From the NCBI GenBank assembly GCA_964632485.1, contig CAZWDO010000004.1:1-64000 (forward strand): a DNA stretch of 64,000 nt, written 5' to 3'. Each line of letters opens with the position of its first letter. The first letter of the stretch is position 1. Made by a program: the position numbers and the translations under genes. The notes under the pieces are model-generated. The model was not told where the DNA came from. It saw only the letters and a program-made list of their open reading frames with translations, and searched no databases. The stretch is from an uncultured bacterium. Lineage in GTDB: Bacteria; JAGOEH01. Positions 1-64,000 of this stretch are shown in pieces.

Positions 1-339
1 GCTAACTTTTATAATCCCAATGGATTATCGATTCAATGAGCTTGGAATATCCGTTGTAAATAAATATTTTATTTTGATTTCGTTAGAATAACAATTATAT
101 TATCTATATGAAACAGAACTACTGGGTGTTGATTGTATATCATCCATCCAACACATGGGCATCTGCCACAAAGAGTGTTGAGTTTCATTTTTCGCGGATC
201 AAAAGAAATAGAATCAATCCCAATATCAATATTAAAGGAGGCGCGCGGACAATTTTATAATCGGTAGATTTATTGAGCAAAAACTGTAACGGTTAGTGGG
301 TTTATCCCACGGTGATTTCACCCACCTGTAAAATTAGAA

Positions 340-2500
340 ATGAGGAAAGTTATGCGGTTCCTACATCGTTTGATCCCAGTCATAATCTTTATTCTGTTCG
401 TTGTCTTTTCAGTGAATGCCCAGGAATCAATGGAATTGGATGCGCTTTTGAATATGTCATTAGAGGATTTATTAAACATGAAAATCACGACCGCATCGAA
501 TACCGGCGAAAAACTATCCAAAGCGCCCGCCACCATCATGGTGATCACCGAGCAGGATATTCAGAAACGTGGGTACACGGAAATTTACGATGTTTTGAAT
601 GATTTACCGGGATTTGATTTATCCCGCGCCTTAGGGGATGAGGAATATTATCTTTATGCCCGTGGCTATCGTAAGACCATTGGCGACCAAATACTGTTTA
701 TGGTGGACGGTATGGTGATGAATTTTCTGTATTCGAACAATATGAACGCGTTCGCCCAATACCCGCTTTACAATATTAAGCAGATTGAAATTGTTTACGG
801 GCCGGCTTCCGCGGTTTATGGCCCCAATGCCTTCGGCGGCGTGATCAACTATCATCACTAAAAAAGAAGATAAACGCACGGTCATGCTCTCCACTGGCGA
901 AAACAACACCAATATAGTGGACATGAATTTGAATGCAAAAGCCAATGAAGTGACTCTTACTTTTACCGGAAGGCTTTTGAGCAGTGATGGATACAATTTT
1001 GCCGATCGAAATCCTTCAATTGCTGGTAATCTTTATACTGATCCCTCAAAATGGGGTCCATTTATCAACACCGAATTCGCGGGTTACGGTTCCAAACGTT
1101 TTGATTATTACTTACAGGGCGACTTGTCTTATAAAGGTCTGACCCTGGGAATGATCCATTGGTTTTATGAATCGGGGTATAGCAGCGAGTGGGCCGCAAC
1201 CAAGGCATTGAACAAAGCGATCTGGCAATTCCAGGAGGAATGCTTCTATTCCCGCTATGAAAAGGATATCGCTTCTAATCTCAATTCAAAAACATTATTT
1301 AAATTCAGAGTCAGTTCGGCGCCACCCACGGCTTCCTTTATCGAACGCTATGCCGGAGGAGTTGATTTCAGCTATTGGCCGGTGATCAATCGTTCGGTAT
1401 CGTTGTTTCAGGATTTTTCTTATACAATCAATGAGCGGTTATTTGTAAACTTCGGCGCCAAATATGAGCACAAACTTCTTCAAAAAGCGTATCCGGTAAC
1501 GTAAGGCCCGTTCATCAAAGAAGATTCATTGGTTGTCTATCCGACCTTCAATATCAACATTCCGACCATTGGATTTGACCAGAACAATCATTATCTGTCA
1601 GAAGACAGGGGTATTTATACACAGATGAAGTACTCACCAGCGCAGAAACTGGATTTGATTGTGGGATTACGCTTCGATTACAACAACATCTATAAAGAGA
1701 TCATCAGTCCGCGTGTGGGGATCGTATATGAACCGATACAGAATCTGATCACTAAGGCATTTTTCGGCACTGCGTTTCTGGAACCGACCGCCCGCAGCCT
1801 GTATGGGGGCTGGAGCGGCGCCTTGTCCAATCCAAAACTAGATCCGGAAAAAATGAAAACGTTTGAAATGTCCGTCGCCTATACCTCAGGGAATAGTTCC
1901 AATGGAATCGATTTCTATTATAACCAGGGAACCGATGCGATCGGAAAAGTCAATAACATTGCCACTAATATTGGCAAACGCCGTATGATTGGATGCGAAT
2001 TCTATTCGAAATGGCTGTTCAACGACATTACGCCCTGGATGACCCGCTTTAAAGCGGACGCTTATCTTTCCTATCTGAAATCGGATGAGGATTTGACCAA
2101 ATCGGGAACTTATGCAGAGACCGGCAATATGGCACCGATTAAACTGCATCTGATTTTAACGGGATATTTCTTCAAGGATCTCTCACTCAGCCTCCAAAAC
2201 CGCTATGTTGATAAAATAAAAACCGTAGCTTCTAATCCAGTAGGGGAAATCGATGCATGGATGACCAGCGATCTGTTTTTAAATTATCGCAATCTGGGTT
2301 TTGAAGGATTGTCTTTGGGAATCAAAATCTATAATATCCTGGATAAAAAGTATGATCACCCCGGCTATCAAGACGCTTCGGCGGGAATCGCCACCGATGC
2401 CCAGGGCAATTTTATTGACGACCCGGCTGGAGGCTGGTACTCATCGCTCTTGCCGCAACCGTGCCGGGAAGTGCGCGCCATACTGAAACTCGAATTTTAA
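340..2500 (+). pseudogene. TonB-dependent outer membrane receptor disrupted by a 1-nt insertion (~849/850) and an in-frame TAA (1502-1504)
   Basis: ORFs 340-861, 884-1504 and 1529-2500 join into one receptor: signal peptide, plug (IEIVYGPASAVYGPNAFGGVIN), barrel motifs (ISPRVG, LDPEK, IYNILDKKY) and terminal Phe. Removing one base from AACT at 847-850 restores GGVINIITKK. The last two ORFs are in the same frame, separated by TAA plus 8 open codons. Could be sequence error. Confidence 0.85.
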
Positions 2501-2506
2501 TAAAAC

Positions 2507-2992
2507 CTAAATAGCGCCTTCTGATGCCAGGCGGTGGGAATGACAGATAGCCACCGCCACGGCATCAGTCATATCGGGCAGGGCCGTTTCGGAAAGATAG
2601 GGAAAAAAATGGCGCGCCATATAAGCCACCTGCTCCTTGGATGCGTTGCCATTTCCGGTAAGCGCTTTTTTCACCTCGCGCGGCGAATACTCATATACCC
2701 CCATTTTGGCTAATGCCGCTGCCAGAATCACCACTCCCCGAACTTGTCCTAACTTAAACGCCACCTGAATATTCAACTTCACAAAAATATCTTCCAAGGC
2801 TAAATGCGCCGGCTGGTATTGCCCAATCAAAAAATTCAAATGTTCCCATATCAGACACATCCGTTCATGCATAGAATCACTCGCCTTGAGCTTAAGCACA
2901 TCACCCACTAACAGGGTCAGTCGCTGCGGAGTCACATCTAAAACAGCATAGCCCAGATTGCGGGTTCCGGGATCAACTCCCAGAATCAACAT
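2507..2992 (-). CDS. ruvC: Holliday junction resolvase RuvC
   Basis: ILGVDPG, LALEDIF, YSPREVKK..GNGNASKEQV and D..DAVAVAICH motifs. Confidence 0.97.
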   Translation of the reverse strand: MLILGVDPGTRNLGYAVLDVTPQRLTLLVGDVLKLKASDSMHERMCLIWEHLNFLIGQYQPAHLALEDIFVKLNIQVAFKLGQVRGVVILAAALAKMGVYEYSPREVKKALTGNGNASKEQVAYMARHFFPYLSETALPDMTDAVAVAICHSHRLASEGAI

Positions 2993-3392
2993 GAACGATA
3001 CTATCTTCCCGCAGATTGAGAGAATCCTTGAAAAAGGGCAATTCTTCCAAAGGTTTACCTAAATGCTCTTTTTGAAATTTTGCGGATTCAACCAGCTCAT
3101 GATTGGGATAAATTTCTATAAAACGGGCATATTCCTGCTCCGCGGCGGCATAGTCCTTCAAATTTTCGGACAGAATAAACGCGATGAGAAATTGGGCCTG
3201 CGCCGTTTTGTCAGATTTGGGGAACCCGTCGATCACTTGCTTATAAAGTTCTATTGCCTCGTTAAATTTTTGCTGACCTGCCATTTGCTGCGCTTCATCA
3301 AAAATTTGCTCAATTTTTTTCTTCTGGCCGCCGCAATAAATTAATAAAAAGGCTGAGATTATTACCATTAGAACTAATACAGTTTTTTTCAT
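2973..3392 (-). CDS. Small TPR lipoprotein (BamD/CpoB-like)
   Basis: Signal peptide with Cys (LIYC-GG), TPR-like helices (VIDGFPKSDKTAQAQF; FIEIYPNHELVESA), GGAGG SD. Confidence 0.8.
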   Translation of the reverse strand: MKKTVLVLMVIISAFLLIYCGGQKKKIEQIFDEAQQMAGQQKFNEAIELYKQVIDGFPKSDKTAQAQFLIAFILSENLKDYAAAEQEYARFIEIYPNHELVESAKFQKEHLGKPLEELPFFKDSLNLREDSIVHVDSGS

Positions 3393-3511
3393 TTGTTTCC
3401 TCCCGTAATAATTGAATGTTCCGGCATTTTAATCATAAGGTCAATTAAACCATTTCAAATCGGTAAAGTTCCAATAATCTTCCGTGATCAAACCTTCAAT
3501 AAAAAAAACTA

Positions 3512-3540
3512 TTGACAATTGAACGTTTTTTTTTTAATAT
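3512..3540 (+). promoter_or_regulatory. sigma70-type promoter upstream of the rlpA operon
   Basis: TTGACA-17 bp-TAATAT. Confidence 0.6.
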
Positions 3541-3784
3541 CGATTAACCGGACATTAAGTTAACCGGATTCCCTTAAAACGGCGGAGTCTTAAAAGAGCG
3601 TGAATTTAACCTGAAATTTTCTCTGCCCTGATCCGCATAGGCCCAGAAATAAAATTCTTTGCGAATCGGGAACGAATCGACGGGAAAACCGGAATTGAAT
3701 GCTTAAATTACCGATTCAGTGGATATTGACGCGCTGAATGACAAAATAAATACGCGGACATTTAACCTTGTAAAGGGAGGATGA

Positions 3785-4468
3785 ATGAATAAAATTCTAA
3801 TAACAGCTTCGACATGTCTCGTTTTATGTATCTCTTTTGCTTTGGCCTATCCGGTGCAGGAGGGTGTTGCCAGCTATTACGGGAAAGATTTTCACGGAAA
3901 ACGCACCGCCAGTGGCGAAATTTACAATATGTATGATTTGACGGCCGCGCACAAGACCCTGCCATTGGGAACGCTGGTAGAAGTAACCAACCTGGACACC
4001 CGGAAACGGATCGTGGTTCGAATCAATGACAGAGGGCCTTTTTCCAAGGAGCGAATTATTGATCTATCCTACAGCGCCGCGCAAAAGATCGATATGGTCC
4101 AAAAAGGGACGGCTCGGGTGCAATTAAAACCGTTATCCACCGATTGGCTGATGAGTTCGATCGCGAAAACCGATTCCAGCGCCCAGAAGATAACCCCTCC
4201 TCCGGTTATACCCGCAGAGGATTCGATTGCTAAAGTATTTACAATCCAGTTAGGCGCATTCCAAAATCCAGCCGCCGCCCATGAGTTTTACCAAGCTACC
4301 CAGTCGTTGCTAAAAAATGTGTTTATCAACGGGCCTATCGGAACCAAACGCCTCTATAAAATCCAAAGCGGGTCGTTTTTTGGTTATGAAGAAGCGAAGG
4401 CCTATTTGAAAATCATCCACAATTTTGGCTACGACGAAGCTTTTGTCGCCACAATGGCGGGTGATTGA
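3785..4468 (+). CDS. rlpA: Septal ring lytic transglycosylase RlpA family protein with C-terminal SPOR domain
   Basis: ASYYG..FHG..TASGE, TAAHKTLP, RINDRGPF, IIDLS; SPOR-like IQLGAF; GGGAGG SD. Confidence 0.95.
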   Translation: MNKILITASTCLVLCISFALAYPVQEGVASYYGKDFHGKRTASGEIYNMYDLTAAHKTLPLGTLVEVTNLDTRKRIVVRINDRGPFSKERIIDLSYSAAQKIDMVQKGTARVQLKPLSTDWLMSSIAKTDSSAQKITPPPVIPAEDSIAKVFTIQLGAFQNPAAAHEFYQATQSLLKNVFINGPIGTKRLYKIQSGSFFGYEEAKAYLKIIHNFGYDEAFVATMAGD

Positions 4469-5085
4469 TGGCATTGTTCCTTCTGCGCCATGGCGCCACC
4501 CTGGTCAATCAGCAGCAACTATTTCAGGGACAACTGGATACGGCTCTCAGTGAAGAAGGAATGCGGCAGACGCAACGTTTAGCGTTATATTTGAGGGAAA
4601 TGCCGATCCGCTTTATATTGAGCAGTCCCTTGCAGAGAGCCGCCCAAATGGCAGAAATAATCGGGACAACGCGCGCCAATCCGATACCCCCCATTTTTCA
4701 AAATGAACTAAAAGAGCGCGATGTCGGACGATTAGCGGGACTCTCCAAACAACATATCCAGGAACAGTTCCCGGAACTGGAATTCGAAAAAGGACAATAC
4801 TCGCTTGATTTTCGATTTCCCGGCGGCGAAAGCAATGCCGATTTTTTCCAACGCTGTCAAATCGCATTTTCTATTATTCGCCATTACTGGAAACAACTAA
4901 AAACCGGCGAGCATATCTGCGCGGTCAGTCATGGCGGCACTATCAATGCGTTGATAACCATTGCCTTAGGATTTCCGTATGATGGCTACACTTCGTTTAA
5001 AATCGACACCGCCGCCTTCGCGATTCTGGAATTCCGCTTCAACCGTTACTATCTGCAAGCCTTTAATTGCGCGGTAACCCTATGA
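4468..5085 (+). CDS. Histidine phosphatase family protein (GpmB/CobC-like)
   Basis: LRHG, SSPLQRA, GGES and VSHGG motifs; TGATG coupling to rlpA. Confidence 0.9.
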   Translation: MALFLLRHGATLVNQQQLFQGQLDTALSEEGMRQTQRLALYLREMPIRFILSSPLQRAAQMAEIIGTTRANPIPPIFQNELKERDVGRLAGLSKQHIQEQFPELEFEKGQYSLDFRFPGGESNADFFQRCQIAFSIIRHYWKQLKTGEHICAVSHGGTINALITIALGFPYDGYTSFKIDTAAFAILEFRFNRYYLQAFNCAVTL

Positions 5086-6173
5086 GCTTTCTCCCCTTTA
5101 TCTTCACCCTCATTTATGGTTTCCTGCCGATATTGATCTATATCATCGTCGAAGCAATCTGGGGGATGGCGACAGGACTGATCGTAGCGATCCTATTCGC
5201 GCTGGCGGAATTGCTGTTCACCCGTTGGAACGAAGGGAAATGGGAAAAATTCATCCTTTTTGATGTCGCTTTACTGACTGTGTTCGGACTTTTATCGCTG
5301 GGATTTGACAATCCGATATTTTTCAAATTGAAACCTGCTATTTTTCAAGTGATTATCATCGCGCTGGTAGCGGTGACCCTCTTTACCCGCCAGCCCATTT
5401 TGTTGCAAATGGGGCAACGGTATTTCCGTCAGATAAAATTCGATGAATCGATGATAAATCGATTTAAAAAAATATTGGTTCCTTTTTTTTGGCTATTAAT
5501 TGGCCATACACTGTTAATTGTTTATGCAGCTTTCTATTTGTCCCAGGCATGGTGGGCGTTCATTTCCGGGGCGTTGCTCTATATCATGCTGGGTGGAGCG
5601 GCGTTGATCCCATTAGGAAAGGTATTTTGGCAGCGATATCGCCTCCGTCATGACGAATGGTTCGATCTGGTGGACGAACAGGGCCGCATTATCGGCCACG
5701 CTCCGCGTTCCCTTTGCCACGGCAATCCCGGCTTACTACATGCCGTGGTTCATCTCCATGCGCTCGACTCGGAGGGCCGTCTTTTCCTGCAATTGCGGAG
5801 TTCGGACAAAGATGTCCAACCCGGCAAATGGGATACATCAGTCGGCGGCCATATTCACCGCGGGGAAACCGTCAAAACGGCCTTGAAGCGCGAAGCCGAG
5901 GAAGAATTGGGACTGACCCGTTTCGCCATTATTCCTCTGGCGCGCTATGTGATGCGCAACGATTACGAAAGTGAACTGGTTTGGGTTTTTCGCACCGTCA
6001 CACAGGAAGAACCGACGATTAATCCCGAGGAGATCGCCGATGGACGGTTTTGGGAACTATCAGAAATCGAGGCCCGGCTTGATGAAGGGATTTTCACTCC
6101 CAATTTTGTGATGGAATACCGATTTTTAAAGCAGAACAATCTACTGCCGAGCCCTGTTCCAAAGGAATCATAA
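5082..6173 (+). CDS. YciB/IspZ-like membrane domain fused to a NUDIX hydrolase (Idi/YfcD-like)
   Basis: About 6 TM helices with FFKLKPAI; C-terminal PGKWDTSVGGH...ALKREAEEELG Nudix box; ATGA overlap with the upstream gene. Confidence 0.85.
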   Translation: MSFLPFIFTLIYGFLPILIYIIVEAIWGMATGLIVAILFALAELLFTRWNEGKWEKFILFDVALLTVFGLLSLGFDNPIFFKLKPAIFQVIIIALVAVTLFTRQPILLQMGQRYFRQIKFDESMINRFKKILVPFFWLLIGHTLLIVYAAFYLSQAWWAFISGALLYIMLGGAALIPLGKVFWQRYRLRHDEWFDLVDEQGRIIGHAPRSLCHGNPGLLHAVVHLHALDSEGRLFLQLRSSDKDVQPGKWDTSVGGHIHRGETVKTALKREAEEELGLTRFAIIPLARYVMRNDYESELVWVFRTVTQEEPTINPEEIADGRFWELSEIEARLDEGIFTPNFVMEYRFLKQNNLLPSPVPKES

Positions 6174-6176
6174 GGC

Positions 6177-7460
6177 ATGTTCCACGCGATTGCCCTGGTT
6201 GATTGCAATAATTTTTACGCATCCTGCGAACGGGTGTTCCGTCCTGACCTGCAAAACGTTCCCCTTGTGGTTTTATCCAACAATGACGGCTGCATCATCG
6301 CCCGTTCGGCAGAGGCAAAAGCCCTGGGAATACCCATGGGAGGAGCGCTCTTCAAGTGCCAGGAACTGCTTAAGCGGAACCGCGTGGCGGTACTATCCTC
6401 CAATTATGCGCTTTATGGCGACATGTCGCAACGAGTGATGGCCACTCTGGAACAATTTACTCCCGAAATCGAAGTTTATTCCATCGATGAGGCATTCCTG
6501 GAATTGCAGGCAAAAGATAACGACCATTTGCTTGAGTTGGGCCGGCAGATCCGGCAACGAGTTCGCCAGTGGACGGGAATCCCGGTATCGGTCGGAATAG
6601 CGCCCACTAAGACCTTAGCGAAAATCGCCAATCATATTGCCAAAAAAAATGCGCAGTTTGAAGGCGTTAAAATACTCATGGAATCCGAGGATACTCATCA
6701 TTGGCTGCGCCAGGTGGAGGTTGAGGATATCTGGGGCGTAGGTCGGCAACATGCTAAAATGCTGAAAACCCATGGTTATTTTACGGCCTTTCACCTGAAA
6801 AATGCCTCGCTTCCCTGGGTAGAGAAAAAAATGACGGTCGTGGGCGCGCGCTTAGTTAAAGAATTGCGGGGAGAACCCTGCATCACGCTCGAAGTCTCCC
6901 CCGGCTCCAAAAAAGCGATTGCCTGCGCTCGTTCATTCGGAAGGCCCGTCACGCGACTGGAAGACCTCCGCGAGGCAGTGGCGGAATACACGACCCGGGC
7001 CGCTGAAAAATTGCGCGCCCAAGGCAGTGTGGCGTCCATCATCCAGATATTCGTTACCACCAACCGCTTCAAAACCGATAGTTACTATGCCCAATCCACG
7101 ATCATGAACCTCCATCAGCCCACCGCATTCACTCCGGAATTACTGAACGCCGCATTCAACGCTCTGGAAAAAATATTTCGCGACGGCCACATATACCAGA
7201 AAGTCGGCGTAACCCTTTTCGGCCTGATGAATGAAAAGGATATTGAGCCGGAACTGTTCGGCAATACCTATATTCAGGATTCCAGGAAAGAATTGATGGT
7301 TGCCATGGACCAGATCAACAGCCGTTACGGGAAGCGGACTATCCAATTGGCGGCGGCCGGACTCGATCAGACATGGAAAATGCGACAAGCCCGACGCAGT
7401 CCGCTCTATACAACGCGTTGGAGCGATATACTGACGGTATATACGGATAAAATTTATTGA
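6177..7460 (+). CDS. umuC: Y-family DNA polymerase, UmuC type (with DUF4113-like tail)
   Basis: [42 protein letters not shown]; tail [18 protein letters not shown]. Confidence 0.95.
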
Positions 7461-7993
7461 ACTTATTATCCTGCCGATAAATCCAATAATGTCCCACTCA
7501 CCCGTCAGGCTGATGTCAGCTTCAATACCTCAGCCGCAACAAACGGCTTGCTGAATATTCACTCATGGAGAACGACGGCCACTCCTTGAGATAGTTTTGC
7601 CCGATCTCTATTTTTTTAATAAGGATTCGTTTCACGCCTGACTTGAACAGGAATTTCAGCATAAAGAGTTGTAGATACCAGTTATCCCATTAAACGCTAT
7701 TGTACCACCTCCGCCCAGCAGAGCCCCCGGAACTGCATTGGCGAGCCGATCAAAGTCAGGGGGTTTCCGCGCGAAATACCCATCGGAGATCGTCGCCAGC
7801 GGACTATGATAGATATAGCCGGCATAGCTCTTGCCCGGAATAATATTATAAGCGGCCGTGCGAATATTATTGTACAGACATTTGCTCAACCTTGAAAAGG
7901 TACTTTAGCGAAAAGTCCATGTTTTCCTCGATTGTCAAGCGGGAAATGAAGCCGTTCACCGTTTTCGCAATGGATTTTCGTTGAGATAACCCC

Positions 7994-9418
7994 TCACTCC
8001 ATCAGGTAGCGGTCGATTGCGGCGGCGGCGCGGCGGCCCTGGTCGATCGCGCGGACGATCAACGAGGCGCCGGAAACGGCATCGCCAGCGGCGAAAAATC
8101 CTTCTTTCGAGGTCTTAAAGTCCCTATCGACTACGATATTACCCTGGGTATCCAACTCTATTCCGGTATCATTTACGATGGCCCCGTGTTCGGCATGGGC
8201 AAATCCCATGGCGAGCAGAACTAAATCCGCTTTTTTCTCGAAGCGGCTATTACTGATTTCACTGCATTGAAATTTACCGCCATTTGGCGCTTCATTCCAG
8301 TTAAGTTTAGCGCAAACCACGGACTCGACATGGTGAACCCCGCAAAATTCCTTGATTTGAACGCTCCACAGGCGCTCGCATCCTTCTTCATGGGAGGACC
8401 CGCTGCGCAGAATTCGCGGCCATTCCGGCCAGGGATTACGCAACTCCCGTTCCTCACCGGGTTTAGGCAGTATTTCGATTTGGGAAACGGAGACCGCGCC
8501 CTGCCGTCGGGCAGTACCCACGCAATCCGCTCCGGTATCGCCGCCCCCTATCACAACAACCTGTTTCCCGCCGGCGGTAATGCGTTCGCTCTCGGGAATC
8601 CCGTCACCCGCATTCAGCCGGTTTTGCTGGATCAGATAATCCATGGCATAATGGATTCCCCGGAGATCGCGGCCAGGGATATCCAGATCACGGGGTTTGG
8701 TGGATCCAGCGGTGATTAATATAGCATTAAAAGTCCGCTGGAGGTACCGGGCTGAAATATCCCTGCCCATATCGACATTCACTTCAAAATTCACTCCCTC
8801 GGCTTCCAATTGAGCCAATCGGCGATCAATCACCCATTTTTCCAGTTTAAAATCAGGAATACCGTAGCGCAGGATACCTCCGATGCGGTCGGCGCGTTCG
8901 AACACCGTCACCTGGTGCCCTTTGCGGGCAAGTTCCTGCGCCGCTGCCAGACCGGCGGACCCGGAACCGATAATCGCCGCTTTTTTCCCGGTTTTATACG
9001 ACGCGATTTCTGGAACAATCCATCCTTCCCGCCATCCTTTTTCCGCGATACGCAGTTCAATCTGACGGATTGACACGGCATGATCACTGATTGCCAATGC
9101 GCAGGCCGCTTCACAGGGCGCCGGGCAAATCCGTCCGGTAATCTCCGGAAAATTGTTGCTGGCGTGTAAAAACACCAACGCCTTACGCCATTGGTTCCGG
9201 TACACCATATCCTGCCAGTCGGGGATCAAATTGCGCAACGGGCAACCATAAGCATGGCAAAACGGAATACCGCAATCCATACACCGCGCGGCCTGCTGCT
9301 CTATCTGTTCTACCGGTAAAGGCATTTCAATTTCTCTGAAATCTGTTACACGCTCATCAACCGGGCGTTTTTTAACGTCTTGACGTTTATATTCCAGAAA
9401 TCCAGTGGGTTTAGCCAT
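7994..9418 (-). CDS. gltD: Glutamate synthase small subunit
   Basis: MAKPTGF start, RCMDCGIPFC, GRICPAPCE, IGGGDTGADC, FAAGD; overlaps the gltB stop. Confidence 0.97.
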   Translation of the reverse strand: MAKPTGFLEYKRQDVKKRPVDERVTDFREIEMPLPVEQIEQQAARCMDCGIPFCHAYGCPLRNLIPDWQDMVYRNQWRKALVFLHASNNFPEITGRICPAPCEAACALAISDHAVSIRQIELRIAEKGWREGWIVPEIASYKTGKKAAIIGSGSAGLAAAQELARKGHQVTVFERADRIGGILRYGIPDFKLEKWVIDRRLAQLEAEGVNFEVNVDMGRDISARYLQRTFNAILITAGSTKPRDLDIPGRDLRGIHYAMDYLIQQNRLNAGDGIPESERITAGGKQVVVIGGGDTGADCVGTARRQGAVSVSQIEILPKPGEERELRNPWPEWPRILRSGSSHEEGCERLWSVQIKEFCGVHHVESVVCAKLNWNEAPNGGKFQCSEISNSRFEKKADLVLLAMGFAHAEHGAIVNDTGIELDTQGNIVVDRDFKTSKEGFFAAGDAVSGASLIVRAIDQGRRAAAAIDRYLME

Positions 9419-12400
9419 GATAGACCTCCTCGGTAGCGGAGACAGTTTCCATATCCATTTCTTCAAACAGACGCATCCGCTCCAGCGACCGTTTATAATC
9501 GATGGGGAATACTTTTACAAACAAGGGCAGTTCTGAATCCCAGTTATCCAGGATCATGCGGGCGCGAGCGCTTTGCGTATAGCTCCAATGTTTTTCCAGA
9601 AGCGAACGCAATTCGTTTTTATCGCTTGCGTTCCATACTGATTCGAGATCGACCATATCAAGATTGCATCGGGTGTCGAATAGTTGGGAATCGTCGTAGA
9701 TATAAGCGATGCCGCCACTCATGCCAGCGGCGAAATTATTGCCCACCGGCCCGATCACTACGACAATGCCTCCGGTCATATATTCGCAGCCATGATCGCC
9801 TACGCCTTCGACGACCGCCCGCGCGCCGCTGTTGCGGACAGCAAAGCGTTCGCCGGCCTGTCCATTGATGAACACGTCGCCTGATGTGGCGCCATAAAGC
9901 GCGACATTCCCGGCGATAATGTTCATGTGCGGTAGAAACGTACTTCCCTGGGGCGGTTTCAGGATAATTTTCCCGCCACCCATGCTTTTGCCCATATAAT
10001 CGTTCACGCCGCCTTCCAGATAAAGCGTCATCCCCGGCGACAGAAAGGCCCCGTAACTCTGGCCGGCATATCCCCGGAAATTAAAGGTCAGCGTATCTTC
10101 CGGCAGACCTGCCGAGCCAAAACGGCGCGTAATCTCGTAACTGGTCCGAGCTCCGATCGTCCGGTAAACATTGCGAATATCCCGTTCAATGGTAACGGGT
10201 TCCCCTCGCTCAAGAGCCGGGCTGATTTGCGACAGCCACTCTTCATCCAATGTTGTTTCACGAAATGGATGGATGGCCGTATTGGCCTGAACAGTGGATT
10301 TCCCGTCGAGTTGCGAACATAATATGCCCGAAAGATCAAGCGTTGAGGTTTTCGGTTGGTTCATGGATGGGCGGAATTCCAGCAATTCGCTATGACCCAC
10401 CATTTCTGCCAGGCTGCGAAATCCCAACATCGCCATATATTCCCGCAACTCCATGGCAAGAAACGTCAGGTAACGCGTGATATATTCCACTTTACCCCGG
10501 AAACGTTTCCGCAGTTCAGGGTCCTGGGTGGCGATTCCGGCGCTGCAGGTATTCAAATGGCATTTGCGCAGCAAAACACACCCCAGATTAACCAGTAAAG
10601 AGGTTCCGAACCCGAACTCCTCAGCTCCGAGCAGGGTAGCAATCGCCAGGTCACGCCCAGTTTTCAACTGGCCATCCACTTGTAAAATAATCCGGTCACG
10701 CAATCCATTTTGAATGAGCGACTGGTGGGCTTCGGTCAATCCCATCTCCCAGGGAATGCCAGCATGTTTGATGGCGGTCAGGGGCGATGCCCCGGTTCCG
10801 CCGTCGTACCCGGAAATCAACGCGCGATCGGCCTTAGCCTTGGCGACGCCCGAGGCAATAGGGCCGAGACCCGCCATAGATACCAGTTTCACCGAGACTT
10901 CAGCCTGAGGATTAATCGCGCGTAAATCGAAAATTAACTGCGCAATATCTTCAATTGAATAAATATCATGATGCGGAGGGGGCGAAATCAGGGTAACTCC
11001 CGGCGTTGTGTGCCTCACACGGGCAATATCAGCGGTCACTTTGTGGCCGGGCAATTGGCCTCCCTCGCCGGGTTTGGCGCCCTGAGCGATTTTTATCTGC
11101 AATTCATCCGCCTGAACCAGATACTCAGGCGTGATACCGAAACGTCCCGAAGCAATCTGCTTAATGCGGGAGCGTTTACTGCTGCCGTCCGCTAATAGTT
11201 GAAACCGGGCCGGGTCTTCCCCGCCTTCCCCTGAGTTGCTTTTCGCGCCCAATTGATTCATCGCCAGGGCAATTGTTTCATGCGCTTCCTTACTGATGGA
11301 GCCGTAAGACATCGCCGCGGCGGCAAACCGTTTCACTATCATCTCTACGGGCTCCACTTCTTCTAAAGGAACCGGGACGGTTTCTCTGAAAAATAACAGA
11401 CTCCGCAGAAGATTGGATTGATTGGCTGTTTCGTTCACTTCCCGCGTATATTCCTTAAACAGTGAATAATCATCGGCGCGAGTCGATAATTGCAATTTAC
11501 GAATCACATCCGGCGACCACAAGTGATTTTCCCCACCGTGTTTGTATTGGTACATCCCGCCCAGATCGAGCAAAAGTTTCGGCATCTCCCGTTCAGGGAA
11601 TCCCCGTTGATGAAATTGCCTGACTTCCCGGGCAATTCCGTTCAGATCGAGTCCGCCGATGCGCGAAACAGTTCCCGTAAAATAAGCGCGGCAGACAGAT
11701 TCGTCAATGCCAATCGCTTCAAAGGGCTGCGAGCTGAAAAAACTGTGCAGTGTCGAAATACCCAGGCGGCTCATGGTTTTCAAAAGACCCTTTTTAAGGG
11801 CGATTATATAGGAATCAACGGCTTTCTCAGCTTCCGTCTGTCCCTCCAGCATTCCCGTACGCGCTAAATGGCTGATCGCCGCGTATGCCAGGTACGGACA
11901 AATGGCATCCGCGCCATAACTGACCAGCAAGGCGCAGTGCATGACTTCCCGCGCCCAGCCACTCTCAACAATAATGCTGCAAGAATTACGCAACCCTTTT
12001 TCCGTTAAATACAGATGAAGCCCGGAGACCGCCAGTAGAATGGGAATCGGCGCCTGTGAAACTGTAATTCCGCGATCGGTCAACACCAGAAGTGAACTGC
12101 CCTGGCGTACCGAGAGTTCAGCCTGTTCAAACAGGGTCTCCAAAGCTGCCTTTAACGATTTCCCTTCACCGCCGACTTCAAAGATAGTCGCGATTTGCCG
12201 CGCGCTGAAGCGGGGATGATTGGCTTCAAGCAACCGATTGAGATCGTCCGGAGTCAACAGCGGGTGTTTGAGTTTAAATCCGTAAAAATGCCCAGGGGTT
12301 TCCTCCAGCAGGCTTCCTTCGCCGCCGACAAAGCTTTCCAGCGACATCACCAATTCTTCCCGCAGGGGATCGATCGGCGGATTGGTTACCTGCGCAAATT

Positions 12401-13952
12401 TTTGCTTAAAATAATTAAAAAAAAGCTGGGGCCGTTCTGAAAGTATAGCCAATGGCGTATCATTGCCCATTGAGCCCACCGCTTCCTGCCCATTGACAGC
12501 CATGGGCGCGATGATGGTTTTTAAATCTTCCTCAGTATAGCCAAAAGCGTGCAGTTTAATATACAATTCCCGGTCATCCATCTCCGGAATTATAGACGGG
12601 GCAAATAGTCCCCGGAGTTGGATCTGATTATCCCGCACCCAGCGCCGATAGGGTTTCTGCCGTGATATTTTCGCTTTTGTTTCCTTATCAGGCACAATTC
12701 GTTTCTGGTCATGGTCCACCAATAGCATCCGGCCGGGACGCAACCGATCCTGGATTTGGATACGTTTTGGTTCGATATCCAACGTCCCGGTTTCCGACGC
12801 CAGAACTATTAAGCCATCATGGGTAATCGTGTAACGCGCCGGACGCAACCCATTGCGATCGAGAATTCCCCCTGTGTAACGGCCATCGGCAAAAACCATG
12901 GCCGCCGGCCCGTCCCACGGCTCCATCAATGCCGAATGATATTCATAAAAGGCCCGTTTATCTTCGCTCATGGTGATTTTGGGGCCAAATGCTTCGGGAA
13001 TCATCATCATCATGGCATGGGGCAGAGAGCGGCCGCCCATGGCCAACAGTTCCAGCACATTGTCAAAAATCGATGAATCACTGCCGTCACTCACTATCAC
13101 CGGTTTAATTTTCTCGATATCGTCCCCGAACAAGTCTGATTTCAATAATGATTCCCGGATACGAATCCGGTTGATGTTAGCGGTTAAGGTATTGATCTCC
13201 CCGTTATGCGCTACGAAACGAAACGGCTGGGCCAATTTCCAGGCCGGCAGCGTATTGGTGCTGTAACGCTGGTGGACGACAGCGACCGGGCTGGCCAGGC
13301 GGGTATCGGAAAAATCCCGATAATATTGCGCTAATTGCTGCGCCGTCATCAATCCTTTATAAACGATTTTATGCGATGAAAATGAGGATATATAAAAATC
13401 AACGGGGGTGGGATTCCAGGAGCTAATCTCTTTCTCAATCAAACGACGAATGACGTATAATTTCCGTTCGAAATTAGCGGGTAGAATCGCGGCTCGATGG
13501 ACAATCATCTGCATAATTACCGGTTCAGTAGAAAGCGCAAAAGCGCCCAAAACCGACGAATTAGCCGGTACAGCGCGCCAGCCCAACACGCGCCCGCCCT
13601 CAGCCTCCGTCGTTCGCTCCATAACAGCGCGGCATCGTTCCTTCAAAGCGCGATCCCGCGGGAAAAAAGTCATGGCGACCGCGTAATCCCCGGGTTGCGG
13701 CAGTTCAATCGATTCAACGAGCAGTATTTCCCGCAAAAATACGTGAGGAATCCGAAACAAAATACCAGCGCCGTCGCCAGTGGCTTTGTCGCCCGCAACC
13801 GCTCCACGGTGCTCCAGATGGGCCAGCACTATCAACGCCTGCGCGAGGATGGAATGGTCAGCCTGCCCTGATAAATCAGCCACAAACCCCACGCCACAGC
13901 CATCCCGCTCATTTTCCCCGCGCAACATGTTCTTATGATTACCTGAAAACAT
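9411..13952 (-). CDS. gltB: Glutamate synthase large subunit
   Basis: DGCGVGF Ntn cysteine, HQRYSTNT, HNGEIN, EPWDGPA, KIAQGAKPGEGGQLPG, C..LRKCHLNTC, GXGXG domain. Confidence 0.98.
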   Translation of the reverse strand: MFSGNHKNMLRGENERDGCGVGFVADLSGQADHSILAQALIVLAHLEHRGAVAGDKATGDGAGILFRIPHVFLREILLVESIELPQPGDYAVAMTFFPRDRALKERCRAVMERTTEAEGGRVLGWRAVPANSSVLGAFALSTEPVIMQMIVHRAAILPANFERKLYVIRRLIEKEISSWNPTPVDFYISSFSSHKIVYKGLMTAQQLAQYYRDFSDTRLASPVAVVHQRYSTNTLPAWKLAQPFRFVAHNGEINTLTANINRIRIRESLLKSDLFGDDIEKIKPVIVSDGSDSSIFDNVLELLAMGGRSLPHAMMMMIPEAFGPKITMSEDKRAFYEYHSALMEPWDGPAAMVFADGRYTGGILDRNGLRPARYTITHDGLIVLASETGTLDIEPKRIQIQDRLRPGRMLLVDHDQKRIVPDKETKAKISRQKPYRRWVRDNQIQLRGLFAPSIIPEMDDRELYIKLHAFGYTEEDLKTIIAPMAVNGQEAVGSMGNDTPLAILSERPQLFFNYFKQKFAQVTNPPIDPLREELVMSLESFVGGEGSLLEETPGHFYGFKLKHPLLTPDDLNRLLEANHPRFSARQIATIFEVGGEGKSLKAALETLFEQAELSVRQGSSLLVLTDRGITVSQAPIPILLAVSGLHLYLTEKGLRNSCSIIVESGWAREVMHCALLVSYGADAICPYLAYAAISHLARTGMLEGQTEAEKAVDSYIIALKKGLLKTMSRLGISTLHSFFSSQPFEAIGIDESVCRAYFTGTVSRIGGLDLNGIAREVRQFHQRGFPEREMPKLLLDLGGMYQYKHGGENHLWSPDVIRKLQLSTRADDYSLFKEYTREVNETANQSNLLRSLLFFRETVPVPLEEVEPVEMIVKRFAAAAMSYGSISKEAHETIALAMNQLGAKSNSGEGGEDPARFQLLADGSSKRSRIKQIASGRFGITPEYLVQADELQIKIAQGAKPGEGGQLPGHKVTADIARVRHTTPGVTLISPPPHHDIYSIEDIAQLIFDLRAINPQAEVSVKLVSMAGLGPIASGVAKAKADRALISGYDGGTGASPLTAIKHAGIPWEMGLTEAHQSLIQNGLRDRIILQVDGQLKTGRDLAIATLLGAEEFGFGTSLLVNLGCVLLRKCHLNTCSAGIATQDPELRKRFRGKVEYITRYLTFLAMELREYMAMLGFRSLAEMVGHSELLEFRPSMNQPKTSTLDLSGILCSQLDGKSTVQANTAIHPFRETTLDEEWLSQISPALERGEPVTIERDIRNVYRTIGARTSYEITRRFGSAGLPEDTLTFNFRGYAGQSYGAFLSPGMTLYLEGGVNDYMGKSMGGGKIILKPPQGSTFLPHMNIIAGNVALYGATSGDVFINGQAGERFAVRNSGARAVVEGVGDHGCEYMTGGIVVVIGPVGNNFAAGMSGGIAYIYDDSQLFDTRCNLDMVDLESVWNASDKNELRSLLEKHWSYTQSARARMILDNWDSELPLFVKVFPIDYKRSLERMRLFEEMDMETVSATEEVYHG

Positions 13953-14228
13953 CGGTTCTGTCCTTGTTAAAATTCATCCCACTGATAATCCAATATTCGG
14001 CCCTTCACTTTGCGAAAAATTCACTGCTATGCGCGCTTTTTTTATTCGATTAGTATTAACCGAATAAACCTCCTCTTTAATGTAAAAAATCTCTTATATT
14101 TAATCATTTTTTGATGAGTTGTCAATAGTTTTTTTTACTGCCTCATATCCTGCTTTTTTGAGAATTTAAAAATACATATATTGCAAGGAAAGAAAGATTA
14201 CAAGAGTGAATAGGATTAAAACAGAGAT

Positions 14229-16310
14229 TTAGTTGGTATTCAAATCGAAATCGTTGATATTCCGTTTTTGTTTCGCAGGTTGATTATGCTGGACATTACA
14301 TGGAGTCGGAATATTAGAAATTAAAAAGTACTCGCTATAGACGCTGGGGCAATCGGGCCTGGCAATCAGATGGGATTCTTTGCAAACATTTTTTTGAACA
14401 ATGCTATCCGGTATAATAAAGGATACTGACTTATAATCCTGATGAATTCGCTTCATTAATCGCGTCCATATCGGAACAGCGGCATCGGAACCGGTCATCC
14501 CCCGTCCGAGTGAACTGTTATTGTCCTTACCGACCCAGATACCGCATACAATATACGGAGAATATCCGACAAACCAGGCATCGGTATAATCATTGGTTGT
14601 ACCGGTTTTGCCGGCCAAAGCCGGGAAGTTGAAGCCGTTGGAACGGATCGAAAAAGCTGTTCCGTGATTAACGACATCCTGTAGCATCGAATTGACAAGA
14701 TAGGCGACACCCGGTCGGATGCACAGTTTCTTGCGTGACGGCAAGGGATTGGAATATACCAGATTGCCGTTGCGATCCGTAATCGAGGAGATATAGATCG
14801 GGTCCAGCCGGTATCCGTTAGTGGCAAAAGGGATATAAGCGGCGACTAATTCTCCCAGATTCACTTCAGAAGTGCCCACTGCCAATGAGGCATACGGTTT
14901 CAAGGGACTTTGGATTCCCACTAATTGAGCGAAACTGATAACGGCAGAAGGGAGCACCTTGCCAATCAAACGGATGGCGATTAAATTTTTAGATAGCTTC
15001 AAGCCGTTGCGCAGCGTCATAAACCCGCCGGTTTGCCGATCATAGTTTTGAGGTACCCAAAGTTCGTTTTCACTGATTGACACCGCTAAGGGCTGGTCCA
15101 AAATCAACGACGCCGGAGTGAACCCCTGGTCGATGGCGGCGGCATAGAGGAACGGTTTGAAGGAAGAACCGGGTTGCCGCTGGGCCTGCAACGCCCGGTT
15201 AAGTTCACTATAACTGAAATCACGGCCTCCGACCATGGCCAAAACGCGACCCGTTGAAATCTCTACAACAACACATGCAGCCTGAATGACTTCAGCCTTG
15301 AGGGAATCAGGCAGGGCATCTATTCCCACATCGCTCAGCAAATCCAGATCCATGTTGGGAGTCAGTTTTTTCTGCAACAAATTTAAGGAATAATTGATGA
15401 TTGAATCCGCCCAGAACTGGTACTGGCTGTTCATCGTCAAATTAACCCGCAGTCCGCCTTTATAAAGGTTATCGTATCCAAACTGATTGAGAACAAAACG
15501 GCGGGCATGTTCAACATAGTAAGGTCCGATTTTACTTTTACGGGACGAGATCATTGTCGGCAAAGGCTCATTCAGGGCTTGCTTTAAAGAAAGCTGGTTA
15601 ATAAAACGGTTCTGAAACATGAGGTAAAGGACCATGTTCCGGCGTTTCAGAATGCGTCCCTGGTAACGTGCCGGGTTATAGTCGCCGGGGGAACGGATCA
15701 CGGCCGCCAACAAAGCCGCTTCAGCCAGTGTGAGTCGGCTTAACGGCTTGTCAAAATAGTATTGGGTTGCCTTTTTCGCCCCCCAGATACCCGGGCCCAT
15801 ATAGATGTGGTTGAGATACATCTGCAAAATTTCATCTTTACTGTAATAACGTTCGATCTGAATAGCCGTCAGCATCTCACGGATTTTGCGTTTCACATCT
15901 TTTTTTTGATTCAGAAACAGGTTGCGGGCCAATTGCTGAGTGATGGTGCTCGCGCCTTCCGCCATACTCATTGAACTGAGATTGACAAAAATGGCTTTGG
16001 TAAATCGGATCAGATCGATTCCCCAATGATGATAAAAACGGCGGTCCTCAATTGAGATGACGGCCTGGATCAAGGGCTTGGGGATTTCACGGAAGTCTGC
16101 CAACAGGCGTTTTTCATTGGAAAACTCGGCAATACACAGGGAATCCATGCTATAGATTGAGGTGGCTTCTGCTTGTTCAATATTTTCCAATTCATAGAGA
16201 TCCGGAATTTGCAGGGACAAGGAATAGACAAATGAAGCAGCCATTCCCAGTAGAATTCCTACCAGGGCGATTGATAAAACCAGCCAGATATTGAGTCGAA
16301 TTTTATTCAT
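14229..16310 (-). CDS. Penicillin-binding protein 1A family (transglycosylase/transpeptidase)
   Basis: EDRRFYHHWG, GASTITQQL, RKIRE; SSFK, SKN and KTGT motifs. Confidence 0.95.
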   Translation of the reverse strand: MNKIRLNIWLVLSIALVGILLGMAASFVYSLSLQIPDLYELENIEQAEATSIYSMDSLCIAEFSNEKRLLADFREIPKPLIQAVISIEDRRFYHHWGIDLIRFTKAIFVNLSSMSMAEGASTITQQLARNLFLNQKKDVKRKIREMLTAIQIERYYSKDEILQMYLNHIYMGPGIWGAKKATQYYFDKPLSRLTLAEAALLAAVIRSPGDYNPARYQGRILKRRNMVLYLMFQNRFINQLSLKQALNEPLPTMISSRKSKIGPYYVEHARRFVLNQFGYDNLYKGGLRVNLTMNSQYQFWADSIINYSLNLLQKKLTPNMDLDLLSDVGIDALPDSLKAEVIQAACVVVEISTGRVLAMVGGRDFSYSELNRALQAQRQPGSSFKPFLYAAAIDQGFTPASLILDQPLAVSISENELWVPQNYDRQTGGFMTLRNGLKLSKNLIAIRLIGKVLPSAVISFAQLVGIQSPLKPYASLAVGTSEVNLGELVAAYIPFATNGYRLDPIYISSITDRNGNLVYSNPLPSRKKLCIRPGVAYLVNSMLQDVVNHGTAFSIRSNGFNFPALAGKTGTTNDYTDAWFVGYSPYIVCGIWVGKDNNSSLGRGMTGSDAAVPIWTRLMKRIHQDYKSVSFIIPDSIVQKNVCKESHLIARPDCPSVYSEYFLISNIPTPCNVQHNQPAKQKRNINDFDLNTN

Positions 16311-16917
16311 TTTTCATTTCGTTGAAACGGGTTTCAATGAGAGACCAGGCCACAGGCCCGCTACGGATAAGGGCAGGCGTTTTGGATTGACAGTCGATAA
16401 CAGTGGATGGAAGCGCGCGTGGTAATTGCCCGTTATCCACTATCAGCGCCACGGCATTCAGTTCATCTTTCACAAATTGGCGCGCCAGCTCCCGAAGATC
16501 ATAGATTTCATTCAAGCCATGCTTATTGACGCTGGTGGCTGTTACCGGAAAATCGATAAGTTCGAACAAATCACGCCAGAAAGGATGCGGGGATTGACGC
16601 ATGGCAATTGTCGAAACTCCCTGGTTCAATTGAGAGGGGAAGGGGTAATCGGTTGGCAGCGCCATCGTCAGAGGGCCGGGCCAAAACTCAGCCATCAAAT
16701 CATGGTAAAAGGGTTCCACGCGCGCCAATCGACAGGCCATGGCGGCATCTTTTACCAGTAAACCGATGGGATGCCCATCCCGCGCTTTCAAATGCTGAAT
16801 CGTTTCCACAGCGGCCGGCTCCAGCGCGTTAGCGGCGAAAGCATAGCAGGTTTCGGTCGGAGCGATAATAATTTGACCACGAATCAACAGACGCGCATAA
16901 TATGAGGCCTCAAACAT
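16303..16917 (-). CDS. tsaC: L-threonylcarbamoyladenylate synthase (Sua5/YrdC)
   Basis: PTETCYA, LKAR, FWPGPLT, ATSVN, PSTVID; start taken at ATG 16917 overlapping the lgt stop. Confidence 0.88.
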   Translation of the reverse strand: MFEASYYARLLIRGQIIIAPTETCYAFAANALEPAAVETIQHLKARDGHPIGLLVKDAAMACRLARVEPFYHDLMAEFWPGPLTMALPTDYPFPSQLNQGVSTIAMRQSPHPFWRDLFELIDFPVTATSVNKHGLNEIYDLRELARQFVKDELNAVALIVDNGQLPRALPSTVIDCQSKTPALIRSGPVAWSLIETRFNEMKNE

Positions 16918-17731
16918 TCGACGGGACCTGCAATCCGGGCTTTTTTTTGAATTGGACAATCATTATTATACCAAAAATCGCTAACAAGACTGCCACCCCC
17001 TGGTTCATAGTCAAATCAAAACTTTCTCCGCGGTAAAGATACATTGCGTCTTCATAATAGCGTATAAACTCGATGGAAAAGCGAAACAGAGCATAAACTA
17101 CAATCCAGGTCCAAAAGGTCTGGCCATACACTTTTTTATGTTTATCGATCCATATTAACGCTGGAAACAGGAGAAAGTTAAAAGCGCTGGAATAGAGCTG
17201 GGTGGGATGAATGGCATGATCATGAAAAATTTCCCCCGGAATCGAATCATGCGGGAAATTCATTCCCAGAATGCAATCCGTGCTGTTGCCGAAACAACAC
17301 CCGTTCAGAAAACAACCGATACGCGTGATCGCCGTTCCCAACGCCAGATACGGGATGAGGATATCAGAAATTTTCCAGATAGGCAATTGATGTTTCCACA
17401 TATAAATCATTCCAAAAGCAATGGCGAAGATCACGCCGCCATACATATTCATTCCTGCGATCCCGACCAGGTGGCCATCCTGGAAAGGATTGAATATGGC
17501 TGTTAGATTATGGGCGAATTCATCCAAATGGAAAAAGACATAAAACAAACGCGCGCCGATAATCGCGCCCAGCATCAACCATACAGACAGGTCATAGATA
17601 AATTTGGCTTCAATACCATATTTTTCGGCGCGCCGGCTGCCTAACAAGATTCCGACTAAAAAAGAGAGCGCGAGCATAAATCCATAGGAACGTATTTCCA
17701 GTGGACCGATTCTAAATAAAATGGGATACAT
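16910..17731 (-). CDS. lgt: Prolipoprotein diacylglyceryl transferase
   Basis: IGARLFYV, YGG, RIGCFLNGCCFG, HPTQLY, RFSIEFIR. Confidence 0.95.
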   Translation of the reverse strand: MYPILFRIGPLEIRSYGFMLALSFLVGILLGSRRAEKYGIEAKFIYDLSVWLMLGAIIGARLFYVFFHLDEFAHNLTAIFNPFQDGHLVGIAGMNMYGGVIFAIAFGMIYMWKHQLPIWKISDILIPYLALGTAITRIGCFLNGCCFGNSTDCILGMNFPHDSIPGEIFHDHAIHPTQLYSSAFNFLLFPALIWIDKHKKVYGQTFWTWIVVYALFRFSIEFIRYYEDAMYLYRGESFDLTMNQGVAVLLAIFGIIMIVQFKKKPGLQVPSNV

Positions 17732-17744
17732 AGACTTCCTTTAC

Positions 17745-19169
17745 TTACCAGTGAATTTTAAGATTTTTAGCGGCCAATGCTTCGTTCAGGCGCTTCAACG
17801 GGGCGCAATGAGGCGCATGTTTCAGCATCTCGGGATCTTCCGATACGATTTTTGTTAACGCATCCGTAAAAGCGTCAAGTGTTTCTTTACTTTCGGTTTC
17901 TGTCGGTTCGATCATCATGGCTTCAGGCACAATCAAAGGGAAATAGATAGTGGGGGCATGAAATCCATAATCCAGCAACCGTTTAGCGATATGAGTCGTT
18001 TTAATATCCCGCTCTTTGAGATTTCGGCTTGAAAGCACGAATTCATGCATACAATCGGCGGGATAGGGCAAATCAAAGAGCGGTTCTAATTTACGCATCA
18101 GATAATTAGCATTGATAATGGCACGCTGGCTGACCTTTTTAAGTCCCTGGGCGCCCAAAATACGAATATAGCACCAGGCCCGCGCCATTACTCCGAAATT
18201 GCCCCAAAAATTCATCAATTTGCCGATGGAAAGCGGGATATCGAAATCCAACCGATAGACATCATTTTCCTTGCGCGCCACGGGAACCGGCAGATATGGA
18301 GAAAGCAGGCCTTTAACGCCCAGAGCGCCGGCGCCGGGTCCCCCACCCCCATGAGGTGTAGCAAAGGTCTTATGTAAATTATAATGCACTATATCAAATC
18401 CCATATCTCCCGGACGGACAATGCCCAGCAACGCATTCAGATTCGCGCCGTCCATATAGAGCAACGCCTCGTTTTGATGCGCAATGGCAGCTATTTCGCC
18501 AATCTGCCGCTCAAAAAGCCCCAGGGTATTGGGATTGGTAATCATAAACATGGCTGTTCGTGGGGAAATCGCTTTTTTCAGTTCCTCCAGATCAACCAGT
18601 CCATCGGGCCGCGATTTGATTTCCACGACCTTGTAACCGGCCATAATTACGGAAGCGGGATTGGTTCCGTGGGCGGAATCCGGTAATATGACTTCGGTTT
18701 TTTCTAAGCCTTTATCTTTAAAATAAGCGCGCGCCAGTAACAAAGCGGTAAATTCACCCTGGGCGCCAGCCGCCGGTTGCAAGGTGATATCGTCCATTCC
18801 ACCGATTTCTTTCAGGTACTCGCCTAATTCATACATCACACGTAGCGGCGCCTGGACCGTTTCCGCCGGTTGCAACGGATGAAACGATTTAAAAAGCTGC
18901 GCCATTGCATCATTAATTTTAGGATTATACTTCATGGTACAAGAACCCAGTGGATAGAATCCTTTATCCAGGTGGTAGTTTTTATTGGATAACGCGATAA
19001 AATGACGGACGACCTCCCCCTCGCTAATCTGGGGCAAATCGGGTTTCCGTTCATCCAATAATTCAGCGGGAATCAAAGAATCAAGAGGCGCGAATGGAAT
19101 ATCAGATATGCCGATCTTAACACCCTGAGTTCCAGGTTTGCTCAATTTATTTAATAACTTATCGTACAT
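17745..19169 (-). CDS. gcvPB: Glycine dehydrogenase subunit 2
   Basis: YPLGSCTMKYNP, SAHGTNPAS, NLHKTFATPHGGGGPG, MIEPTETES. Confidence 0.97.
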   Translation of the reverse strand: MYDKLLNKLSKPGTQGVKIGISDIPFAPLDSLIPAELLDERKPDLPQISEGEVVRHFIALSNKNYHLDKGFYPLGSCTMKYNPKINDAMAQLFKSFHPLQPAETVQAPLRVMYELGEYLKEIGGMDDITLQPAAGAQGEFTALLLARAYFKDKGLEKTEVILPDSAHGTNPASVIMAGYKVVEIKSRPDGLVDLEELKKAISPRTAMFMITNPNTLGLFERQIGEIAAIAHQNEALLYMDGANLNALLGIVRPGDMGFDIVHYNLHKTFATPHGGGGPGAGALGVKGLLSPYLPVPVARKENDVYRLDFDIPLSIGKLMNFWGNFGVMARAWCYIRILGAQGLKKVSQRAIINANYLMRKLEPLFDLPYPADCMHEFVLSSRNLKERDIKTTHIAKRLLDYGFHAPTIYFPLIVPEAMMIEPTETESKETLDAFTDALTKIVSEDPEMLKHAPHCAPLKRLNEALAAKNLKIHW

Positions 19170-19184
19170 GGAAAGCCTCCTGCC

Positions 19185-20519
19185 TCAGCGGGCAAATTGT
19201 TTTAACAATTCCAATAAACGCTCAATGTCCGCTCGATTGCGTTTTTCAGTAACCGCTATCATCAATTGATTTTCACGTTCCTTACCGGGCAAACAGATTC
19301 CGGGCAATATCCCTTGCTGAACGCCGGCCCGGATAATCGTTTCAGCCATGACGGGAGTTTCCACCACGAACTCATTAAAAAACGGATGGTTGTTAAGGAG
19401 CTGATAACCGGGCAAGCGGGTGATTTCATTGGCCAGGTAATGGCTTTTTTGAGCAGATTGGTTTGCCATCTGATAGATTCCCTCACTGCCCATGGCGGCT
19501 AAAAAAATAGTGGAAATCAGGGCGTTTAACGCCTGGGCCGTACAAATATTGGAAGTGGCTTTCGCCCGTCGAATATGCTGTTCGCGGGTTTGCAAGGTAG
19601 TCACAAAACCCATCCGCCCATCGGTATCTTCGGTAATACCGGCGATTCGGCCCGGCATGTGGCGGATATACTCCTTGCGGGCGGCGAATATACCGCAAGT
19701 GGGCCCGCCAAAATAGATGCCGTTCCCCAATGATTGTCCATCACTTATAAAAATATCCACTCCCAGCGCTCCCGGTTTCTTTAAAATACCCAGCGCGATG
19801 GGTTGCGAATTCAAAATCAATAAAATCGGACGCAGCAATTTTTCCCGTATTCGCTGAACCCATTCTATCGTACCGTAATAATTCGGTGATTGGACGACAA
19901 TGGCGGCAATCGAGTCTAATGGATACCCGTTTAAGGATTCCGGATCAAGGGCGCCATCTTTCAAGGGAACTGCCTCAATAGGAATTTTCAGTCCGTAATT
20001 GTAGGTGTCGATCACTTTTTTAATATGGGGATGCAATCCTTCACTCACCAAAATCCGTTTTCCGGGATGAATGCGAGCCGCCATCAGTACCGCTTCCGCT
20101 GTCGCTGATGCCCCATCATACATGGAAGCATTGGCCGCTTCCATTTGGGTTAAATCACAAATCAATGATTGAAATTCAAAATAAAACTGGAGAGTACCCT
20201 GGCTGACCTCAGGCTGATAAGGGGTGTAAGCGGTGTAAAATTCCGAACGGGAGCTTAAAAATGGCGCGACCGCCGGGACAAAATGGTCATAAACTCCGCC
20301 GCCGGCAAAGCAGATCAGCCGATTGCAACACGCTGACTGCTGTAGGGAACGGTTCAATACTTCTTCCAACTCGTATTCAGCCAACGGCTCCGGAAGATTC
20401 AAATCCCGGTTCAGGCGGAATTGAGCGGGGATGTACTGTATCAGTTCTTCAAACGACTCTTTTCCGATCACCTTCAGCATTTCAGTGAGGGTTTGCGAAT
20501 TGTCAGGCAAATACGGCAT
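19185..20519 (-). CDS. gcvPA: Glycine dehydrogenase subunit 1
   Basis: FYTAYTPYQPEVSQG, NASMYDGA, LQTREQHIRRAKATSNICT. Confidence 0.97.
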   Translation of the reverse strand: MPYLPDNSQTLTEMLKVIGKESFEELIQYIPAQFRLNRDLNLPEPLAEYELEEVLNRSLQQSACCNRLICFAGGGVYDHFVPAVAPFLSSRSEFYTAYTPYQPEVSQGTLQFYFEFQSLICDLTQMEAANASMYDGASATAEAVLMAARIHPGKRILVSEGLHPHIKKVIDTYNYGLKIPIEAVPLKDGALDPESLNGYPLDSIAAIVVQSPNYYGTIEWVQRIREKLLRPILLILNSQPIALGILKKPGALGVDIFISDGQSLGNGIYFGGPTCGIFAARKEYIRHMPGRIAGITEDTDGRMGFVTTLQTREQHIRRAKATSNICTAQALNALISTIFLAAMGSEGIYQMANQSAQKSHYLANEITRLPGYQLLNNHPFFNEFVVETPVMAETIIRAGVQQGILPGICLPGKERENQLMIAVTEKRNRADIERLLELLKQFAR

Positions 20520-20545
20520 AGAACAACTCCTTGTTAATAACCGTT

Positions 20546-20574
20546 ATAATAACAATTCTTTATATAATTGTCAA
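20546..20574 (-). promoter_or_regulatory. sigma70-type promoter of gcvPA-gcvPB-lgt-tsaC-PBP1A
   Basis: TTGACA-17 bp-TATTAT on the minus strand; -10 lies about 26 nt before the gcvPA start. Confidence 0.7.
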
Positions 20575-20609
20575 TCCGTATTTGAATTTTTTTCATCCAT
20601 ATTTTTTAA

Positions 20610-22169
20610 TCACGGAATTGACCAGATAAAATCTTCTATTTCCCAATAAGGCCGCAATATCAACGTATCGGGAAAAATTTTTAACGGTTCGGCATGGATG
20701 AGGGAATCAGAGCGCAACCAACCGGGATCCCAACATTGATTGCGATGAGTATCATGCCAGGCTATCAATCGGTACCTCCCCGGGCTGATCGAGTTCCAGG
20801 CGAACGTAGAATCGACGGGCAGGGGAAAAACGGTTAAAGATTTTTCCACGATATGATACAGCATAAGCCCCTTCGGGCCCATCTTCCCATCCACACGCCC
20901 GGCCAGAGAAGCGTTGCCCGACTCTTCTTTGATATCGAAATGCAGGGTTTGATCCTGCCACAATGTGTCCAGAAAACTCCACTGAAAACTCAGTTGAAAT
21001 GATGAATCCTGTTGAGGGAAACTCAGCGCCACTCCCAATGGAAGAAGAGAATCCGCCTTCAACGCAAGTGAATCGCCTGGCTTCGTTATCAGAGACGCAA
21101 TTTTTTCCCACCATTGATACCCGACAGGCCGATTAAAAAAAATAGAAACCGACGAGTCCCGCTTTTCTAAGCTTTCAGCATCGGCGATAGCGCGCAACGG
21201 TGGCGGAACATATTCCTCCTGGCGCTCAATTTGTATCAATGTGTCAATTTCCCAGGGATACCCCTTAAATATCAGGCGCATCTTCAAGCGGATAGTGTCA
21301 GCCGACGAATCAACCACCAGATAAATGGAATGATGATCCATTTTCGCCGGAATAGATACAAAGGGGAGCGAATCCGGCATGGATTTGAACTGGCAGCGAA
21401 GCAATTGCGGAGGGTGAAACGTGAATGTGGGGTAGTCTATATGCGAGGGATGGGGAATCAGCGCCAATTCCTCAATGGGGGTTCCCGACGAAACTTTTTT
21501 TGGCGCAACCACATAGTTCTCTTCCCGGCCCGGCAGATTATCCTGATTATCATCAAAAAAAGCGATCAAAAACCAACTGCTATCTTCGGGAAGATACTCA
21601 AATTTAAAATTGCCCTCCTTATCAACCTGGGTCACACGGTATAAATGTTTTCTCAATAAATGAAGTGAGTCCCAGGGAGGGGTGATTAATGCCACCTTTG
21701 GACGAGCCGTGGTTGGATACAGCGCGCTAATTTCTCCTTGCAACGAGCCCAGAGGGATCAGAGCGGAATCGCCAAACGGTAAAACGATGGGACTGGCAAG
21801 CTGGTTTCGATGTAAATCGGCAATTTTATCGGCAAGTTCAAGGACAATAACCTTGGGCAACTCCAGAGTATCGGGCAACGTCACCATCACCCGGTTCCCT
21901 TTTACTTTTTGCCGGAAAGCAATTGGCGGGTATAGAGAAATGCTGCCGGCAACGGAAAGAGGATCAATCGGCTCGGAAAAGGCCAATACGATTTCATGCG
22001 CGTCAACCGTGGAACGGACCGCCGGAGATGCGCCAAGCAATTCGGGTGGGGTTTTATCCTCAGGTCCGCCGGGAGGCGGAGCCATCTTCGCGCAGGACAT
22101 GATAAAAAAAATGACGAAAACCCGGATGCTCCTATTGCCTGATATTCTGTAATTCTTTATAGCGCGCAT
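20610..22169 (-). CDS. Ig-like (Big_5-type) domain lipoprotein
   Basis: Lipobox IMS-C followed by CAKMAPPPGGPEDKTPP, FSEPID, and two prealbumin-like repeats (AFFDDNQD; PGRYRLIAWHD); start uncertain. Confidence 0.8.
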   Translation of the reverse strand: MRAIKNYRISGNRSIRVFVIFFIMSCAKMAPPPGGPEDKTPPELLGASPAVRSTVDAHEIVLAFSEPIDPLSVAGSISLYPPIAFRQKVKGNRVMVTLPDTLELPKVIVLELADKIADLHRNQLASPIVLPFGDSALIPLGSLQGEISALYPTTARPKVALITPPWDSLHLLRKHLYRVTQVDKEGNFKFEYLPEDSSWFLIAFFDDNQDNLPGREENYVVAPKKVSSGTPIEELALIPHPSHIDYPTFTFHPPQLLRCQFKSMPDSLPFVSIPAKMDHHSIYLVVDSSADTIRLKMRLIFKGYPWEIDTLIQIERQEEYVPPPLRAIADAESLEKRDSSVSIFFNRPVGYQWWEKIASLITKPGDSLALKADSLLPLGVALSFPQQDSSFQLSFQWSFLDTLWQDQTLHFDIKEESGNASLAGRVDGKMGPKGLMLYHIVEKSLTVFPLPVDSTFAWNSISPGRYRLIAWHDTHRNQCWDPGWLRSDSLIHAEPLKIFPDTLILRPYWEIEDFIWSIP

Positions 22170-22863
22170 AATATTCTTCCGCCTGGGGCAATTTGAGTTC
22201 CTTATATGAATTGGCCATATAATAGCAGACATCCTTGCAGAACGAGGGTTGATTTTCAATCAGTTGAAAGGTCTCAATCGCGTCTTGAAACTGATGCATT
22301 TCGAAATAAACCACACCTAACAGATAGATAATCTGATGATCCATGGCAGCGATCTTATGCGCATTGGTAAGGGCCCGGCCAGCCTCTTTCAGTAATCCGT
22401 TTTTACGGAGAACGACGCCATGCCAATACCAAAAACTGGCCTTAGATTGATCCAAACGAATTGCTTTACCTATATACTCAGAAGCGTCAAAATAATTGCG
22501 CTCATGATATTTAAGACGCCCCATCAAAAAATAGGCCAGCGCATACTTGGGTTTTTTCGCAAGCGCCGACTTCAATAATTGTTGAGCTTTTTCGAGATTA
22601 TTCAGATTAATCATTATTTTAGTGAATTCGATCAACCACTCATCTTCGCTCAGATGCTCATTTTTCATCTCTTCCAGCAATTGCGCCGCGACTCCCCAAT
22701 TTTCAGAGGTTAGCGCTTCCTGATAGCGGGTGAATGCGTCTTTTGGCAAATCGCGCTTAGAATCGCTTCCTGCCTGATCGGATGCTCCAAAATTGGCGGA
22801 ATCCGGTTTACTCTTAAAATTGGGACTAAAAAGATCTTTAATTTCATGGATGGGATTTTCCAT
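22132..22863 (-). CDS. Tetratricopeptide repeat protein
   Basis: Several TPR-like repeats (AYFLMGRLKY, FWYWHGVVL, IIYLLGVVYF); ATG 7 nt after the PilZ stop. Confidence 0.85.
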   Translation of the reverse strand: MENPIHEIKDLFSPNFKSKPDSANFGASDQAGSDSKRDLPKDAFTRYQEALTSENWGVAAQLLEEMKNEHLSEDEWLIEFTKIMINLNNLEKAQQLLKSALAKKPKYALAYFLMGRLKYHERNYFDASEYIGKAIRLDQSKASFWYWHGVVLRKNGLLKEAGRALTNAHKIAAMDHQIIYLLGVVYFEMHQFQDAIETFQLIENQPSFCKDVCYYMANSYKELKLPQAEEYYARYKELQNIRQ

Positions 22864-22870
22864 AATCCAA

Positions 22871-23254
22871 TTAATCTTGGCGGGGAATGACATTACGATT
22901 GATAATTTCAACAATCAAATCCTGATCGATGATCTCAATCTCCACGAATTTCACAGCCAAAATCATTCCTTCCTGGTCATCAAACGGTTGAATAGTTTGG
23001 CGGATAATATGCGCCATCACAGGGATGATGCGTGATGCCTGAGTTAAAACAATTTCACCATAAAGGCAGCTTCGCGGGTGTAATGGTTCCCCGAGCGCAG
23101 GAGTAAAACAGGCCAGCCCGCCTCCACTGATATTCAAAATACGGCTTTTGGTGAATTGTTCATCAGTTTTAATCCGATAATCACCCAATGCTAACCGTTT
23201 ATAATAAAAAAAACCCAGAAAGTCAAGTCTAAAAAAGTCTCTTTTGTTTTGCAT
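22871..23254 (-). CDS. Stand-alone PilZ domain protein (c-di-GMP receptor)
   Basis: RxxxR (RDFFR) and (D/N)xSxxG (NISGGG) motifs. Confidence 0.88.
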   Translation of the reverse strand: MQNKRDFFRLDFLGFFYYKRLALGDYRIKTDEQFTKSRILNISGGGLACFTPALGEPLHPRSCLYGEIVLTQASRIIPVMAHIIRQTIQPFDDQEGMILAVKFVEIEIIDQDLIVEIINRNVIPRQD

Positions 23255-23260
23255 AACTCT

Positions 23261-23986
23261 CTATTTATACTTTGACCTTAAAATAATTATTTCTACCCGT
23301 CGATTTTTGTTACGATTTTCCGGGGATTCATTATCCACCAGGGGATGGAACTCTCCAAATCCCATTGCTGAAAAGCGGATGGGATCCAGATTGCATTTTT
23401 CGGCGAAAAAACGTACCACATTAGTGGCCCGAATCGCCGAAAGCTCCCAATTAGAAGGAAAACGGGCCGTTCGTATCGGGATGTTATCGGTATGGCCTTC
23501 AATTTGAATATTATAATCCGTTTTGGATATTATCGGATGAATCTGATATAAAAACCGTTGTCCCGGGGGAAGGATGTCCGCTTTACCCGAGCTGAAAAAG
23601 ACCGATTCTGATGCGCGGATTACAATGCCGCGATTGTCAATATTCATCTCAATATTCTCTTCAAGATTCTGATTATGAACAATCTGGCCGATCTGATCCA
23701 AAACTTTGTTTAAATCTTCCAACTCATCCAGATCAATATCGCCCTGCAATCCCAAAGAATCCCTCATCTGAATCAATTCCTGGATTTGATCATTACTTTT
23801 TTTTTCGCCAAACGTCTTTGACATGGAATCCACAAAACCTTGAATCAGACTTTTATTCATGCTGCTGATAGCAAATAACAACACAAAAAAAATCAATAAC
23901 AGCGTCATCATATCAGCATACGTAGTCATCCAGTTATCATCATCCGGTGGAGGATGGGCGGGAAATAGTTTCTTATTTTTTACCAT
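23261..23986 (-). CDS. motB: Stator subunit MotB/PomB with OmpA-like peptidoglycan-binding domain
   Basis: WMTTYADMMTLLLIFFVLL TM with conserved Asp; IEGHTD, SNWELSAIRA, NRRVEI. Confidence 0.95.
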   Translation of the reverse strand: MVKNKKLFPAHPPPDDDNWMTTYADMMTLLLIFFVLLFAISSMNKSLIQGFVDSMSKTFGEKKSNDQIQELIQMRDSLGLQGDIDLDELEDLNKVLDQIGQIVHNQNLEENIEMNIDNRGIVIRASESVFFSSGKADILPPGQRFLYQIHPIISKTDYNIQIEGHTDNIPIRTARFPSNWELSAIRATNVVRFFAEKCNLDPIRFSAMGFGEFHPLVDNESPENRNKNRRVEIIILRSKYK

Positions 23987-23993
23987 AAAGGGA

Positions 23994-24785
23994 TCAGGTG
24001 GCGGAACGTCCGCCGCTATAATGAACGCGGCGCATTTCCGGGGGTAAAAAGGCATTAAGTTTTTTCTCTACAATACGGGGATTAACTCCCTGCTGGATTA
24101 ACAGAATTCCTTCGATGAGGATTGTGGAAAGCAATAATTCGCTATCGGTCATGGACCGAAGTTTTTCAGCAATAGGGAGGCAAAACAGATTCGACAGTAA
24201 GGCGCCATAGAACGTAGTGATAATCGCGACTCCCATTGCGGGGCCGAGCTTCTCCGGCGTAACTCCTAAATCTCCCATTTCCCTCAGCATGGAAACCAAG
24301 CCGATCAATGTTCCAATCATACCGAAAGCCGGCGCCAATTTGGCCATGGTCCGAAAAATCATCTCACCTTCTGAATGACGCATCCTCATCGATTCAATCT
24401 CTGTCTCCAAAACATCCCGAATCAAATCCGGGGGACTCCCGTCAATCACCATTTGCAATCCAGTGCGAATCATGCGATTCTTGATCCGGTTCAGATCCGG
24501 CTCCAGGCTGAGCACGGAGTTTTGACGCGCTTTTATCGATAAAGCAACCATAATTCCTATATATTTATTGTATTCACTCTTTTCACTCTGAAAAATATTC
24601 TTAATTACGCTGAATACCCGGATCACCCGCGGTAAAGGATATGAAATAAAAGTAGCCGCAAACGTGCCGCCAAAAGTAATCATCATTGAGGATAAATCAA
24701 TAAAAATTTTATACCCACCCCGATCAATGATAGCAATCATCATCAGCAATGTTCCAGAGATGATACCGATAATTGTACTTGACAT
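23994..24785 (-). CDS. motA: Stator subunit MotA/PomA
   Basis: ITFGGT, ARQNSVLSLE, GLQMVIDG, APAFGMIGTLIGLV, TTFYG. Confidence 0.95.
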   Translation of the reverse strand: MSSTIIGIISGTLLMMIAIIDRGGYKIFIDLSSMMITFGGTFAATFISYPLPRVIRVFSVIKNIFQSEKSEYNKYIGIMVALSIKARQNSVLSLEPDLNRIKNRMIRTGLQMVIDGSPPDLIRDVLETEIESMRMRHSEGEMIFRTMAKLAPAFGMIGTLIGLVSMLREMGDLGVTPEKLGPAMGVAIITTFYGALLSNLFCLPIAEKLRSMTDSELLLSTILIEGILLIQQGVNPRIVEKKLNAFLPPEMRRVHYSGGRSAT

Positions 24786-24794
24786 AATATCTCC

Positions 24795-26231
24795 CTAATT
24801 ATTTAGACGGACAACCTGGTTATCATGCAGCATAAAGACTGCATTTTGATATATTTCAGTATTGAATAATATACAATTGGCTATTTTTATGGTCAGTGAA
24901 GGATATATTTCCCGGTGAACTTTTAAATAGGGTTGGTCTTCCAATAGCCCGGAAGAGCGGACAACCTGGATTTTGTCTAAGATATTCTGTTGAACCGTGT
25001 GGAGCTGGATTAACTGAAATTCATAATATGCAAACTGTTGCAGTTGGTTATAAAACTTTTTATTCCCTTCCAACAGCATCTGATCATGAATAAAAGCGCA
25101 TCGTTCCGTATGGGTACGGCAATAGTCCGGAAAGGAAAAAGAAATTTTTTTCTGAAGATATTCAATATTCTTTTTCTGGTTTTGAATTTTAAGGGAGACG
25201 ATTTTCAGCAATTTGATCAATTCTTCTGCCTGGTCGCTGACAAAAGGGTCTGAACTAATGGAAATCGAGGTTTTAATGACATCAGGAGAACCTAAATAGG
25301 CAGTTTCAATCGAAGAAACTGAATTGGTGTTGCCGCCGGTAATCCGTCCATTCTTGCCGGTAGCAATTCGTTCTAAAGAATAAGCTTGACAATTCAGGAA
25401 ACCCAGTTCCCCGTAAAGCCTACCGGCAGCTAACAGATAAGCGTCTTTGAATTCCTTGCCACTGATATTACCCATCGCAATCAGCCGGGCCCGGTTTAAA
25501 CCCAATACTCCCTGATGCGCATAAATGGATTCATGGCTAAAAATCGTGGCGCCTTCGATAACACCTTTTACGACAATCGTTCCAGTCGCATTAATCTTAA
25601 AATTTGACATTATTTCGCCATTAATCGTCAAATGGCCATCAAAATCAATATTTCCAGTTTGCGGTCCCACATCTCCGTCAATAATCCGATGAGGTTTGAG
25701 GGTGATATGGCTATCATGACAACTTACCATGCCAACCGAACCGGCAATCGCTTGCCAACCTGCATCCCTACTCTCTACGTTGATATTCGGACCAAAAAAG
25801 AAATGGGGAGATTCTACCGCTCCGGCCAGAGGTTTACCAAAAAGATCAGTTCCATGAAAGGATGTTTCACTGGGGGTCAGCCGAAAAATAGTCTGGCCTT
25901 CCTCAACCTCAAAGGGAATCAATTCAGCAGCCTGGCGAATTTCCTTAGAAAAGGGTACTGCAGTGACCCGGAAATAATCAAACAACGACCCGCTTCCCTG
26001 GCTGATAATAGCGTTTCGAATCGTGAAATTATTCAAAAGCCACGCTAATACCGGGGGACAAATCAAGGGAGTTTTGATACCCTTAAAAATCAGATAACGG
26101 CGGAAATAATCCAGATACAGGGTCTTAAGGTAATCCTTCGGGGGAATTTCCTCCACGATCAACGAAGCTTTTACAGAGGTTTGATCGATTTCGAGTTTAA
26201 AAAAATTTTCAAATTGTGCGAACATGGACAT
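24795..26231 (-). CDS. FapA / DUF342 family protein
   Basis: GTDLFGK, IDGDVGPQTGNIDFDGHL.I.G beta-solenoid, coiled coil, C-terminal IYPSLTIKI. Confidence 0.8.
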   Translation of the reverse strand: MSMFAQFENFFKLEIDQTSVKASLIVEEIPPKDYLKTLYLDYFRRYLIFKGIKTPLICPPVLAWLLNNFTIRNAIISQGSGSLFDYFRVTAVPFSKEIRQAAELIPFEVEEGQTIFRLTPSETSFHGTDLFGKPLAGAVESPHFFFGPNINVESRDAGWQAIAGSVGMVSCHDSHITLKPHRIIDGDVGPQTGNIDFDGHLTINGEIMSNFKINATGTIVVKGVIEGATIFSHESIYAHQGVLGLNRARLIAMGNISGKEFKDAYLLAAGRLYGELGFLNCQAYSLERIATGKNGRITGGNTNSVSSIETAYLGSPDVIKTSISISSDPFVSDQAEELIKLLKIVSLKIQNQKKNIEYLQKKISFSFPDYCRTHTERCAFIHDQMLLEGNKKFYNQLQQFAYYEFQLIQLHTVQQNILDKIQVVRSSGLLEDQPYLKVHREIYPSLTIKIANCILFNTEIYQNAVFMLHDNQVVRLNN

Positions 26232-26283
26232 ACCCTTTTTTATTAATAATCGGAATAAAGGCGATCAAACCTTAAATAAAAAA

Positions 26284-26766
26284 TCATACTTTTAATTTTT
26301 CTTTCAGCAATCCGGCAACCAATGGAGGGACCAGATCCTGCAAAGGAGCATTGAAACATGCTAATTCCTTAACCAATGAAGAATTTAAATAAATATACTC
26401 CTCACGGGGCATCAGAAAAACCGTTTCGACATCAATTGCCATTTTGCGATTCATCAATGCCATTTGGAACTCATATTCAAAATCGGAAAGCGCTCTTAGG
26501 CCGCGTACGATGGCGACCGCCCCCACTTTTCTGACAAAATTGACAATCAAGCCATCATTGGTGGCGATTTTAACCCGGGAATTTTCACTCAGCACTTCTG
26601 AAATCATAGCCACTCGTTCTTCAAGGGAAAAAAGAGGTTTTTTGGCGGCATTGATCGAAATTGTGAGATAAATTTCATCAAAAATTTCAAGGGCGCGTTC
26701 CACCAAATCTATATGCCCGTTTGTAATCGGGTCAAAAGAGCCCGGGTAAACTGCAATTTTCATCAT
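26284..26766 (-). CDS. coaD: Pantetheine-phosphate adenylyltransferase
   Basis: YPGSFDPITNGH, RGLRALSDFEYE, SSLVKE. Confidence 0.98.
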   Translation of the reverse strand: MMKIAVYPGSFDPITNGHIDLVERALEIFDEIYLTISINAAKKPLFSLEERVAMISEVLSENSRVKIATNDGLIVNFVRKVGAVAIVRGLRALSDFEYEFQMALMNRKMAIDVETVFLMPREEYIYLNSSLVKELACFNAPLQDLVPPLVAGLLKEKLKV

Positions 26767-27320
26767 TCGTTCCTTGTCGATAAAATTGTTAGTTGGCTAT
26801 TGCCAATCTTTATTTGACGAATTTCGCAACCATCATCTGCAAGATTTGAAAAAAATGGTTGTCCGCAGGAATGTTCAAAAATAATTAGCCAGTCAGGCAA
26901 GGAATTAGCTATAGCCCAGTGTTTTAAATGCAGTACTACTTCCTCATTCCAGATTTGATAGGGTGGATCAAAATAAAACAAGTGGGCGCGTTCGGATAAT
27001 TGAATCGGACTCCGCAAGAGATCGACCGTGATAAGAAGATACTGATGCTCCGGAATCCGGGTTTTTAACAAATTTTCCTGTAAAACGGAGAGCGCTGTCG
27101 GAGAGTTTTCTATAAAATAGACAAACCGCGCCCCACGGCTGTAGGCTTCCAACCCCCAGGCGCCGGTTCCAGCAAAGGCATCGACCACGACGCAATCGCT
27201 TAAATCTTGTCCTAAAACATTAAAAATTGTCTCTTTAACACGATCAGCAGTAGGCCTGATTTTTTTCCCCGGCAGCGAGATTAACCGCAACCCACGCTTG
27301 AATCCACCTGTAATGCGCAT
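26763..27320 (-). CDS. rsmD: 16S rRNA (G966-N2) methyltransferase RsmD
   Basis: MRITGG, RPTADRVKE, DAFAGTG..GLEA.SRGA, DPPY; usual rsmD-coaD pairing. Confidence 0.93.
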   Translation of the reverse strand: MRITGGFKRGLRLISLPGKKIRPTADRVKETIFNVLGQDLSDCVVVDAFAGTGAWGLEAYSRGARFVYFIENSPTALSVLQENLLKTRIPEHQYLLITVDLLRSPIQLSERAHLFYFDPPYQIWNEEVVLHLKHWAIANSLPDWLIIFEHSCGQPFFSNLADDGCEIRQIKIGNSQLTILSTRNE

Positions 27321-27326
27321 TCCTTA

Positions 27327-27536
27327 CTATAGCCCAAAAAAAATAGAGATCGAATAAAACACACCCACCCAATTCGTTAAAAATGGCAGGTGAATCAAAT
27401 GGAAAAATTGCAGTATCAATAGCGCTCCTAAAATCAGAATACCCAAGTATATTATAATCGAACAGATTCTGATTACTTTATGCCAGAGACTGGCTGGCCG
27501 TTTTTCTATCCGCCAGAAATTTACCGGTTCAATCAT
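27327..27536 (-). CDS. Small membrane protein, possibly a truncated PilN-like anchor
   Basis: 69 aa, overlaps the PilM-like stop; N-terminal VNFW, basic residues, then hydrophobic helices. Confidence 0.55.
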   Translation of the reverse strand: MIEPVNFWRIEKRPASLWHKVIRICSIIIYLGILILGALLILQFFHLIHLPFLTNWVGVFYSISIFFGL

Positions 27537-28413
27537 GAAAATTCCATGCTAAAGCTAAAGGCCCAAGAAAAGCGGCTTCCTGCTGACGGTTAACTAATTG
27601 TTCATAAATTTTTTCCGAGATACTTCCAGTTGTCTCAATATTAAAGGAATAGAGATTCGAAAACCCCTCTTTTCTAAATCCCTCTTCCAACTCGGGGGAA
27701 AGCGTCTGGCCCATTAAAACAAGTCCCTCGAACAAGGAAGGACGCTGGTTCAAATGTATCACGCGTTCCTTGAGGGCATGCGCGATCTCATTTTCATTCT
27801 CTGTTTGAAAACTCTGGATTGCCTCAATCATTTGATTGTAGTATATAAAAAGAGTATGCTCACATTTAACGGAATATAGAAGAATCAGATTTCTTGAAAA
27901 AAGGTGTGGTAAAAATGTCCGAACCAAATGGAATAAATGGTCAGTGACGATAGCCAGACGATGAATTTGGAAATGTTGATCGTAGCAAATTTGCTGAAAA
28001 AGCAAGCGTATCTTCTGCCGAAGACAATAGATTCCCAGAAAATTTTTATCATGAATTGTGTATGGTTCCACATGAGAAACAAAGGCTTTGGGAGGAGAAA
28101 CCAAAAAATAGGGAACTAACCAGGTTTTAATCGCCTCCAGATCGTCAGCGTCAACGGGCTGAGGAAGGGGGATATTGCCCCAAATCAAATATTCTGCGGG
28201 GAGTCCAATTTTTACAATCGACGATTTAAAGGGAATTTTATCGATATGGTCTCTAAAAAAAATTTTCAGCGACGGCTCATCAATCTGCCAATTCTCATTG
28301 ATGAGGTTAGGTATCAATGATTGACCCAGCGCTAATACCTGATTTTTTTTGTTTACTACTACATAGCGGAGAGCATCATGCAAGATTTCTATGCCAATTG
28401 AATTTTTACTCAT
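27529..28413 (-). CDS. Divergent PilM-like (actin-fold) protein
   Basis: N-terminal SIGIEI...LRYVVV, LVLMG, C-terminal FLGPLALA; about 295 aa; near a pilin-like gene. Confidence 0.55.
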   Translation of the reverse strand: MSKNSIGIEILHDALRYVVVNKKNQVLALGQSLIPNLINENWQIDEPSLKIFFRDHIDKIPFKSSIVKIGLPAEYLIWGNIPLPQPVDADDLEAIKTWLVPYFLVSPPKAFVSHVEPYTIHDKNFLGIYCLRQKIRLLFQQICYDQHFQIHRLAIVTDHLFHLVRTFLPHLFSRNLILLYSVKCEHTLFIYYNQMIEAIQSFQTENENEIAHALKERVIHLNQRPSLFEGLVLMGQTLSPELEEGFRKEGFSNLYSFNIETTGSISEKIYEQLVNRQQEAAFLGPLALAWNFHD

Positions 28414-28608
28414 CAATAAGCCTTACTGAAAAAAAATTATCAGTCTGCTCTTCATTCCTGATATATCAAACAAATTCTCTTGTTGCCCATCACGTTTTCT
28501 ATAAATAAACAGATGGCGGAGAGTTATTCTATTCGTCTATTCGTTTGGAAATGGCAATAAAAATGTTACGCCTATTTTCAGACTTCATGAATAGTAGAGT
28601 ATATGCAG

Positions 28609-28641
28609 AAAAAAGAAGAGAGAGCAATACGCTGCTCTCTC
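28609..28641 (-). terminator. Intrinsic terminator of the pilin-like gene
   Basis: Minus strand GAGAGAGCA-gcgtat-TGCTCTCTC followed by TTCTTTTTT. Confidence 0.8.
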
Positions 28642-28664
28642 AAATTTATTGTAACGTACCGTTG

Positions 28665-29123
28665 TTATCTTTGTTCCCAATCTGGAGCGCCGCTTTTAAT
28701 CGTCCCATGTCCATACAAACACTGTAAGATATAATTCTGTTCATCGATTTGGATGTAGCGGCTCCGGGTCGTATCCGTAAAATCCAGCTCATACATCAAC
28801 GAATCCGGCATACCCGCGGGAGTTTCAATGGTATCCCGTTTAAACTTGATAACATAAGTAGCCGAATCGATAGGACAGAAATTAATCTTTTCAATACCAT
28901 CCAGATAGGTTTTCAGATCATCGTAATCGTCAGTATAGCGGTTATTATCGGCATAAAAGAGGCTTTCCGCCTTGGCAATTTCCAGCATATTCCGATGACA
29001 TTTAGTCTCCATCCGACGTTCAAAGCCTAATTTTGGGATGACCAGTGTAACAAAAATGCCGACGACTAATATGACGGCCAGGATTTCAACCAGATTAATA
29101 GGTCCTCTGACTTTTTCAGACAT
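28665..29123 (-). CDS. Type IV pilin-like protein
   Basis: Short leader MSEKVRG, then PINLVEILAVILVVGIFVTLVIP hydrophobic helix and pilin-type helix (MLEIAKAESLFYADNNRY); AGGAGG SD. Confidence 0.75.
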   Translation of the reverse strand: MSEKVRGPINLVEILAVILVVGIFVTLVIPKLGFERRMETKCHRNMLEIAKAESLFYADNNRYTDDYDDLKTYLDGIEKINFCPIDSATYVIKFKRDTIETPAGMPDSLMYELDFTDTTRSRYIQIDEQNYILQCLYGHGTIKSGAPDWEQR

Positions 29124-29155
29124 GCTATCCTCCTGTAAGGGTTGATTTGTTATAT

Positions 29156-29184
29156 ATTATATACTAATTCAACGCTTTTGTCAA
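29156..29184 (-). promoter_or_regulatory. Consensus sigma70 promoter of the pilin-like gene
   Basis: TTGACA-17 bp-TATAAT, exact consensus. Confidence 0.85.
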
Positions 29185-29306
29185 TATTTTTTTTCCCATC
29201 ACTATCAGTTAATTAAAAAAACTTGCAAAAAATAAAAAAAGATATATATTTAAGAGTAAGTTATGGGCGCGGGCATTTTATTAACCTTTTATAACTGAGT
29301 CATTCA

Positions 29307-29789
29307 ATGTCGCAACATATCGTAGGCATCAGCGATGCAAAATTTTCTCTCAGTCATGACGATACGATTATTACCTATTCGCTGGGGTCATGTATTGGCG
29401 CTTCTTTCTATGACCCTTATAAAAGAATCGGCGGAATGATCCATTTAATGCTTCCGGATTCCTCAATCGAGAGCGGCAATCCTAAACTCAATCCTTATAA
29501 GTATGCTGATACCGGCATTCCGATGATGCTCCGCCAGCTCACGCATTTCGGAGCCAATCCCAAGCATCTGATCGTTAAAGTGGCCGGCGCTTCGCAATTA
29601 CTGGATGATAAAAACATTTTTAACATTGGAAAGCGCAATTTGGAGGCTTTCACTCGAATTCTTTATGATTATTCTCTTTCAATATTTAAAATGGATGTGG
29701 GCGGGGGTATAAACCGCACCATAACGTTAAATATTGCAAATGGCATATTGTATCTCCGCAACAGCAAACAGGAATACAAAGAATTATGA
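29307..29789 (+). CDS. cheD: Chemoreceptor glutamine deamidase CheD
   Basis: TYSLGSCIG (catalytic Cys), GMIHLMLP (His), KYADTG, IGKRN, DVGG. Confidence 0.93.
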   Translation: MSQHIVGISDAKFSLSHDDTIITYSLGSCIGASFYDPYKRIGGMIHLMLPDSSIESGNPKLNPYKYADTGIPMMLRQLTHFGANPKHLIVKVAGASQLLDDKNIFNIGKRNLEAFTRILYDYSLSIFKMDVGGGINRTITLNIANGILYLRNSKQEYKEL

Positions 29790-30658
29790 TTACTTCCGAA
29801 GAAATTATCCGGCAAACCCATCGCATCTATACGAATTCCCCAGCCGTCCGGAAAATGGCCCAATTGCTCGAACGCGCAGGCGCCAGGCCAGGAGAGTTTA
29901 TTGAACTGATCAAATTCGATTCGGCTTTAGTGGCAAATCTTTTACACGAGTACTTTAAAAAAAACCAGGGAGACCGTATTGAAAATTTGTGTATGGATAC
30001 AATGCTCCCCCGGTTGGGATTTCTTAACATAAAAAAATTAGTATTGAACAACGCGGTCATGCCCTATTATACACAAACTCTTCCCGGATATGAAGATCGC
30101 CAGGGAGAGTTCTTCCGTCATTCAAACTGCGTTTTTTTTCTGGCTAAGCAGATTGCTGAAAAACTTAATTTTCAAAACAATCATCTCATTTTTTTCGCTT
30201 CGATACTGCATGACATTGGAAAATTATTGATCAGCCAATTCGTCATTATCAATTTTCAGGAACATAAAAATAAGATATATAACAAGCGCATTGCTCTGGA
30301 ACATGCCGAGAAGGAACTGCTGCATATCACTCATGACGATTTGGGAGCCGAATTATTAGAATCCTGGCTCATACCTCAGCCGATTGTGGACATTGTTAAA
30401 TTCCATCACAACGTTGACAGAAAAAAAAGCGATATAGCTCTCAGAATCGTTTCTTTGGCTAATGAATTAAGTTCAACGATCGGATATTCAACATTTTACG
30501 ATGAATTACGCGTACAGCAGATTCCATCCATTATGGAGGAATTGGAGCTGTCCAGCTTTGATATTGAACTCATCTTAGCCAAAGTCGTGGATGAACTCGC
30601 TCTTTTCGAAGCATATTTCAACCCAGAAATGACAGCACAACTTCAGGAACCTGTTTAA
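29786..30658 (+). CDS. HDOD domain protein
   Basis: FFRHS, ILHDIGK, H..LGAELLESW.IP, FHH; ATGA coupling to cheD. Confidence 0.9.
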   Translation: MITSEEIIRQTHRIYTNSPAVRKMAQLLERAGARPGEFIELIKFDSALVANLLHEYFKKNQGDRIENLCMDTMLPRLGFLNIKKLVLNNAVMPYYTQTLPGYEDRQGEFFRHSNCVFFLAKQIAEKLNFQNNHLIFFASILHDIGKLLISQFVIINFQEHKNKIYNKRIALEHAEKELLHITHDDLGAELLESWLIPQPIVDIVKFHHNVDRKKSDIALRIVSLANELSSTIGYSTFYDELRVQQIPSIMEELELSSFDIELILAKVVDELALFEAYFNPEMTAQLQEPV

Positions 30659-33221
30659 GAACCCGCTCAATTTGAGAATGATCATGGATCCCTGCCTGAG
30701 CGAAAGAGGGATTTCCACCCCCTTTGCCGCCACATAACCCCGCCAGAGCTGAAACAATTTTACCTGCGTGGAGTTGTTTTTTCGATTTCTGCAATCCTGA
30801 ATCAATTGTCACGATCATCATCATTTTATCTGAAACACGCCCAAAAAGAACGACAACACTCTGGGAAACCTTATCCCTTACAAAATCCGCCGCTTGCCTA
30901 AACGCTTCCTGCGTAGGAAAATCGTCCTCGCCAACAATAAGATTGATACCTTCCATTTGAAGGGGATTCTGAATTAAATCAGCCATCCGGTAACGAGTCA
31001 TCTGGTTTTCTAATTTTTCAAGCGATTGAGATTTCTGTTTTAACTCTTCAATTATATGCACAATTTTTTCAGGCAAATGCTCAAGATTAACGCTAAGAGT
31101 TTGAGAAATTTGACGCAATACGCCGCTTTCCAACTGAATGTGCTGTAAAGCGGACGATCCGGTTTTCGCCTCTATTCGCCGGACTCCTGCGGCAACAGCT
31201 CCCTCATGAATAATGCGAAACAAGCCCAGTTCACCCGTCCGGTGGCAATGTACACCGCCACAAAGCTCCTTGCTAACAGGGCCAATCGTAATAACTCGAG
31301 CGACTGCATTATATTTTTCACCAAATAAAGCCATTGCCCCCTGGGCTTTAGCCTCCTCGATCGGCAACCAGGCCACATTGACCGGGTAATCAGCCATAAT
31401 CCATTGATTGACTTTTTCTTCAATTCCATTCAGCTCGTCGGGATTCAAAGCATGGAAATGAGTGAAATCAAAACGCAATCGCTCATCATTCACCAAAGAT
31501 CCCGATTGATGGATGTGGACTCCGAACAACTCACGTAAAGCTGCCTGGAGCAAATGAGTGGCCGTATGGTGCCGCGCGATGCAGCTTAACCTCGTATAAT
31601 GAACACTCGCCTTAACCTCGGCGGTTTCTATTTGCCCTTTCAGGCGTCCTTTGTGAATGATACCATCCATTGTTTGCTGCGTGTCGTAAACTTCAATCTC
31701 AAATCCCGGCCCGTTAATCCAGCCGGTATCCCCAATCTGGCCACCCGATTCAGCATAAAAAGGCGTTTCCCTAAGAATTATAGCGATCTCGCCTTCCCGG
31801 GGAATACTATATTTGGCAATCTGAGTGAAAATTTCTCCCTGGTCATAGCCGACATAGCGGGAGTGTTCCTGAGGCGTCAGTTCTATCCAATCATTTGCCA
31901 AATCCATAACAAAACGGCCTGTTTTTCGGGATTGGTCTCGGGCATGGGCCATTTGCTGCTGGAATCCTGTGATATCGACTTCCATCTGATTTTCGGCAGC
32001 AATTAACTGAGTCAGGTCTAATGGAAATCCATAAGTATCATAAAGTGTAAACGCGGCATCTCCCGGGATTTTGCTGATTCCCAGCTCACGATTTTGATCA
32101 AGAATCCGATTGATCAAATGCAATCCTTGTTCTAACGTTCGAAAAAACCGCTCCTCTTCGTTTTGAATCACTAAGCTGATATGCTGGCTCTGGGCTTTCA
32201 GCTCGGGATAGGCCTCACCCAAAATAGTAACAACGGTGGGAACCAACTGGTAAATAAATGGTTGTTTCATATTAAGCTGGTGGCCGTAACGGGCGGCGCG
32301 GCGCAATAATCGCCGCAAGACATATCCCTGGCCATCATTAGAGGGCAACGCACCATCCGCTAAGGCTATGGAAAGAGCTCGCACATGATCAGCAATCACC
32401 CGAAAAGACATACCCTCCAAAGCCGGTTCATAATTTACTCCCGTGATCGACACCAGCTTCTCAATCAACGGCCAGAACAAATCCGTTTCATAGTTAGACT
32501 CTTTACCCTGCAAAATGCTCGCCAGCCGTTCTAATCCCATGCCCGTATCAACGTGCTTGGAGGGGAGCTCCTCTAAAGAGCCATTAGAAAGGCGATTATA
32601 TTGAATGAATACCAGATTCCATATTTCCCAAAAACGGCCTCCATCCCACTCCTTAGATCCTTTAGGGAGTGTGGCAAAGGACTCTCCGCGATCATAGTGG
32701 ATTTCTGAACACGGTCCACAAGGGCCCACATCGCCCATTTCCCAAAAATTATCTTTCATGCCAAATCTGAGGATGTGGCTGGGATCGATATTCGTATAAT
32801 TACGCCAACACTCTTCCGATTCATCATCGTCGTTAAAAACTGTCGCCCATAAACTAACTGCCGGGATTTTTAGCGTGATCGTCAAAAATTCCCAGGCATA
32901 CTGGATCGCTTCTTTCTTATAATAATCGCCAAAAGACCAGTTTCCCAACATCTCAAAAAATGTATGATGACGGCCATCCCTGCCAACTTCTTCCAAATCA
33001 TTGTGTTTCCCACTCACCCGAATGCATTTCTGATAATTAACAGCTCGCTGATAATCGCGTATTTCCTTATTCAAAAAAATTGACTTGAATTGATTCATCC
33101 CGGCATTTGTAAACAACAGCGTGGGATCATCCTTTGGAATAACCGGAGCGCTAGGAACCCACGTATGATCATACGACTGGAAAAACTCCACAAATTTCTT
33201 TCTTAAATCTTGTCCATTCAT
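30618..33221 (-). CDS. alaS: Alanine--tRNA ligase
   Basis: DPTLLFTNAGMNQFK, HHTFFEMLGNWSFGDY, DTGMGLER, HTATH/ELCGGVH editing site, GGKGGG C-Ala domain. Confidence 0.99.
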   Translation of the reverse strand: MNGQDLRKKFVEFFQSYDHTWVPSAPVIPKDDPTLLFTNAGMNQFKSIFLNKEIRDYQRAVNYQKCIRVSGKHNDLEEVGRDGRHHTFFEMLGNWSFGDYYKKEAIQYAWEFLTITLKIPAVSLWATVFNDDDESEECWRNYTNIDPSHILRFGMKDNFWEMGDVGPCGPCSEIHYDRGESFATLPKGSKEWDGGRFWEIWNLVFIQYNRLSNGSLEELPSKHVDTGMGLERLASILQGKESNYETDLFWPLIEKLVSITGVNYEPALEGMSFRVIADHVRALSIALADGALPSNDGQGYVLRRLLRRAARYGHQLNMKQPFIYQLVPTVVTILGEAYPELKAQSQHISLVIQNEEERFFRTLEQGLHLINRILDQNRELGISKIPGDAAFTLYDTYGFPLDLTQLIAAENQMEVDITGFQQQMAHARDQSRKTGRFVMDLANDWIELTPQEHSRYVGYDQGEIFTQIAKYSIPREGEIAIILRETPFYAESGGQIGDTGWINGPGFEIEVYDTQQTMDGIIHKGRLKGQIETAEVKASVHYTRLSCIARHHTATHLLQAALRELFGVHIHQSGSLVNDERLRFDFTHFHALNPDELNGIEEKVNQWIMADYPVNVAWLPIEEAKAQGAMALFGEKYNAVARVITIGPVSKELCGGVHCHRTGELGLFRIIHEGAVAAGVRRIEAKTGSSALQHIQLESGVLRQISQTLSVNLEHLPEKIVHIIEELKQKSQSLEKLENQMTRYRMADLIQNPLQMEGINLIVGEDDFPTQEAFRQAADFVRDKVSQSVVVLFGRVSDKMMMIVTIDSGLQKSKKQLHAGKIVSALAGLCGGKGGGNPSFAQAGIHDHSQIERVLKQVPEVVLSFLG

Positions 33222-33433
33222 GTCTGCATCCTTCTATAAAATTGGTTTTCACCTGAACCCTTGTAATAAAAAATTGAATGCTATGTTCAGGTGTTTATAA
33301 AAATTGTCACTTTAAAAACCGTCCGAGCATCCTCTGTTCAGACACAGCATCTTCCAGTAAAAGGCCTGAATGGACACTCTTAAAGCCTGACATTCGCTAG
33401 GCGCAGCTATTTTAAGTACAACTTTCAGCATAT

Positions 33434-33462
33434 ATTTTAAAAAAAATATTACTATTTGTCAA
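33434..33462 (-). promoter_or_regulatory. sigma70 promoter for alaS, giving a leader of about 200 nt
   Basis: TTGACA-17 bp-TAAAAT; the -35 box contains the TGA stop of the upstream flippase. Confidence 0.7.
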
Positions 33463-34664
33463 GGTTTTTTTACAATTGCGGGAATCCAGAAGTAGAGACA
33501 GATAAAATTGATTAAATAACTGATTGAAGAGGACCCGGCGATACCGGTGATTCCCCAACCCAATCGATAAGCAACCAGATTCAGGATGAGATTAATGATG
33601 ACAGATAACGCATCGAACCCGGTAACCCAATGCCGATTTCGCGATAAAAAATATTTAGAAACGAGTATTTCGCGCATTCCCAAAAAAAACAGCCCGGGTA
33701 ACAATATCTGGAATGCCGGAACAGCCGGCCGATATTGAGGCAAAAAGCGCGCCAGCAGCGGAGGAATCCCAAAAAAACACAAAACCATAAAGAGAAAAAC
33801 CAGGGGAAGGTACCAGAGGAGCTGCCGGTTAATTAACCGGTTAATGCCCGCGATTTTTAACGGTTGAGCCGAAGTGATGTTAATACGCTGGAGATTGCGT
33901 GGGAAGAGAATAAACAAACTGGTAAAAACAACTGGGACAAAGTAATAGCCCGCTTGTTCGGGCGGTAAAAATAATCCGATGATCAAACGATCGGTTGCTA
34001 AAAGCAGGGATTGCAACCAGCCGGAAAGCGTGACGGGAAATCCGGTTTTCAGCAGCCAGCCCATTAAACGCAGTCGGAAACAACTCAGCCCCAGCCACAA
34101 ATCACCCGTCAATCCCAGGCTGACCAGATCGCTGATAATTTGCGAAATTAGGAACCCGATTGCGCGCCCATAATATAACCCGACCCAACCGCCTGTAAAA
34201 TGGAGTAAAGCGGAAATGAAGAACCAACCGTTTAAACGTCGGTATTGATTGCGAACACTCAATTCAATCTCAATATAAAAAACAAAATATTGAGTGATTA
34301 ACAATATGGCAGATAACCCTGCCAAAACTGGATGATTCAAAAAGAGGGAGTGCAGGAAAAAAAAAACAACTCCGCTAAATACAGCGGAGCTGATAATCGT
34401 TAATTGCGTCGTTTGACATAATTGGCAGAATCTGCTTTTCCCTGCATTCTTTATATAAAAAGCAGAGGCTTTGATCATATATCCATTTAAAATTCCCAAA
34501 TGGCTGGTAGTAGCAAATGCCACAACTACCAAATAAGTGGACCAAAATCCATTAAACTCCAAGTCTGCATATTTAAGTAACAACAAAAAAATAAGGAACT
34601 TGGATATTTGTACAAAGGTCCGTCCCGATGTGAGAAAAAGAAAATCTTGAACCAGTGTACGCAA
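33459..34664 (-). CDS. Wzx-like oligosaccharide flippase (MOP superfamily)
   Basis: About 12 TM helices; LLKTGFP, TDRLIIGLFL...AGYY, INLILNL..WGITGIA. Confidence 0.8.
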   Translation of the reverse strand: MRTLVQDFLFLTSGRTFVQISKFLIFLLLLKYADLEFNGFWSTYLVVVAFATTSHLGILNGYMIKASAFYIKNAGKSRFCQLCQTTQLTIISSAVFSGVVFFFLHSLFLNHPVLAGLSAILLITQYFVFYIEIELSVRNQYRRLNGWFFISALLHFTGGWVGLYYGRAIGFLISQIISDLVSLGLTGDLWLGLSCFRLRLMGWLLKTGFPVTLSGWLQSLLLATDRLIIGLFLPPEQAGYYFVPVVFTSLFILFPRNLQRINITSAQPLKIAGINRLINRQLLWYLPLVFLFMVLCFFGIPPLLARFLPQYRPAVPAFQILLPGLFFLGMREILVSKYFLSRNRHWVTGFDALSVIINLILNLVAYRLGWGITGIAGSSSISYLINFICLYFWIPAIVKKP

Positions 34665-34671
34665 AAAAAAC

Positions 34672-35094
34672 TCAGTTAATTATAAACATAATCAGCATCA
34701 TAACTAAAACCAACCCGAAAAAAATCCATATATACGGATTAATCCGAGTTTCCTCTGCAATACGCACATCCACTTTTGCCCGGTGTTCATCTGCGGTATC
34801 CATCGGAGATACCAAACCTTCAGGAGTAAAAATAACCTTAAAGGTAGTAATTTGCTTATCCTTTTTGACATACTCCTGACTTTCTAATTGATAATAATCC
34901 GAACCCTCAGCAACAATCTGATAATTACCAGCTTCAAGTGTAGTGGTACTTTTACGGAACGTATAGTCGGGGAAAAGCTTTGTTTGAGTCGGCACTTTAA
35001 TCCAAAGCTGAGTGTATATAGTTTCTTTCGCAACCATATCACCTGCCAGAGACAGGACTACCAGCAACAAAAAAACAAAAAAACTTTTCATCAT
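34672..35094 (-). CDS. Hypothetical exported protein with C-terminal membrane anchor
   Basis: Signal peptide, C-terminal TM helix, GAGGAG SD. Confidence 0.7.
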   Translation of the reverse strand: MMKSFFVFLLLVVLSLAGDMVAKETIYTQLWIKVPTQTKLFPDYTFRKSTTTLEAGNYQIVAEGSDYYQLESQEYVKKDKQITTFKVIFTPEGLVSPMDTADEHRAKVDVRIAEETRINPYIWIFFGLVLVMMLIMFIIN

Positions 35095-35126
35095 TTATTC
35101 CTCCTCGGATAATGGTTAAAAGAGAA

Positions 35127-35154
35127 ATTATATAACTTTTCCGTTATTTGTCAA
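35127..35154 (-). promoter_or_regulatory. sigma70-type promoter of the 35094 ORF and flippase
   Basis: TTGACA-16 bp-TATAAT. Confidence 0.65.
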
Positions 35155-35204
35155 GTAAAATATTTAAAAAATCAAAAAAAGGCGCAACATTCTTCAAATA
35201 TAAC

Positions 35205-35233
35205 TTGACAAAAATTGAAAAGTAAATTATTAT
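35205..35233 (+). promoter_or_regulatory. sigma70-type promoter of the TPR-SpoIID-SPOR unit
   Basis: TTGACA-17 bp-TATTAT; implies the TPR gene starts at ATG 35266, not TTG 35215. Confidence 0.7.
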
Positions 35234-35265
35234 TATTAAAATATCGAAAACATAAGGAAAGGAAA

Positions 35266-36138
35266 ATGACAAGTTTTGAATCTATTTTGAGTGATGCGAG
35301 GACGGATGTAACCAACAAACGTAATTTGGCAGCATTACAAAAAGTTTATCGGGTATTGCGCCATGAGCCCACCAATATCGAAGCGATTACCTTGCTCTAC
35401 CAATTGCTGCTTGAAGCCGGCGATCATCCCGGCGCTGAAAAAGCGATTCTAAAACTAATCGCCATGTCCCCCACCCTTGAAAATTTTGAATTGTATGGCC
35501 GCTTTCTAATGGCTGATGGAAAATACAGTTCAGCTTTAAATCATTTTAAAAAAAGTGAAGACGCCGGGAAAATTGATATTGAATTGATGCATGCGATTGG
35601 TTTTTGCTATTTAAAAACCAGTGATTATGAAAAAGCCCTCAATTACTATAGCCGTATTGAGCAGGAAGGGTACTACTTTGAAAATATGGGTTTAATCATG
35701 GGCGAACTTTATTTTGAAAAAAAAGAATATGAACGAGTCATCGAAATAGTCCACAAAGCAATTCAATTCGAAGGAGAAAAAAAGGATTATCTAATCTTGC
35801 TGGCTGATGCCAATTTAATGCTTGAACGTTGGACACAGGCGCTAAAATATTATAAATCGGCCCAGGCTTTTATTCCGGATGATTTCAAATTATGTCGATC
35901 GATTGGATGGACATATTGCAACTTGCGCAATTTTAAGGAAGGTATTAAACATCTCAAAAAAGCAATCAAGCTAAATCCGTACTATATTGAAGGCCATCTT
36001 TCACTGGCTCTTGCATACATTGAAATAGGGGATTTGGACAAAGGCCTGGAAGAATTTCAAAATGTGTTGAAATTTGATCCAGGCAACACGCTTGCCAAGG
36101 AATATGTCCGGAAAATCAGTAAAAATAGTAATTCTTAA
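35266..36138 (+). CDS. Tetratricopeptide repeat protein
   Basis: About 7-8 TPR-like repeats (IGFCYLKTSDYEKAL; LALAYIEIGDLDKGLEEF); AGGA SD. Confidence 0.9.
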   Translation: MTSFESILSDARTDVTNKRNLAALQKVYRVLRHEPTNIEAITLLYQLLLEAGDHPGAEKAILKLIAMSPTLENFELYGRFLMADGKYSSALNHFKKSEDAGKIDIELMHAIGFCYLKTSDYEKALNYYSRIEQEGYYFENMGLIMGELYFEKKEYERVIEIVHKAIQFEGEKKDYLILLADANLMLERWTQALKYYKSAQAFIPDDFKLCRSIGWTYCNLRNFKEGIKHLKKAIKLNPYYIEGHLSLALAYIEIGDLDKGLEEFQNVLKFDPGNTLAKEYVRKISKNSNS

Positions 36139-37324
36139 TTTTTTTTGGGTTTTGTCAACCCTTGTCAATGCCGATTCGTGGGACAAAAACCAGTCAATTA
36201 TTCTTGAGCTGGAACAGAGCAAATCGATGGAATTTACGTTACAAGGCCCCCATAACGTGAGTGTCGCCTCCTATTTTTGGAAAAACTATGAAACCAGAAC
36301 CTATAGGGTTTTATTAACCGGAGATAATCAAATATCGATCCTGGATCAGCAAAACCAAAAGCAGTATTTATTTAAAGATGAAAAAGAAATTAAATTTATC
36401 TCCGCATCCGCTCAAAGCTATTTAAAAATCGGAAAACGGGTTTTCGGCGGATCCTTCATAGTTAAACTGCAAGACTCCTTGCTGACTCTTTCCATGCGAT
36501 TGAACCTGGAGCAATACCTGATGGGCACAATATGGGGAGAAATGGGTAAATGGATCAGTGAGCCGACCGCGGAAGCCATCAAAGCGCAAGCAGTTGTCGC
36601 CAGAACATATTATCTCTACCATTTAAAAAAGATGGGTGTGGATTATCATTTTCCAAGCGATGAGAGTTTTCAAGTGTTTCAGTTTTCCACAGATTATCCC
36701 ACCAATGTCTCTGAAGCTGTGAAAAAAACCGAAGGTGAAATTTTGACCTATATGAATCAACCAATTTTAGCGTTATACAGCAGTGATTGCGGGGGGATGC
36801 CCGCCCAGATATCTGAAGTCTGGGGTGAAAGCAGCAGCGGTTACTACCGCGCAATATGGGATGGACCGGGTTATCAAAATGAATTTTGCAAGTTGGACAC
36901 TAAACATTTTTGGCATATCAGTCTGTCATGCAAAGAGATCAGGCAATTGATGATTACCCGATGGAACCTGCAATCTGACGAAACCATAGTGGATCTGCTG
37001 ATTAATTCCAGATCCGCCAGCGGTCGGGTGAATTCACTTACGATTAAAACCCAACGGAAGGAGTACACTCTTAATAAAGAAGATATCCGTTTTTTTTTTG
37101 CAGGACGGAAATCGGAACGGGGACTTCCTTCACGCCTCTTCGGTATTTACCGGCAATATCATGAATTAAAACTGGAACGCATTGATTTCCTGGGGGTAGG
37201 AATGGGGCATGGGGTTGGAATGTGTCAAAAGGGCGCTTTACGGATGAGTAGCCTGGGATATTCCTATCGTGAAATTCTTGAGCATTACTATCCGTTAGCT
37301 CAAATTATCAAAATGAAACCGTAA
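36104..37324 (+). CDS. SpoIID/LytB domain lytic transglycosylase
   Basis: LEQYLMGTIWGEM, EAIKAQAVVARTY, AVKKTEG, SDCGG, GMGHGVGMCQKGA, ILEHYYP. Confidence 0.92.
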   Translation: MSGKSVKIVILNFFWVLSTLVNADSWDKNQSIILELEQSKSMEFTLQGPHNVSVASYFWKNYETRTYRVLLTGDNQISILDQQNQKQYLFKDEKEIKFISASAQSYLKIGKRVFGGSFIVKLQDSLLTLSMRLNLEQYLMGTIWGEMGKWISEPTAEAIKAQAVVARTYYLYHLKKMGVDYHFPSDESFQVFQFSTDYPTNVSEAVKKTEGEILTYMNQPILALYSSDCGGMPAQISEVWGESSSGYYRAIWDGPGYQNEFCKLDTKHFWHISLSCKEIRQLMITRWNLQSDETIVDLLINSRSASGRVNSLTIKTQRKEYTLNKEDIRFFFAGRKSERGLPSRLFGIYRQYHELKLERIDFLGVGMGHGVGMCQKGALRMSSLGYSYREILEHYYPLAQIIKMKP

Positions 37325-37336
37325 AAGGAGAGAGAC

Positions 37337-37804
37337 ATGAAGCGTAATTATTTACTGACGATCCTGGTCGCCACTCTGATAACCCTCTTGATGGTTATAG
37401 GATGTGGCCGGAAACAAACGAACGCAACAGCCGATCTGGAGCCGACCCTGGAAGAAACTCAGCCGGCCCCGGTATTGGATTTCAAACCAGTGCAGGAAGA
37501 TGTGCCGCCTCCCATGACAACACCGGAACCCGTCATAACAGAACCTGCCACACCCCCGCCACCCCAAATCATTGAGGGATTCCGCGTTCAGATATTCGCT
37601 TTAACAAGCCTTGGCGCCGCCCAGGAGGAAAAAGCTAAAGCCGAACGCAAATTTGTTTATCCAGTTTATATCGACTTTATCGAAAACCAGTACAAAGTTC
37701 GCGTGGGTGATTTCGTGTCGCGTTTTGATGCTGAAACTTTTCGGAATCTAGCAGCGGAATCCTACCAGGATGCATTCATTGTGCCCTGTACTATCAACAA
37801 TTGA
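37337..37804 (+). CDS. SPOR domain lipoprotein
   Basis: Lipobox VIG-C, Pro-rich linker, GFRVQIFA...YKVRVGDF...DAFIV. Confidence 0.9.
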   Translation: MKRNYLLTILVATLITLLMVIGCGRKQTNATADLEPTLEETQPAPVLDFKPVQEDVPPPMTTPEPVITEPATPPPPQIIEGFRVQIFALTSLGAAQEEKAKAERKFVYPVYIDFIENQYKVRVGDFVSRFDAETFRNLAAESYQDAFIVPCTINN

Positions 37805-37807
37805 TCT

Positions 37808-37975
37808 CAGTTTGGCCTATCAATCCGGAATCGTGAGCGAGGGCTTGCGATTCCGGTGGCCGCTCACAATGGCGGATACTGTCTCCTTATCAGGCCAAAG
37901 TGAATACCTATGAATTGCCGGTATGCGCCCGGCAATTCACCCAGCAGGAGATTTATCCAATCCGGGAGACTCCCG
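37808..37975 (+). other. Densely structured intergenic element (candidate ncRNA or cis-regulatory RNA)
   Basis: Nested inverted repeats: TTTGGCCT/AGGCCAAA enclosing a 14-bp stem, plus a perfect 11-bp hairpin at 37911-37939. Confidence 0.5.
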
Positions 37976-37995
37976 ACATTCAAAAGGAATAATAT

Positions 37996-40356
37996 GTGAA
38001 ATCTATACTAGTATTGTGCGCCTGGTTATTTGCATTAGCAACCGTTCATTTCGGTGAAACCTGGCAGCAACTCCGTGTCAACGGAATTGATCCTCAAAAT
38101 TTGCTGAAGACACTCAAACTGTTGGAACTGGATGGTATTGATCTGCGCTTTGAGGGAAAAAATTGCGCCACCCTGGTGGTAAATGAGGAACAATGCGCCC
38201 GATTGATGCTAAGCGCTCTTCCTTACGAAATCGTCATTTCTGATTTAACCCGATACTATGCTGAACGCTGCCAAAATGGACTATTTAAAGCCAGCCCGGT
38301 AGATGATTCCCTGGGAATTGGACTCCCTTTTGGCAGTATGGGCGGCTATTACACAATGACCGAAATCGAAGCGATAATCGATTCATTCCATTTTAATTTT
38401 CCCCATATCGTTGGCGAAAAATACTCGATCGGTCAATCCATTGAGGGCCGCCCCATTTATGCGTTTAAGGTTTCTGATTTCCCCGATCAGGATGATGATA
38501 GCCTGAGAACGCTGATCACATCGCTTATACACGCCCGCGAAGCGCAAGGAATGATGTCCATGATCTACTTTATACGGTACCTGATCCAGTCTTATGAAAA
38601 TGATCCCCTCATTCGTTATTTAGTCAACAATCGGGAAATTCTCTTTATTCCAGTCGTCAATCCCGATGGATATCAACAAAACATCACAACCAATCCCTAT
38701 GGTGGCGGAATGTGGCGCAAAAATCGCCGAGCTGAAAACCTGCAGGTTTACGGCGTTGATTTAAATCGAAATTTCGCCTATTGCTGGGGCTATGACAATA
38801 ATGGTTCCAGCGGTAATCGCAACTGGGACACTTATCGCGGAGCTTCCCCCTTTTCTGAACCGGAAAGCCAGGCGATAAGAGAGCTTTGTATCCAATATCC
38901 TTTTCAAACCGCGTTAAATTATCATACCTATTCCAATCTGTTAATATTCCCCTGGAGCTATATCGATCAGCCCTCCCCTGACGATTCGATATATCAGGCA
39001 ATAGGTTCGCTCATGACGCGCGACAATCATTATCTGAGTGGCACTTCAGCTCAAACGGTCCAATACGTTGTTAACGGCGGAACAGATGATTGGATGTATG
39101 GTGAACAAACAGAAAAACCCAAAACATTCGCTTTCACCATGGAATTGGGCAACTCAAGAGACGGTTTTTGGCCGCAAGCGGAGCGAATATTACCCATTGC
39201 CCAACGTTGCCTGATTGCCAATATACAGTTGGTTAAGCTTACCGGCGCTTCACCACAAATTCTAAGCTATACAATCCAAAACCAGTATAACTGGTATGCT
39301 CCCGGAGATACACTTCATTTTTCATTGCATATCAAAAATTGTGGATTAAAATCGATGGATGAATCAGCCAGAATCATTCTGAAACAAGCAGCTTCCCCCG
39401 ACCAAACGATCGATATACCCATGCTTAACAGTCAGCAATCTGTGGAAATAACCGATATCCCTGTTATTTTACCCTTTTTGACAACGCCTGAGCTATGCGC
39501 ATTATCCTTTCATCTGAGTTACGAAAATGCAATTTTTGATTCACTGATTCTCGTGCGACCGGTGGGATTCCCCCAACCAATTCTATCCGAAAATTTCGAT
39601 CAACCCGGCTTGTGGAATTTTTCACAATGGGAACTCGATTCCACCCAGTATTATACAGCTCCCGGCTGCCTCAGTGATTCTCCCGGCAGAAATTACGCCC
39701 CTTCCCAGCTACGCTCCACCTACTCTCCCTATTTTGTCGTTCCCGATTCACTTGAGACCTGGCTAACGTTTAAAACAAAATGGGATATTGAAAAATATTA
39801 TGATCGGGGATTGATCGAAATCGAAGATTCGACCAGCCAGTTTGCATCATCTATAAGGTGTGGTTTTATGAGTCCCGGCTCCGGACAAAACAGTTTCCAG
39901 GATGAAAACCTCTTCGGTTATGACGGAACTCAAGATAATTGGCAGACCGAATGGGTTTCCCTGACCGATTTTAGAGGTAAAAAAATTCGCTTGAAGTTTT
40001 GCCTGGCCACCGATAACAGCTCCCAGGCCAATGGCTGGTCACTGGATGATATTTTGGTTCTCCACTATCCCCAACCATCGGAGATAGATATCAACGAATC
40101 GGAGAGCGACGGCATCCCTGTTCTATGCTATCCAAATCCGGCCCATTCACATTTAACTATCCAACGGAAGGCAAGGACGCGCGCGACACTGGAGTTTTTC
40201 GATCTGCTCGGACGACAGTTGACCCGCTTCGTAACTCTTGAACACTCCCTGGAAATTGATTTGAGCAAAATCTGTTCCGCTCCAGGGGTACTCTTTCTGA
40301 GGATTTCCACGGAAAATGGCAAACAAACAATCCACCGACTGGTATACTTACCGTAG
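37996..40356 (+). CDS. M14 zinc carboxypeptidase (carboxypeptidase T-like) with T9SS-type C-terminal domain
   Basis: IHARE, NPDG, WRKNR, GVDLNRN, NYHTYS, TMELG; C-terminal YPNPA...FDLLGR. Confidence 0.92.
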   Translation: MKSILVLCAWLFALATVHFGETWQQLRVNGIDPQNLLKTLKLLELDGIDLRFEGKNCATLVVNEEQCARLMLSALPYEIVISDLTRYYAERCQNGLFKASPVDDSLGIGLPFGSMGGYYTMTEIEAIIDSFHFNFPHIVGEKYSIGQSIEGRPIYAFKVSDFPDQDDDSLRTLITSLIHAREAQGMMSMIYFIRYLIQSYENDPLIRYLVNNREILFIPVVNPDGYQQNITTNPYGGGMWRKNRRAENLQVYGVDLNRNFAYCWGYDNNGSSGNRNWDTYRGASPFSEPESQAIRELCIQYPFQTALNYHTYSNLLIFPWSYIDQPSPDDSIYQAIGSLMTRDNHYLSGTSAQTVQYVVNGGTDDWMYGEQTEKPKTFAFTMELGNSRDGFWPQAERILPIAQRCLIANIQLVKLTGASPQILSYTIQNQYNWYAPGDTLHFSLHIKNCGLKSMDESARIILKQAASPDQTIDIPMLNSQQSVEITDIPVILPFLTTPELCALSFHLSYENAIFDSLILVRPVGFPQPILSENFDQPGLWNFSQWELDSTQYYTAPGCLSDSPGRNYAPSQLRSTYSPYFVVPDSLETWLTFKTKWDIEKYYDRGLIEIEDSTSQFASSIRCGFMSPGSGQNSFQDENLFGYDGTQDNWQTEWVSLTDFRGKKIRLKFCLATDNSSQANGWSLDDILVLHYPQPSEIDINESESDGIPVLCYPNPAHSHLTIQRKARTRATLEFFDLLGRQLTRFVTLEHSLEIDLSKICSAPGVLFLRISTENGKQTIHRLVYLP

Positions 40357-40951
40357 CATCATCCTTGTGTTGATTGAAACGATCAGTATTTATTTATTTT
40401 CCTGCAATAATCCCTTTTCAATCCGGGAAGGGGAACCGCCCATTCACTCACAATTGATCTGGTCCCCTCCGACGGAACCGGGCATTGTAATTGAAAACCT
40501 GCAAAGCGCCCTGGCAAATAGCAACCTGTCTTACTATATTCGCTGCCTGGGAGGAGATTTCATTTTTTTAGCCGATGAAAATGAGCGTTCCACAATCAAT
40601 CCGGACGCTTGGAAATACCAGAATTGGAATTTTGATATCGAACAATCCGCCATGACTCGCCTTTTTAATTTTTTCCGCGATACTATCCGCGCCGATAATC
40701 CAGTGATTGATGTCAACTTCAGCCGCACCAGTCAAGCAGACGTGATTCTCCCCGGTGATAGCGCGCGGCTTTATCGCGATTATGAAATTAAAATTTATCA
40801 CAATTACCCGCAATACCCGTCGTATTGCCGGGGAACCTTATTGTGGACGATGAAAGCCGATCCCAGTGGGTTTTGGACAATCACCCACTGGTCGGATTTA
40901 AAGATTGATAGTCTCGATTGGGGCGCTTTTAAAGGAATTTTCAGGTTTTAG
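40316..40951 (+). CDS. Hypothetical lipoprotein
   Basis: LFS-C lipobox followed by NNPFSIREGEPP; C-terminal WTITHWSD; start uncertain. Confidence 0.7.
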   Translation: MANKQSTDWYTYRSIILVLIETISIYLFSCNNPFSIREGEPPIHSQLIWSPPTEPGIVIENLQSALANSNLSYYIRCLGGDFIFLADENERSTINPDAWKYQNWNFDIEQSAMTRLFNFFRDTIRADNPVIDVNFSRTSQADVILPGDSARLYRDYEIKIYHNYPQYPSYCRGTLLWTMKADPSGFWTITHWSDLKIDSLDWGAFKGIFRF

Positions 40952-42389
40952 CAAGTTTTTCCAACGTAGCAACTAATAATTTCCAGAATTTTTCCACTGT
41001 TACAACATTGACTTTCTCATCGGGTGAATGAGGATTGCCAATATCAGGCCCAATCGAGATCATTTCCATACCAGGAAATTTTACGCCAATGATTCCGGTT
41101 TCCAAACCCGCATGGATCGATTCCAATTTGGGGGTTTTTTGAAAAACCTGTTCATAGACCTTTACCATTGTGTGAACCAGGCTGGAGTTGGCATTGGGCT
41201 GCCAGCCAGGATACTTGCCGCTATGCTGGATGGAAGCGCCCGCTAATTCTCCTACCGACTGGATTTTCTCCGAAATGAGGCGAAGTCCGGTTTCCGATGA
41301 ACTGCGACTCATCTGATGGATCATCAGCATTTGATCAGAAATCTTGACAATCGCCAAATTCGTGGACGTTTCAACTTTATCAGTCAATGAGAGACTCATC
41401 CGTTTCACCCCATGTGGCAAAGCATAGAGCAGTTGAAGAATTTTTTTGGATTCGGCTTCACAGAGCGATTGACTGATCGATACTGAGGAAATTTCAAATT
41501 TCATATCCGGTTCAGCCGGCTGAAGATCCATTTTAATCGCATTAAAAGCAGGTTCCACCATTCTTTGGATCTCATCCAAACTCAATACCGAAGAACAATT
41601 AATTATAGCCTCGCGGCAAATCGCATTCCGTTTACTTCCGGCTTGGATATAACTAATACGTAAACTCGCTTCCTCAGAGATTTCATATAATAAATATGTC
41701 AAAATTTTTATAGCATTGGCCCGTCCCAGGTTAATGTCTAAACCGGAATGTCCGCCCTTCATCCCGCTTAGTTTAAGCTGGAATCCGTTAGTGGGCGAAG
41801 GTTCAAAATGCAGGGGCAGGGTCAAAACAGTATCCTGACCTCCGGCGCAACCAATCGTAAACATCCCTTCTTCCTCACTATCCAAATTGAGTAGAAAACG
41901 ACCCCGCAGGAACCCGGTCTGGATATAATTTGCCCCTGTCATACCGGTTTCTTCATCAATTGTGCACAGTACTTCCAAGGGGCCATGGAGGATCGCGGGA
42001 TCCAGCAAAATGGCCAGAGATGCAGCCAGTCCGATACCATTATCAGAACCCAGAGTCGTGTCTTGAGCTAATAGCCAGTCACCATCACGACGCAATTGAA
42101 TCGGATCATTATCAAAATCAAAGGAGACATCAGAATTTTTCTCGCATACCATATCCACATGCGATTGCAGTACAATAATCGGCGCGCTCTCACATCCGGG
42201 GCTGCCAGGTTTGCGCATTACAATATTGCCGACACTATCTTTGCGATACTCAATTCCATGCTTACTGGCAAATTCTTCCAAATAACAGATAATCTTTTCT
42301 TCTTTTTTTGAACAACGGGGAATTTGACGGATTTCATCGAATATCTCCCATAATCCTGCAGGATTTAAACCAGTTAATGAAGAATCCAT
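40941..42389 (-). CDS. pepD: Aminoacyl-histidine dipeptidase (M20)
   Basis: LQSHVDMVCEK, TTLGSDNGIG, DEETGMTGA, NLDSEEEG, GGHSG, IHAGLE, HSPDE. Confidence 0.95.
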   Translation of the reverse strand: MDSSLTGLNPAGLWEIFDEIRQIPRCSKKEEKIICYLEEFASKHGIEYRKDSVGNIVMRKPGSPGCESAPIIVLQSHVDMVCEKNSDVSFDFDNDPIQLRRDGDWLLAQDTTLGSDNGIGLAASLAILLDPAILHGPLEVLCTIDEETGMTGANYIQTGFLRGRFLLNLDSEEEGMFTIGCAGGQDTVLTLPLHFEPSPTNGFQLKLSGMKGGHSGLDINLGRANAIKILTYLLYEISEEASLRISYIQAGSKRNAICREAIINCSSVLSLDEIQRMVEPAFNAIKMDLQPAEPDMKFEISSVSISQSLCEAESKKILQLLYALPHGVKRMSLSLTDKVETSTNLAIVKISDQMLMIHQMSRSSSETGLRLISEKIQSVGELAGASIQHSGKYPGWQPNANSSLVHTMVKVYEQVFQKTPKLESIHAGLETGIIGVKFPGMEMISIGPDIGNPHSPDEKVNVVTVEKFWKLLVATLEKLAKT

Positions 42390-42435
42390 AACAGACTCCT
42401 TCTAAAAGGGTTGGAACAATGAAATTTATTTAACA

Positions 42436-42906
42436 TCAATAAGGTAATTTTAAAATTTTATTTTCAAGATGAAAAAGTGAATCCAACAGGCTGATTCGCG
42501 ATGTTTCCTCCCGTATGATCCGGTTTATCTCATCATCTTCAAGCAAGCGGATAATCCGTCCCTTCAAACGGGCGTATTTGGGCAAGTTGTCCCGCGGCGT
42601 CAATAAAAAAAACAACACATTAAATTCACGGGGATCCTTCTCACGCATACTCAAATTCATCCGATTACGCAAAACCATTAAATACGATTTGGTAAAAAAT
42701 GGATGATACAGATGAAGCATCATATTACCATGCCCTAAAGAAGTCGGGAAATTTGATACCTTTTTTTCATAAAGCTTTTTCAAATCCGCAATGACATCCT
42801 CCTGCAACATCAGGATGTTACTATGAATGACGTAATCCACCATTTCCTTTAGAGAATGGAGGTCCACATCAAAAATCAGACCGGGTTTAAGTATAAATTT
42901 TAACAT
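42436..42906 (-). CDS. Divergent PTS EIIA (Ntr/Fru-type) domain protein
   Basis: PTSLGHGNMMLH resembles the T(G/A)xGxGxxxPH motif; VLFFLLTP; 156 aa. Confidence 0.6.
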   Translation of the reverse strand: MLKFILKPGLIFDVDLHSLKEMVDYVIHSNILMLQEDVIADLKKLYEKKVSNFPTSLGHGNMMLHLYHPFFTKSYLMVLRNRMNLSMREKDPREFNVLFFLLTPRDNLPKYARLKGRIIRLLEDDEINRIIREETSRISLLDSLFHLENKILKLPY

Positions 42907-42912
42907 CGAACC

Positions 42913-44517
42913 TCAATGTCTCAGATTGTATGCCGTCACCAAACTGTCAGCTCGGGGGAAATAGCGCATAACATCCATCAAATCGGGATGTCCCATCAGA
43001 ATTGTTTGCCAGGCTTTTTCCGGTCCCCAGAAAAAAAGCGCCATCGCATATTTAATTTGGCGTTTCAGCAAATCGCTTTTATTAGACATGGTTTCCAAGG
43101 AGATAGCGGGCGCCTTGCTATGCGCCATCTGTATAAATTGACGAAAAACGGAATCGGAAACCTCATATTTATTTAAGAAAAATCCAAAATCATTTTTTAA
43201 TAGCAAATGGTTCCGCGCGTAAGTTGTTGCAAAATAAACAATTAAATTTTCCGGATATGATAACCGAGTCAGCAATTGAGATGTATCATGCCAATGAATG
43301 TTATAATCCGGGGCAATTCCCCCACCGCCCCACACCTTACGTTTCCCTTTGGTATAAAAATAAGACCGGGTCGTATCTGTTTGGAAACGATCTAAATCTT
43401 CCTGGTAATAGTTAATTGAACCTTTGCTGAAATCCCGTTGGATAAGCCTTCCGGCGGGAGTGTAATACTTTGCTATGGTTAAAAGGATAGCGCCACCGTT
43501 AGTTAGAGGGAAAGGCTGTTGGACCAGACCTTTGCCGAAACTACGAACACCAACGACCAAACCGCGGTCCCAGTCTTGAATCGCGCCGGCAACGATTTCC
43601 GATGCGCTGGCCGTTTGATGGCTAATCATGATGATCAGCGCCAGTTCCGTGAAATTGTCTTCTGAACCAGCCCGAAAGACTCGTTCCATCCCGGCATCAC
43701 GGCCCCGAGTATTAACAATTTCTTCTCCTTGATATAAAAAAAGCTCAGCCATCTGAATCGCTTCATCCAGCAACCCCCCGCCATTATAACGCAAATCCAG
43801 AATCAAGCGCCTCATCCCCTCTTTTTCAAACGACCTAAGATGTTTTTCCAGTTCATTAAAAGTAGTCTCCATAAAACTGGAAACCCGGATATAAGCCGTC
43901 AAACTATCCACCATAAACGCAGCCGGAATCGATTTCACTTTGATTAAATCGCGAACCAGGCTGATGGCCATTGTTCCTTCCACTCCCGGTCGTTCCAATT
44001 CCAGTTCAAGCGATGTCCCTCCCTCGCCCCGAAACTGATCTCGCAAATTTTTATAGGTTGAGTGGGCCACAGAGTTACCATTGACTTTTATAATCCTGTC
44101 TCCGGGAGAAATACCCGACAAAGCAGCCGGTGAACCCTCGCTGGTAGTGATAATCACAATAGCATCATCAATGACCTCATAGCTTATGCCAATTCCATAG
44201 AAAGCGCCCTCCGTTTCCTCATTAAAATCCACATTTTCCTCTGGATCAAGATAATAAGAATGAGGGTCCAGTGAACTCAACATCCCCTGGATGCCTTCCT
44301 GAATCAACGGTTCTTCATCCACCGGTTCAACATAATAGTTTTCGATCAATTGAATCGATTCGGTCCAAAGATTGATAGCTCCATAGGATTCACCCTCAAA
44401 TCCCCTATTTTTTTTTGGCCCGTGAATTGAAAATACCGGCGCCCACAAAATATACAAAAACATGAGGATATTCGTGATGATTAAAAAATAGAGCCAAAAT
44501 CGAATATGGCGACTCAT
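42913..44517 (-). CDS. S41 C-terminal processing protease with PDZ domain
   Basis: LDPHSYY, GIGI PDZ, LDLRYNGGG, TASASEI, FGKGLVQ, YYTPAGR. Confidence 0.95.
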   Translation of the reverse strand: MSRHIRFWLYFLIITNILMFLYILWAPVFSIHGPKKNRGFEGESYGAINLWTESIQLIENYYVEPVDEEPLIQEGIQGMLSSLDPHSYYLDPEENVDFNEETEGAFYGIGISYEVIDDAIVIITTSEGSPAALSGISPGDRIIKVNGNSVAHSTYKNLRDQFRGEGGTSLELELERPGVEGTMAISLVRDLIKVKSIPAAFMVDSLTAYIRVSSFMETTFNELEKHLRSFEKEGMRRLILDLRYNGGGLLDEAIQMAELFLYQGEEIVNTRGRDAGMERVFRAGSEDNFTELALIIMISHQTASASEIVAGAIQDWDRGLVVGVRSFGKGLVQQPFPLTNGGAILLTIAKYYTPAGRLIQRDFSKGSINYYQEDLDRFQTDTTRSYFYTKGKRKVWGGGGIAPDYNIHWHDTSQLLTRLSYPENLIVYFATTYARNHLLLKNDFGFFLNKYEVSDSVFRQFIQMAHSKAPAISLETMSNKSDLLKRQIKYAMALFFWGPEKAWQTILMGHPDLMDVMRYFPRADSLVTAYNLRH

Positions 44518-44766
44518 TCTAAATTCCCATTGAAAATCAACTCGTTTAGCTACCTGAATGGCTCCACTCTATACCCGCGCAGTTCAGCGCCCAAATTGAT
44601 GAGCCGCCAATCACGGATGGCATGGTCCATTCGCCCGCGATGCTTTCCTTAAAGCCGAATACGGTCAAAAAATGTAAATACAACATGCTATTATTGAACA
44701 TATATAAAAAAAAACTAAAAGTCAAGTTTTTTTTCATATTCAACAACGGATTTTACTATTTCGTTC

Positions 44767-44795
44767 TTGACAACCAGTATGAAACTGTTTATAAT
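44767..44795 (+). promoter_or_regulatory. Consensus sigma70 promoter of the YCF48-like gene
   Basis: TTGACA-17 bp-TATAAT; AAGGAG SD downstream. Confidence 0.85.
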
Positions 44796-44814
44796 GAAAA
44801 AAAGGAGTTGAATC

Positions 44815-46989
44815 ATGTATTTACGTATAAGTATAATTATCAGTATGATGATGGTCATAATCTTACAGGCCCAGGAATTGAGTATTCTCCGCGCGCCCAG
44901 TTTCCACGGCGACCTGCGTCAGTTCTATGCAGCGCCCCGATATAACTCTGAGGAACAAATTGTTTGGACAGTCGGGTACGATATTTACGCCAATGGCTTA
45001 CAATCTTTTATTTCGCGCTCCAGCGATTCGGGCAGTACCTGGGATCATCTTAATTGCGCAACCATTGAACCTTCTGCGCGGTTGAATGGAGTTTTCTTTT
45101 TTGACTCCTTAGATGGCTGGTGCGCCGGATATCCGGGTGTTATCTATCACACCGGCGATGGCGGCGAAAGTTGGCAGTCCAGGGGAAATTCCATTGAACA
45201 TGAAGGGACACTGAATGATATTTGGTTTACATCTCCTTTGAAAGGATTTGCTTGTGGAAGTGAATCTCAGGGAAGCAACCTCCTATACACTTTAGATGGA
45301 GGCAATACTTGGCAAGGGATGAATATTACCGACGGCAAAACCCTCTATAAATTTTTGTGGTTAGATAGTCTCAATGGCGTGGTTATCGGCGGTAGCGGAA
45401 AATTCGCCCGCACTTTCGATGGCGGATCAACCTGGATTAGCGGTACTGTATCCGCTGCCCCTGGGACTCTCTATGATATCTGCCGACTCAATGAAAATTC
45501 AATGATCATATCCGGAGCTGCCGGTAATCTTTACATTAGCGCTGATAATGGGATCACGTTCCAGTTTATGCAAAAAATATCCAATGTCCCTTTGTATTCC
45601 ATCGCCTTTCAGGATTCAATCAACGGCTTTGCCGTGGGTTCAGGCGGTGAAGCTTATCATAGTAGTGATGGCGGCGCCACATGGGAGCTAATGCCGCTCT
45701 TTTCGTCTGAAGTGCTGCATGCGGTCACTTCCATCGGTGACCATTTGCTCGTGGGAGGTTATCGCAGCTCACTTTTTCTCAGTCAAAATCAAGGTGATTC
45801 ATGGATAACGATCGCTAACAGTTCCCGCGATTTTTATGGAATCGATTCAAGAGGCGATACGATCGTCATTGCCGGCGGGAGTGGCGACGCCTTACGCAGT
45901 GAAGCCGATATTTCACTTGATGGAGGCAAAAACTGGCAGATTATGCCGTTAATCACCGGGAACCTGCTTTATGATATCGCATTAGTTGATAATCAACTTG
46001 TTGTATGCGGTCGGGATGCCGCTTTTTATACGTCCGATAACCTTGGCCAGTCATGGACTAATCATAGTTGGGGCAACAGCAGCACAACCCGCAATTATAA
46101 GCTTTTTTTTCAGGATGCAGCCCGGGGATATATGGTCAGCAACGATGGGATGGTCTATTTTACCGAAACCATGGGGGCTAACTGGCAAACAGTTGCCGAT
46201 CTGGGTAATTTCGCCTTATACGATATTAAATTCACATCCTCAGGCAAAGCATTTGCAGTCGGGGGCGGCGATCGGATTTACCAGAGTTTTAATGGCCAGG
46301 ATTGGTCGCATGAAGGACTGGAGCGGCCGTCCTATCAGATTACAGGGGTTTGGATGAACGATGATGACAATGGATATATCTGTGGAGAACACGGCGCAAT
46401 ATGGCGCACCCTGGACGGATTCCGCAGCATTGAGTTGATTTCTGATACCAATCTCTATGCCGATGTCCTGGTTCACGACATTATCGCTCTGGGTGACAAT
46501 CAGGTATGGGCTGTTGGTGAAAACGGACATATTTTTTATCAGAACAGCGAAGGCCTAATGTCACTTTGGGGAAAACCGCCACAAGATAGCATTGATTTGT
46601 TAGCCATTACGTCATTAAATGATTCAACCCTGGCTATTAGTGGGAGTGATGGCATGGTTTATGCGCTCCATCTTTCCCGGGGGCCCACCCGGATCGCGCA
46701 TGAGGAAAACCCACCGCCAGAGCCAGTACTCTTCCTGACGACTCCGGGGTCCCTCTCACCCGAAAAAAATATTTACTACTGCCACCTTTCCCGCTCCAGT
46801 CATATAAAAATTTCTGTTTATGATATCCTGGGACGCGAGGTATCCCGCCCAATGGATGCCAATTTGCCACCGGGCGTCCATACGATTTCAATTCCCGTCA
46901 CCCATCTAAGCGCCGGGCATTATTTCATCGCATTTTATTTAAATGGCGGCAAACCACACGCCGTCAAGCGATTTATTATCGTTAAATAA
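44815..46989 (+). CDS. YCF48/BNR (Asp-box) beta-propeller protein with T9SS-type C-terminal domain
   Basis: Many T/SxDGGxTW Asp-box repeats; C-terminal VYDILGREV...LSAGHYF. Confidence 0.88.
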   Translation: MYLRISIIISMMMVIILQAQELSILRAPSFHGDLRQFYAAPRYNSEEQIVWTVGYDIYANGLQSFISRSSDSGSTWDHLNCATIEPSARLNGVFFFDSLDGWCAGYPGVIYHTGDGGESWQSRGNSIEHEGTLNDIWFTSPLKGFACGSESQGSNLLYTLDGGNTWQGMNITDGKTLYKFLWLDSLNGVVIGGSGKFARTFDGGSTWISGTVSAAPGTLYDICRLNENSMIISGAAGNLYISADNGITFQFMQKISNVPLYSIAFQDSINGFAVGSGGEAYHSSDGGATWELMPLFSSEVLHAVTSIGDHLLVGGYRSSLFLSQNQGDSWITIANSSRDFYGIDSRGDTIVIAGGSGDALRSEADISLDGGKNWQIMPLITGNLLYDIALVDNQLVVCGRDAAFYTSDNLGQSWTNHSWGNSSTTRNYKLFFQDAARGYMVSNDGMVYFTETMGANWQTVADLGNFALYDIKFTSSGKAFAVGGGDRIYQSFNGQDWSHEGLERPSYQITGVWMNDDDNGYICGEHGAIWRTLDGFRSIELISDTNLYADVLVHDIIALGDNQVWAVGENGHIFYQNSEGLMSLWGKPPQDSIDLLAITSLNDSTLAISGSDGMVYALHLSRGPTRIAHEENPPPEPVLFLTTPGSLSPEKNIYYCHLSRSSHIKISVYDILGREVSRPMDANLPPGVHTISIPVTHLSAGHYFIAFYLNGGKPHAVKRFIIVK

Positions 46990-47059
46990 TTAATTTTTGA
47001 ATGTAAAACAATAGGATTTATATGAAATCATTCTCATCAACAACCATGTGGATGCGACT

Positions 47060-50000
47060 ATGAATTCACACAAACAATCAGTTGCAATTTTTATACTGCT
47101 GCTAATGGGACTGAACCTTACCCGAGCAGAATCAGCCGGATCCAATACGTCAAATTTTGTACGATGCTGGATTTTGTTTGACCGCCAAATCGGACCTGAT
47201 TTTCAACCGGTTCATTCCAGAAATCCAATTGAAAAAGGGCAGCGGTTCCAACAATTTGTGCATACCTTGCAAGATATTTCCACCCAAAGCAGAATCGATT
47301 TTTTACCATTACTGGAGTCCGCAAAAACTGAAAAACAGATCAATAGCTGGGAATTTTTTTGGATTGTGAATGCTGTGTTAGTGGATGGGCAACCAATTTT
47401 TTTTGAAAAATTAAAAAATTACCCTAACATCCGCTCCATTGTTCCCGATCGCCTTCTAACGATGCCACATCCCATTCGGAAACAGCTACCTTCACTTCTC
47501 AAAACAAATAAAGGCCACGAAACATCCCTGGATATAATCGGAGTTCCGGAATTATGGGCTATGGGGATAACCGGCGCCGGACGATTGGTGATGAATATTG
47601 ACAATGGCGTGGATGGAAACCATCCTCAATTGAGCGCTCGCTGGCGCGGATTATCGGTTTCGCCGAGCGCCGCCTGGTACGATCCGAGCTGGGGCAGCAT
47701 GTTCCCTGAAGATCGCACCGATCCTTCTAAACTCAGTTGGGGACATGGTACACATACCATGGCAACCCTGGCTGGTTGCGATCCACTGTCGGGGGACACT
47801 GTGGGAGTGGCCATCGAAGCAGAATGGATCGCCGCAAACGCTATTTCCGGAGGGAATCCCCATACATCCCGAACTATTTCGGCCTTTCAATGGGCCATTG
47901 ATCCGGATGAAGACCCCGCAACCATTAGTGACCGTCCTGACGTTATTAATTGCAGTTGGTACGACGGCAACGATACACTCGACTTTTGTGATGAAAATTC
48001 AATCTATCGTCTGGCGTTTCAGGTCTTGGAAGCCGCTGATATTACCGTGATATTCTCAGCGGGGAATCAAGGAAATGCAGACAGTACAATTTCACAGCCC
48101 GCCGGGATCGTTATCGATTCGCTCAACACGTTCTGTGTGGGCAATCTGAATGGCGCCGCTTACCTCGAGGGCCATCCTGACCCAATTTTCAGTCAATCCA
48201 GCCATGGCCCTTCGTCATGTCCGGTACAAGGGGCATTAGCATTCAAACCTGAGACCGTTGCGCCTGGAACTGATATTCGTTCTGCCGTGCCGGGCGGTTC
48301 ATATCAGCTTATGACCGGGACATCCATGGCCAGTCCCCATGTTGCGGGGCTGATTGCTCTGCTTAAACAAATTTGCCCTGAACGGTCCGGACGGGAAATT
48401 AAATCCGCTATATACGAAACGGCCATCGACCTCGGAATCAATGGGGAAGACAATACCTACGGCCGGGGGCTCATCAATGCCCCCGCTGCCTTGCGCCGCC
48501 TGATCCCTCCGGATACTATTCCCCCGGAAATAATCGTGTCTCTTTCCGCAGAGCAGATATTCAGCCACTCCATTGCCCTAAAATGGCAGGCCCCCACAGA
48601 CACCAGCCGCTGGGGAGTCAGAGGTTACGATTGCCGATACAGTCACTCTCCCATCACGGATTCCACTTCCTTTAGTCAGGCTACTATTATCGAGAATTTA
48701 CCGACCCCTGCTTTACCCGGAGAATGGCAATCCTTGGTTGTTACCAACCTGGAGGCTGATCTGGATTACTATTTCTGCATCACATCGCTTGATTTGTGGG
48801 GCAATCGATCTCCCCTATCCAATTCCTTATCAGTCCACACACTGGGCATGCCAATTTTATCAGTTTTCCCCGATTCATTTTCAGTAACATCCCCGATACC
48901 TCAGGTGGACTCAGATACATTTCTTATTACGAATACCAGCCACAATCCTTCAGCTCTCACCTATCAAATTAACATTAATTATACTGAAATGCCCTTTACT
49001 TTGACCCGGAATACTAAATCAAGTACGGAAAGTTATATTTGGCGTGATAGCCGACAATCAGGCGGACCCCACTGGGAATGGCGCGATATCTCAATGAACG
49101 GCAAAAAATTAACCGATTGGAAGAATATCCGCGCTAATTATCTTCCCAAGGACGAAGGCTTCCTGGGACCTGTCGATCTGCCCTTTCCCTTCCCCTTTTA
49201 TGATAAAATGGTCAATAAAATCTATATCAGTTCAAATGGTTTTATCTGTTTTGACAGTCTGACTACCATCACAAGTCAAAACAAGCCGATTCCGGATTCC
49301 TCATCTCCCAATGGCATTATCGCCGGGTTTTGGGATGATCTCCATGGCCGCGAAGAAGGGGAATTGTTTTTTAAGGCCGATCTTCAGGAATGTATTATTC
49401 AATATTCAAATTGGAGCCGCTATACGGCCGGTTCCGGAACACTAACCTTTCAGATATCTCTTTATCCTTCCGGTCGAATTAGATTCTACTATAAAACCGT
49501 CGAGGGAACACTCAACTCCGCCACGATCGGGCTTGAGTCCCAGTCTGGTAATGCGGGGGTTCCAATCGCTTATAATCAATCATTTGTTGACAACGAGTTA
49601 GTCGTTTCAATTCAAGCGGCTCCCAACTGGCTCCAGCTATCCCAAACAGAAGGAGTTCTGCAGCAAAGCCAGACAGACACTCTGATTCTTGCTTACAGAT
49701 TAGACGACCTTCAATCCGGCGATTATAAAGCCAATCTGATAATCCATACCAATGATTCGTCAATGAATCAATTTGATTTACCCGTACGATTATACTATAG
49801 GCCAACACTGATGGGCGAAAGTTGGATCATCCCGGCAAGCTGTCGTCTGGATTGGATAGCCATTCCCAATCCATTCAGCGAAGTTACACAGATTCATTAT
49901 TACAGCGGCTGTTCCGCGGAAATTCAAATCATCCTGTTTAATTTATTGGGCGAGCAATTGGAACAATGGACGATCTGGCCTCCTGGCCGGGGTTGGCATT

Positions 50001-50116
50001 ACTGGCGGTTTAAACCTGCCGCGCTTCCTCAAAAATTGTCCAGTGGCATCTATCTTCTGCGTTTTGCTCAAAAAGGAACTCCCCCACTTACAAAAAAAAT
50101 TATGTATATCGAATGA
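47060..50116 (+). CDS. S8 subtilase (bacillopeptidase F-like) with FN3 and accessory domains and T9SS-type C-terminal domain
   Basis: Catalytic triad NIDNGVD / GHGTHT / GTSMASPH, FSAGN; C-terminal PNPFS...FNLLGE...SSGIYL. Confidence 0.93.
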   Translation: MNSHKQSVAIFILLLMGLNLTRAESAGSNTSNFVRCWILFDRQIGPDFQPVHSRNPIEKGQRFQQFVHTLQDISTQSRIDFLPLLESAKTEKQINSWEFFWIVNAVLVDGQPIFFEKLKNYPNIRSIVPDRLLTMPHPIRKQLPSLLKTNKGHETSLDIIGVPELWAMGITGAGRLVMNIDNGVDGNHPQLSARWRGLSVSPSAAWYDPSWGSMFPEDRTDPSKLSWGHGTHTMATLAGCDPLSGDTVGVAIEAEWIAANAISGGNPHTSRTISAFQWAIDPDEDPATISDRPDVINCSWYDGNDTLDFCDENSIYRLAFQVLEAADITVIFSAGNQGNADSTISQPAGIVIDSLNTFCVGNLNGAAYLEGHPDPIFSQSSHGPSSCPVQGALAFKPETVAPGTDIRSAVPGGSYQLMTGTSMASPHVAGLIALLKQICPERSGREIKSAIYETAIDLGINGEDNTYGRGLINAPAALRRLIPPDTIPPEIIVSLSAEQIFSHSIALKWQAPTDTSRWGVRGYDCRYSHSPITDSTSFSQATIIENLPTPALPGEWQSLVVTNLEADLDYYFCITSLDLWGNRSPLSNSLSVHTLGMPILSVFPDSFSVTSPIPQVDSDTFLITNTSHNPSALTYQININYTEMPFTLTRNTKSSTESYIWRDSRQSGGPHWEWRDISMNGKKLTDWKNIRANYLPKDEGFLGPVDLPFPFPFYDKMVNKIYISSNGFICFDSLTTITSQNKPIPDSSSPNGIIAGFWDDLHGREEGELFFKADLQECIIQYSNWSRYTAGSGTLTFQISLYPSGRIRFYYKTVEGTLNSATIGLESQSGNAGVPIAYNQSFVDNELVVSIQAAPNWLQLSQTEGVLQQSQTDTLILAYRLDDLQSGDYKANLIIHTNDSSMNQFDLPVRLYYRPTLMGESWIIPASCRLDWIAIPNPFSEVTQIHYYSGCSAEIQIILFNLLGEQLEQWTIWPPGRGWHYWRFKPAALPQKLSSGIYLLRFAQKGTPPLTKKIMYIE

Positions 50117-50194
50117 CAAATACCATAAAAAATTGCCCGATAGAATCAAACAATCCAGGGCTACCATGAACCACTCATCCCCGGGAACTAAAAA

Positions 50195-51295
50195 TTGAAA
50201 TTACCGCTCGCGCCTGTTGGAAAGCTCAAATATCTATCTTTAAGCGCGCTGATCATTGTACTTATCCTCAGCAAAATCACTTGTCGCGACAATGGCAAAA
50301 AAGATCCCATCATAGGAATCAAGCTTTATCAATCGATACAACTCAATGACTCGCTCTATTGGCAATGGGAGGAATTAGGGATCAATACTGTTTTTAGCAG
50401 CCATACTTCAATCACTGACAAGGAGCTTATTCCCGATTTGCGTCGGCATGGGATGCGGATATTTATAATTGTACCCATCTATTTTGACGCTGAATTATTA
50501 GCGCAGGATCCCTCCTATTATTCGATTCGGGGAAATGATCGCCGGGCCTGGGAAGATTGGGTAGCATTTGTATCACCTTTCCATGAAGGCTACCGCCGCC
50601 AAAAAATTAAGTTGATCCGGGATTTGGTCCGTCAATATCAACCCGATGGGATTAGTCTGGATTTTCTTCGTTTTTTCGTTTTCTGGGAACGTATCCGACC
50701 CGGAGACACTCTGAAAATAGAGGAATATTCATGTTTTACACCTTCAGCCATCGAAAACTTTGAATCTTGGCTGGGGCAAAAAATTCCAATCCCGCCCGAT
50801 TCAATCCGCCAGCTCTCCGCCTATATCGCGCTAAACCACAGCCAGGCATGGCAGGATTGGAAGTGTCATACGATCGCCGTAATGACGGAACAAATCGTTG
50901 ATGCCGCCAAAAAAGTAAAAACCGATTTATTAATCAATTACCATATAATTCCTTGGCGCAGAGATGAATATAATTCAGCAATCATGGCCATTGCCGGCCA
51001 GGATATCCGTCAAATTTCCCCTTTTGTCGATTTTTTTTCACCGATGTGTTATGTAGATATTCTTGAGCGCTCCCCATTATGGATCGATTCTTTGCTGGAA
51101 GATATGGCGCAAAATACTTCAAAACCCATCATTCCAAACATTGAAGCGCTGGATGATAGCCGTTTTGATGAAACTCTCCGCCGAAGTTTGGCCTCCCCCT
51201 CTTCCAGCGTCATCCTATGGTACTGGGAAAAGCTGATTCAGAGTTCAAACGCCCAATCCACTCTGAAAAAATATCGAAACCTCATTCGGAAATAA
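50195..51295 (+). CDS. Putative glycoside-hydrolase-like TIM-barrel protein
   Basis: LGINTVF, YQPDGISLDFLRF, GQD, VDFFSPMCY resemble GHL10/DUF4015-type barrels; start uncertain. Confidence 0.6.
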   Translation: MKLPLAPVGKLKYLSLSALIIVLILSKITCRDNGKKDPIIGIKLYQSIQLNDSLYWQWEELGINTVFSSHTSITDKELIPDLRRHGMRIFIIVPIYFDAELLAQDPSYYSIRGNDRRAWEDWVAFVSPFHEGYRRQKIKLIRDLVRQYQPDGISLDFLRFFVFWERIRPGDTLKIEEYSCFTPSAIENFESWLGQKIPIPPDSIRQLSAYIALNHSQAWQDWKCHTIAVMTEQIVDAAKKVKTDLLINYHIIPWRRDEYNSAIMAIAGQDIRQISPFVDFFSPMCYVDILERSPLWIDSLLEDMAQNTSKPIIPNIEALDDSRFDETLRRSLASPSSSVILWYWEKLIQSSNAQSTLKKYRNLIRK

Positions 51296-51773
51296 CCTCA
51301 ACGCCGCTCACTTTCAAAACAATATTTTTTATCAGCACACCATCAAATAGTTGAGAATTGCGATTATTTTCAAAGACAACCGCTAATACATGCTGGTTAT
51401 CAAAAAAAAAGTTTGAAATAGCAATTTCCCGGTAAATATAAGAGCTCGAATTGGAGCCGGAAACAATATCTACAATCTGCCCATTGATTCTAACATTCAT
51501 GCTGACCATATCCAATTTATAACCAAAAAGTGGGTCAATATCAATAAAATCAAAAGACAACTGTGCGGACCGAATTGATTGGTAATTTTTTAGATCAAAA
51601 ATTACAACCCGCGATTTCAGCGCATCCGCATTCAAGGATTCAGAACCCGGCAAATAAAACAGATCCCAGCGTTCCTGTTGGAAAACGCCTGGAATCGTAT
51701 CCTCATTTGCAATAATTCGCATATTCATCAGACTAAGCGCGCAGATCAGCAGAAAATAAAAACGTGTTTGCAT
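51282..51773 (-). CDS. Hypothetical exported beta-rich protein
   Basis: Signal peptide, AAGGAG SD, 163 aa. Confidence 0.6.
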   Translation of the reverse strand: MQTRFYFLLICALSLMNMRIIANEDTIPGVFQQERWDLFYLPGSESLNADALKSRVVIFDLKNYQSIRSAQLSFDFIDIDPLFGYKLDMVSMNVRINGQIVDIVSGSNSSSYIYREIAISNFFFDNQHVLAVVFENNRNSQLFDGVLIKNIVLKVSGVEVISE

Positions 51774-51941
51774 CGCATCACTCCTTTGGATTATTTGTCA
51801 AGCTAATTTTCAGATTTCATTCCACTCATGTACAAATGGATACTTCATTCTTTATACTATATTTCATTGCTTTTGTCAATTCTTTTTTAATAAACCCATT
51901 GGCCAATCCTAAAAAAATAGAGACCGCCATTCGATTCTCTA

Positions 51942-51970
51942 TTGACTTTTTATAGTGTTTATATTAATAT
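51942..51970 (+). promoter_or_regulatory. sigma70-type promoter of the aro operon
   Basis: TTGACT-17 bp-TAATAT. Confidence 0.55.
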
Positions 51971-52016
51971 GGTATCTTAAATTGACTGCTTGTCAACTTC
52001 ATAACTCAGAACTACA

Positions 52017-52853
52017 ATGGGAGATGCAACAATGAAGAATTTAAAATTGGTAAGCCGGAGCAATCGAGAACGCACGGTAATAAAAATTGGCGACGTCGAA
52101 ATCGGCAAGGAATTTGTAGTAATTGCCGGTCCATGCAGCGTCGAAAGTGAAGAGCAAATGGTACAGACTGCCCAGGCAGTCAAACGAGCAGGGGCGCGTA
52201 TGTTGCGGGGAGGCGCTTTTAAACCCCGCACTTCCCCTTATGCATTTCAGGGGCTGGGATTGAAAGGGTTGAAAATCCTCGATATTGCCCGTAAGGAAAC
52301 AGGATTACCATTTGTTACAGAGGTCCTGGACACTCGGGATGTATCCTGGGTATGCGAATATGCCGATGTTATTCAGATCGGCGCTCGTAATATGCAAAAT
52401 TTTTCGCTTCTTAAAGAAGTCGGACGCTCCAACAAACCGGTGTTGCTCAAGCGTGGAATGTACTCTACAATCGAAGAATGGCTCAATTGCGCCGAATATA
52501 TTCTTTATGAAGGGAATCCCAACGTAATTCTTGGAGAACGTGGGATTCGAACATTTGAGACTTACACACGCAACACCTTAGATTTAAGCGCCATTCCGGC
52601 CGTAAAAGAGCTTTCCCACTTACCGGTAATTGTTGACCCGACTCATTCTACCGGCAGGATTTCTCTGATTGAACCCATGTCATTAGCCGCCGTGGCGTCT
52701 AATGTGGATGGACTGATTATCGAAGTCCATTATAACCCTTGCGAAGCCCTTTGCGATAAAGACCAGGCATTGACGCCTGATCAGTTCACTGTTATCATGG
52801 ATAAAGTCACTAAAATGAGGCATTTCATGGAGGAACAGGGTTGGCTGGGATAG
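52017..52853 (+). CDS. aroF: DAHP synthase type I-beta (catalytic domain only)
   Basis: [41 protein letters not shown]; start may be ATG 52032. Confidence 0.95.
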
Positions 52854-54166
52854 ATCACTCCCTCTTAGGCGTTGTCGGCAATCCGATTCTTTTTAGTAAA
52901 AGTCCCGATATTTTCAATTATCTGTTCGAAAAAAATAAAATGCCTTATCGCTATACTCGCCTGGCAGCCGAAACGCAGCAGGAAATCGGAGAATTTTTAA
53001 ACCAACTCCCCCTGCTTGGTATCAATATTACACACCCCTTTAAAGAGGAAGTGGTCCCTTTATGCCAACAATTGAGCGCTGAGGCTGCTATTCTTGATAA
53101 AGTCAATACTATGGTTCGCCAAATAGACAATACATTTTGGGGCGCAAATACCGATATTTTTGGTGTCGAAGAGACTTTAAAGGCTCATCACTTAGAGATT
53201 AGCGGAAAAGAAGCGCTAATCCTGGGAGCGGGTGGGGCAGCGGAATCCGCTGTGTTTACAATCCATAAATTGGGAGGCGCCCCCCTAATAGCCAATCGCA
53301 CGTTATCTAAAGCCCAACAATTGGCTCAGCGGTTTCACGGACGCGCTATCAAGTTAGACGAGATTAAGCAGATTTTGCCCACGATTTCCCTGATTATCAA
53401 CACATTGCCCGGGAAGTGTTCGCTATTCCCTGCAGAATGGCTTTGTGACAAGCATCTCCTTTTTAATGCCAGCTATCAATCCTCCCCATTTTCAGACACG
53501 GCTCAGGCTCGGGGATGCCGTATAATTGACGGACGAATCTGGCTTTGCGCGCAAGCCCAAAAAGGATTCAATATCTTTTTCCCAAACACGGATATTCCTC
53601 CACTACAAGAATTCATGCTCGGTTTTGACCAGGCAGACCGTATCCGGGAACAAAAAAAACAAATTGCCTTGATCGGATTTATGGGCGCCGGAAAAAGTGT
53701 CTGCGGACGCCTGCTATCCTCCCGTTTAAATTTACCTTTTGTCGATTTAGACACGGCTATCGAAAACACCGCCGGCAGGACGATTGAGCAAATTTTCCAA
53801 CTCAATGGAGAAACGTATTTCAGGGAAATAGAGCATCAACTTTTAGCTGAACAATTAAATGGCGTTTCCAAAGTAATCGCTTGCGGCGGCGGTATATGCC
53901 AAAACGAGAAAAACCGCCAACTTCTTCAGGCAAAATGCCGGGTCATCTGGCTATGGGCGCCTTTTAACCTCTTGCAAAAAAGAATCCAGGAAGATTCATC
54001 CTTAGTCAGACCCTTGGCGCGCCAGCCGGAACTCAAACTTAAAGCATTATATCACGATCGCTTAGAAAATTACGCGCATAGCGCCGATTTGATTATATCC
54101 AGTGGAATCCGGCAACCTGAAAATATCATGGAGCATCTTTATGCAGAATTATCTACACTATTCTGA
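52841..54166 (+). CDS. Shikimate dehydrogenase-shikimate kinase fusion (AroE-AroK)
   Basis: SKSP, NITHPFK, NTD, GAGGAA, NRT; then [22 protein letters not shown]. Confidence 0.92.
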
Positions 54167-55403
54167 GCTGGAAGGGATTATCTCGGCGCCAGGCTCGAAA
54201 AGCTATATGCAGCGGGCATTGCTGGCTGGATTACTGGCCGGGGGAGAAACGATTCTCCGTTCACCGTCAATTTGCGATGATACTATAGCTTGCCGCCAGG
54301 CATGCGAAGCGCTTGGACTTAAAATTATTGAAGAACATGATTTATGGCGTTTAAAACGCGACCGGTTTCATCGGGCCGAAGAACTCCATTGCGGCGAATC
54401 GGGGCTTTGCCTTCGCATGATGAGTCCAGTAGCCGCTCTCTTCGATTGGCCCATTCTTCTGACTGGAAAAGGAACTTTAAAAACCCGCCCTATGTCCATG
54501 CTGGTTGAACCTCTCACAAAACTGGGAGCTAATTGCTCACTTAACGATCAGTTCCTCCCTATCCATATTCGGGGACCTTTACAGGGTGGAAACATCACCA
54601 TCGACGGGAGCAGCAGTTCACAATTTCTAACCGGTTTATTAATGGCATTGCCTCTGATTGAACACGACTCTCATATTCAAGCGCTCAATCTTAAAAGTAC
54701 TCCCTACATCGACATGACACTCAACATACTGAATAAATTTTCTATCTGGCTCAAGCATCTACAATATAAAGATTTTTTTATATCAGGCAGACAGCAATAT
54801 TGCGCCGCCGATATTACAATAGAAGGCGATTGGTCGGGAGCGGCATTTCTTTTAGTAGCAGGCGCTATTGCCGGAAAGATTACCATTACAGGACTAAATC
54901 CTCATTCACTCCAGGCGGATCGGGCCATTATAACAGCTCTCCAACTGGCGCGGGGGAATTTCGCTTATAACGACCAGAATCAACTAATAATCGAACCATC
55001 AACTCTCAAGGGTTTTGAATTTGATGCCTCTGATTGTCCTGACCTGTTTCCCCCGCTTACTGTCCTGGCTCTGCATTGTCAAGGAATCTCTCGAATTTAC
55101 GGTACCAACCGTTTAAAATATAAAGAATCGGACAGAGCGTTCGCGCTGGTTTATGAATTTAGCCGTTTAGGGGGCCAGATTATTCAAAAGGATAATTATA
55201 TTGAAATAGAAGGGAACCGTCCCCTTGCCGGAGAAATCAATTCGCATCACGACCATCGGATTGCTATGGCAGGCGCCATCGCCGGATTGCGTTCAAAAAA
55301 AGGCATTCGGATACTCAACAGTGAAGCCGTATCCAAATCCTATCCCAAATTTTTTGAGGATTTAAAAAAACTGAACGCAACTCTCTTTTGGGAGGAAGAA
55401 TGA
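54141..55403 (+). CDS. aroA: EPSP synthase
   Basis: PGSKS, CGESG, RPM, SSQFLTGL, DCPDL, KESDR, DHRIAM, KSYPKF. Confidence 0.97.
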   Translation: MQNYLHYSELEGIISAPGSKSYMQRALLAGLLAGGETILRSPSICDDTIACRQACEALGLKIIEEHDLWRLKRDRFHRAEELHCGESGLCLRMMSPVAALFDWPILLTGKGTLKTRPMSMLVEPLTKLGANCSLNDQFLPIHIRGPLQGGNITIDGSSSSQFLTGLLMALPLIEHDSHIQALNLKSTPYIDMTLNILNKFSIWLKHLQYKDFFISGRQQYCAADITIEGDWSGAAFLLVAGAIAGKITITGLNPHSLQADRAIITALQLARGNFAYNDQNQLIIEPSTLKGFEFDASDCPDLFPPLTVLALHCQGISRIYGTNRLKYKESDRAFALVYEFSRLGGQIIQKDNYIEIEGNRPLAGEINSHHDHRIAMAGAIAGLRSKKGIRILNSEAVSKSYPKFFEDLKKLNATLFWEEE

Positions 55404-56398
55404 ATCAATTTGGGCGAATCTTTTCGGTTATGCTTGCTGGAGAATCCCATGGCCCGGGTATCATTGTTATGATCGATGGCTGCCCGGCGGGAATTCCGCT
55501 TACAATTACCGATTTCCACGAAGATTTGGCGCGGCGACGCCCCGGAGAAACGGGAACGACCCCCCGCATTGAAACGGATCCGATTCAATTTATCAGCGGA
55601 ATCTTTAACGGAACAAGTACCGGTTCACCCATTACCCTATTTTGTCCCAACGGAAACACCCGTTCCGATGATTATGCCCATCTAATCGAACACCCTCGCC
55701 CCGGGCATGCCGATTGGGTCGCGCGCGAGAAATATCAAAATTTCCAGGATTATCGCGGCGGGGGGCATTTTTCCGGTCGAATTAGCTTAGCGCGGGTACT
55801 AGCCGGCTGTATCGCAAAAAAAATCATTGGCCCTGTAAAAATTGAAGCGCGGCTGATCAGCGCCGGGGGAAGCACCGATATCGAATCGGAAATTGCTCAA
55901 GCCTCCAGCAAGGGTGATTCGGTTGGAGGCATCATTGAATGCATCATCCCCAATCCTCCCATTGGTCTTGGCGAACCATTTTTCGATTCTATCGAATCTT
56001 TGATTTCTCATGCTGTTTTTGCTATCCCGGGAATTAAAGGCATTGAATTTGGGTCAGGCTTCAATTGCGCCTGCATGCCAGGCAGCGAATGCAACGATCC
56101 CATCATTAACGACCAGGGGCAAACTGCAACCAATCATGCAGGCGGTATCAACGGCGGTATTTCCAATGGCAATCCCATCGTTTTCCGTATTGCCGTCAAA
56201 CCCACAGCCAGCCTGTCGCGTGAGCAACTCTCCTGGCACATGAGCCACCATCAAATCGAATCCCTGAAAATAAAAGGCCGCCACGATATCTGCTTCGCCC
56301 GACGCGTGCCGGTAGTTGTTGAAGCTGTTACCGCTTTTGTTTTAGCCGATCTTTGGCTTATTCGACAAACTCAATTAACGGAAAGGAATGAAAAATGA
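55400..56398 (+). CDS. aroC: Chorismate synthase
   Basis: GESHG, RRRPG, RPGHAD, GGGHFSGR, GGINGGISNG, GRHD. Confidence 0.97.
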   Translation: MNQFGRIFSVMLAGESHGPGIIVMIDGCPAGIPLTITDFHEDLARRRPGETGTTPRIETDPIQFISGIFNGTSTGSPITLFCPNGNTRSDDYAHLIEHPRPGHADWVAREKYQNFQDYRGGGHFSGRISLARVLAGCIAKKIIGPVKIEARLISAGGSTDIESEIAQASSKGDSVGGIIECIIPNPPIGLGEPFFDSIESLISHAVFAIPGIKGIEFGSGFNCACMPGSECNDPIINDQGQTATNHAGGINGGISNGNPIVFRIAVKPTASLSREQLSWHMSHHQIESLKIKGRHDICFARRVPVVVEAVTAFVLADLWLIRQTQLTERNEK

Positions 56399-57450
56399 AT
56401 TTAGAAGATATTCGCACCCGCATTGATCGCTTAGATCATGAATTATTGAAAATCCTCAGTGAACGTATGGAATATGCCTTACAAGCGCGAAAATTTAAAT
56501 CACAAGTCGAAGATTCCACCCGAGAAGAACAAGTCCTAAAAAATCTTAAAAAATATACGATTGGAATAATGGACGCCGATTTCTACGAAAAACTATTTCG
56601 TGAAATTATCCAGGAAAGTAAACGGCTGCAAAACAAAGAGTATCGATTAATAGGATTCCAAGGAAAACATGGCGCGCATAGTGAAGTCGCTGCGCGTGAA
56701 TGGAATAGTGAATTAATTCCAATCCCATGCCGGGAATTTGCTGACGTATTTATTCAGGTCAGCCAGAGTGGATTGGATTTCGGTATTGTACCGGTTGAAA
56801 ACACGTTAGGTGGTGTTGTGGGCGATGTGAACGATCTGCTGATTGAAACCAATCTGAAAATATTTGCAGAAATCGAAATACCGATCCATCATTGCCTGCT
56901 GATAACTGGCGAAACCGATTACCGAGAAATCCGCGACGTCTATTCCCATCCCCAGGCATTGTTCCAATGTCGTAATTTTCTTGAACGCAACCATCTCGAG
57001 CCGGTACCCTATTATGATACGGCCGGCGCTGCGCGGATGTTATCCGAAGAACGCCCCAAAGCGACTGCCGTTATCGCCAGCCATCTCTGCGCCGAACTCT
57101 ATGATCTGGAAATTATCAAGGAAAATATCGAAGACCATGAAATCAACCGAACTCGTTTTCTAATTCTCGCCCGGGAAGAATCTCCCCAGGAAGGCAATAA
57201 ATGTTCGATCGTATTTTCCACCGCTCATAAAGCTGGCACCTTATTCAGGGTATTGGAACGTTTCGCTCAGGAAAATATTAATTTAACCCGGATCGAATCG
57301 ATTCCCGACAAACCCGGTTCTTTTGCTTTTTTTCTTGATTTCCAGGGAAATAAAAATGATGAGCCCATTCAACGTATTCTGAAGGATGTTGAGGTAATGA
57401 CTAATAATTATAAATTCCTGGGTTGCTATCTCGGAAGGAGCTCTCAATGA
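56395..57450 (+). CDS. pheA: Chorismate mutase/prephenate dehydratase (P-protein)
   Basis: AroQ domain (IRTRIDRLD), PVEN, SHPQA, NRTRF, ACT domain INLTRIES. Confidence 0.96.
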   Translation: MNLEDIRTRIDRLDHELLKILSERMEYALQARKFKSQVEDSTREEQVLKNLKKYTIGIMDADFYEKLFREIIQESKRLQNKEYRLIGFQGKHGAHSEVAAREWNSELIPIPCREFADVFIQVSQSGLDFGIVPVENTLGGVVGDVNDLLIETNLKIFAEIEIPIHHCLLITGETDYREIRDVYSHPQALFQCRNFLERNHLEPVPYYDTAGAARMLSEERPKATAVIASHLCAELYDLEIIKENIEDHEINRTRFLILAREESPQEGNKCSIVFSTAHKAGTLFRVLERFAQENINLTRIESIPDKPGSFAFFLDFQGNKNDEPIQRILKDVEVMTNNYKFLGCYLGRSSQ

Positions 57451-58232
57451 AAATCGCGCTGTTAGGGTTAGGCGCTATTGGAAGTTGGTTTGCCCATGAA
57501 CTGGCTAAGTATAACGAAGTTTATGTCTATGATATTAATCCGCAAATAGTTTCCCGGTTCGAAGCCTGCAAGCCAATTAACAAACTGGAAGACTTGAAAA
57601 CGATACGCCCTGAAATGGTACTTAACGCGGTTAGCTTAAATCAGACCATTTCAGTGTTTCGCTCTATTATCCAATATCTGGAGCCGAACTGTACGTTAGT
57701 GGACGTAGCATCCGTTAAGGTCGGCTTACAGGAATTTTACAGTACCGTCCAACAGCCTTTTGTATCGATCCATCCGATGTTCGGCCCCACTTTTGCCGAC
57801 CTGCATCACCTAATTGAGGAGAATGCGGTCATTATTACAGAATCGGACGATAACGGAGTTCGCTTTTTCCGTGATTTTTTCCAACGCTTCCATTTGAATC
57901 TCTATGAGTATTCGTTTGTCGAACATGACCAGGTTATCGCCTATTCATTATCGATTCCTTTTATATCCACCATGGTATTTGCCGGATGCATGAATAACCA
58001 GGCAGTTCCTGGCACGACTTTTAAAAAGCATCTTGCAATTGCCAAGGGATTGCTTTCAGAAACGGATGAATTACTTTGCGAGATTCTATTCAACCCGAAT
58101 ACAATCACCCAGGTTGAAAAAATTAATGCCCGGCTGAGCTATTTAATCCATATCATTAAAGATCGTGATTTCGAGGAAATGCAAAAATTTTTAAAAGGAT
58201 TGCGCTCAAATATTTTACAGCCGCCGAAATAA
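57447..58232 (+). CDS. tyrA: Prephenate dehydrogenase
   Basis: GLGAIG, DVASVK, HPMFGP, EHD. Confidence 0.92.
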   Translation: MKIALLGLGAIGSWFAHELAKYNEVYVYDINPQIVSRFEACKPINKLEDLKTIRPEMVLNAVSLNQTISVFRSIIQYLEPNCTLVDVASVKVGLQEFYSTVQQPFVSIHPMFGPTFADLHHLIEENAVIITESDDNGVRFFRDFFQRFHLNLYEYSFVEHDQVIAYSLSIPFISTMVFAGCMNNQAVPGTTFKKHLAIAKGLLSETDELLCEILFNPNTITQVEKINARLSYLIHIIKDRDFEEMQKFLKGLRSNILQPPK

Positions 58233-58390
58233 ATTCTGTTGTAACCTCTTCCCGAAGTTGGAGAGATCTGAATCCATCATTCAATAACTAACGGGATCAT
58301 TTTAAAAACCAATAGTTTCCGTGACCTTGTTCTCCGATTTTAGATGGCTGAACGAAGCCCGGAATGGCAAACCGGAAGCGGCTTTTGTAG

Positions 58391-58418
58391 CTGACTTGCG
58401 AAGTCAGAATCTTGTTTT
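58391..58418 (+). terminator. Probable terminator hairpin between convergent tyrA and leuB
   Basis: CTGACTT-gcg-AAGTCAG followed by a T-rich tract. Confidence 0.45.
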
Positions 58419-58425
58419 AATTCTT

Positions 58426-59502
58426 TTAAATCCGTTTGACGACTTCTTCTGCCATTTGCCGAGTGCCGACAGCCAAACCTTTCATCTGCAGATCAATGGT
58501 ATGTAAGCCACAGTCCAGGACGCTGAAAATAGCTGCTTTAATTTTATTCGACCATTCAACCATATCGAACGAATACTCTAACATCATGGCAAAACTAAGG
58601 ATTGTTGCTAAAGGATTCGCTTTGTTCTGGCCAGCGATGTCGGGAGCCGAACCATGAATGGGTTCGTAAAGCCCAAACCGATCCTCCCGTAAACTGGCAG
58701 AGGGTAACATGCCAATTGAACCAGTCAGCATGGAAGCCTCGTCGCTAAGAATATCTCCAAACAAATTCCCGGTTAAAATCACGTCAAACTGACACGGATT
58801 ACGCACTAACTGCATGGCCGCATTATCCACATACATGTGTTCCAACGCGATTTTGGGGTAATCCTGATGAACCCTGGACACAACTTCCCGCCAGAGACGC
58901 GAGGTTTCCAATACATTGGCTTTGTCCACCGAGGTCACTTTTCCCCGGCGCAAACCAGCCAAACGAAACGCAACCCGCGCAACCCGATCGATTTCCGTTG
59001 TACTATAAGTCATCTCATCGGACGCCCGAAACTCATTTTCTGAGACACATATCCGTTTTTTATCGCCAAAATACACATCACCCGTCAATTCGCGAACGAC
59101 CAGCAGGTCCAGTTGATCACCTAATAATTCAGCTTTAAGCGAGCTGGCATCTCTTAATTGGGGAAACAAGATAGCTGGGCGCAAATTGGCAAACACCCCT
59201 AAAGCCTGACGGATGCGTAATAATCCCTTTTCCGGGCGCTGGGAGGGTGGAAGATGATCCCATTGAGGACCTCCAACCGCGCCTAATAGAACACTATCAC
59301 TCGCGCGACAAGCAATTAATGTCTCCTCCGGTAGAGGATTAGATGTTTGATCCACCGCCGCGCCACCCATCAATTGCGTATTTAAAACAAATTTTATTCT
59401 GGAAAGCTGACTTACCCGTTCGATGACCAAGCGGGTCGCATCGATAATCTCCGGTCCGATTCCATCACCCGGTAAAAGCGTAATATGAAATTCTTTCGCC
59501 AT
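58426..59502 (-). CDS. leuB: 3-isopropylmalate dehydrogenase
   Basis: [62 protein letters not shown]. Confidence 0.95.
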
Positions 59503-59569
59503 CGGATTCTCCTTTTTTATCATGTTTAACAGATAGTAATCAATAATACCGTGTCATCAAATTTTAATA

Positions 59570-59598
59570 AGTATAATAAATTTTTGACTTCATGTCAA
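59570..59598 (-). promoter_or_regulatory. sigma70-type promoter of leuB
   Basis: TTGACA-17 bp-TATACT on the minus strand. Confidence 0.65.
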
Positions 59599-59915
59599 TA
59601 TTAAATTTACATAATATCTGTCCAAACATCCCATTTTTAATTCATCCAGAGTTGAATTTGGCAAGGCAAAATCTATCAGATTGCTATACCAGCTACTTTA
59701 AGCAGAGTTACTTCATATTGTCTTTCATGACACATTCATAGATTCACCTAAATTTTAAAAATCAGCTTAACGCTGGAGGTTTACATTGCTCCCCAAAATT
59801 TTTCGCTTGTATTTCCGCGTAAATGGCATTATATATAAAATTAAACCACGGACCTCTTACCCACCACCGACAGGATACAAGTTTCCTTTTTTTTTCTGAA
59901 ATAAGGTAGGGAATC

Positions 59916-61151
59916 ATGAAGCATATAGCAGTAATAGGCGGTGGCGCGGCCGGGCTGATGGCTGCTCTATCCGCGGCAGAACAGGGCGCCCACGTAGCGC
60001 TTTTTGAACGCAACGACCGGGTTGGGAAAAAATTATCCATGACTGGCAACGGCCAGGGGAATTTCACAAATACCGATATTGCAGTTCATAATTATCATTG
60101 CCCGCAAGATCTATTTGTAGCTACCGTTCTGGACCGTTTCACACTCTCAATGACACTTGAATTTTTTGATCGACTGGGTATCCCCGCAAGGCCGGATTCA
60201 AGGAATCGGTACTACCCCCGCGGATTGCAGGCATCCGGACTGACCGATGCATTTCGGTTGACACTGGAGCGTTATCCCATCACTCTTCAAACACAACGTC
60301 TCATCACTGGAATCAAACCCGGCCTTAACGAATGGTTGGTCAATGGCCCTGATCATCGCGCCATGGCTTTTGATAGTGTTATCCTGGCCTGTGGCGGCAA
60401 GGCAGCTCCCCACACAGGCAGCGATGGCTCAGGGTATGATCTGATCCGCCCCCTGGGCCATACTGTTACTCCTCTATATCCGGCGTTGGTACCTTTGAAA
60501 CTCAACTCTGACTGGCATAAAGCAATGGCCAACATGAAATGGGAAGCCGGCGTCCAACTATTGATTGATAAAAAACCGGTTGACTCTCTGGTAGATGATA
60601 TTATTTTTACCGATTATGGAATCTCGGGAAGCGCGATTTTCCAATTGAGCCGAGCAGCCGTTCGTGCGCATTATCAAAAAAAACATGTTATTATCAGCCT
60701 TGATTTGCTTCCCGAAGAAAACTCAGCCCAGACGTTACAGCATTTAAAAATTCGTCGGAACAGGTGGTCCCATTGTCCCCTGGATCTATTTTTTAGTGGA
60801 TGGATTAACAAGCGGATCGGCCAAACACTACTGCGTATCATCGGCAAAAATTTAAGCCATGCATCACAGTCTCTCACCGAAAGCGATCTCTTTCAACTCT
60901 CCCATCTCCTTCATGACCTGCGCTTTGATGTATCCGGGCATCTCAACTGGCCCCAGGCGCAAATCACTTTAGGCGGAGTGGATTGCGCTGAAATCGATCC
61001 ACAAACCCTGCAATCCAGACTCCATCAAGGGTTGCGCTTCGCTGGAGAAATAATGGATGTCGACGGAGCTTGCGGCGGTTACAACCTTCAATGGGCCTGG
61101 TCTTCCGGTTGGGTCGCCGGCAGCTCATCTGCCACTGAAAAAAGTCCTTGA
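59916..61151 (+). CDS. HI0933/YhiN family flavoprotein
   Basis: IGGGAAG, GKKLSMTGNG..NFTN, GSDGSGY, FTDYGISG, TLGGV, GEIMDVDG..GGYNLQWAWSSG. Confidence 0.93.
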   Translation: MKHIAVIGGGAAGLMAALSAAEQGAHVALFERNDRVGKKLSMTGNGQGNFTNTDIAVHNYHCPQDLFVATVLDRFTLSMTLEFFDRLGIPARPDSRNRYYPRGLQASGLTDAFRLTLERYPITLQTQRLITGIKPGLNEWLVNGPDHRAMAFDSVILACGGKAAPHTGSDGSGYDLIRPLGHTVTPLYPALVPLKLNSDWHKAMANMKWEAGVQLLIDKKPVDSLVDDIIFTDYGISGSAIFQLSRAAVRAHYQKKHVIISLDLLPEENSAQTLQHLKIRRNRWSHCPLDLFFSGWINKRIGQTLLRIIGKNLSHASQSLTESDLFQLSHLLHDLRFDVSGHLNWPQAQITLGGVDCAEIDPQTLQSRLHQGLRFAGEIMDVDGACGGYNLQWAWSSGWVAGSSSATEKSP

Positions 61152-61176
61152 CAAAAGAATCGCTTTTGGCTATATT
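61148..61176 (+). promoter_or_regulatory. sigma70 promoter of fba
   Basis: TTGACA-17 bp-TATATT; the -35 box contains the upstream TGA stop. Confidence 0.75.
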
Positions 61177-61225
61177 GATTTTAAAACAAGTTCTTGAATA
61201 ATCATCAACCAGGAAAGAGGTCACT

Positions 61226-62206
61226 ATGAGTGAACGCGTCCATTATCGTGAGCTGGGATTGGTCAATACAAAAGAGCTTTTTAAAAAAGCCATGGAAGGT
61301 AAGTATGCTATTCCCGCTTACAATTTCAACAACATGGAGCAATTGCAGGCTATTATTTATGCTTGTATCGAATCCAATTCCCCAGTAATTTTGCAGGTAT
61401 CCAAGGGAGCGCGGAGTTATGCCAATTCGACATTACTGCGTTATATGGCGCGTGGAGCCGTTGAAATGGCGCGTGAAGTCGGCTCGAAAATTCCCATCGT
61501 TCTTCACCTGGATCACGGCGATTCGTTTGAACTTTGCAAATCGTGTATTGAAAGCGGATTTTCATCAGTTATGATCGACGGCTCTCATCTCCCCTATGAT
61601 GAAAACGTGGCATTGACGCGTAAAGTCGTTGAATATGCTCATCAACACGATGTGACTGTCGAAGGCGAACTGGGCGTTCTCGCCGGAATCGAAGATGAAG
61701 TATCATCTGAGCATTCTCATTATACACAACCTGAAGAAGTCCAGGATTTCGTTTCCAAAACCGGAGTCGATAGCTTAGCCATTTCAATTGGAACTTCCCA
61801 CGGGGCTTATAAATTTAAACTTGTTCCCGGTGAAGAACCCCCCTCCTTACGATTCGATATCCTGGAAGAAATCGAAAAACGGATACCGGGATTTCCGATT
61901 GTGCTGCATGGCGCATCTTCAGTAGTTCAAGAGTATGTGGAAATGATTAATCAAAACGGCGGCCAACTGGATGGCGCCATTGGAATTTCTGAAAACCAAC
62001 TGCGCAAAGCGGCCAGATCCGCCGTTTGTAAAATTAATATTGATAGTGATGGCCGCTTGGTCGTTACGGCTATCATTCGCCGCGAGTTTGCCAAAAATCC
62101 TAAGGAATTTGATCCCCGCAAATATATGGGACCTGCTCGTGAGGAGTTAAAAAAACTAATTATTAGTAAAAATACCAATGTTCTGGGCTCCGCAGGCCAG
62201 GCATAA
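61226..62206 (+). CDS. fba: Fructose-bisphosphate aldolase class II
   Basis: LHLDHG, SVMIDGS, VEGELG, IGTSHGAYK, VLHGASS, KINIDSD, DPRKY. Confidence 0.97.
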   Translation: MSERVHYRELGLVNTKELFKKAMEGKYAIPAYNFNNMEQLQAIIYACIESNSPVILQVSKGARSYANSTLLRYMARGAVEMAREVGSKIPIVLHLDHGDSFELCKSCIESGFSSVMIDGSHLPYDENVALTRKVVEYAHQHDVTVEGELGVLAGIEDEVSSEHSHYTQPEEVQDFVSKTGVDSLAISIGTSHGAYKFKLVPGEEPPSLRFDILEEIEKRIPGFPIVLHGASSVVQEYVEMINQNGGQLDGAIGISENQLRKAARSAVCKINIDSDGRLVVTAIIRREFAKNPKEFDPRKYMGPAREELKKLIISKNTNVLGSAGQA

Positions 62207-62260
62207 ATCATTGTTAATGGGGGGAATTATAAATTCCCTCCCATTGTAATTAGGGGGGGC

Positions 62261-64000
62261 ATGGATTCTCTTCTCCATGATTTTATCGCTATCGATATCG
62301 AAACAACAGGCTTGAATCCCGATAAAGACGCTATCATTGAATTAGCGGCTTGCGAATTCCAAGACTGTAAAATTAAGCGAACTTTTTCAACCCTGGTGAA
62401 CCCCAATCGATCCTTGCCGGAAGCTATCACAATCATTACCGGCATTACCGATGACGATTTGCTTGAGGCTCCTACTATCGACTCCGTTTGGAATGATTTT
62501 CTCCAATTCAGCAATAACCAGTCCTGTATTTTTCATAATGCCCCGTTTGATCTCTCTTTTTTAAAAAAAACAGGACTCCGACAGGGAATTCTCTTTAATT
62601 CATCAATAATTATGGATACGCTGATATTGGCCAGAGCCGCCAATCCTTTTCTAAACTCCTATAAACTTTGCGATTTGATTACTGAGATGAAGGTTCCTCC
62701 CATTCCAGAATCGTTCCATCGCGCCGGAGCCGATGCCCTTCAAACCGGGATGCTTTACATATCCATCAATCAGTTTTTGATGACCCAGTCTCTGGAAATA
62801 TTGAACGACCTGGCTAATTTCTTCCGCAATTCCGAATCATTCTATCAAACTTATTTTCGACTGATACTCAAACAGTATCAAACCCAATCCCAGAGCCAAA
62901 GGAAAATTACGCCCTCCCATTCTTACAACCAAATTTTTAAAACAGGTGAGGATTTTACCAAGCCAGATCATATTTATGAAATATTCCGACCCAATGGACT
63001 AATTTCCAACCAGTTACCCGATTATGAGTTTCGTCAATTACAGGAAGATTTGTCAGAATTTATCTATTCAGCGTTTAATGAAGATGCATTTGCAATGGCC
63101 GAAGCCGGAACGGGTACCGGAAAATCATTTGCATATCTGATACCGGCGATTCTATTCGCGCATTCTAATAAAAAAACCGTTTATATAGCGACTCGCACGA
63201 AAAGCTTGCAAGACCAATTATTCTTTAAAGATATTCCGTTTCTGCATGATCTTTTTGGAAATTCATTCCGTGCCGCTCTGCTAAAAGGGAAAAGCAATTA
63301 CGCCTGTCTAAAAAAAGTGGACTTTCTGAAAGAGTATCATTTACTGCGGTTCACCAGTGAGCAGCGCGAACAATTATTACCATTGATCAGCTTTCTCTAT
63401 TGGACCCATACCGGCGACATCTCAGAAATCTATCGAGCCGATCCTGTTAACGCCATTTCACGGGCCATCGGAGCTGAACAGCAGAATTGTTTCCCCACGA
63501 GTTGCCCGTATCGTCAAAAATGTTACTGGTTTAAAATCAGAATGCTGTCCCCACAATCTCAAATTGTAATATTGAATCATTCTTTACTTTTGGCAGACCT
63601 GCAGCATCAAAATGCGGAGGAGACTCCCTACCAATATGTCATCATAGATGAAGCCCATCAATTGGAAAAAAATGCCGCTTCCTATTTTGGGGAATCCCAT
63701 TCACTCGAAGAGCTAACAGATTTTTTTACATATTATTGCCTTCCTTCCCGCCAAAAAGCCACACTCATCACCGGCTTGATCGAATCTGTTAGAAAAAAAG
63801 GGATGCTATCCCCCCATAAAATTGCGGACATGGAAAAACTGCAGAAGCAATTAGAAAATGGCGCAAAAAAATACATGGATAATATTACCCTGCTTTTCGA
63901 TCATTTACGCCACTATATTCGCCAACGGCCCACTCTCAACGATTTCTCCAATAACAGTATCCGGCTCAAGGAAACTTTAATGGATATATCGTCCATCGAT
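62261..64000 (+). CDS. dinG: DnaQ-like exonuclease-DinG helicase fusion, partial (runs off the window end; missing from the ORF track)
   Basis: Open frame from ATG 62261: IDIETTG, HNAPFD, HRAGADA (DEDDh); Q motif RQLQ, EAGTGTGKS, KGKSNYAC, NHSLL, IIDEAH. Confidence 0.93.
   Translation, partial: MDSLLHDFIAIDIETTGLNPDKDAIIELAACEFQDCKIKRTFSTLVNPNRSLPEAITIITGITDDDLLEAPTIDSVWNDFLQFSNNQSCIFHNAPFDLSFLKKTGLRQGILFNSSIIMDTLILARAANPFLNSYKLCDLITEMKVPPIPESFHRAGADALQTGMLYISINQFLMTQSLEILNDLANFFRNSESFYQTYFRLILKQYQTQSQSQRKITPSHSYNQIFKTGEDFTKPDHIYEIFRPNGLISNQLPDYEFRQLQEDLSEFIYSAFNEDAFAMAEAGTGTGKSFAYLIPAILFAHSNKKTVYIATRTKSLQDQLFFKDIPFLHDLFGNSFRAALLKGKSNYACLKKVDFLKEYHLLRFTSEQREQLLPLISFLYWTHTGDISEIYRADPVNAISRAIGAEQQNCFPTSCPYRQKCYWFKIRMLSPQSQIVILNHSLLLADLQHQNAEETPYQYVIIDEAHQLEKNAASYFGESHSLEELTDFFTYYCLPSRQKATLITGLIESVRKKGMLSPHKIADMEKLQKQLENGAKKYMDNITLLFDHLRHYIRQRPTLNDFSNNSIRLKETLMDISSID

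Follow-up and report, generated by a model that had tools for sequence, protein, structure and literature searches.

Organization of the locus

The window analysed here is a stretch of 64,000 nucleotides from an uncultured bacterium whose kin are Candidatus Delongbacteria; the placement of this organism in the FCB group by the first-pass annotation was borne out. Ten minus-strand ORFs of the program-made list sit where that annotation had put them (Table 1). From the PilM-like gene downward they are separated, as described, by -8, 6, -4, 52, 9, 7, 6, 7 and -38 bp, the start codons used being ATG 23986 for motB and ATG 22863 for the TPR gene. Pfam and NCBIfam models back RsmD, CoaD, FapA, MotA, MotB (plug and OmpA domain), PilZ, TPR, Big_5, CheD and HDOD. 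The pilin-like gene does lie upstream of this series, but "just upstream" was too close a description, since it is 251 bp away and has its own promoter and terminator. The fli/flg/flh, cheA/W/Y, pilB/C/Q and MCP families, reported as missing from the window, gave no match among the 53 window ORFs scanned (a set without alaS, 30618-33221).

Table 1. Genes and signals of the locus, in order of position in the window.
Feature	Position	Strand	Evidence and remarks
Big_5 Ig-like lipoprotein, flanking gene	20610..22169	-	Pfam; family common across FCB genomes
TPR protein without hydrophobic signal	22132..22863	-	Pfam and hydrophobicity
PilZ, single-domain	22871..23254	-	PF07238 above cut-off; RxxxR and NxSxxG
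motB: D25 (conserved Asp), plug, OmpA domain	23261..23986	-	Pfam, motif
motA, distinct clade	23994..24785	-	Pfam, motif mapping, trees
fapA, third FapA paralogue in genome, heads cassette	24795..26231	-	PF03961 E 1.3e-41
Candidate sigma-28-type promoter, cassette head	26247..26274	-	13/16 to the sigma-28 consensus
coaD, pantetheine-phosphate adenylyltransferase	26284..26766	-	TIGR01510, above cut-off
rsmD, 16S rRNA methyltransferase	26763..27320	-	PF03602 E 1.5e-34 (passes Pfam cut-off); TIGR00095 E 7.9e-30, below cut-off
69-aa membrane protein, single helix, PilN-like	27327..27536	-	Position, N-terminal [IV]NF[LW], hydrophobicity peak 2.9
Orphan PilM-like actin-fold protein	27529..28413	-	Fold searches, structure model, profile of positional orthologues
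Intrinsic-terminator-like hairpin and U-tail, after pilin gene	28618..28641	-	-15.3 kcal/mol, z -3.4, 0/200 shuffles as good
Pilin-like protein, 152 aa	28665..29123	-	GspG model E 5e-5 (below cut-off); Atlas 0.95
Sigma-70-type promoter, pilin-like gene	29156..29184	-	12/12 consensus, 17-nt spacer
cheD, divergent	29307..29789	+	Pfam; adjoins locus in G000 (host) and G001, not G002
HDOD protein	29786..30658	+	Pfam; two ORFs in G001; not at locus in G002

The linkage of the PilM-like gene to motAB is kept in both available relatives (G001 and G002), and thus in 3/3 Delongbacteria genomes. Housekeeping genes lie between the two halves, together with a polysaccharide deacetylase gene in both relatives. 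The fast-evolving genes of the locus share only 21-26% identity among the three genomes, and the persistence of the joined order despite this drift indicates a long-lasting arrangement. The PilM-like protein and FapA drift similarly fast, but the TPR gene, which is found 3' of pilZ in Delongbacteria only, and other genes do so as well. The cheD-HDOD pair was dropped as a fixed component because it is missing at the locus in G002.

Concerning transcription, a TTGACA box occurs in a similar place upstream of the pilin-like gene in both relatives, and a hairpin-like repeat is present at the terminator site in G001 and absent in G002. The sigma-28 candidate is matched in quality by 16 of 2,735 upstream regions when that consensus is used. 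With a matrix derived from the lineage itself it ranks 1,356 of 2,735 here, 537 in G001 and 18 in G002. An internal sigma-28 promoter is thus not clearly supported in this genome, so read-through from pilM-rsmD-coaD is likely.

The fapA-motA-motB-pilZ cassette

The four genes from fapA to pilZ form a self-contained unit. A search of 398 genomes outside the order gave MotA matches in 17 at E<=1e-75, 12 of them with loci, and seven of these 12 fall in the clade of the window MotA. This clade is separate in the tree (support 100/100) and its branch is long; the window MotA shares 75-80% identity with its orthologues and 43-46% with its paralogues. The outside members belong to other phyla and show the order fapA-motA-motB-pilZ in six cases and pilZ-motA-motB in one, in unrelated surroundings where PilM-like, pilin, rsmD and coaD matches are absent (0/7). 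Counting the three Delongbacteria, pilZ is within the cassette in 10/10 clade members. Two metagenome loci, L307 (near-identical to G340) and L308 (near-identical to G001), were not counted as independent. No description of the four-gene cassette was found in the accessible parts of the literature on FapA and on PilZ-regulated stators, which was searched by those subjects.

FliG, FliF, FliI, FlgB and FlgC are encoded in all six outside genomes tested (a set without G482). In addition to the cassette, the outside genome G186 carries a canonical motAB within its flagellar cluster. The cluster of G340, to which the search there was confined, carries no motAB between flgE and fliL, and the cassette may therefore be the working stator of that bacterium.

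The window MotA contains MotA_N (below its own cut-off) and MotA_ExbB domains, and the best NCBIfam matches of the MotAB pair are MotP/MotS and PomA, all below cut-offs. Residues were mapped by motif using the roles (rotor contacts, sodium site) given for PomA in the accessible part of PMC10374538. As in Vibrio PomAB, counterparts of PomA R88, E96, D114 and R232 and of PomB D24 are present, the MotA residues being R87, E95, D115 and R237, and the sodium-site threonine trio (PomA T158, T185, T186) corresponds to T159, T190 and T191. Unlike in Vibrio, the K89 position is occupied by Gln and four extra residues precede the last membrane helix. Hence 4/5 rotor-contact residues are retained along with the ion-site residues. 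Gly replaces the second sodium-site Thr in two outside cassette members. The cassette stator is likely of the sodium type and accessory to the ordinary flagellum of the host.

PilZ proteins that bind c-di-GMP carry the motifs RxxxR and [DN]xSxxG. Both are found in the cassette PilZ of 3/3 Delongbacteria, and this protein is likely a c-di-GMP receptor; a PDB sequence search with it returned no match. A GGDEF motif occurs in 26 ORFs of the genome, one of them Pfam-confirmed. FapA is present in three copies in each Delongbacteria genome.

The PilM-like protein, its proposed anchor and the pilin-like protein

The PilM identity that the first-pass annotation proposed for 27529-28413 held at the level of fold. 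Atlas features gave 0.95, and the Atlas model reached TM 0.73-0.83 against PilM clusters. The model of the protein itself has a pLDDT of 57, with good alignment limited to residues ~136-267 (single-sequence folding gave a pLDDT of 39.5). The best match in both fold searches was the DUF3822-like structure 3HRG (BT_3980); the Z of 10.6 ties with FtsA (10.4) and ParM (10.1), and the PilM structures 5eou and 3jc8 scored 7.9 and 8.2. Sequence methods gave little: Pfam had no hits, NCBIfam a single unrelated sub-threshold match, the PilM_2 cut-off was missed, and the best PDB sequence match was a M. xanthus-model PilM at E 0.13. Sequence searches recovered the protein itself alone or its two true relatives; a further candidate, P0004, was dropped because its match was repeat-rich. 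Shallow profile comparisons among PilM-like proteins found nothing, but a signal appeared once 21 positional orthologues were used, a profile that puts the gene first among the 12,492 ORFs of its own genome (hhalign 95%, E 3.7e-8). There was no HMM, sequence or profile match between the window protein and DUF3822 (PF12864), so the link to that family is one of fold and position; by these two, as modelled, the protein is the counterpart of DUF3822/BT_3980. No connection between BT_3980 and PilM was found in the literature.

For the gene at 27327-27536, the likeness to PilN is one of position, N-terminal motif and a single hydrophobic helix; the profile match is non-significant (hhalign 5%). An INLL-type motif at the N-terminus, followed by one membrane helix, is a feature of PilN; no literature on the PilN motif was found. 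The protein at this position has 66-72 residues in 3/3 Delongbacteria, the periplasmic coiled-coil and core domain being missing. Of the 16 distant proteins encoded at the PilN position, two have a PilO match. The window protein is likely a truncated PilN anchor without a periplasmic domain.

The pilin-like protein is 62-64% identical to the copies of the relatives and matches same-position pilins of the Marinimicrobia phylum (hhalign 94%). Its N-terminus is atypical, class III-like, and has no N_methyl match of the kind expected of a cleavable class III pilin; the protein likely stays in the membrane uncleaved.

The pilin-like, PilM-like and truncated PilN genes, rsmD and coaD constitute an old FCB neighbourhood. 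The order comEA, pilin, two ORFs, rsmD occurs in 18/19 loci of the Marinimicrobia phylum, and profiles from these loci place the PilM-like gene of the window, and likewise its pilin gene, at the top of the 12,492 ORFs; in the host genome comEA is no longer in the block. In Bacteroidales, DUF3822 is directly 5' of rsmD for 3/3 genes scanned, in genomes where FliG gave no match, and a pilin-like gene precedes it in 3/4 loci, as in the window; unlike the window, these loci show neither motAB nor a visible mini-PilN. FapA was not found within 20 kb of rsmD in any of 45 genomes of another phylum, the two being on different contigs in 38/45 of these mostly fragmented assemblies. A motA gene 9 kb from rsmD in G095 was rejected as a linked case, since it is read from the other strand and unrelated genes intervene.

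Flagellar and pilus genes of the host

A genome-wide search detected the FliG, FliF and FliM rotor and the filament in the host, whose flagellum is complete and which also carries chemotaxis genes and two further motAB pairs. The first-pass alternative, a repurposed motor in an organism lacking flagella, is rejected for this reason. FlhA and flagellin are encoded in both relatives, and FliG gave no match in G001.

By contrast, a pilus motor was undetectable. The assembly ATPase (T2SSE; PilB/PilT family) had no match in the 98% complete host genome, in a search whose control was positive in 13/14. The platform protein PilC (T2SSF) and the prepilin peptidase were found in 0/3 Delongbacteria genomes, and no secretin was found in the host genome; these searches turned up no complete pilus encoded elsewhere. 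No fibre is expected in the absence of the peptidase and the secretin. The PilM fold and the pilM-then-pilN order recall the type IVa alignment complex PilM-PilN-PilO; unlike that system, the PilN-like protein ends here after its membrane helix, and no pilM-pilN-pilO operon with periplasmic PilN/PilO was found at the locus of the host or of its relatives.

Interpretation of the locus

The locus is best explained as an accessory, likely c-di-GMP-regulated stator that was inserted after coaD beside an old pilus-type block of the FCB group (probability about 0.7). Gene content, folds, residues, trees and distribution are observed; the following steps are inferred. MotA and MotB, as one of three stator types, would dock on FliG, FapA may steady them from the cytoplasmic side, and PilZ, on binding c-di-GMP, would engage or remove the stator in the manner of MotI and FlgZ. 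The pilin-like protein would reside uncleaved in the inner membrane and the PilM-like protein would be held by the mini-PilN. The ancestral tie of this pilus remnant may be to comEA, that is, DNA uptake and not motility, and the old block probably adjoins the cassette through insertion alone. The locus brings together two blocks that are found apart in other bacteria.

PilZ-regulated multi-stator systems include B. subtilis MotAB/MotPS with MotI and P. aeruginosa MotAB/MotCD with FlgZ. The window resembles them in its spare motAB outside the main flagellar cluster and in a PilZ with c-di-GMP motifs. It differs in that stator, FapA and PilZ form a fixed set of four genes, the MotA of which belongs to a separate clade found in several phyla, and in that one FCB genome has three stator pairs. 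Across phyla, the cassette links FapA to a single type of stator and a single c-di-GMP receptor, and it offers a compact gene set for addressing a possible action of FapA on the stator. The pilus remnant points to DUF3822, widespread in Bacteroidota, as a degenerate form of PilM whose partners would be a pilin-like protein and, ancestrally, comEA. The competence genes in the accessible part of PMC8459023, a screen of 3,000 mutants, include no pilin-like or DUF3822 gene.

The first-pass idea of a stator plus pilus-derived scaffold is weakened: the linkage is seen in both relatives, but its halves occur apart in many genomes and the PilN-like protein has no periplasmic domain of the kind that makes up the H. 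pylori cage. One version of it, a convergent cage, is unlikely: the PilM-like protein, anchored by the mini-PilN, would be the cytoplasmic partner of the FapA-stator cassette, recruited in Delongbacteria independently of Helicobacter. Just as unlikely is its fuller form, where the orphan PilM binds a dedicated FapA and tunes the c-di-GMP-controlled stator, one operon being kept for that purpose. Such a cage would mean that flagellar motors captured PilM twice, independently. The joined order in all three genomes, the departure of comEA from the block in the host, the loss of the periplasmic part of the PilN-position protein, and the similar drift of PilM-like protein and FapA speak for it. A predicted complex of the PilM-like protein with FapA scored 0.00 and was counted neither for nor against it. 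The likeness to H. pylori also speaks for a cage, this being a flagellated bacterium with no pilus motor (PMC10823254, accessible part), whose FapA binds PilM in two-hybrid assays, both co-isolating with MotB (PMC10823254 and preprint 10.64898/2026.10.23.761471, as far as accessible). However, according to the same part of PMC10823254 the H. pylori cage is mainly periplasmic PilN/PilO, neither of which is seen here, and its FapA is, in the accessible sources, a divergent subgroup missed by PF03961, whereas the window FapA is canonical. The pilin-like gene is moreover retained, the block is older than its link to the stator and occurs in FCB genomes without FapA or flagella, the cassette lacks the block in 7/7 outside loci, and fast drift extends to other genes.

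Quite unlikely is a brake, in which a low-torque stator, with PilZ and FapA, occupies or slows the motor at high c-di-GMP. The constant presence of pilZ, the long separate MotA branch, the Gln at the K89 position and the limitation of migration by FapA in H. pylori (accessible part of preprint 10.64898/2026.10.23.761471) would suit a brake; the retained rotor-contact and ion-site residues and the possible working stator of G340 argue against it. A hybrid pilus-motor machine is unlikely because the bacterium has an ordinary flagellum. A non-flagellar motor, with MotAB driving an ATPase-less pilin module, for instance in pilin movement or DNA uptake, is very unlikely: the missing PilB/PilT-family ATPase and the strongly conserved pilin gene with its perfect promoter would agree with it, but MotA retains four of five FliG-contact residues and MotB its plug and OmpA domain, the cassette was seen in flagellated genomes only (6/6 tested), Bacteroidales keep the pilin block in genomes lacking a FliG match and show no motAB at that locus, and no fibre is expected. 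A pilB-pilC-type pair, which could also be read in favour of such a motor, abuts the cassette tail to tail in two of the seven outside genomes.

Organization of the locus and proposed origin

The placement of the ten minus-strand ORFs, from the PilM-like gene to the gene of the Big_5 lipoprotein, of the pilin-like gene and of the divergent cheD-HDOD pair proposed by the first-pass annotation was confirmed, as was the tight packing of the ten genes (gaps of -8, 6, -4, 52, 9, 7, 6, 7 and -38 bp). Family scans of 53 ORFs also corroborated the identities of RsmD, CoaD, FapA, MotA, MotB, PilZ, TPR, Big_5, CheD and HDOD, and detected no further flagellar, core chemotaxis or pilus families in the window. 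The pilin-like gene is indeed present upstream of this run but is separated from it by 251 bp, with its own promoter and a terminator-like hairpin. In another part of the window, a TonB-dependent receptor is seemingly divided into three ORFs (plug, middle and barrel), perhaps frameshifted.

The linkage of the PilM-like gene to motAB holds in relatives, since the order from the pilin through Big_5 is kept in G001 and G002, the two other Delongbacteria genomes, one of which bears the name Candidatus Delongbacteria. In both of them a polysaccharide deacetylase gene lies between coaD and fapA; the HDOD gene of G001 consists of two ORFs. A candidate sigma-28-like site is located 43-59 nt upstream of fapA in the three genomes. 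The G002 site is strong; that of the host genome was good in one test and unremarkable in another.

We consider it probable (about 0.7) that the fapA-motA-motB-pilZ cassette was inserted behind coaD in the common ancestor of the three Delongbacteria genomes and that its MotA-MotB would constitute an accessory sodium-type stator. This reading is based on the gene content, folds, residues and distribution observed; we infer the binding, ion use and regulation of the stator. The individual parts of the locus are already known. No description of a link between PilM and DUF3822 was found in the literature searched, nor was one of the cassette met there, in papers retrieved on other subjects.

Features of the locus and of related loci (G000, host genome; other G numbers, relatives and comparison genomes; C, contigs; L, fetched loci)
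Feature	Location	Strand	Remark
Pilin promoter	window 29184-29156	-	sigma-70-type, perfect
Pilin-like gene	window 28665..29123	-	
Terminator-like hairpin	window 28641-28618	-	z -3.4
PilM-like gene	window 27529-28413	-	
Mini-PilN gene	window 27327..27536	-	
Stator cassette	window 26231-22871	-	
TonB-dependent receptor	window 340-2500		three ORFs
HDOD gene, G001	L018:16173-17048		two ORFs
Second fapA-linked motA, host	G000:C18:51295-52059		L012, L026
Second fapA-linked motA, G002	G002:C6		L029
Operon with third fapA	G000:C14:90683-95348		L254
MinD/FlhG-like gene	G000:C7:154626-155543		
Membrane ORFs	G000:C7:170955-171779		
pilB/gspE-pilC/gspF pairs, G514 and G206	L325:4063-13759; L328:10377-13216		
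FliG_C match near motA	G045:C12:50443-54496; G052:C46:49825-53838		

The PilM-like block in other genomes

The rsmD regions of 20 other genomes were fetched for comparison of neighbourhoods, and none of them contains motAB. Three Marinimicrobia/Fidelibacterota loci carry pilin-like, PilM-sized and small membrane genes followed by rsmD-coaD, the block being preceded by a comEA-like gene in two of them. The order comEA, a gene of 240-320 aa, rsmD, coaD is found in three Ignavibacteria-labelled loci, and two further loci present comEA followed by two long genes, the first of them pilin-like, and rsmD. In four Bacteroidales rsmD is preceded by a DUF3822-sized gene (DUF3822 confirmed in 3/3 scanned), which sits after a pilin-like gene in three. 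The block is absent from the remaining eight regions.

In the Marinimicrobia phylum, 19 additional loci (from 50 matches) were compared; 18 contain comEA, a pilin gene, two ORFs and rsmD, with coaD next in 17. Profiles built from these loci ranked the PilM-like gene (E 0.042) and the pilin gene (E 2.6e-4) of the window first among 12,492 ORFs, with hhalign values of 95% and 94%, respectively, and of <1% for a TPR control. Most genes at the PilN position encode an N-terminal [IV]NL-type motif, and PilO matched 2 of 16 of these proteins, one above the cut-off. The Delongbacteria mini-PilN has 66-72 aa and ends shortly past its membrane helix.

The block is also present in genomes with no FliG match or no FapA match. 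It is thus older than any connection with the stator. In Delongbacteria it is probably a relic held in the membrane and tied ancestrally to comEA; a weak comEA-like gene, below the cut-off, is located elsewhere in the host genome (contig C17).

In most of 28 loci from the phylum of G048, another comparison genome (L224-L251), the gene before rsmD encodes a protein of 400-500 aa that combines one membrane helix with a low-complexity linker and might be a PilM-PilN fusion or a long PilN. In Marinimicrobia-type genomes a motA gene lies about 3 kb away from a divergent FliG_C match, and FapA had no match; the two might form a stator-rotor pair that is not part of a flagellum.

Sequence searches found almost no relatives of the PilM-like protein, and no protein of the host genome exceeded the cut-off of the PilM_2 profile. 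The Atlas assigned the PilM-like protein to the PilM_2 clusters from Ignavibacteriota and Bacteroidota (0.95; TM 0.73-0.83). Our own structure model, obtained from a four-sequence alignment, was mediocre (pLDDT 57); with it, the top match in both fold searches was 3HRG (B. thetaiotaomicron BT_3980), which we take to be a DUF3822 structure (Foldseek E 2.4e-4; Z 10.6, rmsd 3.4, 111 aligned). FtsA and ParM were level with 3HRG, followed by PilM (Z 7.9-8.2).

The PilM-like protein could alternatively be linked with the FapA-stator cassette in a cage like that surrounding the Helicobacter pylori flagellar motor, which we regard as unlikely. In H. pylori, FapA binds the cage PilM and affects stator density, according to an excerpt of a preprint (10.64898/2026.10.23.761471), and this finding, together with the joined order in all three Delongbacteria, is the strongest point against the preferred reading. 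However, the H. pylori structure depends on periplasmic PilN/PilO (excerpt of PMC10823254), which were not seen at the Delongbacteria locus, and the H. pylori FapA belongs to a divergent subgroup.

The stator genes

The window MotA shares 80% and 75% identity with its two orthologues and 43-46% with the paralogues, the closest match in 55 other FCB-type genomes reaching 46%. The three orthologues form one clade with a long stem (support 100/100). Mapped by motif, R87, E95, D115 and R237 are kept, corresponding to rotor-contact residues of PomA from the Vibrio sodium stator, as are T159, T190 and T191, corresponding to its sodium-site residues (roles from an excerpt of PMC10374538). MotB keeps D25. 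Both c-di-GMP motifs of PilZ are kept in the three Delongbacteria, and 26 ORFs of the host genome contain a GGDEF motif. In the proposed accessory stator, PilZ would sense c-di-GMP and cause the stator to be engaged or released, and FapA would steady it. That these genes encode instead a brake-type stator seems to us quite improbable.

A MotA profile search of 401 genomes gave 17 matches outside the order, of which 12 with loci were taken into a tree. The MotA of the window groups with seven of them at a FastTree support of 100, the G482 branch being long; the other five fall elsewhere. The fapA-motA-motB-pilZ order is found in six of the seven loci and pilZ-motA-motB in the other. Their surroundings (36-68% GC) are unrelated to one another, with no match to the PilM-like, pilin, rsmD or coaD genes in any, and all six genomes tested possess FliG and a basal-body cluster. 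In a survey of another FCB-type phylum, FapA was within 20 kb of rsmD in none of 45 genomes (the genes being on different contigs in 38), and fapA directly preceded motA in none of 49 non-Delongbacteria loci.

The cassettes of G514 and G206 each adjoin, tail to tail, a pilB/gspE-pilC/gspF pair with an MshEN domain, and an uncharacterised gene of 490-560 aa precedes fapA in these genomes and in G368. The Latescibacterota genome G055 (L173, L182, L186, L190-L195) encodes nine FapA-domain proteins (700-920 aa) and has eight FliG_C matches.

Flagellar, chemotaxis and pilus genes of the host

The suggestion that the host is non-flagellated was wrong: its genome (4.45 Mb, 98% complete) contains FliG, FlhA and flagellins. 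NCBIfam scans also matched the export gate, rod, rings, hook, switch and FliA, as well as CheA, CheW, CheR, CheY and CheB, on contigs C7, C18, C14 and C1. FlhA and flagellin are present in both relatives; FliG had no match in G001, whose assembly is fragmented. Neither T2SSE ATPase nor secretin was found in the host genome, and T2SSF and prepilin peptidase were found in none of the three Delongbacteria. A non-flagellar motor role of the window MotAB is very improbable.

Two motAB pairs exist besides that of the window, one within the main flagellar cluster and the other following the second fapA copy. In the latter, MotA has Ala or Gly at the position equivalent to PomA E96, with a two-residue deletion in this region; it is 70% identical between the host and G002, and no PilZ gene follows. 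A third fapA belongs to a cheW-cheR-response regulator-cheY-fapA-cheB operon. The main flagellar cluster contains an extra MinD/FlhG-like gene between flhB and flhA, and unassigned membrane ORFs that separate fliJ from a 1,395-aa gene.
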